Shown in pieces: positions 1 to 64,000 of a stretch of DNA of 64,000 nt (positions within the stretch are counted from its first letter, which is position 1; every line of letters starts with the position of its first letter). The notes beneath the pieces are model-generated. The model was given only the letters and a program-made list of their open reading frames with translations. It was not told where the DNA came from and ran no database searches. The stretch comes from Octopus vulgaris. Lineage: Eukaryota. The DNA lies in contig OX597816.1 of the NCBI GenBank assembly GCA_951406725.2, positions 112,902,001 through 112,966,000 on the forward strand, read 5' to 3'. The position numbers and the translations under genes are program-made.

Positions 1-88
1 ACACTTGCCCAAGATGCCAGGTGGAGGTATTGAATGTAGGGACCTTGTGATTGTGAAGCAGATCTCTTAAATATATCAGTCATGCTGT
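1..88 (-). mobile_element. SINE family A, partial head (runs off window start)
   Basis: acacttgcccaagatgcca... is the reverse complement of the family A head seen at 3466-3860. Confidence 0.7.
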
Positions 89-308
89 GTTGCAATATTT
101 TATGGAGGAAACATTCGATCTTTTATCTTGAATATTTACACTTGGTGACTTGTAAGAGAACCCCCATTATATTTTGAAAGTTTTACGACTAGACAATGAT
201 GATTAATAACTAAATGTAATGGGTTGTGACTAAACAATGATGTCTGACAATGATAGTTTTGACTAAAGAATGTAAATCAAAAGTATCAGAAAATTATGTG
301 TGTGTGTA

Positions 309-698
309 AGTGGCTGTATGGTAGGAAGCTTCTGGGTTCAGTCCCACTGCATGACACCTTGAGTAAGTGTCTTTTACTATAGCCTCGGGCTAACCAAAGC
401 CTTGTAAGTGGATTTGGTAGGCAGAAACTGAAAGAAGCCCATTATATGTATATATATATGTATATATATAATAATATGAATATATTTGTGCGTCTGAGTT
501 TGTCCCCACCACCATTACTTGACAACCGATGCTGTTGTGTTTATGTCCCCATAACTTAGCGGTTCAGTAAAAGAGACCAACCAATAGAATAAGTACTAGA
601 CTTACAAAGAATAAGTCCTGGGGTCAGTTTGTTTGACTAAAGGCAGTGTTCCAGCTTGGCTGCAGTCAAATGACTGAAACAAATAAAAGAATAAAAGA
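309..698 (+). mobile_element. tRNA-derived SINE family A, near full length
   Basis: Box A-like tggctgtatgg, box B-like ggttcagtccc, internal (TA)n tract, tail gactgaaacaaataaaagaataaaaga; collinear with 3466-3860. Confidence 0.85.
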
Positions 699-1450
699 AT
701 GTATATATTTACACACACACACATGCATTTTGATTTGTAAACAAAGCTTTATTCTATCAATATATTCATCCTTCCATTAATTGCTTAACACATGCATACA
801 CAAATAAATTCATCTGTCTGACAGACAAATTTTTAATTGCTGGCATTTCTACTACTGTTAATTAATCCTGTAGTTTTGCTGTTAGCATATGAGAACCCAT
901 GAAATGGAAAAATATCTTACTTGGAAAACTGGTATGGGTTGATGAGTGTTGGTGACAAAAAAATGCAACAAGTTGTAGAAAATCTCCCTCAGCAAGTTAA
1001 GTCTAACCCATGCCAGTATAGAAAAATGACATAGAAACAAATGAATTTCAAATTGCTTCAACATCATCCTGTGCTATTGATATTAAAGATCCTTGTTGTC
1101 ACTTTATTAGTTTTTAGTAGTTGGCTTATTTCAATTGATAAATTTGTTAACTAGAAATAACTACATCAAGCAGTTACTGAGTTTCATCGCAAATTTTGTT
1201 AGCAAAATGTTTGGTTAAAGTGTAACTTCTTGTTCTCTTCTTTTCTTTTCACACATTCTCTGTGGGTTTGATGGAATGGGCAGTGTGGCTAATTCCATTA
1301 ATATTCATTCTGAACCTTCACAAGTCAATTGCAGGGAAGGAATTGGGAATTTCTGGACTGGAAAGACTGACCAGAGTTAGTCCCTTATCTTGTTCAGTAT
1401 GATCAGTTGAAATTTTGATTTCATGAAATGTTATAGTATATATTTGGTGG

Positions 1451-1568
1451 TCTTTCTTTCTTTCTTTCTTTCATTTTATTTCTTTCTTTTCTTTTATTTC
1501 TTTCTTTCTTTTCTTTTATTTCTTTCTTTCTTTCTTTTCTTTTATTTCTTTCTTTCTTTTTTTTTTTG
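1451..1568. repeat. (TTTC)n-like low-complexity tract
   Basis: Degenerate TTTC/TTTA repeats; source of the Phe/Leu-rich ORF at 1423. Confidence 0.9.
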
Positions 1569-1694
1569 TAAATTCATTCAGAAAGTATTTTATGATCACT
1601 TTTTATCTGAAGTTTTCCTTATTTCCAGAAATGTCTTTATTATTCATATATAGAAAACACAAGACAAGTGAGTAAATGAGAGAGAGAGAGAATG

Positions 1695-1848
1695 AATTTA
1701 CATAGTCATTCAGCCTACTAGAAACAGAAGTTAATTACCCTTGAAATTTTCACCCCAAATGGATGATTGATCACAGCTGTAATTCCATTGATCCCAGGTC
1801 TGTTTGATCAAAACTGACCAGCAGCTAAACAGCAACAACAACAACAAT
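1695..1848 (+). repeat. Dispersed repeat family G (unclassified, (CAA)n tail)
   Basis: ctactagaaacagaag...ctgaccagcagctaaacagcaacaacaac; related copies near 13438, 23975, 32095, 37150, 37757, 46210, 49018, 50090. Confidence 0.6.
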
Positions 1849-3465
1849 GATGCCTTTGTAAATGCTGACCTTGTTCATTATCAAAATAAACCAGTTTCTC
1901 TAAAATTCACATCCTGTTCCATATATTGATGTTTTAGTGTCAGAACATTTTCACAATTTCTGGATTGTTTCTTCAAACCAGAATGAATGTTAAATTACAT
2001 TATTGCAATGTCTTTCACAAGAGGATCTTGGGAAAATTAATGAAATGGGGAAGAGGATAAAATGTCATGTTTAATAAAACAAAGAGTGTTATGAATTTTC
2101 TAATACTTGGCCAACATCAGTGTGAAGAAAGAAGAATTATATGAGTACAAATATTATTTTGTCTTCTCGTCAATAAAGAGAAAATAGCAAAGATATTTTT
2201 TTTTTTTTTTTTTGATGAGTTGCTGGGATTTCAGTTTTAGAAACACTGCATGCATCTCCTTTATGGCAAGACACCTATCTCTGTCCCTCTATTCATTCTT
2301 TAGTTTCCCATCACCTGGAACAAAGTCACCTTCCTTAATACTACTCTTCCCTCAGTTATGGGGTCTTTTTTTGCAAGTTATTTGTTGCCCTCAGTACTGC
2401 TTCTGCAGGTGCCATGTAAAAAGTGGACAGTGAGCTGGGCTCAGTCCACTAGCTGTCAAACTGTCCAGCTCATGCCAGCATGGAAGGAGTACATTTAAAT
2501 GATGATCATCATTGAATCTTGTGACTAGATGTAATTCTATTAACCATTTTGTAAGCAATGCCTCGGGAGTGAAATTAGTTGATAGAATTTGTGTGGAAGT
2601 TCATTATATGTGTGTGTCTGTCTGTATGTAAGCATATATACATATATGTGTGTGTCTGTTTATATTTCATGAATTAGTGACTTGACAAATATTTTTTTAA
2701 ACCCTGATGCTTATTTTTAAGTACCAGCCTTAAAAATAAGTTCTGGGATCAATATGATTAGTTGAAATCCTTCAAAGCAATGAATGACTGATACAGGCAA
2801 AAGAATAAATGAATGTTTTCTAACAAAAATTTATTGCTTCTCTGTATGTAATTTTCAAGATGATTAAGAACTTTGAAAGGTTTTGTGAGTATCTAAAACT
2901 ACCATTCAACTGAACCAGAGAGAAATGTTTATATATTGAATCCAGTGTTCTCTTTCATATATAAGAACTCAGTCTAAGATTTTAATTTAGAAGGGTTGAT
3001 GTTAAAAGGGCTAACTCACTAAAATGTTTCTGTATATCTATATATGTTACTTATAAGTCTTTTTATCTATTGCCTCCTTTGTCTATTTTCCTATATCCAA
3101 CTTCACCTCACCTGACTTTCATCACCTCCTCAATTCAACTGACCTGGTTCTTGCTGCAAACTTTGAACATCTCTCACTCACAGTTACTTCCTCCCTCATC
3201 GGCCACCTTGCACACTACTCCTATCACCTCCTCCACAATGCACACTCCTCTCACCATTTCCCACAATACACATACTGGCTTTTTCCAACTATACTCAGTC
3301 CATACATAGCCCTTTACGTTTTCTATTTCTTATGTGTAATTTTGAAAACATAATATGAAAGCTTCTGTATTCTCCCTCTTAATCTCCCAAAAGGGTAAGG
3401 GTAAAAAATGCTAGATTTTTCGCTCTTCATATCAAATCAACTCCCTGAAATTATTTTTCTGTCTA

Positions 3466-3860
3466 CAGGAGTGGCTATGTGGTAAGTAGCTTGCTTACCA
3501 ACCACATGGTTCCAGGTTCAGTCCCACTGCGTGGCACCTTGGGCAAGTGTTTTTTACTATAGCCTCAGGCCAACCAAAGGCCTTGTGAGTGGATTTGGTA
3601 GACAGAAACTGAAAGAAGCCCGTCATATATATGTATATATATATATATATATGTATATGTGTGTGTATATGTTTGTGTGACTCTGTTTGTCCCCCCAACA
3701 TCGCTTGACAACCGATGCTGGTGTGTTTACATCCCTGTAACTTAGTGGTTCAGCAGAATAAGTATTAGGCTTACAAAGAATAAGTCCTGGGGTCGATTTA
3801 CTCGACTAAAGGTGGTGCTCCAGCATGGCCGCAGTCATATGACTGAAACAAGTAAAAGAG
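3466..3860 (+). mobile_element. tRNA-derived SINE family A, full length
   Basis: Pol III box A/B-like head (gtggctatgtgg...ggttcagtccc), then gcaccttgggcaagtg (CORE-SINE-like), internal (TA)n/(TG)n, tail gactgaaacaagtaaaagag; many copies in window. Confidence 0.9.
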
Positions 3861-4418
3861 TGAATTATCAACAATTGTTAAATTGGTAGTTAATCCAATT
3901 CCCCCCGTTTTCTTGGGGGACATTAGAACTAATGCAATCTCATAGTGATATTTCTTTTGGAATTTCAGTGTTGAACTCTGAAATGTATGATTTTTATGAT
4001 AAAAAGTTTGCTTAGAAAGAAAGACTTAATTTATATACCACATAACAAGTAGATATGTAGAAATATTCTTACAATATATTCTCTTTATAAATATTCTCTT
4101 CTGTGACAGATATGTCTTTGTAAATATTCTTTTCAAGACAGATGTTTTTGTTTTTTTTTGTAAATATTCTTTCAATAATAAATAGATTTATTTTTGTTGT
4201 TGTTTTCTCCAACTGTTATGAAATTGTATATTATAAATTTAGTTGGAATTCTTGGGGGATCTGTGAGAAGAATGAATGTTTGTCTTACTCTCACACACAC
4301 ACACACACACACATATGCATGCTTGGCTTAATGTTTGTTTTTATGTTGATTTATAATGAAAACAATTTTACATTAAACTGAAAGTTTACTCAATACTTTC
4401 TGTAAAGGACATATATCA

Positions 4419-4553
4419 TTATTCTGTTTCAAGAATAGTGTTGACAGTTACTTCAAAGTTTCAGCCAGATTAGCCCTCATCAGACAGTTCGACAAACGCT
4501 AAGCAGACTGAAACTTCGGAGTTACAGTCAACACAATTCTTGTAAAAGAATAA
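4419..4553 (-). ncRNA. Palindromic mini-element with minimal hammerhead ribozyme motif (Penelope-like)
   Basis: 46-bp inverted arms (39/46 match); minus strand reads ACUGU-CUGAUGA-G-GGCUA-AUC-UGGCU-GAAACU-UUGA-AGU-A-ACUGU. Confidence 0.6.
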
Positions 4554-4657
4554 GTATGAGAAAGAAATAAGCTGAAGAATATTAACTTTTGTGCAACTGG
4601 ATTATACACACACACACACACACATATTTTGTGACGTAGCAGAACTTCCCAGCATAG

Positions 4658-5065
4658 TCTCTTTACTTGTTTCAGTCATTTGACTGTGACCATGCTGGAG
4701 CAACGCCTTTAGTTGAGCAAATTGAACCCAGGACTTATTCTTTGTAAGCCTAGTATTTATTCTATCGGTCTCTTTTGTTGAACCGCTAAGTTACGGGGAT
4801 GTAAACACACCAGCATCGGTTGTCAAGCGATATTGGTGGGGAGACAAACACAGACACACAAACATATACACACACACATATATACATACATCTACCAATT
4901 CGACAGGCTTATTTCAGTTTCTGTCTACCAAATCCACTCACAAGGCTTTGGTCGGCCTGAGGCTATAGTAGAAGACACTTGCCCAAGGTGCCACACAGTG
5001 GGACTGAACCCCGGAACCATGTAGTTCGTAAGCAAGCTACTTGCCACACAGCCACTCCTACACCT
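4658..5065 (-). mobile_element. tRNA-derived SINE family A, full length
   Basis: Reverse complement aligns end to end with 3466-3860. Confidence 0.9.
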
Positions 5066-5439
5066 ATTTAAAAAATGAAAAACATAAAACAACCATGATG
5101 ATGTTGATGATGACGGTAAACTTCTAAATGAGGTAGTGTACTCAATACATTGAGTGAAGTTCATTACTTCATTGAAAAGTGAAAACCAATGATTCACTCC
5201 ATTGCTTTTAATTCTTTACTAGTTTCAGTTATACAGATTGCAATCATGCTGAGTCACCATATTCCGATGCTTTCAGTCAGTACATACGTCACTGGTTTTT
5301 ATTTATTGAATGATTAAGGTAACCTTTTCATGTATAGGAATGCAACTCAAAGCACTGTTATCCATCATGCACAAGCATACATACACAAACACGTGTGTGT
5401 GTGTGTGTGTGTGTGCATGCATATATTTGTCAAGACTGT

Positions 5440-5741
5440 CACTTTGGTGGTTACAACAAGTGTTCCAGCTGATCTGATCAACAGAATAACCTGCTCGTAG
5501 AATTAATGTGCATGAGGCTGAGCAATCCACAGACATGCATAACCGTTAATGTAGCTCTCTGGGAGATTCAGTGTGACATGGTATTTCATGAGGCTGGCCA
5601 TTTTAAAATACAGGTGCTACTCATATTTGCGAGCTGAGTGGACTGGAGCAACATGAAATAAAGTGTCTTGCTCAATGACATAACACATTGCTAGATATTG
5701 AACTCATGACCTCATGATTATGAATACTGTAACCACGTGCT

Positions 5742-5750
<9 letters not shown>
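5440..5750 (-). mobile_element. tRNA-derived SINE family E, diverged
   Basis: Reverse complement matches 32960-33280 and the 3' half of 57405-57795. Confidence 0.7.
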
Positions 5751-5772
<22 letters not shown>

Positions 5773-5943
5773 CACTCATTCATTCATCATCATATTAATG
5801 TCCACTTTTTCAAGTCCATGCTTGCATGGATTGGCTGGAGTTTATTGCAACAGATTTTCTACAGCCAGATGTCCTTCCTGTTGCCAACCCTCACCTGTTT
5901 GCAAGCAAGATAATTCTACCCCTTGCCCAAATATATTCATGAG

Positions 5944-6503
5944 GGTATACAGGGGATCAGATTTAGTCTGCAAGGGAGAAGACTGTGCTGGTATGGTCAT
6001 GTAATGCATATGAATGAAAACAGTTGCATCAAGAAGTGCCAAGCTCTAATCGTGGAGGGAACATGTGGAAAAGGTAGACCCAGGAAGACGTGGGATGAAC
6101 TGGTGAGAAAGGATCTTCAGATATTGGGTCTCACAGAGGGTATAACACGTCAAGCTAATTAAATACGTGGTCGTCCTTGTGTACAGGGATGTCTCCTGCT
6201 TCTGTCTCCAGTTGAGTGTTCCTAATCTTGCAGGCTCGTGGTTGCTGGTGCCATGTAAAAAGCACTCATGCCAGGTGTCACGTGAGAAAAATCTGTGCCC
6301 AGTGCCACATAAAATCACCCATGCTAGTGTTGCATAAAAGCAGCCAGTACACTCTGTAAAGTGGTTGGTGTTAGGAAGGGCATCCGGCTACAGAAACCAT
6401 ACCAAAACAGACATGTAGCCTGGACAACTTTCCAGCTGGCCAGCCCTTGTCAAACTGTCCAACCCATGTCAGCATGGAAAATGCACATTAAAGGATGATG
6501 AAG
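5944..6503 (+). mobile_element. RTE-clade LINE, 5'-truncated (ORF C-terminus plus 3' UTR)
   Basis: Encodes RRLCWYGHVMHMNENSCIKKC...GKGRPRKTWDELVRKDL (RTE WxGHV and RPRKTW motifs); 3' UTR ends ggaagggcatcc...aacccatg...(GAT)n. Confidence 0.85.
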
Positions 6504-6589
6504 AATGTTACAGCTTGTATGATAGTGACACGCATTTTACTGCTGTCATGCAATATGAAGGCAAGGAGACATACATATTCATACACATG

Positions 6590-6950
6590 CCATCTGACTG
6601 ACACCCATGCTGGTGGAACATAAAAAGCACCATTTGAGCTCTGGACCTCATGGAGGCAGTGACAGATGACCAAGACCCTTGGCAATATACCGTGCATGTG
6701 TTGACCAGTCAAGCCAAGTGAGACCATAGTTGTGGCAGATGCCGGTGTCAGGTCAATGGCGCCCATGCCGGTGGCACATAAAAAAACACGCACTACACTC
6801 TGAGTCATTGGCATTAGGAAAGGCATCCAGCTGTGGAAACCTTGCCAATTCAGATTGGAACCTGGTGCAGCCCCACTGGCTTACAAGTTTTCAGTCAAAC
6901 CATCCTGCTCATGCCAGCATGGAAAGCGGACATTAAATGATGATGACGAT
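6590..6950 (+). mobile_element. RTE LINE 3' UTR fragment
   Basis: Repeated tgccggtggcacataaaaa motif and ggaaaggcatccagc...agcatggaaagcggacattaaatgatgatga tail as at 58700-58880. Confidence 0.8.
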
Positions 6951-7004
6951 GAGATATATATACACACACACACAAGCTTCTAGTCATATAAAAAAACCTG
7001 TTTT

Positions 7005-7195
7005 TCTTTGATTATTTTTTTCCTTTCCTTTGGACATTTTCCTCTTTCCTCTTTCTGGCAAAAAGCCATGCTTGAAACTTCACATCTTCACTTTTTTCCA
7101 TCTTAAACTTTCTCTAAGCATCAGTCTAATACATATGCTGAGTACATTTTTTTGACTTTTGTTGCTTTTCCAGTTTTTTTTTTCTTTTTTTTATT
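7005..7195 (+). mobile_element. Degenerate Penelope-like pLTR with decayed hammerhead
   Basis: tttctggcaaaaagccatgcttgaaac resembles the core at 12518-12544 in a similar pyrimidine-rich context. Confidence 0.45.
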
Positions 7196-7450
7196 TGCAT
7201 GTGTATTTGTGTGTGTGTGTGTGTGTATGATGACCTTCTTTAAGTTTTCATTTTCCAAGTCCACTCACCAGCCCAGGGCTACAGTAGAAGACATGCACAA
7301 AGTGCTGCACCGTAGAACTGAACCCAAAACCATGTGGTTGGGAAACAAACTTCTTAGCAAGCAGCCTGCTCTTGTACATATATATGTTGTTGGGTAACAG
7401 TCTGGGGAAGGAGTGCGCAATACAAACATAGAATGCAATAGTTTATTTAA

Positions 7451-7672
7451 CCCTTTTGTTACCATATTTCTGTTGAAATTCTCTGTGTTTCTTTCAATTA
7501 ATTTTAAATATAACAAAAAATTTAGTAAAATAGCTTGGTTATCATTAAGCTAGTGTTAGGAACATAAATTGTGACTAAGGTTTGGTGGAAGATTTTAATT
7601 CAGAACTTATGGAAACTAGACATCTGTACTACAGAGCCAGAGCTGATTTCAGCCAGGTTGGTATCGAAAGGG
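7451..7672. mobile_element. TTAA-flanked MITE (piggyBac-like), 222 bp
   Basis: TTAA at 7447-7450 and 7673-7676; TIRs CCCTTTTGTTACCA / TGGTATCGAAAGGG. Confidence 0.8.
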
Positions 7673-8189
7673 TTAAGCCAGTTCAGTGGCCTGTATTTCT
7701 AGAGTTTCCAATGTGTGCTGGCTCAGTTTGATTTATTTGAAGAAGCAGTAATAGCATAGTATATACATATACATACATGCTTTAGTTTGTGCTGAGTTTT
7801 TATTTGAGAACCTATTCTTTGTGGAAAATAGCGATTTGACGTCTATATCTTGCATGTTGACCGTCCACTTTTAGTGGTCAGTCCTTTAAATTTTATATGT
7901 AAAAATATTTTAATCTTTGGATTTTTTTAATATGCTGGGCCACTGGTTTTAATTGATTAATATCAATTTATACCCTTATTAAATTTTATACATACATATA
8001 TATTTATTTATATATGTGTGTGTGTGTACACACATGAGTGTATGTATGTAAGTGTTGACATTCTATGACTTTGCTTGTCACCGTTTAAGTGAAACAGTGA
8101 TAGATTGTTTACAATCCTTGTCTTTATTATTACTGGTCACTCAGTACATATAAAAACCAATGAAATAGAGGGAAAAAATATCCCTTACT

Positions 8190-8610
8190 TGCATTTCTTC
8201 TGAATCTTTATGTTCTGAGTTCAAATTCCATCAAAGCGAACTTTACCTTTCATACTTTCAGGGTCAATGGAACAAGCACCATTTGAACACTGGGGTGGAT
8301 GTAATCAACTTACCCCACTTAACTAAAAATTGCTGGCCATCATCATCATCATCATCATCTTCTTTATCATCAACAAGGCAGTGAGGTGGCAGAATTGTTA
8401 TCATGCCTAGCAAAAGGCTTTGTGGCATTTTGTCCGTCCTTACATTCTAAGTTCAAATTCCGCCGAGGTCAACTTTGCTTTCATCCTTTCAGGATCGACA
8501 AAATAAGTACCAGCTGAGTACTAGAGTTGATGTAATCGCCTAGTCCCCCTCCCCCAAAATTTTAGGCCTTGTGCCTATAGTAGAAAGGATTGTTATTATT
8601 ATTATTATTA
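8190..8610 (+). mobile_element. SINE family B, two head-to-tail units
   Basis: aaggcagtgaggtggcagaa...gttcaaattccgccgaggtcaactttgctttcatcctttc...aagtaccag...gtgcctatagtagaaagg(att)n. Confidence 0.85.
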
Positions 8611-9135
8611 GCTGTTATACGCTACATGAAGTTAGCAGGGATGTTGTCAAGAGACCTAGTGACAGCAAATTTCCTCAGATCTTTCTTACGATTCTTGCAG
8701 AAAATTTGATTGCACATATTCAAAGTCAACAAGGCATATCTCACTTCCAATAACCTCCAGCCTTTTAGATAGGAACTTGGCTTCCATGCCATGGGTGCCA
8801 ATAACACAGAAACAATCGTCTTCCACAACGTCTTCATTTCTCTGGCTAGATTCTGATATCACTCAATTTTGCTCAAATTCTTTGGTAGCTACTGTATTAT
8901 CATATAATATTGCATAATCTATAATCATACTCTATTTTTTTTTTTTTTGTCCCCTATGATCAAATCTCATCTCCTTGCTTCAGTAGCATGGTCAGTCTTC
9001 ATGAAAAAAATCCCATAAAATCTTGTAATTATTATTTGCCATCACAGCAACAGGTTCATGTTTATACCACTTTTCTGTCACTTTGGATCAACTCTCTTGG
9101 CTAACATTCCAGTGCACTCTTTTACTGTATGCTGG
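8611..9135 (-). mobile_element. R4/Dong-like (restriction-like endonuclease) non-LTR retrotransposon, decayed 3' end
   Basis: Minus-strand translation across stops and frameshifts: RVHWNV...EKWYKHEPVAVMANNNYKILWDF/TDHATEARR*DLIIGDK/IIDYAI...KEFE/YQNLAREMKTLWK; ends in (TAA)n at 8593-8610. Confidence 0.8.
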
Positions 9136-9214
9136 CTTATTGCATTTACTTAAGAGATGGTTATCATCATCATTGTCATTGTCATCATTATCATCTTCAT
9201 CATTATTATTATAA

Positions 9215-10086
9215 TATTCTGCTGAAGTTGACTCTGCCTTTCATCCTTCATCAATAAAATTGATTGATTCATCCAGAATCAATAAAATAAGTATCAATCA
9301 AACACCGAGATCAATATAATCAACTGTTCCCCTCCTGCCAAATTCCAGGCCTTGTGCCTATAGCAAAAAGGATTATTATTGTTGTTGTTGTTGTTAGCAC
9401 ATCAGACAAAATGCTTGGGTAGCATTCTTTCCAATATTTTACATTCTGAGTTCAAATACCACTGAGGTCAACTTTGCTTGTCATCCTTTAAAAGGGGAGG
9501 GGGCACCATAAAATGAAGTACCAGTCAAGTACAGGCTGAGTTCAATGCAATTGACTAAGCCATCCTCCCTTTAAAATTACTGGCTTTTGCTTCAAAATTT
9601 GAAACATTATTATTATTGTTGTTAGGGCGGCAAGCTGGCAGAATTGGTAGCACACTGAGCAAACTGCTTAGCGGTGCTTTGTCTGCCACTGTGTTCTGAA
9701 TTCAAATTCTGCCGAGGTTGGCTTTGCTTTTCATCCTTTCAGGGCCGATAAATTAAGGACCAGTTGTGTACTGGAATCGATCTAATTGACTAGCCCCCCT
9801 CCTCCAAAATTTCGGGCCTTGTGCCATTATTATTATTTTAAGGTGGCAAACCGGCAGAATTGGTGGAATGCTGGAGGAAATGCTTAGCGGTATTTCACCC
9901 ATCACAACATTCTGAGTTCAAATTCCACTGAGGCTAACTTGGCCTTGCCTCCTTTCAGGGTTAATAAATTAAGTACCAGTGGAACACTGGGATCAATGTA
10001 ACTGACTCATCCCCTCCCTCTAAATGGCAACCCTTGTGGAAAAATTTGAAACCATGATTATGATTATTATTATTATTATTATTATT
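9215..10086 (+). mobile_element. Array of ~4 head-to-tail SINE family B units separated by (TTA)n/(TTG)n
   Basis: Repeated ttctgagttcaaat...gaggtcaactttgc...catccttt...taccag core. Confidence 0.85.
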
Positions 10087-10632
10087 GAATGAGAGAGCAG
10101 TGCATGCCATCAAAGTGACACTGGGGTAAAATATACGAAGCCCAGTATACCCATCATGACTACCTGTTTGATAAGGGTAGACCAGGCAAATGCATCACAA
10201 TCATATGTGTGCAATATGGTGATCTCATATCAAGATAAACAGTGCATGACCTTGCAGGTGGGTCCCAGTTAGAATTTTCTTCTGGTCAAGTAGCCCATCC
10301 TGCTCAAAAGGTCCCTGAATAAGGATTGTTTAAGGATGTTGAACGAACCACCCATGTTTCCAGAGGTGAATTATCCAAACCTCTAAGAATTCCTTTCAAC
10401 ACATGGCTATGATGCTCCCCCACTACTTATGCTCGTGATCAGAGATGCACATATCATCAGCCACTAAGGGACATGCTCAACTGGTTACGGTCAAACAACT
10501 GACAAGCAAATCTGTAGTAGTGAGCAGAATGTTTGCTGTAGCCCATCTTTTATACCAAGACAAAACAATGTACATGATAACACTTCCAATCAGTTAAGCC
10601 ATGAGAGCCACTGCCTGGTACTGCATCAGAGC

Positions 10633-10635
<3 letters not shown>
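10087..10635 (-). mobile_element. ~550-bp unclassified non-autonomous element (family D) within a (TTA)n tract
   Basis: Collinear with 42374-42930 with the same two ends; (TTA)n on both sides; strand is a guess. Confidence 0.8.
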
Positions 10636-10666
<31 letters not shown>

Positions 10667-11025
10667 TATAGATAATGGATAAAACTAATGCACAAGAGTC
10701 ATGACTTCAGCAACAGATTTAAAGTGCATGTTCAGATTTATACCTAAGAATGATTGACAAGCAATGTACTAATATGTTGGGTATATTCAAATAATGACCT
10801 GCTATAATTACTCATTGATTGTGAAGAAAATATCCACCAGACTAATATGGATATGTGTTAGTTGTGAAACTGACAGGAATTGAAAATGTTACTGACATAT
10901 GCATATTATATTTCTATCCAAAATGCAAATTATGTAATGTGTGTGTTGTCACTGTATTATATTGTGTTGCACTATCTAGTGCTGTATGGTACAGTATTGT
11001 GGAATGAGGGGTGCATAGTATATAG

Positions 11026-11156
11026 AGGCATGACTGTGTGGGTTCAGTCCCACTGCATGGAACCTTGGGCAGGTGTCTTCTACTAGAGCTTGCTTTGGGT
11101 TGACCAAAGCCTTGTGAGTTGATTTGGCAGACAGAAACTGAAAGAAGTCCATGGTA
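11026..11156 (+). mobile_element. SINE family A head fragment followed by a long (TA)/(CA) tract
   Basis: ggttcagtcccactgcatggaaccttgggcagg...gaaactgaaagaag. Confidence 0.75.
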
Positions 11157-11197
11157 TGTGTATATACATACATATATATATATATATACACACACAT

Positions 11198-11250
<53 letters not shown>

Positions 11251-11276
11251 TAAATACATATATACATACATATGTA

Positions 11277-12084
11277 GTTCAAGCTTCCACCACTAGAAGC
11301 CACTTGATGCAACCCTCAGGCATCAGTATCCCAGTTGGCAGTGTCAAGTGCAGTCCTACTGTTACATGGTGTGTCTTTGCTTTGCTGTGCTTCTCCCCTG
11401 TTTGTTGGTTTTTGAGATGGTTGAAACGAAGGAACAGCATGCTTCTATGAGATTCTGTTTTCTGCTGGGGAAAACGGCAGCTGCAACAGTTGTTATTCAT
11501 CGAACAGCTTACAAGGACACTGCCATGAGCAAAGTTTATGAGAGGTTTCCACACTTTGGGAATGGTCACTTGTCCCTTGAAGACCAGCCTTGTTCAGAGC
11601 ATCTATCAACCTCCTAAACGAATGAAAACATCATGAAAATTCATGAACTGATCTTGAAGGACCATTACCAAACAATTGACGGACTTGTTGATATGACTGC
11701 AGTGTTCTGGAGCTCCTGCCAACGAATTTTGAGTGAGGAATTGCAAATGCAAAGAGCTACTGCAAAACTTGCAACTTTTTCTGATCTTCTTTTAGCAAGT
11801 GAGGCACAATTGAATGCATGTCATGAACTGAAAGATCAGTTGGAAATGAAAACTGGTGCTACAGAATTTGCAGATGTGGAAGAGGCAAAATAAAAAATAG
11901 AATGGAAGCGTTAAAAGGCATCATTTTGCAAGAGTTACAGCACTGCTTTGAACACTAGAAAACATGTCTGGACTGATGCATTGCTTCAAATGGAGAATAC
12001 CTTGAAGACGATAAAAGTGTAAACATGTAAAACTAATTGAATTAAATAATATTGTAAAATTCCGGTTTCTTTTGTACCCCCCCG
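11277..12084 (+). mobile_element. Internally deleted mariner transposon fossil
   Basis: From ATG at 11417: EQHASMRFCFLLGKTAAAT...AYKDTAMSKVYE (mariner HTH), ILSEELQMQRATAK, C-terminal FADVEE...CFEH*K..D*CIASNGEYLE; right end ttccggtttcttttgtacccccccg followed by TA; catalytic middle missing. Confidence 0.85.
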
Positions 12085-12099
12085 TATATATATGTATAT

Positions 12100-12386
12100 C
12101 GTCATCATCATTTAATGTCCGTTTTCAGTGCGAGCATGGGTTGGACGGTTCGACCGGGGTCTGGGAAGCCAGGAAGCTGCACCAGGCTCCAGTCTGATCT
12201 GGCAGTGTTTCTATAGCTGGATGCCCTTCCTTACGCCAACCAGCCGTCTTGCAAGCCATGAACTCACTTCATTTGTCGGGTCTTCACAGTCACAGCATAT
12301 CTCCAGAGGTCACTGTCTTTCATCATTGCCTCTGTGAGGCCCAACGTTCGAAAGCCATGCTTGACCACCTCATCCCATGTCTTCCT

Positions 12387-12388
<2 letters not shown>
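12100..12388 (-). mobile_element. RTE LINE 3' fragment
   Basis: Encodes RKTWDEVVKHGFRTLGLTEAMMKDSDLWRYAV...*; 3' UTR with (GAT)n tail. Confidence 0.85.
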
Positions 12389-12440
<52 letters not shown>

Positions 12441-12449
<9 letters not shown>

Positions 12450-12652
12450 ACCGCGTGTGTATCGTTGGCAGTTTTTTTCCTCCGTCCTCCCTTCCTTGTG
12501 CATTTCCTTTTCCTATGTTTCTGACAAAGAGCTCCGCTCGAAACATTAAATCCTCCTCCTTTCTTTCCTTTCCTGAGCATCCAATAACACTATACTTGTT
12601 CCACGTCCTCGCGTTGTTGTGTTTTCTTTTTGTGTTTTCATGTTGGATTAAC
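12441..12652 (+). mobile_element. Penelope-like pLTR with minimal hammerhead motif, between (TA)n tracts
   Basis: tttCTGACAAaGAGCtccGCTCGAAACattaaa at 12518-12550; the 3' part recurs inverted at 61177-61292. Confidence 0.65.
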
Positions 12653-12709
12653 TATATATACATATATATATAGATGAGAAAGTTGTATATATGTATGTAT
12701 ATGCATGTG

Positions 12710-12955
12710 TATCTGTGTGTCTGTGTTTGTGCCCCATATCTTGACAAACGGCGTTGATGTGTTTACATCCCTGTAAGTTAGCAGTTCAGCAAAAAAGACA
12801 GATAGAATAATTATCAGGCTTTAGATGAAAAAAAAAAAAAAAGAAAATAATGATAATGACTGGGTTGATTCATTCAGCTAAAATTTATTCAAGATGGTGC
12901 TCCAGCATGGTCGCAGTCTAATGACTGAAACGAGTAAAAAGGAAAAGATAAAAGA
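12710..12955 (+). mobile_element. SINE family A, 3' half
   Basis: gtttacatccctgtaagttagcagttcagc...ggtgctccagcatggtcgcagtctaatgactgaaac. Confidence 0.8.
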
Positions 12956-13486
12956 CAGATGTGTAAATATGATTTGTAGATTAGAAAACAAACCAAGGAT
13001 GTACAAAGATGGTTAAAAGCTACCATTACTTCTAAGTGGAATTTAATGCAAAACTGATGGAGTGATAGTGGGATTTTAAATGATTTTTATCTTTCAATAA
13101 TTCTTTCGATAAAAAGGTTCTTAAGTTTGAGGAGGAGAGACTTACTCTATTATTGATTTTTGCTTGAGCATATATTTTTTCCCCTCTCTGCTTTTTTCTG
13201 CTTCAGATTAAGATGCTGGCACCAAACATCAGTTGGGGAACAAATATTTCATGCTGTGAAAAAATTCATGTTGAGAAGGTGCATGGAGGTGCATAGCTAT
13301 ACAAACCTGAAAAATGATCTTTAAACTGAATTGATGATAATAATCTGGGTTAGGATATGTTGAATGCTGAAAGAGTATTTCCGTGGATATGATACACAAA
13401 CAGATGTTTGGCTCTTTAAGATAACAGCTTCCTAATATTATTGTTTAGCTCCCAGTGCAACCTTGAACAAGTGCACCTTTGATTAA

Positions 13487-13907
13487 CTCTTTCAATATCT
13501 ATTTCTTTACTACCCACAAGGGGCTAAACACAGAGAGGACAGACAAACGGATTAAGTCGATTACATCAACCCCAGTGCGTAACTGGTACTTAATTTATCG
13601 ACCCCGAAAGGATGAAAGGCAAAGTCGACCTCGGCGGAATTTGAACTGCAAATGTAGCGGCAGACAAAGTACTGCAAAGCCTTTTGCCTGGCATGCTAAT
13701 GATTCTGCCAGCTCAGCGCCTCTTTCAATACCCACCAGCTTGAGGTTGCCTCTGGTTTTATGATTTAAGTGATCTTATTTAAAACCTTCCATTAAAATAT
13801 CACGTCACCTATGTTGCTAACACTGGGTTAATAATCACAAAAAAATTTAACTAAAGTTTTCGTTGTTTTCAGAATTAATGGGTCAATGACAGTGATAAAA
13901 AAAAGGG
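13487..13907. mobile_element. TTAA-flanked MITE interrupted by a family B SINE
   Basis: TTAA at 13483-13486 and 13908-13911; ends ctctttcaatacc... and ...aaaggg; same family as 7451-7672. Confidence 0.65.
13498..13719 (-). mobile_element. SINE family B with 11-bp TSD
   Basis: Full unit; ctctttcaata duplicated at 13487-13497 and 13720-13730. Confidence 0.9.
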
Positions 13908-14424
13908 TTAAAAGTATTCAAATACCAGCCCTGGCCTTCCTGTTTTTATTCCAACCTGGTATATCTAGATAGATACACATCAGTAGCCAAACATATTCTT
14001 TCTCTCTAAATAATTCATGTGTGATAAAAAGTGAGTTTGGCTGTTATTTCTTTTTCAAGGCTGAACAAGTATATACAAACCTCTGCTCTGATTGTGATAT
14101 TGTTAATTGTAGATTGCGTTTTACAAATGATGTAAAAACTATTTGGCTGGTTTTACTCATTTTTTTTTTCTTTTCCTTTGTAATAAAACATTATAGTGCC
14201 TAGATGGCTATTATTTGAAACAGAAATGATTTGAAGGAGAGAAAATTTTACTTCGATGTCAGAATACTGTAAAATAACTCGGCGCTTAAAACAGATTTGA
14301 AACACTGATCTTTTTTTAATGCATGTAAGAGTGGGATTACTGCCAAAATATCAGTCCGTGACCTAGGAATCAAAAGCAGAGGCCCGTTAATATCTGATTA
14401 TTGTTTTCTTCCCTATAATAACAA

Positions 14425-14772
14425 TAATAATAATAATAGTCTTTTTTACTGGAAGCACAAGGCATCAAATTTGGGGTAAAGGATTAAGTCGATTATATCG
14501 ACCCCGGTGCGTAACTGGTACTTATTTAATCGACCCTGAAAGGATGAAAGGCAAAGTTGACCTCGGCGGAATTTGAACTCAGAACGTAGCAACGGCCGAA
14601 ATACCACTAAGCATTTCGCCCAGCGTGCTAACGATTCTGCCCCATTCTACTACAGGCACAAAACCTGAAATTTAAGGGGAGGGGGTAGTCGATTACATCG
14701 ATCCCAGTGCTCAAACTGGTACTTTTTTTCTCGACCCCGAAAGGATGGGAAGCGAAGTCGACCTCAGCAGAA
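14425..14772 (-). mobile_element. SINE family B, two units
   Basis: tcgacccc...gtaactggtacttatttaatcgaccctgaaaggatgaaaggcaaagttgacctcggcggaatttgaactcag. Confidence 0.85.
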
Positions 14773-16639
14773 AATAATATAATTAATAAAAATTAATCAA
14801 TCTACTCTGAAAGGATCTTGTTCCCCAGGGGCCCTGTCTCACAAAATTTCTTGTGATGACACTCGTAATTTATTTCTTTCTTACTTTTAATTACAACTTC
14901 AACTTCAGCCAGAAGGAAAATTCACTTGTCCCTGTTTATATGCATGCACGGGAACGTATCTAATTAAGAAGTTTGTTTATGAAATCCCCAAGTCTCGGGC
15001 TATTGTAGTTTTAGGTTGACCTAAGCCTCGCGTGTGAAATTTGGTAAACAGAAACTGTTTGAAAGCTCGTTAGATGGGTTCTACATGTGAGTGACGGGTC
15101 GGTCCTCGTCCCACTCAGTGTCATACTGACACTGCATTGAATATTCCGTTTATGATACGAGTATCTACGGAATACTCAACCATTTGCCCTATATAATAGA
15201 ATGAGTAGGTGGTCCCGTTGATCAACGCGCCATTAATAGATTCATTCATTCATTCATCTTTTCGCTCATTCGTTCATTCGTTTGCGCGCCTCGCGTGAAT
15301 GCATGTGTATGTGTGTGTGTCTGCGCGCTCGTGGTTCTATGTGCGTGTGTGCACGCACGCTCGTGGTTCTGTTTGTATGTATGCGTGTGTGTGTGTGTGT
15401 GTGTTATAGTTGTGCGTAAACACAAGAATTAAGCAGAAAGTAAACACTAGTGTTTCGTCGTTCCTGTTTAGTAAACAGGGCAGAGCAGGGTTCTGTACCT
15501 TTACCGCAAATTCAAGCAAACACACTCACACACACATGTATGTATACACGAGTTGACGGTACAAACAAAGTCACTCCTCTCCAACAGCGATGTCAACACC
15601 TTATTTATTTAGCTAAGGTGATTCATAAGTAATCTTCCATAACACATAATAAAACAAAACCGAGAAAGATTACTTGTCAATACATAGGTGTGTGTGTGTG
15701 TGTGTACATACGGATATATGTAAACACATGCAATTTGTATGAAAACGTTACATCGGATTTTTTCTCTTTCACTTTTTCTTTTATTTGGATCATTTTTCTT
15801 TCTTCCATTAAATGCATCATATTGAGAGAAAGTACACAAATTCCTACGAACATTAGCAATTTTCTCCTCTTATTAAACAAACCAAATTTTTTCCAGCAAA
15901 CAAAATCTTTAATTAACGTCTCTTTAAGTCGGGGGTATAAAGTAATTACACAGTTGCCTCCCTTACACCATGTCCCTTTGCCTTACTGCAGACAGAACAA
16001 GCCGGCTTGCTACTGCACTAACTTTCTCTTTTAATGCCATCCACTAAAAGTTTCTATCAAAGGCATTCCTTACCACTGTGGTATATTATCATATCATCGT
16101 ACTACCTGTTGGGGGTTTCCTGTTGAATTATTGCTAGTTGTTGGGTTGGTCAGTTGAGTGGTTGTTTGGTTGATCAGTTGGTTGCACAACAACGAACTAT
16201 ATTATTAATATCAATATTTTTTCGATCGTTGGAAACGGCTAAAAATAATTTGTCATCATCATTTGCATGGAAGCATGACGCAGGTAGACGGACAATAAAA
16301 GAGATTTCAGGTAATTAATTAAAACTTTGAATTTAAAAAGGATAAAAAAAATGTATAGAACTAATTTTCAATTTCAGTTGATCATGTTATAACGTATTGA
16401 CATATATATATCTAAAGTCGAATACTTTATATATATATACACACACACACACACGCACACACACCCACACACACATATATGTGTATTTGTGCGTGTGTGT
16501 ATATATAAATGTGTATGTGTTTGTGCGTACACACACGTACACATATATAATTAAGAAATTAAAGATGTGTGTGGGTGCGTGTATGTTTATGCAAAATTAA
16601 AATGCATATATATATATATATGTGTGTGTTTGAATATGT

Positions 16640-16715
<76 letters not shown>

Positions 16716-17269
16716 TTGTATGTATTGAAATGGGTGTTTATAGGTATGTATTGCATGTTAGCTTAAAGATGAATAAAATTATTTAAAAAATACTTGATTA
16801 AGAAAATAATGATTCTGCTATATCTTTCGAGGGGGTCATTTGGAATGCCATCAGGTCGTTGTAGTTTATACATTTCTTGTTTGCTTTTATTCTGTTATCA
16901 ATGTACTTAATTAAACTTTCTCATACGCACCATACCCGAGTTAATTAGTTTTGCTACCTGTTTTAAATTAATGTGAATATTTGTTTTGAGAACTATTGTG
17001 TTTTAAAAAATCGCTTGTGTTTGCATCCCAAATGTAACGAAATTAAAGAAAGCTCTTTTCGCAACTTAAACAATGAAATAATAATAAAATGTTGACAAAA
17101 ATGTGTTGTGTTTATTGAGTAAATGGTGACGTTGTTGTATTTATTTAATATCATCCGTTATTGACAAGAGGAACCGTATTCACAGTTTAAGGTGAATATC
17201 TCCGCAATGAGACTGGCTGTATGCGCTAATTGCTACTGTAATCAAAATAAATTTGATAACAAGCGTAAC

Positions 17270-18770
17270 GGTTACTTTTAATTGAGGTACAAGGCCAGTA
17301 ATATTGAAGGGAAGGGATTAATCGATATTATCGATTGTATTACTTAACCGTTTCTTTATTTTATCAACTCCGAAGGGACGAAATGCAAAGTTAACCACGG
17401 CGTGATTTGAACTTAACACAACTACCTTCCTATGGGCACAAGCATAAATTCTTTCTTTTTCCTTTTTTTGCGGGGTGGGGGGAATTGAGACAAGTCTATT
17501 TACACCGATTCCGACTGGTAATTACTTTATCGACCCCGAAAGATTGAAAAGAAGAATAAAAAAAACAACCAATCTAGGTGGGATTTGAACACAGAAGATA
17601 GTGAGAAACGAATTGTTATTTAGCGTTTTCGTCCGGTGTGCTAACAATATTGCCAGTTCGCTGTATTGGAAGCATTATTCTCAAAATAACTATAATAATA
17701 ACAGTCACTTCTACAAGCACAGCAATTTTGTGTGGGGAGGGTAAATCTGTTACTATCGACTCCAGTATTTGACCGATACTTTATTTTATCGACCTCAAAT
17801 AAATGACTGGCAAAGTTGATCTCGGCAGGATTTGAACTCGGAACTAAGAGAACTGGAACGAATGCTTCAAAGCATTTGTTCCCGACCGATTCTACCAGCT
17901 CGTCACCTTAACAACAACATTAATTTTCCTTCTACTATAAGAACAAGGTATAAAACTTGGGATAAGGGGGTCTGGTCGTTTTTATCGACTGGCATTTATT
18001 TCATCACTTCAGAAACAATGAAATGCGCAAGTCGACTGCAGTGGAATTTGAACTCAGACTGTAAAGACGGACGAAATGCCACTAAGCATTCCTTCTGACG
18101 TGCTAACGATTCTGCCAGCTCGTCACCTTAACAACAGCAACAACAATAACGGTTTCTGATTAGGCACAAAGCCAGCAATTTTTAGGGGATGGTCGGGTTG
18201 TTCGATACCTATTTCTTTACTACCCACAAGGGGCTAAACACAGAGGGGACAAAGACAGACAAACGGTTTAAGTCGATTACATCGACCCCAGTGCGTAACT
18301 GGTACTTAATTTATCGACCCCGAAAGGATGAAAGGTAAAGTCGACCTCGGCAGAATTTGAACTCAGAACATAATGCCAGACGAAATACGGCTACGCATTT
18401 CGCCCGGCGTGCTAACGTTTCTGCCAGCTCGCCACCAACGATCCCAGTACTTAATCGCCTCGTTATTTTAGCAACCCCGAAGGGATGATAAGCAAAGTTG
18501 GCCTCAGTGTAATTTGTACTCAACTCAATAATAATGTTAACGGTTGCTTCTAATTAAGACACAATGCCAGTAATTTTGAAAAAAAACAAAAAAAAAAACG
18601 AGTTAGTTGATTAGCAGTAACACCAATATTTTGACTGGTTCTCTATTTTATCGGCCCGGAAAGGAGGAATGGCAGAGTTGGCCTCAGCAGGATTGGAACT
18701 CAGATCTCAAAGAGCCAGAACAACTACTGCAAGTCATTTTTCTTTTCCGAGTCTTTAATGATGCCAAAAG
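17270..18770 (-). mobile_element. Array of ~7 co-oriented SINE family B units of differing divergence
   Basis: Recurring atcgaccccgaaag...caaagt...ggatttgaactc core; least diverged unit at 18208-18434. Confidence 0.8.
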
Positions 18771-19822
18771 CCAAATAATTAATATTTAAAAATACCAAAA
18801 GACTCGTTGCGTATCTTATATTTCCGATCTGTACATATGCATGCACACACACACGCAGGTATACACACACACGCACACTACTTCATCACATGTATGTCAC
18901 CGATCGTTTTTACAAATTTATTTGTCCCTTTCAGTTTTACTGCGAAAAGTTTATTTTTCTCTCCTTTTGCATTCTATAAGAGTGTGCTCAACATGGCAAC
19001 GGTATGCCTCACTCGCCCACTCTCACTCATTGTCTGTCTGTCTATCTTTCTACCTATCTCTGTCTTATCTCCATATCGGTCTATCTACCTACCTATCTCT
19101 CTCACTCTGATTTTAACAGTGGACCATTTCCTGTTTCCTCACCCCCACCACCTACACACACACTCCTAGAGACACAAGCGCGCGCGCACACACACACACA
19201 CCTGATAGTATCCAAAGTGGTTTGAAACAACAGGTGTCAGGTGAACACTGTTATTTGAAGGAGTAAAAAAAAAGGATTTAAGTGGATATAATTTTTGGAT
19301 TCTATATTATTATTATTATTATTATTTATTTGCTCTGATTACAGATTACTGGTGTTACACTGATATTATCATATAACTCCGCCATTCAATTTTCTTTACT
19401 TTTTCTTTCTCTCATTTCTTTAAACAATATATCTCTATTGGTTTGTGCTGAAATTGTTAGATTAAACTACATTTTTCCCCACTTCAACCTCTGCTAAACA
19501 TGTTTCAACTGGCTGAGACAGCAAAATGCTGACTTGTCATTTCTTTCTCTTCAGCAAATAAAAGCTATCTGGTACTATATAACAAAACAACATTCTCTCT
19601 CTCTCTCTCACTGATCCTGGATATTTTGTGAGAAAACTGAATTGTTTAATCTAGCAGCATATTTTTAACATAAGAAGTTAACTGGCCATGCTTTCTCTCT
19701 ACTGAATTCATCATATTGCATTATGTAGTACCTAGGTAAACCCCATTTTTTATCAACGTATTTGAAATCCAGGGATAAGGTTCAGCTGGAATGCCAGTCC
19801 AAGGCCTGCAGAAAGAAGCACC

Positions 19823-20263
19823 GGATCTTTTCGGTTTGAACGGCAGTTTTTTAAAATAATTTCCACGTAACTAAACACTTTTAAACTTTGTATACTGGTA
19901 GAATGTGTTTATAAAACATCTTTTTCTCTTGGCTTTATTGAGAAAATTCTATAGTTTGTAAGATATTTGTTGTTTTTTTCCTTCAATTTCTGCAATTTCA
20001 ACTAATCAATGACGTCTATTGAGGGGAAAACATTCTGTACCGTATGAATATGTCCCTCGTTTAAGAAACAGATTGGGTTTATTTACATTTCTGAAGAAAA
20101 GAAGATACCCTTCCCCCCACCCCTAACCCTAACTAACCCTAACCCTAACTAACCCTAACCCTAAAACAGATTGAAATACAATAGATCGATACTAGTCATG
20201 ATTATGGGTGACAATTTCATATGACACCGCTAGAAAAAACTGTCGTTCAAACCGAAAAGATCC
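19823..20263. mobile_element. 441-bp non-autonomous TIR element with internal telomere-type repeats
   Basis: 30-bp TIRs ggatcttttcggtttgaacggcagtttttt (19823-19852) and 20234-20263, 1 mismatch; flanked by an 85-bp direct duplication. Confidence 0.9.
20121..20164. repeat. Interstitial (CCCTAA)n telomere-like repeat
   Basis: ccctaaccctaactaa x2 plus ccctaaccctaa. Confidence 0.9.
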
Positions 20264-20989
20264 AAACCCCATTTTATATCAACTTATTTGAAATCCAGGG
20301 ACAAGGTTCAGCTGGAATGCCAGTCCAAGGCCTGCAGAAAGAAGCACCAATAACAGGCCCGTCAGCATCAGATGGGGCTCTCCAAAAAAGGGGGGAGGTG
20401 GTGGTGGTGGTAATAAAATAAACCTTAGAACCTGCTTTAATTCTGAGAGGACCTCTCCTCCATACTCTCAGCATGTGAAAGCAACCTTGTTCCACTTTGC
20501 AAAATGTCTCTCAAAGACCCTGATGAGACTGTCTCTAGTTTTCCTTGATACAGAAACTTCCCGTTTCTAAAATGTTCATATTTAAATTGAAGCCATCCAT
20601 CATTTTGCCAATTATCTTCTAAACACTGACTTAATAATGAAACTGTTATTTAATTAAATCCTTCCAAATTCTTCATTATTTGCAAAATTAATGAAAACAC
20701 ATTGGCTGTATACTTTGTTAGAATAATGTCCATGAAAGAATTAAATGTTCCACAAGAATATCTTTTGTTTTGTTTTTTATTTTTATTTTGTCCTCTGTTT
20801 CTTCGACATGCAGCACTTACTTCCTATCTTTTGAACAAAATCAATCATTCTGTAAAAATTATGAATTATTAAAGCATTGGACAACCAACTATGTGCTTTT
20901 CAATCACATCCCTTTATGTTTTGAGTTCATATCCCACCCTAGTATACATACCATCTTCTTTCTTTGAAAGATGCCTAAAAGAGATATCT

Positions 20990-21315
20990 GGCACAGGTGT
21001 GGCCATGTGGTAAGAAATTTGCTTCCCAACCACATGGTTCTGAGTTCAGTCTCTTTGCATAGCACCTTAGGCAAGTGTCTTCTACCATAGCCTCAGGCCA
21101 ACCAAAGCCTTGTGATTGGATTTAGGTAGATGGAAACTGAAAGAAGCCCATCATATATACAAGGGTGCAGGAGTGGCTGTGTGGTAAGTAGATTGCTTAT
21201 GAACCACATGGTTCTGGGTTCTGTCCTGTTACATGGCACCTTGGGCAAGTGTCTTCTACTATAGCTTTGGGCCTTTTGAGTGGATTTGGATAACGGAAAC
21301 TGAAAGAATCCCATC

Positions 21316-21354
<39 letters not shown>

Positions 21355-21561
21355 TATGTTTGTCCCCCCACCACCACCACCCCCATTGCTTGACAACAGA
21401 TGCTGGTGCATTTAAGTCCCCGTAACTTAGCAGTTCAGCAAAAAGAGACTGATGGAATAAGTACTAGGTTTACAAAGAATAAGTCCTGGGCTCGATTTGT
21501 TCAGCTAAAGGCGGTGCTCCAGCATGGCCGCAGTCAAATGACTGAAACAAATAAAAGAGTA
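20990..21561 (+). mobile_element. SINE family A: head fragment (20990-21152) plus full copy (21163-21561)
   Basis: Aligns with 3466-3860; internal (TG)n. Confidence 0.9.
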
Positions 21562-21570
21562 AAAAAAGTA

Positions 21571-21716
21571 AAAGGGGATGCTGAAAAGTTCCTGGCTTTA
21601 GATACCAAAAAAAGATCAGTTAATTATAATTTCATTTAACATATTTTCCTCTCAGATTCACACATTTATTGTGGCGGTCCTTCAGTTTTTTTAAGCCTAG
21701 TAAGAGAACTCAGAAG
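21571..21716. mobile_element. Mariner-like terminal fragment
   Basis: aggggatgctgaaaagttcctggctt resembles a mariner TIR; no partner end found. Confidence 0.45.
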
Positions 21717-21719
21717 GTG

Positions 21720-21935
21720 TGTGTGTCTTTTCATCTGTGTTTGTCCCCCACTACCACCACTTGATAACTTGTGTTGGTGTGTTTATGTCCCTGTAACTTA
21801 GCAGTTTGGCAATAGAATAAGTACCAGCCTTAAAAGAAAAAAAAAAATACTGGGTTCAATTCAATTGACTAAAATTTCTTCAAGGTAGTGCCCCAGCTTG
21901 GCCACAGTATAATGACTGAAACAAGTAGAAAAAAA
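21720..21935 (+). mobile_element. SINE family A, 3' half
   Basis: tttgtccccc...gtaacttagcagtttggc...aatgactgaaacaagta. Confidence 0.8.
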
Positions 21936-22035
21936 AAAACCTGTGAAAAGAGGTTCCATATTTTCCAGTCAAATTTTTTAGACTAGAATTTACTGCCAAA
22001 ACAGGTATGTTGACTTATACACCAAGGTGACTCTG

Positions 22036-22437
22036 AAGGCGGCGAGCTGGCAGAAACAGTAGCATGCCGGGCAAAATGCTTAGCGGTATTTCCTCTGCTG
22101 TTACGTTCTGAGTTCAAACTCCGCCGAGGTCAACTTTGCCTTTCATCCTTTCGGGGTCGATAAATTAAGTACCAGTTCTGCACTGGAGTCAATGTAATCG
22201 ACTTAATCCATCTGTCTGTCCTTAATCCATCTGTGTTTAGCCCCTTGTGGGTAGTAAAGAAATAGGTATTTTGTCTGCTGTTACGTTCTGAGTTCAAACT
22301 CTGCCAAGGTCAATTTTGCCTTTCATCCTTTTAGGGTCAATAAACTAAGTACCAGTTACGCATTGGGGTCGATGTAATCGACTTAATCCCTTTGTTTGTC
22401 CCCTCTATGTTTAGCCCCTTGTGGGCAATAAAGAAAT
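22036..22437 (+). mobile_element. SINE family B with duplicated core and tail (dimer)
   Basis: Head-core-tail followed by a second core-tail; aaggtgact.t.aagg on both flanks (TSD-like). Confidence 0.9.
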
Positions 22438-23072
22438 AAGGTGACTGTAAAGGACCAGTAATTCCATGCGAAATACAGCAGGATTCAGAAAAATGGTGAC
22501 AATGTTTGAATGTTTGCACCACATATTTACACCATCATGCTACATTGACTTCTTATAAGCCAAAAAATTCAGTACTTCTGTCAATGCAATTACCTTTAAC
22601 TTAGAAGGGCTACATCCCAAAATGGTCTCACTCTAATGACAGACAGCAATAAAGGAATAAATGAAAAAATGTTTTCTTCAGGTTGAGGAGCAAATCCACC
22701 TACTTGCTGCAAAACATTTTATGTACAATATTTCTTTTCCTTGTTTTATAGAAATCTATCATCATAACCTCAACTAAATTCCGAAACCAACTACTTTTCT
22801 ATATATATGATGTATTCCTTCTTTGTTCAGCATTTCTAACATCTTCCTCTTGTTATCCTCTTCAACATACCACTCACCTGAGGGTTGTGTCATACCTTTA
22901 CATATTATTAGTATTATTATTATTATTATTAGTCCAGTTTTAAGATAGATCCTTGGTTATTCGTAAATCTTTCTCCAAACCTTTTATTCAAATCTTCTTT
23001 TTCATTGTGCGACATTGCATAAGCCCTGCAGTCTATGATAGGAACAATCCAAATTTAACAAGAACTGTCTGT

Positions 23073-23103
<31 letters not shown>

Positions 23104-23974
23104 GCATACACACCTACATATATATATATATACACATACATACATATCTACATATATATATATATATATACATACCCACACATATATATATACATACATA
23201 TCTACATATATCATCATCATAGTTTAACATCCGTTCTCCATGCTAGCATACATACATACATACATATCTACATATATATATATTGATGTTGATGATGATC
23301 TAGCGATTTCTACAATTGCAGTCCTTGTGTTTCTTTTATCCTCATTGCCACACAGCATCATGTTTGACATATCTATCAAACAATTGCATATATTCTCACA
23401 AACATGCAATATAAATAATAATAATCCCATAAATATCAACAGAAACTCTAATTTTCTGCCAACCACTCTGAACCACAAGCTCCTACTACTTCTAAGATTG
23501 CGAACCACTCTCAATCTTATTATTATTATTATTATTCCTGTGGACGGTCTTTACACCTGTTCTTTTTGTTATGAATATCGAGAATGTATTAGGATTTTGA
23601 GTTTTATAGCTTATAACATTTATCATTTTTGCTTATGTAATTGCTGTCATATATTGTAATTTTGCTATAGCTCAGTCTTGTCAAATATTGTTTTACTTCT
23701 GCTCATATCTATCTCAGTTGATATTCCTCATGACAGCTTCAAGTTCTTTTTCTCTGTGTGTGATAAATTGTGAATTCACTTCATATGTTTATATACATAT
23801 ATGTATGTGTATATATATATATTATATATATGTACATACATACATATACTGTGTTGCTTTATGTAAAATTCTTTCTATCTTCACTTTTCTCTATCCTGAA
23901 TTTCAGGTATCGACAACAGCATGTAAATAGATATGAAAATGCTATGCAACCATTAATCTCTTGTTGCTTTGCAT

Positions 23975-24180
23975 TGTTGATGTTTAATCCCTGGTTGATC
24001 GAGCAGACCTACACAAGTAAAGACATTCCTGTCATGACCATCCAGTCTTTCTGTATATCTAGGACTGCATTGTCCAATGTGTCTTTTTGCCATTTTTTTA
24101 AAGATGTAGTACATGATTTAAAGGAGAGTTAGCTGCTATTTTTAGCAGGTCAAGGTACTCAGAAGAGGCTTTTTCATTGG
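23975..24180 (-). repeat. Dispersed repeat family G
   Basis: gatcgagcagaccta...cattcctgtcatgaccatcc...gctgctatttttagcaggtcaag. Confidence 0.65.
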
Positions 24181-25573
24181 ACTCATACACAAATTTGTAG
24201 ATATTTAGTGTCTTAGGTAATCTCAGACTGTAGATAATGAAACACACTGCCAGTCTGAGATAGAACTGTTATCTCTCTGTAGTCACTGGCAGCGGCGGCA
24301 TCAATGTTGTTTATATCCAAGAAAGAAATCTTTTTTTTTATATATAGTTTGTTTATTTAGAACCAGAATTGGTATTTGTTTGGTAAAAGTTGCAGCACCT
24401 GCATAGAGTTAGATACACTGTAATTTAAAAAAAAAAGAGATAAATGAATAAATAAAAAGAGAGAGTTTATTCGTTGCTAGAATACCTGTGGTTGAAGGAT
24501 TATTAGATCAGATTTGACACCACAACATGGCACTGTGACCAATATTGGCTTCTCACTCACTTTCAATACTCAGTAGACATTTTGCCAGCCACCTAGTCTG
24601 TAGTTGGAGTCTAGTGTTAAAACATTTGAGCTAACAAATGCAGAGTGGGTGGGATTTTTGTAGTTGAAGCATTTGAGATATTTAAAGGGACTGGAATGCT
24701 GTCACTTGTGATCTTCTTGCTCTTTCCGTAGAGCATCAGCAAAGTAACTGAAGAAAAGCAGGGTTGGACCTTTTACCCTTATTGTGTAATTTTTACCAAT
24801 TTCTTTGGTTTTCATCTCTTTAGGGAATTCATATATTTTTCTCTATTTTCTTAAATTTTACTTTTAAGCTTGTTCACATTCCTGCTTAGTTTTGTCATAT
24901 ACTTGCACTCTCATTGTTCTTACCATTCTATTCATTTCATATATATGTTTATTCCTTCACACTTGTACCCACTCTTAGATTCTCATATACTTTTACACCA
25001 CCTACCTAACGCTTATGCACACACACACACACATACTAACAAGCATACTCCCATAAACCTATACTTTCACACTTGTTTATCTCTATGCGTAGAAATACAC
25101 CAAACTAATACACACACATACACATAATCACCCCCTCCCCCCTTTATGTCTGCTTCCATACAATGATACACTCTTATATTTACAACTATACATCTACCTT
25201 TCTTTCCCGCCTCCTTAACCCCTCTCCATAAAATGGCTTTTCCAACTTGTTTCTAACAATCCACCTTTCTTTTCTTTTCTTCTCACTGGCTATATCTCTT
25301 TCACACTACCTATATGCTTCTCTCATTCTTTCTTTTGATAATGGTTTAATGTCTGAAAAGTTAAGATACTTTCTCTTTTTAAAAGTTAAGATACTTTCTC
25401 TTTTTATTTGTCAAACTCTGTTCTTTATGTGTTGTCTTTTTTTTTTTTATCATTCACTGTATTTTAATGATGTTTGAGTTGATTTCGTGATAAAAACTGA
25501 ACCTTAGTTCATAATGAGAATTCTGTTCTGCAAAGGCTTAGCATTACTTAATGGTTGCAGTTATATTTTTCAT

Positions 25574-25922
25574 GTGAAGGTGCATAGCTTGTTGGTTAGA
25601 GTGTAGTGCTCACAATCATGAGGTAGTGAGTTCAATTCCTGGACCAAGCTGTGTGTTGTGTTCATGAGTAATGAGTAAGACACTTTATTTTGTGTTGTTC
25701 CAGTTCACTCAGCTGTAGAAATGAGTTGCAATGTCATGGGTACCAAACTGTATCAGCCTTTGCTTTTCTCTTGGATAACATTGGTGGTATGGAGAAAGGC
25801 GGCTGTTATGCATGGGTGAATGCTTGTCTTCCATAAACAACCTTGTCCGGACTTTGCCTTGGAGGGGAACTTTGTTGGTACAATCCCATAATCATTCATG
25901 AATGAAGGAGGTTCTTACCCTT
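25574..25922 (+). mobile_element. tRNA-derived SINE with E-type head and a different tail
   Basis: tagcttgttggttag...gagttcaattcc (box A/B-like), aagacactttattt shared with 32960-33080; 3' half differs. Confidence 0.65.
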
Positions 25923-26119
25923 TATTTTTTCATAGTATAAATAAATCTAGTTACATAAAAAGAGTGATATTTTTTTTGCCTTAAAGTTATATCTTTTAAT
26001 AGTTTATGTGTTTCATATGTCTTATAGCTATAAAACTATATTTTATGGCATTGTGCCTCCCTTCTTTAGTTTGTAAAATTATTCATATAAATGTCTTTAA
26101 TCAATTTCCTTTATTAATC

Positions 26120-26468
26120 ATGGTTGTGTAGTTAGTTAAGAAGTTCATTTTGCAACCATGTCATTTTAATTCCAGTCCCACCACATGGTACTCAGGACAA
26201 ATGTATTCCACTAAAGCTCTGGGCCAACCATGCATGCTTTGTGAATGAGTTTGATAGACAGAAACTACTGGAAACCCATTCTATGTCTATTTATGTTTGC
26301 CTTGTCACCACCTCCACTTGACAACCAACATTTTGGCAAAGAAATATCATCAGAGTAAGTGCAAGACTTAAAATAAGTACTGAGGTTGATTCAATCAACT
26401 AAAACTTCTTCAAGGCAGTGCCCCAGCATGGCCACTGCCCAGTGACTGAAACACAAATAATAAAAAGA
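26120..26468 (+). mobile_element. SINE family A, diverged
   Basis: Recognisable head and gtgccccagcatggccac...gactgaaac tail. Confidence 0.7.
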
Positions 26469-27214
26469 AAATGGTTTATAAAAATGTAACCCTTTAAACA
26501 TCAATCAATTCAAATCCACCTCTATTAAAATCTTCAAATTTTAATTCACATCTTGAGCTAAAATCTTGTTATTGAAGGAAAGATATGAGATTTTAATAAG
26601 TAAATATTTGTCTCTCAATTGGAAGATTATTTATAGTTATTCACTAAACCTCTTATAATTCTTGATTATTTTGAAAATCCAAATCCAAATGCATCATTAT
26701 ATGAAAATATATAGGGATTAAGTGCCATTTGAATTGGAAAGCAAAATTACTACAATGAACAAAATTTGTCTGTTGAGACTTTCTGTAAACTGGGAATTTA
26801 GAGAGATTACCAAGTTTATTTGAATTTGGATTGTACATTTTCAGGAATATTGCGAAACATTCTATCATAATTAATTAAAATTTTATCTAATAATGACACT
26901 AATCTAATATTATAGCAACAAAAATATTTACTAAATGAAATAGTTCCTCATTTTCCTGGCTAATGTTTGTGTTATAAGAATTCTTTTTTACTTTGTTTAA
27001 TTCAAGTTACTTGTTTGCAATTGATTTGTGATAAATAAACATTCATTTAATGTTCTTTCTATCTGTGAATGATAAAATGATTCAGATATTGTTATTTCAA
27101 ACTGTAAGCTTTAGTTGGATGCTTTGAAGCAGTGTTTGTGTTCTTATGTAGATGAATATTTACTCTTTAGAAGAAAGTATAATTACTACTCAAAGCTAAC
27201 GCAGATTGTTGTCG

Positions 27215-27650
27215 TCATCACCATAATTTCAACATCCACTTTGCCATGTTTGCATGGGTCAGTTGAAGTTTATTGCGGCAGACTTTTTACAGCTGGATGT
27301 CCTTACCTGTTTCCAAGCAAGGCAATATTTCTGTATTGTAAGACATGTTTACGCAGGATATAGGAAATAAAAGACACTTATTTACATTAAAACAATGTAA
27401 AACAAAGACACATACATGCTTACACACACATGCATACATACACAGAAATACACACACATTACTATATATATATATATATATATATATGAAGGGCTTCTTT
27501 CAGTTTTTGTCTACAAAATCCATTCACAAGGCTTTGATCAGCCTGTGGCTATAGTAGAAGACACTTGACCAAGGTGCCACGCAGTGGGACTGAACCCAGA
27601 ACTATGTGGTTGGGAAGCAAGTTTCTTACCGCACACCCAAACCTGCGTCT
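27215..27650 (-). mobile_element. Family A head joined through a microsatellite to an RTE-like tail
   Basis: 27490-27650 is a family A head; 27215-27410 ends like the RTE 3' UTR (catccagctgtaaaa...cccatgcaaacatgg...). Confidence 0.6.
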
Positions 27651-27657
27651 ATGTATA

Positions 27658-28970
27658 TATGGTCTGATCAATAGGTATCCGGACTTTATGCTACAGAAAC
27701 AAAACTACAGCACATACCAATTTGGTATTTAATCTCCTTCAAGGTAGTCCCCTTCAGAAACCACACAATCCAGCACTGTTTTCATTGATGGAAGCATTCC
27801 TGGAACTCGTTTTCTGGGATAATCAGCAGCTGCCTCATTGCATTCACTTTGATTTCCCCAACATCCTGAAATCTTCCTTTTAAGCGGGATTTGATTTTAG
27901 GAAAAAAAAAAAAAAGTTGCAATGGGCGAGATCTGGGGTATATGGTAGTTGTCGGACCTAGAGAATGCTATGCCTAGCTAAAAACTGCTACACAAGCTGT
28001 GCTGAATGGGCAGGTATGTTGTCATGGTGCAATTGCCACTTACCAGACGCATGCAATTGTGGCCTTTTCCGATGAACAGCATTCCACAAATGCCACAAAA
28101 CTTCACAGTAGTACTGCTTCTTTACTGTCTGACCAGGTGGAGCATACTCATAATGAACAATCTCCTAGTAGTTGAAGAAAACAGTCAACAGTGTCTTCAC
28201 ATTGTCTCAACTCATTTGTGCTTTCTTTGGTCTCAGAGAAGTTGGAGTCTTCCACTGCAAAGACTGAGCCTTTGTTTGGGGGTCATAGCCATAGACCCAT
28301 GATTCATCGGCCATTATGACCATTTTCAAAAAGTTTTCATTGTTCTCAACACAATCAAAGACACCTTGTGCAACTGAAACCTGAGTGTCTCTTTGGTCAG
28401 CTGAAAGCAGTTTTGGCACAAATTTGGCAGACACGAGTTTCATGCCCAAATCTTCAGTGATAATGGACTGAACTGAACCATAACTAATCTGCACAGCCTC
28501 TGATAACTCAATGGTCATTCAACGATTTTCCCTCACAGTTGCATGCGCATCTGCGATGTTTTACTCAGTTCTGCTGGTTGCGGGTCTTCCAGAACTTTCA
28601 ACTCTATCAAAATTGTTTTGGCCATCTTGGAAACGTCTGAACTACTCATACACTTGTGTGCAGCTCATGCACTCCTCTCCATACATTTTCTGCAACTTTG
28701 CATAGGCCTCTGAGCAGGTATCGCCAAGCTTTTGGCAAAATTTGATGCAGATTCTCTGGTTAACTTACTCTGTTATGGTCAATGCAATGATCACGCACTA
28801 CACACATTCCTTCCAAGCACTGCTGTAAACAGCAGAAGTGAGCTAGATCATTAGAACTTAGTTTGCATGAACAGCAGAGTTCAAGGTCAATTTGTGCCAA
28901 GCGGTTTTACTCTGCGTGCTTTAGCTTCATTACTAGGGCAACAGTTCGGATACTTATTGATCAGACTACG
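27658..28970 (-). mobile_element. Full-length mariner transposon fossil (1313 bp)
   Basis: 28-bp TIRs tatggtctgatcaataggtatccggact / agttcggatacttattgatcagactacg; TA on both sides. Confidence 0.92.
27729..28777 (-). pseudogene. Mariner transposase pseudogene
   Basis: QRICIKFCQKLG...SGRPATS...KLVSAKFVPKLLS...ADESWVYGYDP...GDYLEGD*, with several in-frame stops and frameshifts. Confidence 0.9.
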
Positions 28971-28989
28971 TATTCCTTTATTAGACACT

Positions 28990-29542
28990 TCCTCAAAGGG
29001 TTTTAGTCAAACAAATTGACCCCAGGACTTATTCTATTGGTTCTTTTGCCAAACTGCTAAATTACAAGGACATAAACACGCCAACACTGGTTGCCAAGCA
29101 GTGATGAGGGGGAAAAAACACTGACACAAAGACACACACACATAAATACATGCATATATATAAATATATATGACATGCTTCTTTCAGTTTCCATCTGCCA
29201 AATCCACTCTCAAGTCTTTGGTTGATCTGAGGCTGTAGTAGAAGACACTTGCACAAGGTGCCATGCAGTGGGATTGAACCCACAACCATGTGGTTTGGAA
29301 GCAAACTTCATACCACGCAGTCATGCTTGTGCCTATATATATATATATATATCAATACACACACACACACACACACAGAGGCTTCTTTCATTTTCTTTCT
29401 ACCAAATCTACTCATCACAAGTCTTTAGTCAGTCCAGGATAATAGTAGAAAACACTTTCCTAACCTACCATATTGTGGGACTGAACCCATGATCATGCAG
29501 CTAGGAAGCAAAGTTCTTAACCACACACCCTACACCTGCATC
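28990..29542 (-). mobile_element. SINE family A copy (28990-29331) plus head fragment (29378-29542)
   Basis: Reverse complement of family A. Confidence 0.8.
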
Positions 29543-31015
29543 TGAATTAATAACTAGGTTGTAGGTATGTTTATTATTATCAAACTAATCTACTATGTTA
29601 CTAATACAAGAAAAACTACTAGTGCTCCCTTTAGCAGTTATTGGGTCATAAACTAAAACTTCAAATATTTACTGTGTAGATTTCACTGATTCCCTTTTAA
29701 GAACTGATCATTTGATTCACTAATACTTCCTCTATGTGTGTGACCTTTAGAATACTAAATGGCTTCTGTTTTCATTATAATTATTTGTGTTTCAAGAAGA
29801 GCCATTGTATTCATTTGGGAGGTATTTAAGGGATGTAATTGCTTATGCATTTGATGGCGGCTTACAAAATAATTTGCCAATTTTACGCCTACATTGTTTA
29901 ATATTATTTGGTTAATTTATGAAGAAGCCAAAATGTTCTTGGCTCTCTTAGGTTTTCTCTTCCTCAACAAATATGCTGCGTCTGGCATTTTATTTGTTCT
30001 CTCTTTATATTTATTTGTTCTATATCTTCATTTTTCTGTCCTTTTGCATTCTCCTTTTTCTTCAAGCATTTCTCTATTTCACTTTTTTATTTGCTATATA
30101 TCTAACATTCTCCTCTGTACTGCTCTGTTATTCTTTCTTATCCTTCTTGTTTATCATTCTCTCCTTTTCTTCTCCATTTAATCTTTCCTTTATTTCTTCT
30201 CTGTCATCCTCATTCATTTCCACTCCCTTCATATTTTCCTCTTTCCTTCATTCCTCCTTTTCAACACATAGCATATATCTTAATGTGAGACAATACCATG
30301 CATGCATGTGTGTGCGTACGAGTGTGTAATATTCCATTGAACTCCTCTCCTGTTTTCACTTGAATTATAACTCTATGTATATAATTGAGTTGGCTTTTGC
30401 CTGGTACTGCATCTGTTCTAATAAACAGACTTGCACTTGTTGGCATTATGTTAAGAACCACACCACTATCTTCGTTAGCATGTTGCACAACGATAAAACA
30501 TTTTTAATGAAGAAATGTTAATGATTAGCTGTTTTAAGTCTAATTTCAGATGAACTTGATGTTATAAATTGTAGAAAGGGGATGATTATAGAATACACCA
30601 ATGTTCAACGCATTGTCTTCTTGCTGATTTCTATTTGAAATGTTATTTTGATAATCTAATTTGTACACTGCTTCATACATTTCCGTTCAATTGACTAAAA
30701 CTGGTAGCTAAGCTCTTTCATTGTTAAGTTGATTATTGACTAAAATTCATAAAAATTTCTGGACTAAATAAATCAGATAGTTGAATCACAAGGATATGAC
30801 ACATCCATTACTTCAGCGTAGGTTTGAAATATTGCATTCAATTTATGGATTTATGAAATACTTGATATCCATATCCAATAAGTAAGTTTGCTCCACAAAG
30901 TAACAAAACATGAATTAATTTGATTTATTCCATAGATTAGAAAATACGAAAAGCAAAACATTATAGCTTTTTAATGGCTAATAGGCAAAAAATCCAAAAA
31001 AACTCACACACAAAT

Positions 31016-31052
<37 letters not shown>

Positions 31053-31849
31053 TCATATATATATGCTAGTTTGTAATGTAGGTTTTATTTTTTTATATTA
31101 AAAGGGTGTTTCAAATTTAATGATTTTTTTGTTTTTTTTCCCAATATTTATTAAATCTATTCCTAAACTGAGTTGCTTGTATCAACAGCCTTTCAGTATA
31201 AATCAGTTCTAGTTTTCATAGATTTTTAATGTTTGATGTTGTATTAGCTTAATGCATAACTTCTAAAATAATTTATGTTCAAACTAATAGAATACCAAGT
31301 CATCATTATTGAGGCTAACTTATTATTTTATCTGTTATCTTATTCAGTTGATAAACTAAGAAATGTGGGGCTTGTATCTTACTTCACTCATGAATCTGTC
31401 AGCATAAATTTCAAGGCAAATGATTTAAAATCAATTTGGCAGTCTTCATTTGCTTATCTTCTGTAAAAATCTCATGTTTGAAGAAGTGAATTCACCAAAT
31501 TTTACATTATTTGATTGTGTAGTCTCACCATAATGTTAAAAGATATATAAAAAGAAGTTGTTTTTTTCCCCCCTTATATTCCAAAGTAGTTTTTGTTTCT
31601 TTGGCTGCTGTTACAGCATCTAGAAAACTTCAAGTTATAATCAATGATTGCATTAAGATTTCTTTTTAACAACTTCAATGATATGACCCTATGTTTAAGA
31701 AGTTGGCAGTTTCAACCCTAAATGTTAGCATAAATTACAGAAGTCAGACTGTATGAAGAATACATAAGGACTGTGATATTTCGCAGAAATAGCTTGACTT
31801 ATTTATGTAATGTTGGGGACTGGGAGAAATAAGTGAAGAAGATCTGTTG

Positions 31850-32070
31850 GAAAGCAACTTGCATGAAATGCAAGAGAAAAGTGATCCAAGTGAGTGGTTA
31901 GGCACTAAAGGTATCAACTGGTGTGTGCAGAAGAGGTTATTGTGCTTCTGTGGACATATGATGCAAATAGATGACACCTACTGGGTAGAAAGGCTTTATA
32001 TATTGACAGCAGAAGGTGTCAGTGACTGAGGAAAGGTAATAAACATATGAGAAGTGGTATGGGACTTGGC
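31850..32070 (+). mobile_element. Degenerate RTE LINE fragment
   Basis: LGTKGINWCVQKRLLCFCGHMMQIDD...EG aligns with the RTE peptide at 5944-6130. Confidence 0.6.
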
Positions 32071-32959
32071 AGACAAGATAATAAAAAATTGTTGTTGTTG
32101 AGACATGGGTCTGCCCTCAACAAACAAGCCTTATAATCAAAGGCATTCCAACTACAACCATCTTATTTCTTTGTCTTTAGTATTGTATGCCTGTGACTGC
32201 TTCTTGAGATATGTCCCTTCCTCTTTAAGACAGTATTTGTGGGTAATGAGGAGATTTGCTGCTATTTCTCTCAAGCCATGCAATCTTATAATAAAGACTG
32301 ATTATTAAATGGAATGAATATATGAGCTACTACAGATCTGTCCGATTTATTCTATCAAAAAATCTAACATTACACTTATGCTAATTATTTATTTACATTA
32401 AATATTCTGTTTATTCAAATCATTGGAATTTGCCTACTGGATCTCATCATTTTTCTTTATTATCAAGAAGAAACATGCAAGTGCTTCTATGAACCATACT
32501 ATGTCATTTAAGGAAATAAAATCTTAAATCAGATTTGCCACAAACACCGAGTCTTTTAGCATCTTTCCTTACATCTGTTAAATGAAAGTATCTACCATTA
32601 ATTCTGCCTCTTAATAAAATAATTATTGACTCACTTATGAATAGAACCTGTAGAAAATATGAATGTACAGAGATAACAACAATAAATTAAGTATAGTTGT
32701 TTACTTTGATTATCAGTGTACCACAAGCAATTTGGACCTCTTCTAGTCCAAATGTTATGATAATTCAAAATAATTAAACAACAATTGCCCTTCCAAAGTA
32801 TGGTAAGGTACATGTTTGATATAGGCAGAAAGTCATGTATAGAAAAATACCAAGTTTCAAAGTAGAACATTATTAATAAAAGCAGAATTTATGTAAATGT
32901 GTTGTAGAAAATGCTTATACAGATGTTCATAATTGTAAAGTCAATCGTGTAATTTAGTA

Positions 32960-33280
32960 TTGCAGGGCTTAGTGGTAAGGGTATTCAGCTCACAATTGTA
33001 AGATAGTGAGTTCAATATCTAGCAGCAGGTTGTGTTCTTCAGCAAGACACCTTATTTCACATTGCTCCTGTCCTCTCAACTGCCAAAAATTAAATAACAC
33101 CTATATTTCAAAGGGCCAGCCTTGTCACATCCGGTGTCACACTGAATCTCTCCGAGAACTACATTAAGAGTACACATGTCTGTGCAGTACACAGCCCTGT
33201 CACACATTAATTTCATGAGCAGGTAGTTTTGTCGATCAGATCAACTGGAACCCTTGATGTTGTAATCGGCATAGGAACAC
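32960..33280 (+). mobile_element. tRNA-derived SINE family E
   Basis: ggcttagtggtaagg...gagttcaat head; 3' half matches 57605-57785. Confidence 0.75.
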
Positions 33281-33694
33281 TTTTTTAATATATATTTTCT
33301 TGGATTTAAAGTTCCTTTGCAGTGTCACATGTGGTGAGAGTGGGTACTTTCACTGGGGTAAAAAAATTTTTTATTTTTTCAAAAAAAGTACTTGGTATAA
33401 AAAACTGGCAGAAAATAGAATATGACAAATTGATTTATCAACTAGATTAAATATGTCTTATAATCTGAAATATGGGTGACCATTTTTGTTCTGTGGTGCT
33501 GTTCTACTGGATTGGGGTAACAATTTTTTTTTTTTGTCTTTAGTCAGTAAGTGTTATTTTCTCTTTGCTTTTGTCTATTCTCTTCAAACTTTGCTTTTTG
33601 TGATCTAGACATCAATGTTTTAAAACTGACTTATTTTCCATTACATCTCAGACAGATTCAGTGCTGAGTTGTTGAAGCAGAAATATCATTATAA

Positions 33695-33804
33695 CAAATA
33701 TTCTGCTCAATATCACAGATATGCTTGTCAGTTGCTTGGGCATGAACAGGAGGTGTTGGGGAGCATTATAGCCATGTGTTGATAGGGATTCTTTGTGGTT
33801 TGAA
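33695..33804 (+). mobile_element. Family D fragment in the opposite orientation
   Basis: caaatattctgctcaat...gggagcattatagccatgtgttga is the reverse complement of 42660-42822 with an internal deletion. Confidence 0.7.
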
Positions 33805-34868
33805 AAAATGTAACAAAAACAAAGTTTGAAGGAAAATATTAGCCATTTTTCATACTTTCAAGGGGTAAGCACATAGGAAATAACAGCTGCTACCCAAAGA
33901 CAAAAATCGTGTTACACAATATTATGATAGAAAAGAAAATTAAGTGAATGTTTACCACTATCTTATTGTGGTGAGATAGCAACAGCTACAAGGTAAAGAG
34001 TTTTGAATTCCACATTATATATCCAAAAGATCTGTGATTTGCCTAAATCTTGAAGAGTACTGAATAGCTAATATGCTGTATGTTTGAAGGTTGCTTCAGA
34101 CCTAGCAATTTGATAAAACATTATAGTGGGAGGCCAAAATGAAATGTTTTGCTGTAGTCAGTATATATTATATCATTTGTAAGGCCTTGTGGAGTAAGGT
34201 TTTTACATGTATTATTTTGTTTGATATTTTTCTTTTTTGCTTTGCTATTTTTACTTGACAGCATTGTTTATTTACATAAACACTGTAGAGCCAATAACAA
34301 CAAATAAGGATGCTTATTTGGAAAGAAAATATTGGCTGCAATTCAGTTAAACAAATAATATCGAATTGCAAAGGAGAATTTTTTTTAATATATATGCACC
34401 GACTACAACCCATTTTTAATGTCAATTAAGTATTGTTTAGATCAATTTACATTCTTCTATCGGGAGTAATAATACAAACCTAGACAATAATATATGTGTA
34501 TGTTCTCTAAGGAAGCTGCATATCTCTGTCTCTCTTTCCCTCTGTCTATTTGTTTCTTTCTCTCTCTCTCATCCCCAATTTCTCTTTCCCCCACTCTCTT
34601 TCTCTCTCTTCCTATTCTTTCTTTCCCCCACTCCACTTTCTCTTTCCCACACTCTCTCTCTCTCTCTCTTCCCTCTCTAATATATTGAAATTATTTCTGG
34701 TAATAGATTCTTTGAGACTATCTCAATTGGCAAAGCATGAGACTTAGTAATTGAAATAGCCTCTGTTTAGTCTCCATCATATTACCACTGAACAACCGTT
34801 ATATTTCTGATACTTATCTTCAACAAAAACTTATATTTAAATACATATATATATATATATATACATGC

Positions 34869-34909
<41 letters not shown>

Positions 34910-35614
34910 GTGTACATTCATCCTGAGTGTATGTACACTTAGTTAAAAGGAACAGCAATTAGATTTCAAAGATTGCTTTTCTTCCACATATTAACTGACT
35001 GTCCCCAGAAGTGCCAAAGGATGCCATACTAACATCAATAACAGTGTATATTTTGTTCTGTTTACCAAAACACAAATGCACTGTCCAGTCAAATTTGGAG
35101 CAAATACAGAATTAACTATAGTTTTATTCACAAATATATCAGAAACAAGCAAATGAACAAAAAGTAAATACTCTCATTAAGTAATTAATGCCATGTATGG
35201 TAATCAAGGGCTGTGTAGCATGTCAGGCCTGTTATTAAATGTTATAAAGGCAAAGGTGAGATACAAGAGTGAAATAAGTTATAAAAGACCTAAATTAAGA
35301 GGCCAAGAGATAGAAATGGTAGAGAAGGTCATATCAGAAGCCAGTGTAGGATAAAATAATTAATAGCAACATACTTTGGAAATGGGATATAGGAATACAG
35401 ATAATTAGGGTGGGGAGATTGAGAAGAAACCTGGTTACTGGCACAATGTAGATTATGAATTATTATGTGGTGCTATGTCAACCTATTTAATATAATAGAT
35501 AATAGTTAATTTGGTTGGCCATGGTGCATTAAGTCCTCTCATTTTTTTTTTTTTTCCAATTTTCAATTAAGTGAAGCAAACTTATTTCATTGCTGTAATT
35601 ATTATTATCTGTAT

Positions 35615-36595
35615 GAAGGTGGTGAGCTTGCAGAATCGTGAGCATGGCTGGACAAAATGCTTAGCGGCATTTTCTCCACCATTATATTCTGAGTTCTAAT
35701 TCTATCAAGGTTGACTTGGCCTTTCATCAATTTATTTTCAATAAAGTTGAGCACTGGGGTTGATGTATTCAATGTAAACTAGTCCCCTCCCCCAGAACTG
35801 CCTGTAGTATAAAGAATTATCATTGTAAAGGCAGCATGCTGACAGACAATGCTGGATAAAATGCTTAGCAGAATTTCTTTTGACTTTATGATAGGAGTTC
35901 AAATTCCCCAAGGTCAACTTTTCTCTTCATACTTTTGGGATCAATAAAGGAAGTACCAGTTGAACACTGTCATCCATGTAATTAAGTAGCCCTTTTGTTC
36001 AAAATTCCAGGCTTTATGCCTACACTAGAAAGAATTATTATTATTATTATGTTATTTGGTTTTACTGTTACTTTTGCTGAGGTGGTGGATTGGCAAAATT
36101 GTTAAAACCTTGAAGAAAATATGCACCTTGCTGTATTTCTTCTGATTCTATACATTCTGGGTTCAAATTCTACCAAAGTCAGCTTTACTTTTCATCGTTT
36201 TAGAGTTGATAGAATAATGTATCAATCTATAACAGTGGCAAAATTGTTAGAACACTGGACAAAATGTCTTGTGGTATATGTTCCAACTCTTTATTTTCCA
36301 ACTCTGCCTGTGACAACTGCAGTGAATATACATGTGATCGCAATATAGTGAATGACTCCAGTTCATAATATTTCAAATTTACTATTTATTTTGTATAACT
36401 ATAATTGGTTTCAAATTTCGTCACAAGGCCAGCCATTCCAAGGAAGGGGGTTAAGTCAACTGCATCCACCCTAGTGCTCAACTGGGTGAAAAGCAAAGTC
36501 AACCATGGTGGAATTTGAACTTAGAATATAAAGACAGACAAAATGCCACTAAGCATTTTGCTTGGCATGCTAACAATTCTGTCAGCTTCCTGCCT
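35615..36595. mobile_element. Cluster of SINE family B units (+ strand 35615-36300, - strand 36405-36595)
   Basis: Recurring family B head and core. Confidence 0.8.
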
Positions 36596-37037
36596 TTGTA
36601 TAACTATAATTACTGAATAGAAATTGCTACAACTATATTGACTACAATACTATGAAATAAATGTAGTCTACTGTGGCCACACTTGAAGTGAAGTATTTGT
36701 TTTTGACCCCCAACGTTAGCTTGTTATGAAGGCTTCATTTTGTTTAAATTGTCATTTTGATTACTTTGAGATCACATCATATGAAGGTATAAATGCTTGT
36801 CAGTTTGATTCATTTGATTGTTTGGGTCATCTCATAGATAATGCAGTTTTTTCAATTGCATGAACTAAAGGTTAGAGGCAGGATGGGATAAATTACCTGC
36901 ATCAACTTGCTATTAAAGCAGGTAGTAATTTTACCTTGTCCTTATTCTTAGTACCAGTTTTGGAAAAGTGCAGTTCGATTTTAACTGTTGTGTTTTCAAA
37001 GCTATAATGGAAGTGAAAAAGGAGCATATTCAACATG

Positions 37038-37150
37038 CAGTAATCCCTCAACTATCACATGTGTTATGTTCCAAAACGCTCCGCAATAGATGAAAATCCA
37101 CGAAATAGAAACAGTATTGTACTGTATATTTTTTTTATTATTTCTATAAT
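37038..37150. mobile_element. Tigger/pogo-like MITE terminal fragment
   Basis: cagtaatccctcaactatcac...gttatgttccaaaac...cgcaatagatgaaaatccacgaa resembles CpG-decayed pogo-type ends; one end only. Confidence 0.5.
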
Positions 37151-39366
37151 TTGTATATATCAAAAAGCATTCCAGCCCTGATCATCCAGTCACTTTTTCT
37201 GATGCAGTATAACATCAGTTTATATTATCCAATGTATCTGTCTTTCTCTTATTTGGGGTTTTTGAAATCATTTATGCAATTTGTGGGCAATTTGGCTTCT
37301 TTTACCAACAAGCTAAGTGACCATGAAGAAACTTTGATTGCGTATCCCTTGGCACAATTTGGTTTCATTTGGTTTGGTAATATGTTGTATATTTAGTGAT
37401 CGTATGATTATGTAAACTGCAGTGTAGTAATGAGCTTTTACCATCGTACTTAGTTGTTTAGAGGTTCAGAATGAAGCTCTGCATATGTATGTAGTTAAAG
37501 CAGAACAGTTTTCATTAATATGGGGAGTTTATTAATAAAGCTAGTTCATGGCTTAGGGCTTTAAATTTCACTGTATGATAGCTATGAAATAACATCACTT
37601 GAACTTCTGGGGTAAAAGGTTAAAAGCAACATATTCTGATAACAGTGGTGAAGTCCAGAGAATCACAGATGAAAATATGTTGTATGTTTCCATAAAGTAG
37701 CATTGATTTAATGTTATGTGATACCTAATAAATGAAAGAATTATATCTCTTATAACCTTGTTTAGTGCCAGACCAGTCCTAATTGAATAGAAAGAGCTAT
37801 ATAATCAATGTTGTTCAAGCCATGATTATCATACTTTTATGCTTTATCTTCACAGTAGATCCAGGGCCACATTGGCTAATGTATCCCATTAAGGAAAATG
37901 TAACTGCTATTTTTAGCAGATCATTTGACTGCCTTGTTCATTCAGATGATTGAGTGAAAATTATTAGAAACAGTTAAGAAAAGGTATCATAGTTTATGAC
38001 ACCATCAACTGATTTAACAGATTTTATAATTAATTTCTAGAAAAATATTTCTAAACTAAGTGCAATCAGCTATCTATTTTTTATTTGAGAATCTCTAGAT
38101 TTTTAAAAAATTCCCACCTGGTTTACAAATGTAAAAGGCACTTATTTCTCTGAATGGTTTAGTTAAAAAGATTTTTTATAAAAAGCATGCTGTTGTATGT
38201 AGAGACTGCAGTAGTGTCTATGTGGGAGACTCTCCATTTATTTGTAACTTTTGTTTTACATAGTTTGAGATTAATTAAAGTTATAAAAAATATTCAGATT
38301 TTTTGTCTACATAAAATATTTCTCATGAATTAATGTTTAAGTATATTTGTGAATCTATCAAAAATTACTTTAATTGAAACAAACATTCAAGTTCTATAAT
38401 AAGATTTCTTTTGCAAAAGTATAAGCGTTTCTTTGTGAAATGATTTACAGAGGAATTTTCATTCATTTTTCAACTGAAAACATTAATAATAATGTAAATT
38501 GATCAGCATTCAAATTAACTTCAGTTAACTGTCAGTTTTAAAAAAGTATTAATTTATTTTATGTCTAACCATTTTTTTTTAATGTTAAATGTTGCTACTA
38601 TTATATTTATTATTCATTTATATAAGACTGACTAGTGTATAAGATTTATTAGTCTCAAGAGGAGCCAACAGCGATATATTATATAATCAGACATTGGTTT
38701 TCTTTTTAACCATTATATATATAGATATAGATATATACTTTTTTTTGTTTTTGGTGGGTGGGGTGTGTTTTTTGCAATGGTAATCTTAGAATAATGTCTT
38801 TCTGAATATAACTCTGCATGTAGTTTCTATCTGTCTCAGTTGGCAGAATCGGTAGAGTAGTGAACGAAAATGCCTGGTGAAATATTGTTACACTCCTTCC
38901 ATGTTTTATGTTTTGAATCCAACAGACATCAACTTTGCCTTTTATCTTTAAAAGTGTCGATAGAATAATAATGGGATTGATAAGATCGATAAGATCGCCT
39001 ATATCTTTCCCACAAAATATGTGACCTTATAGCTATGTTAGAAATCAATATCATTTATCTATGAATATCTCTAGGAACAATATGTACTACAATGAACTAC
39101 AATGTATGATTTGGAAATTGAAGTTTGTATGCAATGTACAGAAGAGAATACTGATGTTTCTTACAAAGCCCTTCAGTAGAAAGAAAGGAAAGATTCTTTA
39201 CAAAGTTTACTGAGTGCATTGGCACCAGCACTAAAAAGTATACTTTGTCCCCAACAAGGCTACAAGCTCCTTTCTACTGCATGTTGTCCCCATCCATTCA
39301 CCAACTTTGCAATACATTATGTTTTTATTTCAACATGTGTTTGTTAGGAGTGAAAAGGGATACAAC

Positions 39367-39592
39367 CTATTTCTTTACTACCCACAAGGGGCTAAACACA
39401 GAGAGGACAAATAAGGACACACAAATGGAGTAAGTCGATTATATCGACCCCAGTGCATAACTGGTATTTATTTAATCGATCCCGAAGCGATGAAACGCAA
39501 AATTGACCTCGGTGGAATTTGAACTCAGAATGTAAAGACAGATGAAATACCGCTAAGCATCTCGCCCAGCGTGCTAACGTTTTTGCCAGCTC
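39367..39592 (-). mobile_element. SINE family B, full length
   Basis: Reverse complement of 56520-56752. Confidence 0.9.
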
Positions 39593-39734
39593 AACCCATT
39601 TCAGGACTTCCGAGACAGATAGGAGAAACAATGTGGGTTACATTCACTGGAGGCTTAACATGAATGCTTACAGCAAAGTGACCCCTCTAAAAACACCCTA
39701 GGATTCAGTGATGACATATTATCTTTCAAACGTT

Positions 39735-40101
39735 AGACTGCAGCCATGATGGGCCAACACCTTGAAGAATTTTAGTCAAACAAATCAACCCAAATCCTTT
39801 TATTTGTTTATTTGTAAGTCTAGTACTTATTCTATCATTCTCTTGCTGAACTAGGTTACAGGGACATAAACACACCAACACCAGTTGTCAAGCAGTGGTG
39901 GGGGGAATCAGACACAATAACACACACACACACACATACAATGGACTTTTGTCAGTTTCCCTCTACCAAATCCGCTTACAAGACTTTGGTCTGCTCAAGG
40001 CTATAGTGGAAGACACTTGCAACATGGTGCCACACAGTAGGACTAGACTCAGAACCATGTGGGTGGGAAGCAAAACTTCTTATCACACAGCCATGTCTGT
40101 A
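39735..40101 (-). mobile_element. SINE family A
   Basis: Reverse complement of family A with internal (CA)n. Confidence 0.8.
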
Positions 40102-40186
40102 CCCATTACATAAAAAAAAGATTGCAGTCTTTTCTCTCTTTGAAGCTGAGCTCTGCTCAAAATATCTGTAAGTTTGTCTGCCCACA

Positions 40187-40440
40187 ATCATCATCATCAT
40201 CATCATTATCGTCATTTAACATCTGTCTTCCATGTCAGCACAGGTTGGACTGTTTGACAGGAGCTGGCAAGCCAAAGAGCTGCACCAGGTTCCATTGTCT
40301 GCTTTGACATGGTTTCTACAGCTGGATGCACTTCCTAACACCAACCACTTTTCAGAGTGTACTAGGTGCTTGTTACGTGGCACCAGCACTGTTGCTTTTT
40401 ACATGGTACCATCCCCAGTGGGTCACCAAGTAACTTGCTG
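40187..40440 (-). mobile_element. RTE-type 3' UTR fragment
   Basis: (CAT)n-tttaacatc...ggttggac...tttctacagctggatgcacttcctaacaccaaccac. Confidence 0.75.
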
Positions 40441-41329
40441 GGAGAGGGAGAGGGAGTGGAACCAAGGGAAGTAGCTTTGTGCCAGCTCCAAACATAACTA
40501 AAGAATATTTACTGACACAAATCACCACTAGTGTCCTCAAACTCTGAAGAGGGGTGGGGTATGTAATCTACCTTTTACTGGACACTTTGGCTCCTTAAGA
40601 GGAGCAGCACACCATGTTGCAAGCATTCATGTCAGTTTTCTGGTTTGGAGATGACATCATCCCTTCCTCCAACTTGTTATAGAGGCCCTGAAAAGAGTCA
40701 AAGACACTGTCTTTCTTCCTCTGATTAACATATGTAGAAATTAATGATATTTTGTAAATTGGTTTGTGTTAAAAATAGCATCCAACCATAGAAACCATGC
40801 TAAGAAGTATATGTACAGAAAGAATGCCCAAGCAGTAGCTCTGTATAAGAACTAACTTAGATGATGACAAACCATCCAACTTATGCTAGCTTACAAAACA
40901 GATGTAAAATAGATATATTGATAAAGATGAAGATGCTGACAATAATGATGAATAAACTCGATAGTAGATACATTTTTCTTTCCATTTTAACAAAGCTGCA
41001 ATGATTTTGTTGCCTTTCCAATGACTTCCATATCTGAAAAATGAAAGCTGTACAGTCTCCTTAGACATTGGCAGTAACTCTACTGCCAATGTTAAATATG
41101 TTTTAAAACTTAAGGACACTTTCAGATTTGAAGCTTGGCTCTATGTAAGCAATAACTTCTAAAGTATATTCATTTCTCAACCTTTAGAATGCAGTAGGAA
41201 TAACTTTCTTTTAAAGATTACTTGTCTTTATGGTTCAAAAAAACAAAAACGAAAAATAAATCATCTTATACCATTTTACTTTCTATTACTAATAATAGAT
41301 TATTTTAAAAACATCAGCAGCGGTAATGG

Positions 41330-42373
41330 GCTAGACAAAATACTTTGCTGAATTGAGTTATGTTCTTTTATATTCTGAGTTAAAACCTCTCTGGGGTTGA
41401 CTTTGTCTTTCATTCTTACAGGGTCAATATATTACTCTCTGCCAAGTAACCTAATTGACTATACCCTCCTGCTCTCCTATAACTTGCGAACTTATGCCAA
41501 ACTTAGAAATGTTATTATTGTTATTATTATTTGGATAGTGGAGTTGTAGAATCAAGAGGAACGCAAGATAAAGTACCTTTTTAGCTTTTTGGTGTTTAGT
41601 TTGCACACAATTATATTCTCAGTTCAAATCCCACTGTGTCTATGAAATAAATAGCAGTAAAATATCAACAAAATAAATTCAATTACTTATACTACCCTGC
41701 TACAAATTATGGCTGTGTGCCAATATGAGAAGTATTAAATTATCAGATACAATGCCTTGTACTAATTTTGTTATGGCTTTTCATATTCTGGTTTCAAATC
41801 CCAAAGGGATCACTTTTACATTTCATCTCATCAGGGTCAATAAAAATTAGTACCAACCAAGTACTGGGGTTGATATAATTGACTGTTACACTTACTCTAC
41901 ATTTCTAAGCCAATGTTAGATCATCATCATCATCATCGTCGTCGTCATCATTATCATCATCAAGGTAGTGAGCTGGCTCATTAGAGTGTCAGAAAAATTG
42001 CTTTGCAGTATTTGTTCTGGATCTTCATGTTCTGAGTTCTAATTTTGCTGAGATCAGTTTTGCCTTTCATCCCTGTGGAGTCAATAAAATAAAGTACTGA
42101 AGTTGATGGTATTACCCAACTCCCAACTACTAAAAATAGCTGATCTTGTGCCTGAATCATCATCATCATCATCATCATCATTATTATTATTAAGGTAGTG
42201 AACTGGCAGAATTGTTAGCACACTGGAAAAATTGCTTAGCATTTCATCTGTCTTTACATTCTGAGTTCAAATTCTGACTTTGCGTTCATCACTTGGGTCG
42301 ATGTTATTGACTCACACCCACTTCCAAGCTTGCTGGCCTTGTGCCAAAATTTGAAACCATTATTATTATTATT
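41330..42373 (+). mobile_element. Array of ~5 head-to-tail SINE family B units
   Basis: Repeated attctgagttcaaat core separated by (TTA)n/(CAT)n. Confidence 0.75.
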
Positions 42374-42930
42374 GAGTGAGAGAACAGTACATGCCATCAA
42401 ACTGACACTGGGGTAAAATATACAAAGCCCAGTATACCCATCATAACTACCCATCTGATAAGGGTACACTAGGCACATGCATCACAACCATATGTGACGA
42501 CATGGTGTTCTCATATCAAGATAAACAGCACATGACCTTGTAGGTGGGGCCCAGTTAGAATTTTCTTCAGGTCGAATAACACATCCTGCTTAAAAGGTCA
42601 CTGAATAAGGGTTGTTTAAGGATGTTGAACAAAACACCCATATTTCCAGAGGTGAATTATTCAAACCCCAAAGAATCCCTATCAACACATGGCTATGATG
42701 CTCCCCCACTACTTTTGCTTGTGATCAGAGATGCACATATTGTCAGCCACTAAGGAACATGGTCAACTGGTTACGGTCAAACAACTGACAAGCAAATCTG
42801 TGGTATTGAGCAGAATATTTGCTGTGCCCCATCTTTTATACCAAGACAAAACAATGAACATGATAACACTTCCGATCAGTTAAGATCAGAAGCCATGAGA
42901 GCCACTACCTGGTACTGCATCAGGGCATTT
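42374..42930 (-). mobile_element. Family D element, second full copy, within (TTA)n
   Basis: Collinear with 10087-10635. Confidence 0.8.
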
Positions 42931-42944
42931 ATACTGCATCATTA

Positions 42945-42982
<38 letters not shown>

Positions 42983-43706
42983 GATGAGGCTTTGTGCCTA
43001 TAGTAGAAAGGATTATTGTTGTTGTTATTGCTGTCACTACAATAACGGTAATCTAGTCAACTTGTGATAAATTGCATGACAACTTTAGTGAAATGTATAG
43101 ATTGTGGGTGGACTACAAATGCACATCTTTGAAGCTGTTCTGCTTTCCACTTAGAACCAAGTGCAATAATATCCAAGTATTTATTTCTGTTTCCTTTCCT
43201 AATGTTACAATTGAAGATAATTTCGAGCAGGGTATATTCTTTTCAGATCAAACCAAGTTATTTCATGTTTACAATAAGCTACATTAAGAGGACAAAATGC
43301 CTGATATTTAAGGGAATCATTTTAGATTTGATTGGTGTAGATATGGATGTTATCAAGTCTATTTATGTGATGCAGTTATTGATCAATCCATATGAGAATA
43401 TTAACATATGTTCTGCATGATATTCAGAAACCATTTCTTGTTTACTTTCCAGAATAAAAAAGCATTATGGTAAATTATGAAGTGAAAATTTTAATATCAC
43501 TTCAAATGAAAAATAGAAAAGGTTATTGTTTATGTACTTATATGACATGCAATCACACATACACACTCATTGCCAGTTGCTAGGGGTACTATGAAACTCA
43601 TACCACAAGAAAGCAATTCAGTTTGAGTTTACTACATATATATCTTTAATAAACAATACACTTTAAATCAACATTGAGATACATCATATATAGAAATATA
43701 TATATA

Positions 43707-43756
<50 letters not shown>

Positions 43757-43757
<1 letters not shown>

Positions 43758-43975
43758 TCTTTTATTGTTTTCAGTCACTTGACTGTGGCCATGCTGGAAC
43801 ACCACCGTTAGTCAAACAAATTGACCCCAGGACTTATTCTTTGTAAACCTAGTACTTATTCTATTGGTCTCTTTTGCTGAAATGCTAAGTTACTGGGATG
43901 TAAACACACTAACACATGCTGTCAAGTGATGGTGGGGAGACAAACATTCACACACACACACACACACATACATAC
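43757..43975 (-). mobile_element. SINE family A, 3' half
   Basis: Reverse complement of the family A tail, ending at the internal (CA)n. Confidence 0.85.
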
Positions 43976-44156
43976 ATACTTCTACTTCCAATGTTAAATA
44001 TGTTTTAAAACTTCAAGACACTTTCAGATTTGAAGCTTGGCTCTATGTAAGCAATAACTTCTACAGTATATTCATTTCTTAATCTTTAGAATGCAGTAAG
44101 AATAACTTTCTTTGAAAGATCACTTGTCTTTACGCTTCAAAAAACAAATACACATA

Positions 44157-45230
44157 TTGAGGAGACTAAATTCACTAACAAAGACTCAGTCCACCACTCT
44201 CTTCAAATTACAGTATGCCGATGACTGCAAAACTACACCCTCAAACCAGCCAGCCTTCAGCAGAACCTAGACACCATGTGCAATACCTATTATCAAGCTG
44301 GACTCCAGGTCAACACCAAGAAAACAGAGATCCTTCAACACTCCAAAAAGGGTTCACCCCCACTGTGACTCTTTCGATCCAAGACAACCAGCTAAAGAAC
44401 ACCGAGAAATTCATCTATTTGGGTAGCATCATCTCAAGCAATCTCATTGACCACAAAATTCAGAATTATATCTACCTTGCTGCTTCCACTTTTGGATGTC
44501 TCAAGGATAGGGTCTTCCTTAATCGTGATCTGAATCTCCCTATGAAAATCAAGGTTATCGTATTGTTGTGTTTTACATGCTTCTGTATGCCACAGAAACC
44601 TGAACACTTTATTGTTGTCATATCAAACTCCTCGAATCCTTTCATATCTGCTGTTTCCAATGCATTCTTCCTCTGACCTGGAAGGACAAGATCCCACATA
44701 CAGAGATCCTGAGATGAGCAAAATTGACCAGCATCAAATGCATGATCCTCAAATGCCAACTGCACTGGGTGGGGCATTTTATCAGGATGCCGGAAAACTG
44801 TATTCCCAAGATTATCCTTTTGGGGGAGTTAGCAGAGGGTAACTGACCACATGGAGGTCCAAAGAAGCGATATAAAGATCATCTCAAGAAATCTCTGAAG
44901 CTCTGCAACATCTTCCCTGGTGAACTTGAAACACTGGCCACAGACTGTACTACCTGGAGGGGTATGGTCAAAACTGGTTCACAACATTTTGAGGATGAGC
45001 AGACTAGACTTCGCGAAGAAAAGTGGAGACAGCTCAAGGAACATCATCAAAATTCTAGTTGAGCTCATCTTCATTGGAGCCCTCTTTGCTGCTCTCAGTG
45101 TAATCAGACATGTGCCTCCAGAATCAGCCTTTTCAGCGACGAGAGGGCCTGCCAACGCCATCAAGACAACCCCTAAGGATCAAAGATGACATCATCATCT
45201 GTCAGGATGGACTGCTTTAAGCAAGTAAGC
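44157..45230 (+). mobile_element. RTE-clade (BovB-like) LINE, 5'-truncated, decayed RT C-terminal half
   Basis: LQYADDC (44209-44229), EKFIYLGSII, LTWKDKIP, QLHWVGH..RMP..CIPK..L.GEL..G...GGPKKRYKD.LK, terminal CSQCNQTCASRISLFS; broken by frameshifts. Confidence 0.9.
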
Positions 45231-46048
45231 ATACACATATATACATACATATATAAACTTTTATATATATACTCATATGTATATATATAGGTTTGTTGAT
45301 GCAAACAAGAAAAATAGAACTCAAAATATGAGTTTGATAAGTGCCAATGCATGGAGGTCTCAACCATGAGTCACACTGTTGCTTCTGCTAAATAATATTA
45401 AAAAAACAAAACATATATTCACATATTTATATATTTATCTCTTTCTTTCTCTCTGTACTTGTATCAGCCCAATCTATTTTTAATGTTCGTTTTTGTTCAC
45501 AAGAGAAATGGATATAGATTAAATAGAGAAGTAATTATTAATGATATACATCCTCTTCTATAACCTATGATGACACCATATGAAATAACTAGATTTAATA
45601 TTGAACTGTTTTTTTTTTCTAATCCCCACTATATTGAACATAAAGCTATACGTGGATAGTTCCCAGAGTATATCAGTTTTTCTATTAGATGTTGCTTGCC
45701 CCTCACTCAAACATTTTCCATTTCTGGAGAAAGTGATGCTATTAATGGTCTTCCATGTGTCTCCTTGTGGCGCAATTTAACTGATTCTGAGAAAAGAAAC
45801 AAGTGAAAATACTGAATTACTACTTGGGGAAAAAATATAATTGAACAAAGATTACATTGAAAACTTGTTTACAAAGAGAAACAGAAAATGCATAGAACAC
45901 TTTTGGTATCTTAAAATTTGTAAAAATCACGTAATTTTCTCATGTATAAGAAAAAAGATTTGCTTCATATGATTCTTGTAATTCACATTGTTGCCTTTTC
46001 TTGGTAGTATTAGAAAGATAGATCATAAATTGTATTTGAAGTCCATTC

Positions 46049-46098
<50 letters not shown>

Positions 46099-49000
46099 TG
46101 CAACAAATTAATGATATTAGTACTGTTACATGAATCAATAAGTTATAAACCTGATCTAATAAGAGAGAACTTTGATTTTTGCCAATATATTATACATGAA
46201 TCATACAATCCAATTACGAAAACTTCTGAAAAAGCAGCAAATCACCCTCAAATCACATCTCATTATCATAAAATGTAAAAACACTGAAGATAATGTAGTC
46301 TTTGGTAGCCTTGGAATGATGGGATTATCATGGCTAGAATCCTTTTGATCAGAGCTCTATTCATTCAAGGCTGACCTTGGTTAAACAATGATAGCAACAA
46401 TATGAAACAGTGTTCATGACTGCATTTTGAAACCTCTCAAATGAAATGCCTCCTCTTGCTTATGTAACAAGATACCAGTTTAACCTTGTGGTTGAGAAAT
46501 TGCTTTTGTAATCTCTTCTGGGTTCAATCATACTCTTTGGAACCATGGGCAAGTGTCTTCTACCATAACCCCTGGAGGACTCAAGTATTGTGAGTGAAGT
46601 TCAATAAAGTGAAAATAGAAGTCTGTCAGATGGATTGCACCTGCTCTTGGATAGTAGACTTGCTCTATTGATTAATATAAACTCATTATCTGAGTATGGA
46701 TACTTTTAGTGAAGTTCATTTGGATTGGCAGAATTATTTGAGCATCAAATAGAATATCCTGCAGCATTTAGTTTCAGCCTATTGTATTCTGGGTTCAATT
46801 TCTATCAAGATTAACCTTGCCATTCATTCATCCAGGGTCAATAAAATTATGTACTAGTTAAGTACCATTGCTGATTTGACTAAACAGTATCTTCCAGGAT
46901 TCTTCAAGTAAGAAACTATGGCTGGTTTGTTAAACAAATCTTCTTGGTGCTTCTTACACTTTAAATTTAGATAAGGATGTAAAACAAATGGTCACAGTAT
47001 TCTTATGAGGTGCTACAAAACCTAGGTACTGCTAACATTGGAAGTCATAATGGTGGAACCATGCTACATAAGCCCTATTATTAAGATAAGCAGCACATTT
47101 GTCAATGTTCCTGATAAACATCAACAGAAGGAAAAAATGGACTCTGTTGAAAGCATTAAAACTAGATCTCTAATCTGAGAAGAACTCTCCATCTCAAGGC
47201 ATTGTTTCTATCTGAAGCAGCCTGTTTGCCATAATTTTTGCTACCTGTCTTTCACCAGTCTTGGAAGCCCTGCAAAAAAAATGTCATTAGTGTTCCTTTT
47301 CTTTCATTTGACCAAGCCCTTTTTATTTAATTCTGTGTTACTGCCTTGACCTTGCTGTCATTAATGCATTGCATATTTATCAGCGACTTTTGGAAAACCA
47401 CCAGAAATTAAGAGAAACAAGCTTGGTACAGCATTTATTCACTAAAGACATATGTATAATATCTCAAAGTCTCTTGTGCCATATGACAATTAACTTTGTC
47501 CTAATGCAAAATTAGGATGATTCAGCAACTATGATAAACTTTTTCTCTTAGACAGTCTTTTATTAACCCTGTTATAACCATATCTTTTGAAAAATATAAT
47601 GCATATGCTAGGTTGTTTTCTTTTATTAAAGAATTTGAAGAGAATTTGTAAAATGACTAACTTTTTCATTGTTATGCTGATAGCATTAGCTCCTCACATA
47701 ATGATGATAGAATGTTTTGATATGAATATGAATACTTTATAATGTTATTGTTTTGTTTTACGTTTTTTTAACTATGGTACCAGAGTCAGTTTCAGATAAG
47801 TTGTTTTAAAATAGTTAAAAATTTAAGAATATTTTCTAGAAAATATTAATTACCAACATTTTCCCAAGTTATAAATTTGTTTAGAATTTTATGAATTTTT
47901 GTTCAATACTAAAATTTGAATTATCAAAATACAATTATTATGTTTAATTCAAACAGAATTTTTTAAAAAATAAATATAGTAAATTTATGAAATCATTATT
48001 AAACTGTGTGTGTATTCTATCATTTACTAAAACGGTACATTTGTTGACAACTATACCCAAAGGAATCATTATTTTCTAACGAAATTAACACTACTCATCA
48101 GTATGCATACATATGACATACAAAATGTCAGAAAAGATTTATTGAAATGTAAAAAAAGTAAGATATACTGAATCTGCATTGAATTCTTAGTTTTGATTTG
48201 TTTGGGTTTTCATTTATATGTTTCCACTGATGATTTTAATTCATGATGTCAACCAAGCAAGCAAACTCTTAATACGGTTTCCATTTTTGGCCTATAAAAA
48301 ATAGCAATCTATCAGTTACATTGAATCTGCTGCCGCTACTGCAAATCATCTCCTTCAACATTATCTGTTTCAATAAGGAGTGAGTCTACAGCATAACAGA
48401 TGCTGTGTACAAAACATTGGCCAATCTTCTTTCACTGCTTGTCTGTAGCAAGGTCAAATGCTTCATTAAATCTCAAATTACATCCAGCCAGGCCATCATT
48501 AACTTGTGAAATATGCTCTTTGCAAAGCTCCTTTGACATGATAAGGCTCTGCAGCTAAATGTTTGTAATTTGAAAGTCTGGTTTTCTCAGAGTATTCCCT
48601 GTCACAACTAATCAATTTGAACATAACACACTTCTATCTAATAAAGTTTGCATTCTTTCAGTTATCTCTTCGTTATTTATTTTTTGTAGAATACTTGAAG
48701 TATCAATGATAGAGCTGGGTCAATAACCCAAACCTGAGTTGCTAGACTGTCTCTTGGTATTGGCTGTATATACCTGATTCTGCCTGAGCATTGCATTTAA
48801 GATATGTGTGTGAAATATTCATCCACATTCACACTGATTCAATACACTTAGTAAATAAGTTAATTAACTGAAAACTCATAGTTGGAAATTTTGGCAGATT
48901 TATAGACACAGGCTTGGTAATGTGGTTAAGAAGTTTGCTCTCAAACTATATCCAGCAGTTTATCAGTTCACCTACTGAACAGTTATTGCCCATTATATTC

Positions 49001-50489
49001 CAGTTCTTGCTATCTCTCGTTGTTATTTAGCCCATGGTTGGCTCAGACTAAACATACCTATGGTTGCAGGCATTCCAGTCACAACCATCCTGCTCTCTTT
49101 ATTTGAGCATTGCCTACATAGGACTATATTATCCAATGTGTTACTCTCTTTTCAAGGAATCATAATGAGGGACACACACACGGACATATGCACATTCACA
49201 AGCATATGCAAGAATATGTAGGCATTAAGTTTTAAGACTGTTCAAATTCCTGGCAAATTTCCTTTCAAATACTTGCCAGTGGGCTCCAGCAGTCAGCACC
49301 AGCGAACTGTGATACAATCTAGGCTTCAACTGACCAATGGAGGAGAAGAGCACATTGTTTTGACCTATGCCCTCCTTTAACCTACCTTCCAAAAGAGTCA
49401 TTTTTGATACAAAACCTCCTGTTATAAAATTTTCAATATTTAAATCGAACTAACCAGTAATATTTTGACAAAACCCTATCTGATTACTTATACTAATAAA
49501 TGAAGTTATTTTACTCACTAATTCAAAATTTTTTATTACTTTCAAAATTAATTTAATGTGTCTTCCAGCATACAAATCCATGTAGTATAGGGTAAATATA
49601 AGTAAACATTCAAATATCATCACTATCTTTCAAATCCTACTACATTTGATCTTGAACTTTTGGTCCTCCAAGGTCATTTTGGTGTATAAGTCTACCTACT
49701 TTTTTTTTTTTTTACTGTAAATTTTTTTCTATGGTAACTTAATGGCTGTATTAGACTTGGTCATAAAAAGGGTGTTAACTAGAAGTTGTTGACAAATATT
49801 GTTTCAAGTGACATTCTTCAAAAGGGTTTAAATTTTGTTCTGATGCAATTATAATTCAACTGAAAATTTTTTTATCATCAAAAAGTGTTGAATGTTTCTT
49901 AACTTCTTCATCTCAGTATACGTCCCAATAATGCTGGGAGGTGTTGTCACATCTTTGTTTTTTGATATGTTGTGAACAATCACAAGTCTCGTATTTGTAC
50001 CCCCTCCCCTATTCCAGTTTTTCTTTTTCTTTTGACTAAGATTTGCAAACTAACAAGAATTGTCAAGCCAGCTAGAGGGACCACTACATGGTAAATGAAG
50101 TTACCAGAAATAAAAGTCAAATCTTCCTCAAATTCACTCTCCTGTCAAAGGGACTGACACGTTAAATAGTATAGTTCTATATACACTTTGTCTGAAAAGG
50201 ACAGGATGATTATTAATGGAATGCTCTAAGTCATTGATCTCTGCCTTATGAGGGTTGATCAAAGAAATCAACAGCAGCAACAATCTTGTATAATTCCTCA
50301 CAAATGCAAGCTATACTCCCCCCCCCCTTCCATGAAACAGAGGTCAACCAATTTAATTAAGAGTGAAATATTTCTTCTTGAGACATCACATATACTGGCA
50401 ATGAGATCGAATGTAGGTGTCAGGTGTCAAGACAAATTTTACACATTATAATATCTTTAATCCTTTTTCTCTCACTTGCATTCATTCAG

Positions 50490-50534
50490 AATGACGACAC
50501 CGCTGTCTTTCTCTTTCTCATTCTTAGATAAAAG
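50490..50534 (+). other. Candidate 45-nt exon of an unidentified host gene
   Basis: Pyrimidine tract tcctttttctctcacttgcattcattcAG, donor AAG|GTGAGG; one open frame (MTTPLSFSFSFLDK); no homology recognised. Confidence 0.3.
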
Positions 50535-51084
50535 GTGAGGAGCGTGAAATGTTTGATTTTCCACTCCTTACAGCAATTGAACTTATCAAACTCTTCTATG
50601 AACTCTCCATAGAACTGATACTGTTAAGTTCATATATATATATATATATGCTATTGAAGGTGACAATCAATACAGTTCAATGTCTTTGAACTTCGGTTGT
50701 GCGTGTTATGTAGTAGTGGAGATTTGGGATTTTTTAATATTTTTTTAATCGTGTTTACTTGAAATGCTACTTTATCTATATTGATTGAATTATCTACCAT
50801 CTCTTTACTGAGTTTAGAAGCTTACTTTGAACCAAGGTGTCTTCTTTATACTACATAAATGTTCTTTCTTCTGCTCAATTCTAAAATGTTAACTATATTA
50901 TAAGCACCTGAATTTCATAGCTAGGTCAGTAAAAAAAAATTCAAGTTGAAATAAGAAGTTGAAAACAATCCTGATGAAGATTCCTATTGTCTATAACTGA
51001 TCACTGAATGTGTTTCTAAACCTTATATCATGGCATGCACTTTTATACATGATTTCAACAGCACCAAATGACTCAAATTTAGAG

Positions 51085-51450
51085 TCTTTATTGCAACTGG
51101 AACACTGTCAAATACTTTCCTAAGTTGCCAAAGGCAAAGGATACTTATTTGCTTTTAAGTTCAGAATTTGTTTAGCATTATATCTGTAATCAATATATTT
51201 GATCTGAAAACTGCAGCTACATTGAACAGCCTTTCTGCATTTATCCCCTATCTTAACTCCTCATCTGGCTATTATTCACAATCTTAAGATAATTAATATG
51301 GGCACTTCAATTACAGCACTGTCTCAGAAGGGTATAAACTTTTTGTATTTGTAGAATGTTGTGTTTGAATAAATTTGGAAAAGGAATATTATCCTATCAT
51401 TTGCTTTGTTAATCACTACTCTTTCAGCACATCTTTCCAAGTTCAGTCAG
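51085..51450 (-). mobile_element. Highly degenerate RTE-like RT remnant
   Basis: Minus strand tttgcctttggcaacttaggaaagtatttgacagtgttcca resembles FAFVDLEKAFDRVP; upstream EMQ.G-like segment. Confidence 0.5.
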
Positions 51451-52349
51451 TATTCCTCTTCCCATTTGGAAGAATATCTTGCACATATTGAACACACTCA
51501 TCCATATCTAATAATTTGGTTTATTACCAGTAAAATTTAGCTTTTCTGACATCCTAATATTTTTATCACTTTCAGTGTTATCTTCTTTTCTGCTTGTGAA
51601 TTCTACCTTTTCACAAAAATGTAAAGAAGGAAATGCACATCTTTATAGGATAGGATGGTAATTCATTTGTACATTCTAAAAACAATTATAAACATAGCTC
51701 ACAAAAATGAAAAATGAGATATCATTAGTTATCACATCATCTAAAAGAAGCAAAATTCTTAGTATTTTCCAAATGAATAAGGCAGAAAAAGAGAGAGAGA
51801 GAGAGATACTTAAAAACTAGGCCACATCTCCCTCTAGCAAGCTATTGTCAGCTTTGAGTTTATAACCTAATTTCATGAGACATAACTTTGCTCTGAATAC
51901 CATTTTGGATTTTTGTTTCCCCCTTTTTTTCTTTTTTTTTTTCCATGACCCCATTGTTTCAGCAATCAAACTGAATTTATATACTACAGTTCCATTAATT
52001 CATCGTAATCCAGAATAACCAGCTGCAAGGCAAAAGATTTACATTAATGTTTTGAAATATACTTTTGTTCATTTATCAATTTCTAAATATTTTGACTTAC
52101 TTCAAGAAAGTGTGAGCATATACATTTAACTATATTCACGAATCTTTGCTCACAAAAATATTCATTTATATTCACTCTCTTACCTTCTGTCAATCTCCAT
52201 TTACATGCTTTTTTCACTGTATCTTAAACAGATTTGTCTTCAAGTGTACTATTGTTTTGAAAGCGGTTTAAACCCAATTACTCTTTTGGGGGCCAGTGAT
52301 GATGTTGATAAAAGAACATTTACTAAACATCTATTATCTTCTTCTGTAG

Positions 52350-53560
52350 TATTTTGATAAATTGGAATTTGTGATAGAAAATGACTTTGTTAGATGAATT
52401 ACAAGAACAGTGACTATCTTATTAGTATCTTATTGTCAGACCAATGGTTGGATAAAATTCTATGAATATTTCTCAGATTAGCTAATATGGTGAGAGTAAA
52501 TATATTAAATGTGTGAGCAATATCCAGCTAAAATTATCTTTTGGCATTAGGAAGGAAACCTGGCACTCATGAATCTATGTCATCTCTTGGCACATTATTG
52601 CTGATCATAAAATGTAAGGATGTATGAGATTATGTAAACAAAGGAAGAAATAATAAGATCTTGTTTCTTCAGTTGACATTAAAAGAGCCTAACATTATCT
52701 AGTACTTATTGTAAGATGTTTTAGAGGATATGTAAGCTTGGTGACAAGCGTCAAGAAGATCACAATACCTGTGTGCATTGATCAAAAAGAATTGCAGGTG
52801 ATGTCATTAACAAGAATGTGTGTTTAACTGGAGATTGTGCACAATAAATAGGTCATTTATATAGAAAACATAGACAGATAACTAAGATGTTTTTCTTAAT
52901 TGATGAGGTGTAAATTAAAGTGAGTATTTTCAATAGTTATTGGAGTGTAGAACCTTCTACAGACACTTCCATCCCAGTTAGGTTTTAGTGGATCCCATCA
53001 TAGACAATTTCTAAAAGGAATTTCTTATACCAGACATGATTGATAGTTTTGTTAATGTCATTGTGACAAATAGGCTCTTGCTGAGGACATGATTTACTGT
53101 GTCTGTATGATGCATAGGCATTTTATATCCATGTAATCTGGTTTTACAGAATTTGAACTAGTGGTTGCTGAACAGGGAAAATGAGTCCAAGAACAATCAT
53201 GTAAGATGACGTCATCAGCTTAGATGTGTGGAATTTGAGGAGAATTGTCTAGTTGTTGGCAGAATGTGAAAGTTTATCATTCTTGAGAAATGAAACACAA
53301 AGTTTGACATTTCCATATATTTTATATATTCCCTTATTTTTTATTTGGCAGATGAATTCAAAGGGAAAACTACAATTCACAAATTACTGATAATTGCTCA
53401 TGTGAGTTGCGCAGGCAGAAATTAGTTGTTGTACATAGGGCACTTGAAATCTTTTGCTTACTGGGGAACCAACTTCATTCTGTGAAAGAAGGAGACAGAG
53501 CAACTCCTCAAAGTATTGCCAAATGATTTGGGCCCCTGTTCTATCTATCTTTATACTCTT
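52350..53560 (-). mobile_element. Highly degenerate CR1/Jockey-like LINE RT remnant
   Basis: Minus strand DINKTINHVWYKKFLLEI (cf. DISKAFDRVWH.GLL.KL), then FYINDLF and a decayed FADD-position segment in the expected order. Confidence 0.55.
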
Positions 53561-56519
53561 TTCCTTTTGATAATTAGAGACACTATGTAAAGGAAGCAGT
53601 ACATCAAATGACTGTTCTTTTCAAACTAGGACATTTAAATGGTAAATTTTGGGAAAAGCACCCAAGTAATTGAATATGATGTTAAACCAGGTTGAACATT
53701 AGATCTATAAGTAACAAATATTATTTTAAGTGTGCAGACTGTTTATACTGGACCAATACTAGAAAGGTTGTTTTACAGAATCTAAAGCCTAATCTACTTC
53801 TGGTCATTTGCAATTTGGAGTTATCAAGGCTTTTCATTTTTTAACTATGGTTAAAGAAACTATATCCTCCCAAGGCTGGCTTTTCTTATAGTTGTTTGCA
53901 TGCTTGAAAGGCTAACAGAAATAGACAGCTAGATAGGAAGAGAGATGAAAGTGAAAATTGAGAGTATAAATTAACAGGAAAAAGGCAACAGGTTTAAGCA
54001 GATTGCATATGAACTGAGGAAGTAAATCTGTCAGTGAAAAATTTTATTAGTAGAAAAAATAAATGATACAAAGAGGTGGAAGTAGTTTGTAATCTAAGAG
54101 AAACCAAGATTAAAATAAAGGTTGTAAACTAAGGTGTGGTTGTTGGTTGTGTGTTCCAAGTGGGGAGAGTGTGGATTATCAACATGTGTTTTGGTTAGTT
54201 AGATATTTTAACTAAAAGAAAATAAAATATCTAACCATTAATCTTTAAAACGGTGAACAGATATGAAGCCAAAACAAAATTGAGTGAGGTGAAAAGGTTA
54301 GTAGGGTAGCAACAGAAGAGATGAATGACTACAGAGAATGGGTATAGATAAAGAGAAACCATCTGGACAGATAAACAGATAAAAAAAAAAAAGACAGAAC
54401 CCACCCCATTTCAGTCCAAGTTATATGAATGCTTTCTGATGCTTGGATTAAAAGTAAAGAAAAGTGATTAAAAGATATTTTTGGAAGAGGCAAAAATCTG
54501 TATTGTTGCAGCAAAGGAGGATTAAGAGCTTACATGTGCATTGAACAAAGACAGTTTTTGTTCCTTGGTTGGACATCTTGCTTTAAATATCTTTGCATAT
54601 GAATTGGTCCTAATTGGTATCAGTTTGAAATTCCTTCCAGGTATTGCAGGCTGTGCCTTATATTGGTAGAGCTGTAGAAATCGATAGCTGCAGCACAGTA
54701 TGGAAATTTTTGACTTATGAAATTTAGTAATTTGTTGCATATAGAATCACATTCCTATTGTTTCTTTTGCTTATTTGGTTCACTTGCAGGCAAGAAAGGG
54801 ATAGAATGTGCAGATAGTAATGTGTTACATACAGAAACACGTGCGTAAGAATATTGTTCCTGTTGCTTATTTGGCTCTCTCACAGACAAGGAAGAGAGAG
54901 AATAAACAGCATTTATTACTTTTAGAGTTATCATACAAGCTTGCAGTACCCTGTTGTGAGAAAATTTTCATGGAGACTAAGGTGGATTATGACCCTTAGT
55001 GGTGATGCCTTAAATTTGGGTGGTAGCTTCTTCATTTGGCAGATGTTACATTCTGATATGACTGCTTTAAAACATTTTGTAATTTCAAAAACACAGTATT
55101 TAAATATACTTGATGCTGTTGCAAATATTTAGTTGTTCCTAAAATAAAATAAAATAATGCTCTATAAAACAACAAAATGAAATAACATTATTTCCCTCTA
55201 TAATTACAACAGCCACTTTCTAGAATTACTTTAAACAAAGATCAATTTAGTCAGTGTCTGCAGTGGTTTAACAATAAAATCTCTTTTGTTGTCCCCAATC
55301 AACCATTATTTTCCTTCCTTTTTTCTTCATTATTTTTTCCACTTCCCCTTGCTGTAACAGCTCATTTGTCATCTCATCAACTTAATTCCTAACTCCTTAC
55401 TTCCCTTTCACACTAGACTTTCTATTTACAGGTTTCCCATTTTGTATATCTGACATTCTTTCACTACTGCTATTGCTTCCACTTTGCATAACTTTACATT
55501 CTAGTGTGGTTTCTCTTTCTATCTTTTCACTTCCTTCACTGTAAACCAATTGGCACTAACACAGTTTCCTATTTTAAATACTCACCTCTCTTAAGGAATT
55601 GCATGATGACCTACTGTCTATGCTCAAAAGGAATTAAGTTATATGTCAGTCATTCTGCTATCTAAAAGAACCTTTGCTTAAATCCCACACAGAACAGGAA
55701 ATTCCCTACTTCCGTGTGTCTTCTATCTGGTTAACATTTAAGGCTGATTACTTATAATCTCTTCCACTATATTTTTTCTAATTTAAACAACTTTTAACTT
55801 CAGAGTTGAGCAGAAAATATCTTGTCGACTAACATGACACTGAAATTTCAGGTCATATCCTGATAGTTAAAATTGCTTTTGTTTACTTATATATGTATAC
55901 ATATATTTTTGAAATATATTTTTCGCTTTGTACCTTCAAATTATAGTATTGATTTCTTATGAATAGACATCTTTCAAGGGAGGAGTTTTAGTCAAATTAA
56001 TAACTCCCTTGGATATTACCAGAACTGATTTTATCAACTTTGAGGGGATAAAAGTCAAAGGTGATTAAATAATATAAGGCTATATGGTTTAGTGCACTAT
56101 CATTTCGATCAGCTTATGACCTTAATGGAAAGAGTAATATTGAAAACCAATATTTTTCAGCATCAATATTTACAAGTGTGCTATTTGTACTGATTGATTG
56201 ATGTTATCATATAATAATATACATTATTTTTAATACAAATAATATATCTAGTGATGTAAATGCTGTGTGATGCCCAGATATACAGCGCAGGATAGTTTCC
56301 AATTTAGAGATTTTATTTGATATTGTCTTTTTTTATATAATTTCATTTACATCTCAGTGGCATTATAAAAATATAAGTTGACCCTAGTACTTGACTGGTA
56401 TTTCATTTCATCACCCCTGGGAGGATGAAAGTCAGACTTGATGTTTCAGGGATATTTGATCTCAGAACATAAAAGGGTTGTAACTGAATACCATTCTTGT
56501 TTGGTATATTCTAAGGAAT

Positions 56520-56752
56520 AAGGCGGTGAGCTGGCAGAATCGTTAGTACACTGGATGAAATGCTTAGTGGTATTTCATCTGCCGCTACAGTCTGAGTTCA
56601 AATTCCGCTGAGGCCGACTTTGCCTTTCATCCTTTCGGGGTCAATTAAATAAGTACCAGTTATGCACTGGGGTGGACATAACCGACTTAATCCGCTTGTC
56701 TGTCCTTGTTTGTCCCCTCTGTGTTTAGTCCCTTGTGGGTGGTAAAGAAATA
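56520..56752 (+). mobile_element. SINE family B, full length with 17-bp TSD
   Basis: ggtatattctaaggaat at 56503-56519 and 56753-56769; central gcctttcatcctttcggggtc...aagtaccag domain. Confidence 0.92.
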
Positions 56753-57404
56753 GGTATATTCTAAGGAATCAGCTTTATAAAATTATGGTATTGAAGAGAT
56801 TTTTTTTCCAGCTGTCTTTTACCATTTTTCTCACATAGAATACATTTCATGCAGGCATCTATTTTCCACTATTGATTTTTAAAAAAAAAAAGCATGTCAT
56901 TCTGAACTAAAGGTGCCTTTTCATTGTATAAATCCTTGAAGCAGCTGGGTAATGTTATGTTGAGAAAAAAATTGACTTTAGAGCTTAACTTAAATGTATT
57001 TACATTTTATCCTCTCAAGGGATTAATGTTGATAATGAATTAATTGTGAATATTTAATGAAGATGATATTTAGCAAGCAGCAATTATAGACTTAGGGCAC
57101 CATAATTAATATTAGAAGAACCAATTTAAGACTGAGAAAAAGAAACAAAACCTACTGACAGTACTCAAGGGTTATATCTATCACTTGATATGCAAACGGT
57201 TGAGTGATCAGTAATACAAGTACTAAGCAAGCAGTAGATACAGGATTTGAATTCTGTCTATAGGGTTGTTCTCTTTTTTATTTCATAAGTTTGCTTCAAC
57301 TTTTTAATGGGCAAAGTTATCATTTTATCATTTTCTATTTGAAAATTATTAAACCTTTGATTATCAGTGGAACTACTAGCCTCAACATACCTATTACTCC
57401 TAAC

Positions 57405-57795
57405 AGTGGAGGCGCAATAGCCCAGTGGTTAGGGCAGCGGACTCGCGGTCATAGGATCGCGGTTTCGATTCCCAGACCGGGTGTTGTGAGTGTTTATTGA
57501 GCGAAAACACCTAAAAGCTCCACGAGGCTCTGGCAGGGGATGGTGGTGATCCCTGCTGTACTCTTTCACCACAACTTTCTCTCTCTCTTACTTCCTGTTT
57601 CTGTTGTACCTGTATTTCAAGGGGCCGGCCTTGTCACTCTCTGTGTCATGCTGAATATCCCCGAGAACTACATTAAGGGTACACGTGTCTGTGGAGTGCT
57701 CAGCCACTTACATGTTAATTTCACGAGCTGGCTGTTCCGTTGATTCGGATCAACCGGAACCCTCATCGTCGTAACTGACGGAGTGCTTCCATCCC
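57405..57795 (+). mobile_element. Young tRNA-derived SINE family E (tRNA-Arg-like head) with 12-bp TSD
   Basis: Box A tagcccagtgg, box B ggtttcgattccc; attactcctaac at 57393-57404 and 57796-57807. Confidence 0.9.
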
Positions 57796-58156
57796 ATTAC
57801 TCCTAACTTATAGAGGCACCATCACACCATCAGAGAAAATTGTGTATCAATTTGGAAAGTAACATGTAGACATTTATTCATTAGTAGAAATAGCATATGA
57901 ACATTATGATTAAGTTACAAGTCAGAATGGATGTTCTTGCTTGTCACCATGTCAGCCCTGATCAACTGTAGTTCAGAGATAGCTAATTTTTTTTTTGCTT
58001 TAGGTTTGACTTGTAGCATCATTAATAATGACCATAATGACAATTCATTATGGATAAAAACAGAAACACAGGAAAGCATTAGCATTAATAGTTTTTTCCA
58101 TTTGTTACTTTGTGTGTGTTGTTCAGACTGTGGAGGGTTTGACGTATATATATATA

Positions 58157-58880
58157 ACCCAGGAAAACCTGGGACGAGGTGGTGAAGCACGACCTTCGAA
58201 CTTTAGGTCTCACTGAGGAAATGACTAGAGACCGAGACCTCTGGAAGTGTGCTGTGCGCGAGAAGACCCGGCAGGACAAGTGAGTCCACAACCCGTGGCC
58301 TTCTACATGGGATGGAGCCAGCCTACGTATGCATACCTTCCCTTCTTGGGACACAAAACTCTACTTGTGAAGACGTGTTGAGGCAAGTGAGGATCAGAAT
58401 CGAAATCGATCAATGGAAATTGCGGATGTGCTACCAGTGCCGGTGGCATGTCGAAACTCTGCTTGTGAAGACCCATTGAGGCAAGTGAGGATCAGAATCG
58501 AAATCGATCAATGGAAATCGATCAATGGAAATTGCAGATGTGTTACCAGTGCCGGTGGCATGTAAGAGAACTTTCCGTTTCGCGACCGTTGCCAGCACCG
58601 ACCCGTTTCGTGTCCGTTGCCAACCTCGCCTGGCCCTCGTGCCGGTGGCACATAAAAAGCACCATCCGTTCGTGGCCGTTTGCCAGCTCTGTCTGGCACC
58701 AGTGCGGGTGGCACGTAAAAAGCACCCACTACACTCACGGAGTGGTTGGCGTTAGGAAGGGCATCCAGCCGTAGAAACACTGCCAGATTTGACTGGGCCT
58801 GATGAAGCCTTCTGGCTTCACAGACCCCAGCAGAACCGTCCAACCCATGCTAGCATGGAAAACGGACGCTAAATGATGAT
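58157..58880 (+). mobile_element. Young RTE LINE 3' end with internally duplicated 3' UTR
   Basis: PRKTWDEVVKHDLRTLGLTEEMTRDRDLWKCAVREKTRQDK*; ~97-bp tandem duplication within 58357-58563; (GAT)n tail. Confidence 0.9.
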
Positions 58881-58891
58881 ATATATATGAT

Positions 58892-59195
58892 AGGCACAGA
58901 CATGGATGTGTGATAAAAAGCTTGCTTCCCAACCATATGGTTCTGGGTTCAGTCCCATTGCATGAGACCTTAGGCAAGTGTCTTCTACTATAGCCTAGAT
59001 GGAAACTGAAAGAAGCCCATTATGTGTCTGTGTATGCCTCTGTGTTGGTGTTTGACTCCCCACCATTGCTTGACAACCAGTGTTGGTGTGTTTATGTTAC
59101 TGTAACTTAACAGTTTGGTAAAAAAATATCTTCAAAGCAATGCCCCAGCATGGGCGCAGTCTAATGACTAAAACAAGTAAAAGATAAAAGATAGA
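58892..59195 (+). mobile_element. SINE family A with internal deletions
   Basis: Family A head and tail. Confidence 0.85.
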
Positions 59196-59935
59196 AGATA
59201 GAGCCACATTATTGAATGTGACATATTTTATTACTTTTCAAGAGAGTAGGGTATGACAAGAGGGAAATTGACTGCTATTTCTAGCCACTCAAGCAGCCAC
59301 ATAGCATCTTCTATTGCTTTGAATTAGTTATGTTCAATTTTCAGTATGCAACATATCAATTATTTTTATTGAGTACAAGTGTTTTCAATGGATAAATAAA
59401 GATTTGTATGGTTTTGCTTTGGTGGATTGAGAACTTTCATTTTATAAAATGTGGAATATGGACATTAAATGATGATGAGCATCATCATCATTTAACATCC
59501 ATTTTTCATGTTGATATGGGTTGGACAGTTTGATGGAATCTGGTGCGCCAGAGAGCCACATCAAGCTCAGATGTCAGCTTTGGCATGGTTTCAATGGCTG
59601 GATGCCTTTCCAAATGCCAACCACCTTACAGAGTGTGCTGGGTTAATTTGTTGTGCTCCATGACACCAGTGAGGTCAATATGTGCATGTGTGTGTGTGTA
59701 TCTGTATAGATACCTGTACTCAATATACATTGAAAACACCTGTACTCAATAAAAATAATTCATATGTTGCATACTAAAAATTGAACATACCTTAACCAAC
59801 CCAAAGTAATACAAGATGTGGCTGCTTGAGTGGCTAGAAATAGCAGTCAATTTCCCTCTTGCCATACCCTACTAACTTCAAAAGTGATAAAATTTGTCAC
59901 ATTGAAGAATGTGGTTCTATCTTTTATCTCTTACT
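59176..59935. repeat. Local inverted duplication, arms 59176-59390 and 59728-59935
   Basis: Arms are reverse complements, including an identical run caagagggaaattgactgctatttctagccactcaagcagccacat. Confidence 0.9.
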
Positions 59936-61136
59936 AATACTTTTGGCCAAGGCTGTATATATATATGTATGTACATAGGAAAATTTCACAGGAGTAAATT
60001 GATATTAAAAACAAAAATAGAAAATGCTTTGAGAACTTAATCAAGAGTAAAAGAAAGGAAATATTTACATTTTAATCATAATATTATAGAAGTTCCAACT
60101 GTTTATGACAATTTTGTCATGCAGTGCCTAAATAGTCTTAATTGAATTGAAACCAATTGCATATTTTAATAAAAATGTAAATATTTTCCTCATTTTATAT
60201 ACAATAGTTCTCAAATTTTTCTTGTTTTGTTTTTAATATATAAGAATATGCTCTGCTGTACCTTGCAGTATGAACCAGGAGGGAAAAAAGCCATGAACTC
60301 ATCACCAGATGATTTATTGGAAGTTATAGAAAGATTTTGTTGTCTGTGTTACCTAATTAGTTCAGAAATTATGATACCTCTTAGTATCTAACATACAAAG
60401 TGAGTTAATTTAGAACTGCTTCCCTTATTGATGACAAAAATATTTGTCTCCTTGTGCAAATAAATCCTTTTACAGTGTGTGTCAGAAGTGTTATGCCATT
60501 GAGCATAAAATGTGCAATACAAATATAGTGATTATAGAAAATGTGTGTCAGGAGATACAAATGAATTGAGAAAATAACCACATATCAAAAGCATTGACTA
60601 ATTTATGTAAATAGCTGGTTGCACTGGTAAAAGTTATGTGATGCAAATGGATGATCTATGTTCCGTGACAGATTATCATGAAATAATAATCAAAACTTAG
60701 AAGCTAAAAGGCCAGAATGTACTGCAATGATGAGCTGATGCAATGTCACTAAGTAGTACTTGATAGCATAAGAGAGTGGACATTATATTGATAAGTAGAT
60801 AGTAAATATTTATTTTGCTAGGTTGGATTTGTTGCATTATTAATGGTGGTCTTATGTAAGTCATTACGGATAAAAGCTAAACCGTAAGAAACTATAGCAT
60901 GAACTAATCATTTTTATATTTATTACTTTCTTTTTGTTTTTGTTTTCCTTGTTTCAATATAATTTTAACTGAAGTTAATGGACAATTCAGTGTTAAAGGT
61001 TTTATATATTTCATTATATACATGTAAAACTTATAAGAGAATGAACCGTCATTGACACGGTCATTTATGTGTGCGTTTATGTGTGTGTGTGTGTGGTAGG
61101 CAGGTGTTGGTGTGTGTATGCATTTATGTGTTTAAG

Positions 61137-61176
<40 letters not shown>

Positions 61177-61182
<6 letters not shown>

Positions 61183-61292
61183 ATCCAAACAAGAAAACAC
61201 AGAAAAAAAGAGAAAAAAAAGGGAAAAAACACAGCAACGCAGGACGTGGAACAATTAAAGTATTATTGATGCTCAGGAAAGAAGGGAAGGAA
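61177..61292 (-). mobile_element. Penelope-like pLTR 3' fragment between (TA)n tracts
   Basis: Reverse complement of 12560-12655. Confidence 0.7.
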
Positions 61293-61577
61293 TATATATA
61301 TATATGCACTCATGCACACATATATATGGATGGACAGATAGGCAAGCACTGGCATTATTGTGTAATTAAGAAGTTCATTTCAGAGTTATGTGGTAGTGCT
61401 GGCTGATGTCTTGTACTATGGCCATAGGCTAACCAATGGTCTGTGAGTGAATTGGTGGACAGAGAGTGTAAGACCTGCCATGCATGTGTGTATGTATGTT
61501 TGTTTTTATGTTCAGTTATAAAAACAATTTTGCATTAATCTGCTGATGGGTCACTATAATATTATTGAGTAAAATTT

Positions 61578-61692
61578 TATTATTCTTCACCAAGAATGTT
61601 GTTGAGAGTGAATTCAAAGTTTCAGCCAGCTAAGTCTTTGTTGTTCAAAACTTCAAAGTCACTGTCAACAATATTATTGCTTAAGAATAATA
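61578..61692. repeat. Second, centre-deleted copy of the palindromic hammerhead element
   Basis: Arms caagaat.ttgttga.agt.a.ttcaaagtttcagccag and aaacttc..agt.ac.gtcaaca match 4419-4553. Confidence 0.65.
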
Positions 61693-62611
61693 TATATATA
61701 TCACTATATCAACCAGACTATTAGATGTTGCTATGTTGTTATACACTGCTGGCCACAATGCACTTCCTCACATTGTTTTAGCTTTCAATTGATGCTACCC
61801 TGCTAGCCTGGCAGGCCGAGCCATGTGTGTGTATGTGTCTGTGTATCTGTACACACACACACACACATGTATATGCATGCTGAATAAATAAAAAAAAACA
61901 TACCTGACTATTGATTTGTTAAGTGTTCAAAGAACTAGAGAAAATATTATTTTGCTTCGAAGCAGGTGATAGCTGGTACCAGAAAGATCGTCCAGACACT
62001 TTTTGACTGACCCATGCTAGCATTGAAAACTCAATGTTAAAATAATGTTGACGATATATATATATGTGTGTATATGTATGTGTATGTGTATGTATGTTCC
62101 TATATATAATATACACGTGTGTGTGTGTATTCACATCTTTGAAAAATAAAACTTTTCGGGGAACGTTCCAATCAAAGTATACTTTCTATACTAATGTCTC
62201 AGTTTGTTTGACCCCTTTACCTTCATTTATGGTTTATTTGCTTTTTCTTCACCCTAATCAGTGATATTAGTTCAAATTATGTAAGGCTGCATGAACTTCT
62301 TTCCCTATAATATAAACTCTTGTGGTTGTTAAAACAGTAAGGTGTATCATTTGTCAGTTCCCTCCCTACCTTCAGTCCAATTTTACTGTTTTTATGTACC
62401 GAAACACATTCATGTCCTTTGGTGAAAGAAAAACATCGTATTTAGATCTAGCTTCTGTTTTTATAATGGCATGGCATGATGTAGAAAATAGCAGCTGGGG
62501 TGGATTTATGCAGAGTAATAGGGTGGTAATGAAACTTCTCTTATCATTTATCTGACAAGTAAAGCAAAGCAACAAATAGCCTGGTGGATCATGAGACACA
62601 CACGCATACAT

Positions 62612-62648
<37 letters not shown>

Positions 62649-63384
62649 AACACACTCACGCACTCTCTCTCTTTTCTTCTCTTTTTTCTTTTCACTGTTC
62701 TTTTTCCATTTCTCTTACCCCTTCTCTTTTTCTTTCTGTCCCTCTCCCCCTCCCCTTATGTGTGTGTGTGTATGTGTGTGTGTATTATCATCACCATCAC
62801 TTATTGTCCATGCTCCAGGCTGGCATGGTTTCGATGGTTTGACCAGTCGAAATAGGTTCAAAGTCTGCAGTGTACTCCAGTGTCTGCTTTGGCATGGTTC
62901 TGTTATGATTGGATGTCCTTCCTGTCATCAACCACTTTACAGCATATGTGTATGTATACGCACACAGACGCACATACGCACACCCGCAAACTGAAATGCT
63001 GCCTTCTGACTTCTAATCTAGCTCCTGCAGAAAGCTGTTGGGCCACCTTCAGCTTCAGTTAAGTACATGCAATTGGAGAATCTATAAGGAAAGACACGAG
63101 ATAATATCTATAATTCTTTATTTGCATAAATATATTTAACAAGCAATAATCTGTCATGTTCAAACATTATCAAACTTTTTTTTGGAGCCTTAATACCACT
63201 GATTTTTAATGAACTTCCAATTTGACCAGAGTATGTCGATTCAAAACTTCACTGGATCCTTTCTCGCTCCTTTTGTTGGAATGCACGATATTTTGCTATT
63301 CTGACTTTTCAGCCCCCCCTCCTCCCATTATGTCATTTCTTCTCACTTTGTTTTGCTACCTTTTGATCATGGTGTAGATATCAT

Positions 63385-63761
63385 TTATCTTTTGTTTCTT
63401 TCAGTCATTAGACTGTGGTCATGCTGGAGCACTGCCTTAAGGAATTCTTAGTCAAATGTATCAACCCCAGTACTTATTTTTTAAAACTTGGTACTTATTC
63501 TATTGCCAAACTTCTAAGTTACAGGGTCAGGAACACACCAGCACTGATTGTCAAGCAGTGATGTTGAGACAAACACACATATACACATTCATATATACGA
63601 TAGATTTCTTTCAGTTCCCATCTACCAAATCCACTCACGGGGCTTTGGTTGGCCCAGTACTATAGTAGAAAACACTTGGCCAAGGTGCCACACAGTGGGA
63701 CTGAACCCAGAACCATGCAGTTGGAAAGCACACTTTTTACCACACAGCCACGCATGCACCT
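63385..63761 (-). mobile_element. SINE family A
   Basis: Reverse complement of family A, head and tail present. Confidence 0.85.
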
Positions 63762-64000
63762 ATGTACACTTTTCTACATCATTTTAATGAAAGTAAATAC
63801 AAATTTTACCATTCCTAAATTTTAATTTGCCTTCTATAATTCATTTGAAGGAAAAGTTACGTTGATTCATGACATATAAAAGCTTTTTTTTCTTGGAGAA
63901 TGGACTCAATATGAGGAAACTGATTATAAGCTCATGTACCTTGGACTTTGTCTTGAGGTAAAGGATTTGACCAATAACAAAATAGCTGCTGTGAGGTATC

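What the first reader, a model, noticed from the sequence alone, without database searches (positions are those of the whole stretch)
19738..20348. TIR element flanked by an 85-bp direct duplication
Seen: a 441-bp element with 30-bp TIRs (GGATC...GATCC, 1 mismatch) sits exactly between two copies of an 85-bp unique sequence (19738-19822 and 20264-20348, 82/85 identical) that abut the TIRs with no spacer. Known: eukaryotic cut-and-paste transposons make TSDs of roughly 2-11 bp; long variable duplications are described for a few bacterial insertion sequences such as IS1549. Inference: either a transposon class with widely staggered or replicative integration that duplicates host DNA, or a one-off repair event at insertion.
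Basis: partly seen in the sequence, partly recalled or inferred. Interest (0 to 1): 0.75.

Follow-up and report, generated by a model that had tools for sequence, protein, structure and literature searches.

The report
Transposon's occasional long flanking duplications
This is one copy of a common small jumping element that normally duplicates 8 bases where it lands, but about 1 copy in 27 sits between two copies of a 21-264-base stretch of host DNA, likely because its two ends were joined at two separate nearby target sites, which would make the family a steady source of small duplications and deletions.

Summary
In detail: a 441-bp non-coding TIR element lies exactly between two 85-bp copies (82/85). 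The element belongs to a MITE family with at least 7,433 copies, and 320 of 430 copies examined have an ordinary 8-bp TSD. The long duplication is still no one-off: 16 of 429 other copies (3.7%) have 21-264-bp duplications at the TIRs, and 45 have intact ends but no TSD (3 map to 7-68-bp deletions). Long duplications are as old as the 8-bp TSDs (4.7% versus 4.7% mismatch) and do not form a subfamily. Pooled over 29 junctions, both ends score as complete 8-bp target sites (p about 1e-6). Four related organisms and one conspecific sample hold a single 85-bp copy without the element. So this is neither a wide-stagger class nor a host-repair join. Each end was likely joined in its own normal target capture, either by hybrid-end (alternative) transposition (0.5) or by uncoupled strand transfer in one reaction (0.3). 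The family is Merlin-like by its ends and TSD; no transposase partner was found. The scan's earlier notes showed nothing similar.

The parts
19738..19822 (+). Left copy of the 85-bp host segment; carries T19750, G19758 and T19776, the letters also found in the empty alleles of organisms A, B and D
19815..19822 (+). Inferred 8-bp target site B (GAAGCACC), joined to the element's left end
   Evidence: sequence; half-site scores -1.1 and 2.4 for this site alone, so the signature is shown only for the pooled set
19823..19852 (+). Left TIR, 30 bp, begins GG
19823..20263 (+). 441-bp non-autonomous element (MITE); longest stop-free stretch 38 aa; 3.6% from the family majority
20121..20164 (+). Internal CCCTAA-type short repeat, also seen inside other copies of the family
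20234..20263 (-). Right TIR, 1 mismatch to the left
20264..20271 (+). Inferred 8-bp target site A (AAACCCCA), joined to the element's right end; 77 bp from site B in the empty allele
   Evidence: sequence; half-site scores 0.7 and -0.2 for this site alone
20264..20348 (+). Right copy of the 85-bp segment; at all three differing sites it has the letters of outgroup organisms C and F

Best explanation
The element is an ordinary 8-bp-TSD MITE whose two ends were likely joined at two different normal target sites 77 bp apart, most likely because a copy already sitting at one site had one end re-joined to the second site on the sister chromatid or homologue (hybrid-end, alternative transposition). 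This would duplicate the 85 bp spanning both sites (77 + 8). The reciprocal product would be an element with intact TIRs, no TSD and a short deletion. Once made, the long repeats likely recombine: they expand to X-E-X-E-X (seen at 2 loci) or collapse to a single X without the element (the likely origin of the empty alleles in organisms A, B and D). Shown: family size, TSD spectrum, recurrence, target signature at both junctions, age, single-copy empty sites. Inferred: which transposase reaction made the two joins, the collapse, and the Merlin assignment.
For: (1) Spectrum of 430 elements: 8 bp 306, plus 14 at 6/8; 9 bp 11; 7 bp 8; 10 bp 2; 14 bp 1 (in a microsatellite); 21 bp or more 17 including the window; no TSD 45; one end truncated 25; 1 microsatellite false call dropped. 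Unselected long cases are 16 of 429 = 3.7% (95% CI 2.1-6.0). (2) A matrix from 215 perfect 8-bp sites scores 29 junctions of 16 long cases at 0.80 (half next to the element) and 0.79 (far half). Real sites score 0.78-0.95 and local background -0.95; p 1.6e-6 and 6.6e-7; both halves peak at offset 0 in a -8 to +8 slide. (3) Reciprocal class: paralogous repeats place deletions of 7 bp (L179, 27 of 34 paired hits), 11-12 bp (L250, 2 of 3) and 68 bp (L186, 1 of 1) at intact TIRs. The retained flanks of the 45 no-TSD elements score above background, p 1e-11. (4) Age: 59 of 1254 substitutions (4.7%) between long copies versus 4.7% in 320 8-bp pairs, Fisher p 1.0; element divergence 3.6% versus 3.7%. 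(5) The family inserts near itself: 35 of 354 elements have another end within 1 kb, against 0.5-1.1% expected. (6) Empty sites are single-copy (L036 paralogues). (7) Precedent: ends from sister chromatids or homologues act together in hybrid element insertion (PMC2775673, passages), which gives flanking rearrangements in P elements (PMC3744419, passages).
Against: The target signature shows two normal captures but not whether they came from two events or one. No locus had the diagnostic sister-target product E-X-E-X with an outer 8-bp TSD: both two-element cases were X-E-X-E-X (L090; L417). All 17 lengths are 264 bp or less, whereas neighbouring insertions spread out to 1 kb. That fits a tethered single reaction better, unless longer repeats are lost by recombination. 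No excess divergence from a second haplotype was detected (4.7% versus 3.8% at inner TSD positions, p 0.24), though the test is weak. No excision footprint was seen by eye at the outer ends of the long copies. Most no-TSD elements had no paralogue to map, and small offsets in old repeats are uncertain.
Confidence: 0.5

Rival explanations
1. Uncoupled strand transfer in one insertion: the transposase joins one end at site A, stays tethered, recaptures a second preferred site tens of bases away and joins the other end there. Strand-displacement synthesis or a fork then copies the DNA between the two nicks (duplication), or it is trimmed (deletion).
For: Predicts a complete target signature at both ends, the same age as 8-bp TSDs, both signs of offset, no footprints, and very short distances: 13 of 17 under 100 bp, none between 265 bp and the flank limit. 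No E-X-E-X product was found.
Against: Needs up to about 260 bp between nicks to be unwound. The short lengths can also come from loss of longer repeats: 2 of 4 cases of 137 bp or more had expanded and 0 of 13 under 100 bp. I found no paper showing this for a eukaryotic transposase.
Confidence: 0.3
2. Two copies inserted separately (or by a local hop) at nearby sites on different haplotypes; a crossover inside the element made one chimaeric element flanked by the region between the sites.
For: Predicts the complete signature at both ends and reciprocal deletions. Insertions cluster strongly, with one direct pair only 33 bp apart (L255), and recombination between copies occurs (L361 joins flanks of the two L132 elements).
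Against: Only 6 of 354 elements have a neighbour within 300 bp (one of them itself a long case), fewer than the long-duplication rate, and neighbour distances run to 1 kb. TIR arms in long cases are no more mismatched than in 8-bp cases (1.2 versus 1.4 of 24), which gives no sign of chimaeras, but this test is weak.
Confidence: 0.15
3. One reading: a transposon class with a wide or replicative stagger, or a one-off host repair at insertion.
For: Exact abutment, and lengths that overlap IS1549/IS1634 (PMC2266710, passages).
Against: 320 of 430 copies have 8-bp TSDs; long cases have no fixed length and are scattered on the tree (3 of 17 have a long nearest neighbour, 2.9 expected); a host-made join would not carry the target signature at both ends.
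Confidence: 0.05

Closest known systems
Merlin superfamily (IS1595/IS1016-related) non-autonomous elements (PMC8101967)
   Same: 30-bp TIRs within the 24-462-bp range, 5'-GG ends, TSD of 8 bp (11 of 430 with 9 bp). The genome holds 150 scored PF12762 matches, and three such elements have GG ends and 8-bp TSDs (L077, L080, L081).
   Different: No transposase-bearing element with this TIR was found (20 of 150 matches examined). Long duplications at about 4% are not mentioned in the passages I read.
P-element hybrid element insertion; Ac/Ds sister-chromatid and reversed-ends transposition (PMC3744419, PMC2775673)
   Same: Duplications and reciprocal deletions that start exactly at a TIR, with a new end joined at a second target site.
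   Different: Ac cases are 8 kb to over 5 Mb; the three genomic maize cases (116-1262 bp, 3 of 7611 hAT insertions) carry two elements. Here one element sits between the copies, lengths are 21-264 bp, and the rate is 16 of 429 (4 of 429 at 100 bp or more). The search criteria differ, so the rates are not strictly comparable.
IS1549 and IS1634 long variable direct repeats (PMC2266710)
   Same: A single TIR element flanked by variable direct repeats (8-514 bp there).
   Different: Bacterial, a different transposase family. Long repeats are reported as a trait of those two elements, whereas here they are a minority tail on an 8-bp mode. That 2008 paper says no mechanism had been proposed.
Long TSDs of LINEs: R9 (126 bp) and Dualen (median 900 bp) (PMC9977147)
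   Same: Long host duplications flanking one eukaryotic element.
   Different: Retrotransposons with separate nicks and no TIRs; this element has TIRs, no tail and an 8-bp mode.

Membership tests
Merlin superfamily | TIRs of 24-462 bp ending in 5'-GG | tested here: met
   30-bp TIR starting GGATC; definition from PMC8101967
Merlin superfamily | 8- or 9-bp TSD | tested here: met
   320 with 8 bp and 11 with 9 bp, of 430
Merlin superfamily | Autonomous partner with the same TIRs that encodes a DDE_Tnp_IS1595 transposase | tested here: inconclusive
   None of 20 of 150 PF12762 loci is enclosed by this TIR; no tblastn hit of the MITE frames to them; the Merlin fragment in L086 belongs to another, nested fold-back element. 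MULE or hAT partners were not searched.
IS1549/IS1634-type long-repeat makers | Long variable direct repeats as the usual insertion product | tested here: not met
   16 of 429 long versus 320 of 430 with 8 bp
Hybrid element insertion / alternative transposition products | Both junctions end exactly at a TIR and at a transposase target site | tested here: met
   Pooled target signature at 29 junctions; exact abutment in most cases, with L036, L308, L375 and L090 damaged or indel-shifted at one end
Hybrid element insertion / alternative transposition products | Reciprocal deletions at TIRs | tested here: inconclusive
   45 no-TSD elements; only 3 could be mapped to deletions of 7, 11-12 and 68 bp
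Hybrid element insertion / alternative transposition products | A resident element existed before the event (two-step history; exchange of flanking markers or an E-X-E-X product) | tested here: inconclusive
   Both two-element cases were X-E-X-E-X; marker exchange cannot be seen in one old assembly

The most novel reading that the evidence does not exclude
A Merlin/IS1595-type transposase in an animal genome routinely uncouples its two strand transfers, making two full target captures tens to hundreds of bases apart in about 4-8% of insertions. This would be a eukaryotic DNA-transposon counterpart of the IS1549/IS1634 long variable repeats, and the two-site signature supplies a testable mechanism for that unexplained bacterial phenomenon.
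Probability: 0.3. Interest if true: 0.68.

Novelty: new variant of a known kind. Interest (0 to 1): 0.45.

Why it matters
At 3.7% of at least 7,433 copies, this one family would have left about 280 (160-450) small duplications, and perhaps as many deletions, in this genome. TSD-based annotation would miss or mis-bound them. Long repeats likely let an element leave without a trace, so a clean 'empty site' in a relative need not be the pre-insertion state: here the empty alleles of organisms A, B and D carry derived letters from the left copy. The target-signature test at both junctions is a simple way to tell transposase-made from repair-made duplications, and it could be applied to IS1634 and other families.

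Tried and rejected
Nucleosome-gyre idea (a mode near 80 bp): rejected, because lengths are continuous from 21 to 264 bp. Lengths at 0 or 1 modulo 7: seen after the fact in the first sample, but only 1 of 3 new cases fit (21; not 61/76 or 167/171), so it was dropped. Subfamily effect: rejected. Pre-existing tandem repeat at the target: rejected for this locus and for L036. Control with other TIR families in the fetched DNA: too few copies. Autonomous partner: not found. Dropped rows: L113 (microsatellite false call); L436 and L448 (no two-ended element); L375 was left out of the matrix and mismatch tallies, as were one junction each of L090, L308 and L417. Run X17 (organism E): contig ends at 19806, state unclear. 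Absence of cover over copy 2's own junction in X1 and X16 contigs is not taken as evidence. The original HEI and IS1549 papers (PMC1207714, PMC1207712, PMC106989) were not held, so I rely on secondary passages. Literature searches for this structure in a eukaryotic TIR family listed nothing matching (titles and abstract starts only, in a partial library). Earlier scan notes: none by sequence; 8 of 237 shown by place and words, none relevant.

Full report
Observation. The 85-bp repeats, the 30-bp TIRs and the exact abutment are as described. The 85-mer was found only at these two places in the 2.8-Gb genome. The element has no stop-free stretch over 38 aa.

Family. The element is one copy of a large MITE family. 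An exact 24-mer of the TIR occurs 12,065 times. Six patterns that partition one subterminal 22-mer give 1511+1039+1064+944+1445+1430 = 7,433 copies, and a single-base variant adds 742. I examined 430 distinct two-ended copies, mostly from contigs C1 and C2: 372 with flanks of about 1.1-4 kb for most and 58 more with about 215-bp flanks. Classes: 8-bp TSD 306, plus 14 at 6/8; 9 bp 11; 7 bp 8; 10 bp 2; 14 bp 1; 21 bp or more 17; none 45; truncated end 25; one microsatellite false call. By chance, 7 or 8 matches of 8 occur in 0.4% of shuffled pairs. So the family's normal TSD is 8 bp.

Recurrence. Leaving out the window copy, 16 of 429 (3.7%, CI 2.1-6.0%) have a long direct repeat at the TIRs. 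Lengths are 21, 21, 23, 28, 35, 42, 49, 57-60, 60-63, 61/76, 64-70, 71, 137-153, 155, 167/171 and 254/264 bp. The second sample, drawn after the first result, gave 3 of 58. None lay between 265 bp and the flank limit. The long cases are not a clade (3 of 17 nearest neighbours long, 2.9 expected) and are as diverged as the rest (3.6% versus 3.7%). Their two copies differ by 59 of 1254 sites (4.7%), the same as 8-bp pairs (4.7%; inner six positions 3.8%). They therefore date from the family's active period.

Target signature. Perfect 8-bp sites show a palindromic preference: A at -3, 0 and +2, and T at +7, +9 and +12. I rebuilt the empty site for each long case and scored its first and last 8 bp as candidate target sites. 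Over 29 junctions, the half next to the element scored 0.80 and the far half 0.79. Cross-validated real sites score 0.78-0.95 and local background -0.95 (p 1.6e-6 and 6.6e-7). Both halves peak at offset 0, and the result holds for repeats of 35 bp or more (far half 0.69, n 21, p 7e-5). Each end of a long duplication thus looks like a whole normal target site. This argues against a host-made join and against a fixed wide stagger. It is a pooled result; the window's own two sites score only modestly.

Reciprocal class. Forty-five elements have intact ends and no TSD. Three could be mapped on paralogous repeats as deletions of 7, 11-12 and 68 bp. These imply site distances of 15, about 20 and 76 bp, inside the 13-256-bp range implied by the duplications. 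The rest had no usable paralogue. Some no-TSD cases have other causes, such as nesting (L144) or exchange between neighbours (L361).

Empty sites. Contigs from organisms B and D, and from sample X2 of organism A, join 19776 to 20303 and skip 526 bp = 441 + 85. In C and F one contig runs from the left flank through one copy into the right flank, and these runs have no cover over the element's right half. At the three sites where the copies differ, C and F have copy 2's letters, while the empty alleles of A, B and D have copy 1's letters and flanks within about 0.5% of the window. The simplest reading (inference) is an old duplication, three later changes in copy 1, and a collapse by crossover in the 46-bp identical 3' part. 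A long-lived empty allele that recombined with the filled one is the alternative. Expansions by the same kind of recombination are seen: L090 and L417 are X-E-X-E-X. These are 2 of the 4 cases of 137 bp or more, against 0 of 13 under 100 bp, so the upper tail is probably trimmed.

Mechanism. Three routes give two whole target sites around one element. (a) Hybrid-end transposition of a resident copy onto a nearby site of the sister or homologue, as described for P and Ac (PMC2775673 and PMC3744419, passages and one section read). It fits the reciprocal class and the strong local clustering of the family (35 of 354 within 1 kb, against 0.5-1.1% expected). (b) Uncoupled, tethered strand transfer in one reaction, which fits the very short lengths and the lack of footprints and of E-X-E-X products. 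(c) Crossover between nearby allelic insertions, limited by the scarcity of close pairs. I give 0.5, 0.3 and 0.15. The data here do not separate (a) from (b).

Classification. GG-ended 30-bp TIRs and 8-bp (sometimes 9-bp) TSDs meet the Merlin description (PMC8101967, passages). Merlin transposases are plentiful in this genome, and three coding elements have GG ends and 8-bp TSDs. No partner with this TIR was found among the 20 of 150 loci examined, so membership is likely (about 0.65, my estimate) but not shown. That the host is an octopus is my recollection from its repeats and agrees with earlier scan notes; nothing here depends on it.

Known and new. TE-abutting duplications are known: 3 of 7611 maize hAT insertions with a two-element structure, IS1549/IS1634 repeats of 8-514 bp with no mechanism as of 2008, and long LINE TSDs. 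I found no paper on a eukaryotic TIR family with a few-percent tail of 20-260-bp single-element duplications bearing a two-site signature (listings only, partial library). Verdict: real, recurrent, a new variant of a known kind; interest 0.45.

Noticed in passing
L044:1501-2341, L105:1111-1903; similar centres listed at C1:131050270 and C1:176813944: Inverted dimers of the MITE fused at their right ends, with two left TIRs outward; L044 has a 9-bp outer TSD. Either a composite subfamily or a recurrent fusion.
   Followed up: partly
L361 versus L132 (C1:115.84-115.87 Mb): L361's element has the left flank of one L132 element and the right flank of the other, with inverted sequence beside it: a local duplication plus inversion between two neighbouring copies.
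   Followed up: partly
L246:329-3212; part also nested in the MITE at L086 and L283: Young fold-back element with 1.3-kb arms 98.5% identical, each carrying a Merlin transposase fragment.
   Followed up: partly
L071:160-380, L072:2707-2972, L077, L080, L081: Other GG-ended families with 8-9-bp TSDs; L077, L080 and L081 are 1.6-kb Merlin elements, and L077 and L080 have open frames of 320 and 316 aa.
   Followed up: partly
L082, L040, L041 and others: Related TIR families with variant ends (GGATCTTTTCAC..., GGATCTTTTCCT...) and longer arms; one has an 8-bp TSD.
   Followed up: no
C1 0-90 Mb versus C1 165-200 Mb and C2 5-45 Mb: Family density looks very uneven along chromosomes, and copies cluster within 1 kb of each other 10-20 times more often than chance.
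   Followed up: partly
long-duplication lengths: 21, 21, 28, 35, 42 and 49 are multiples of 7; a fresh sample supported this in only 1 of 3 cases. Probably chance.
   Followed up: yes
window 22085-22438: Two tandem copies of a 180-bp unit, a repeat also common in the fetched loci.
   Followed up: no
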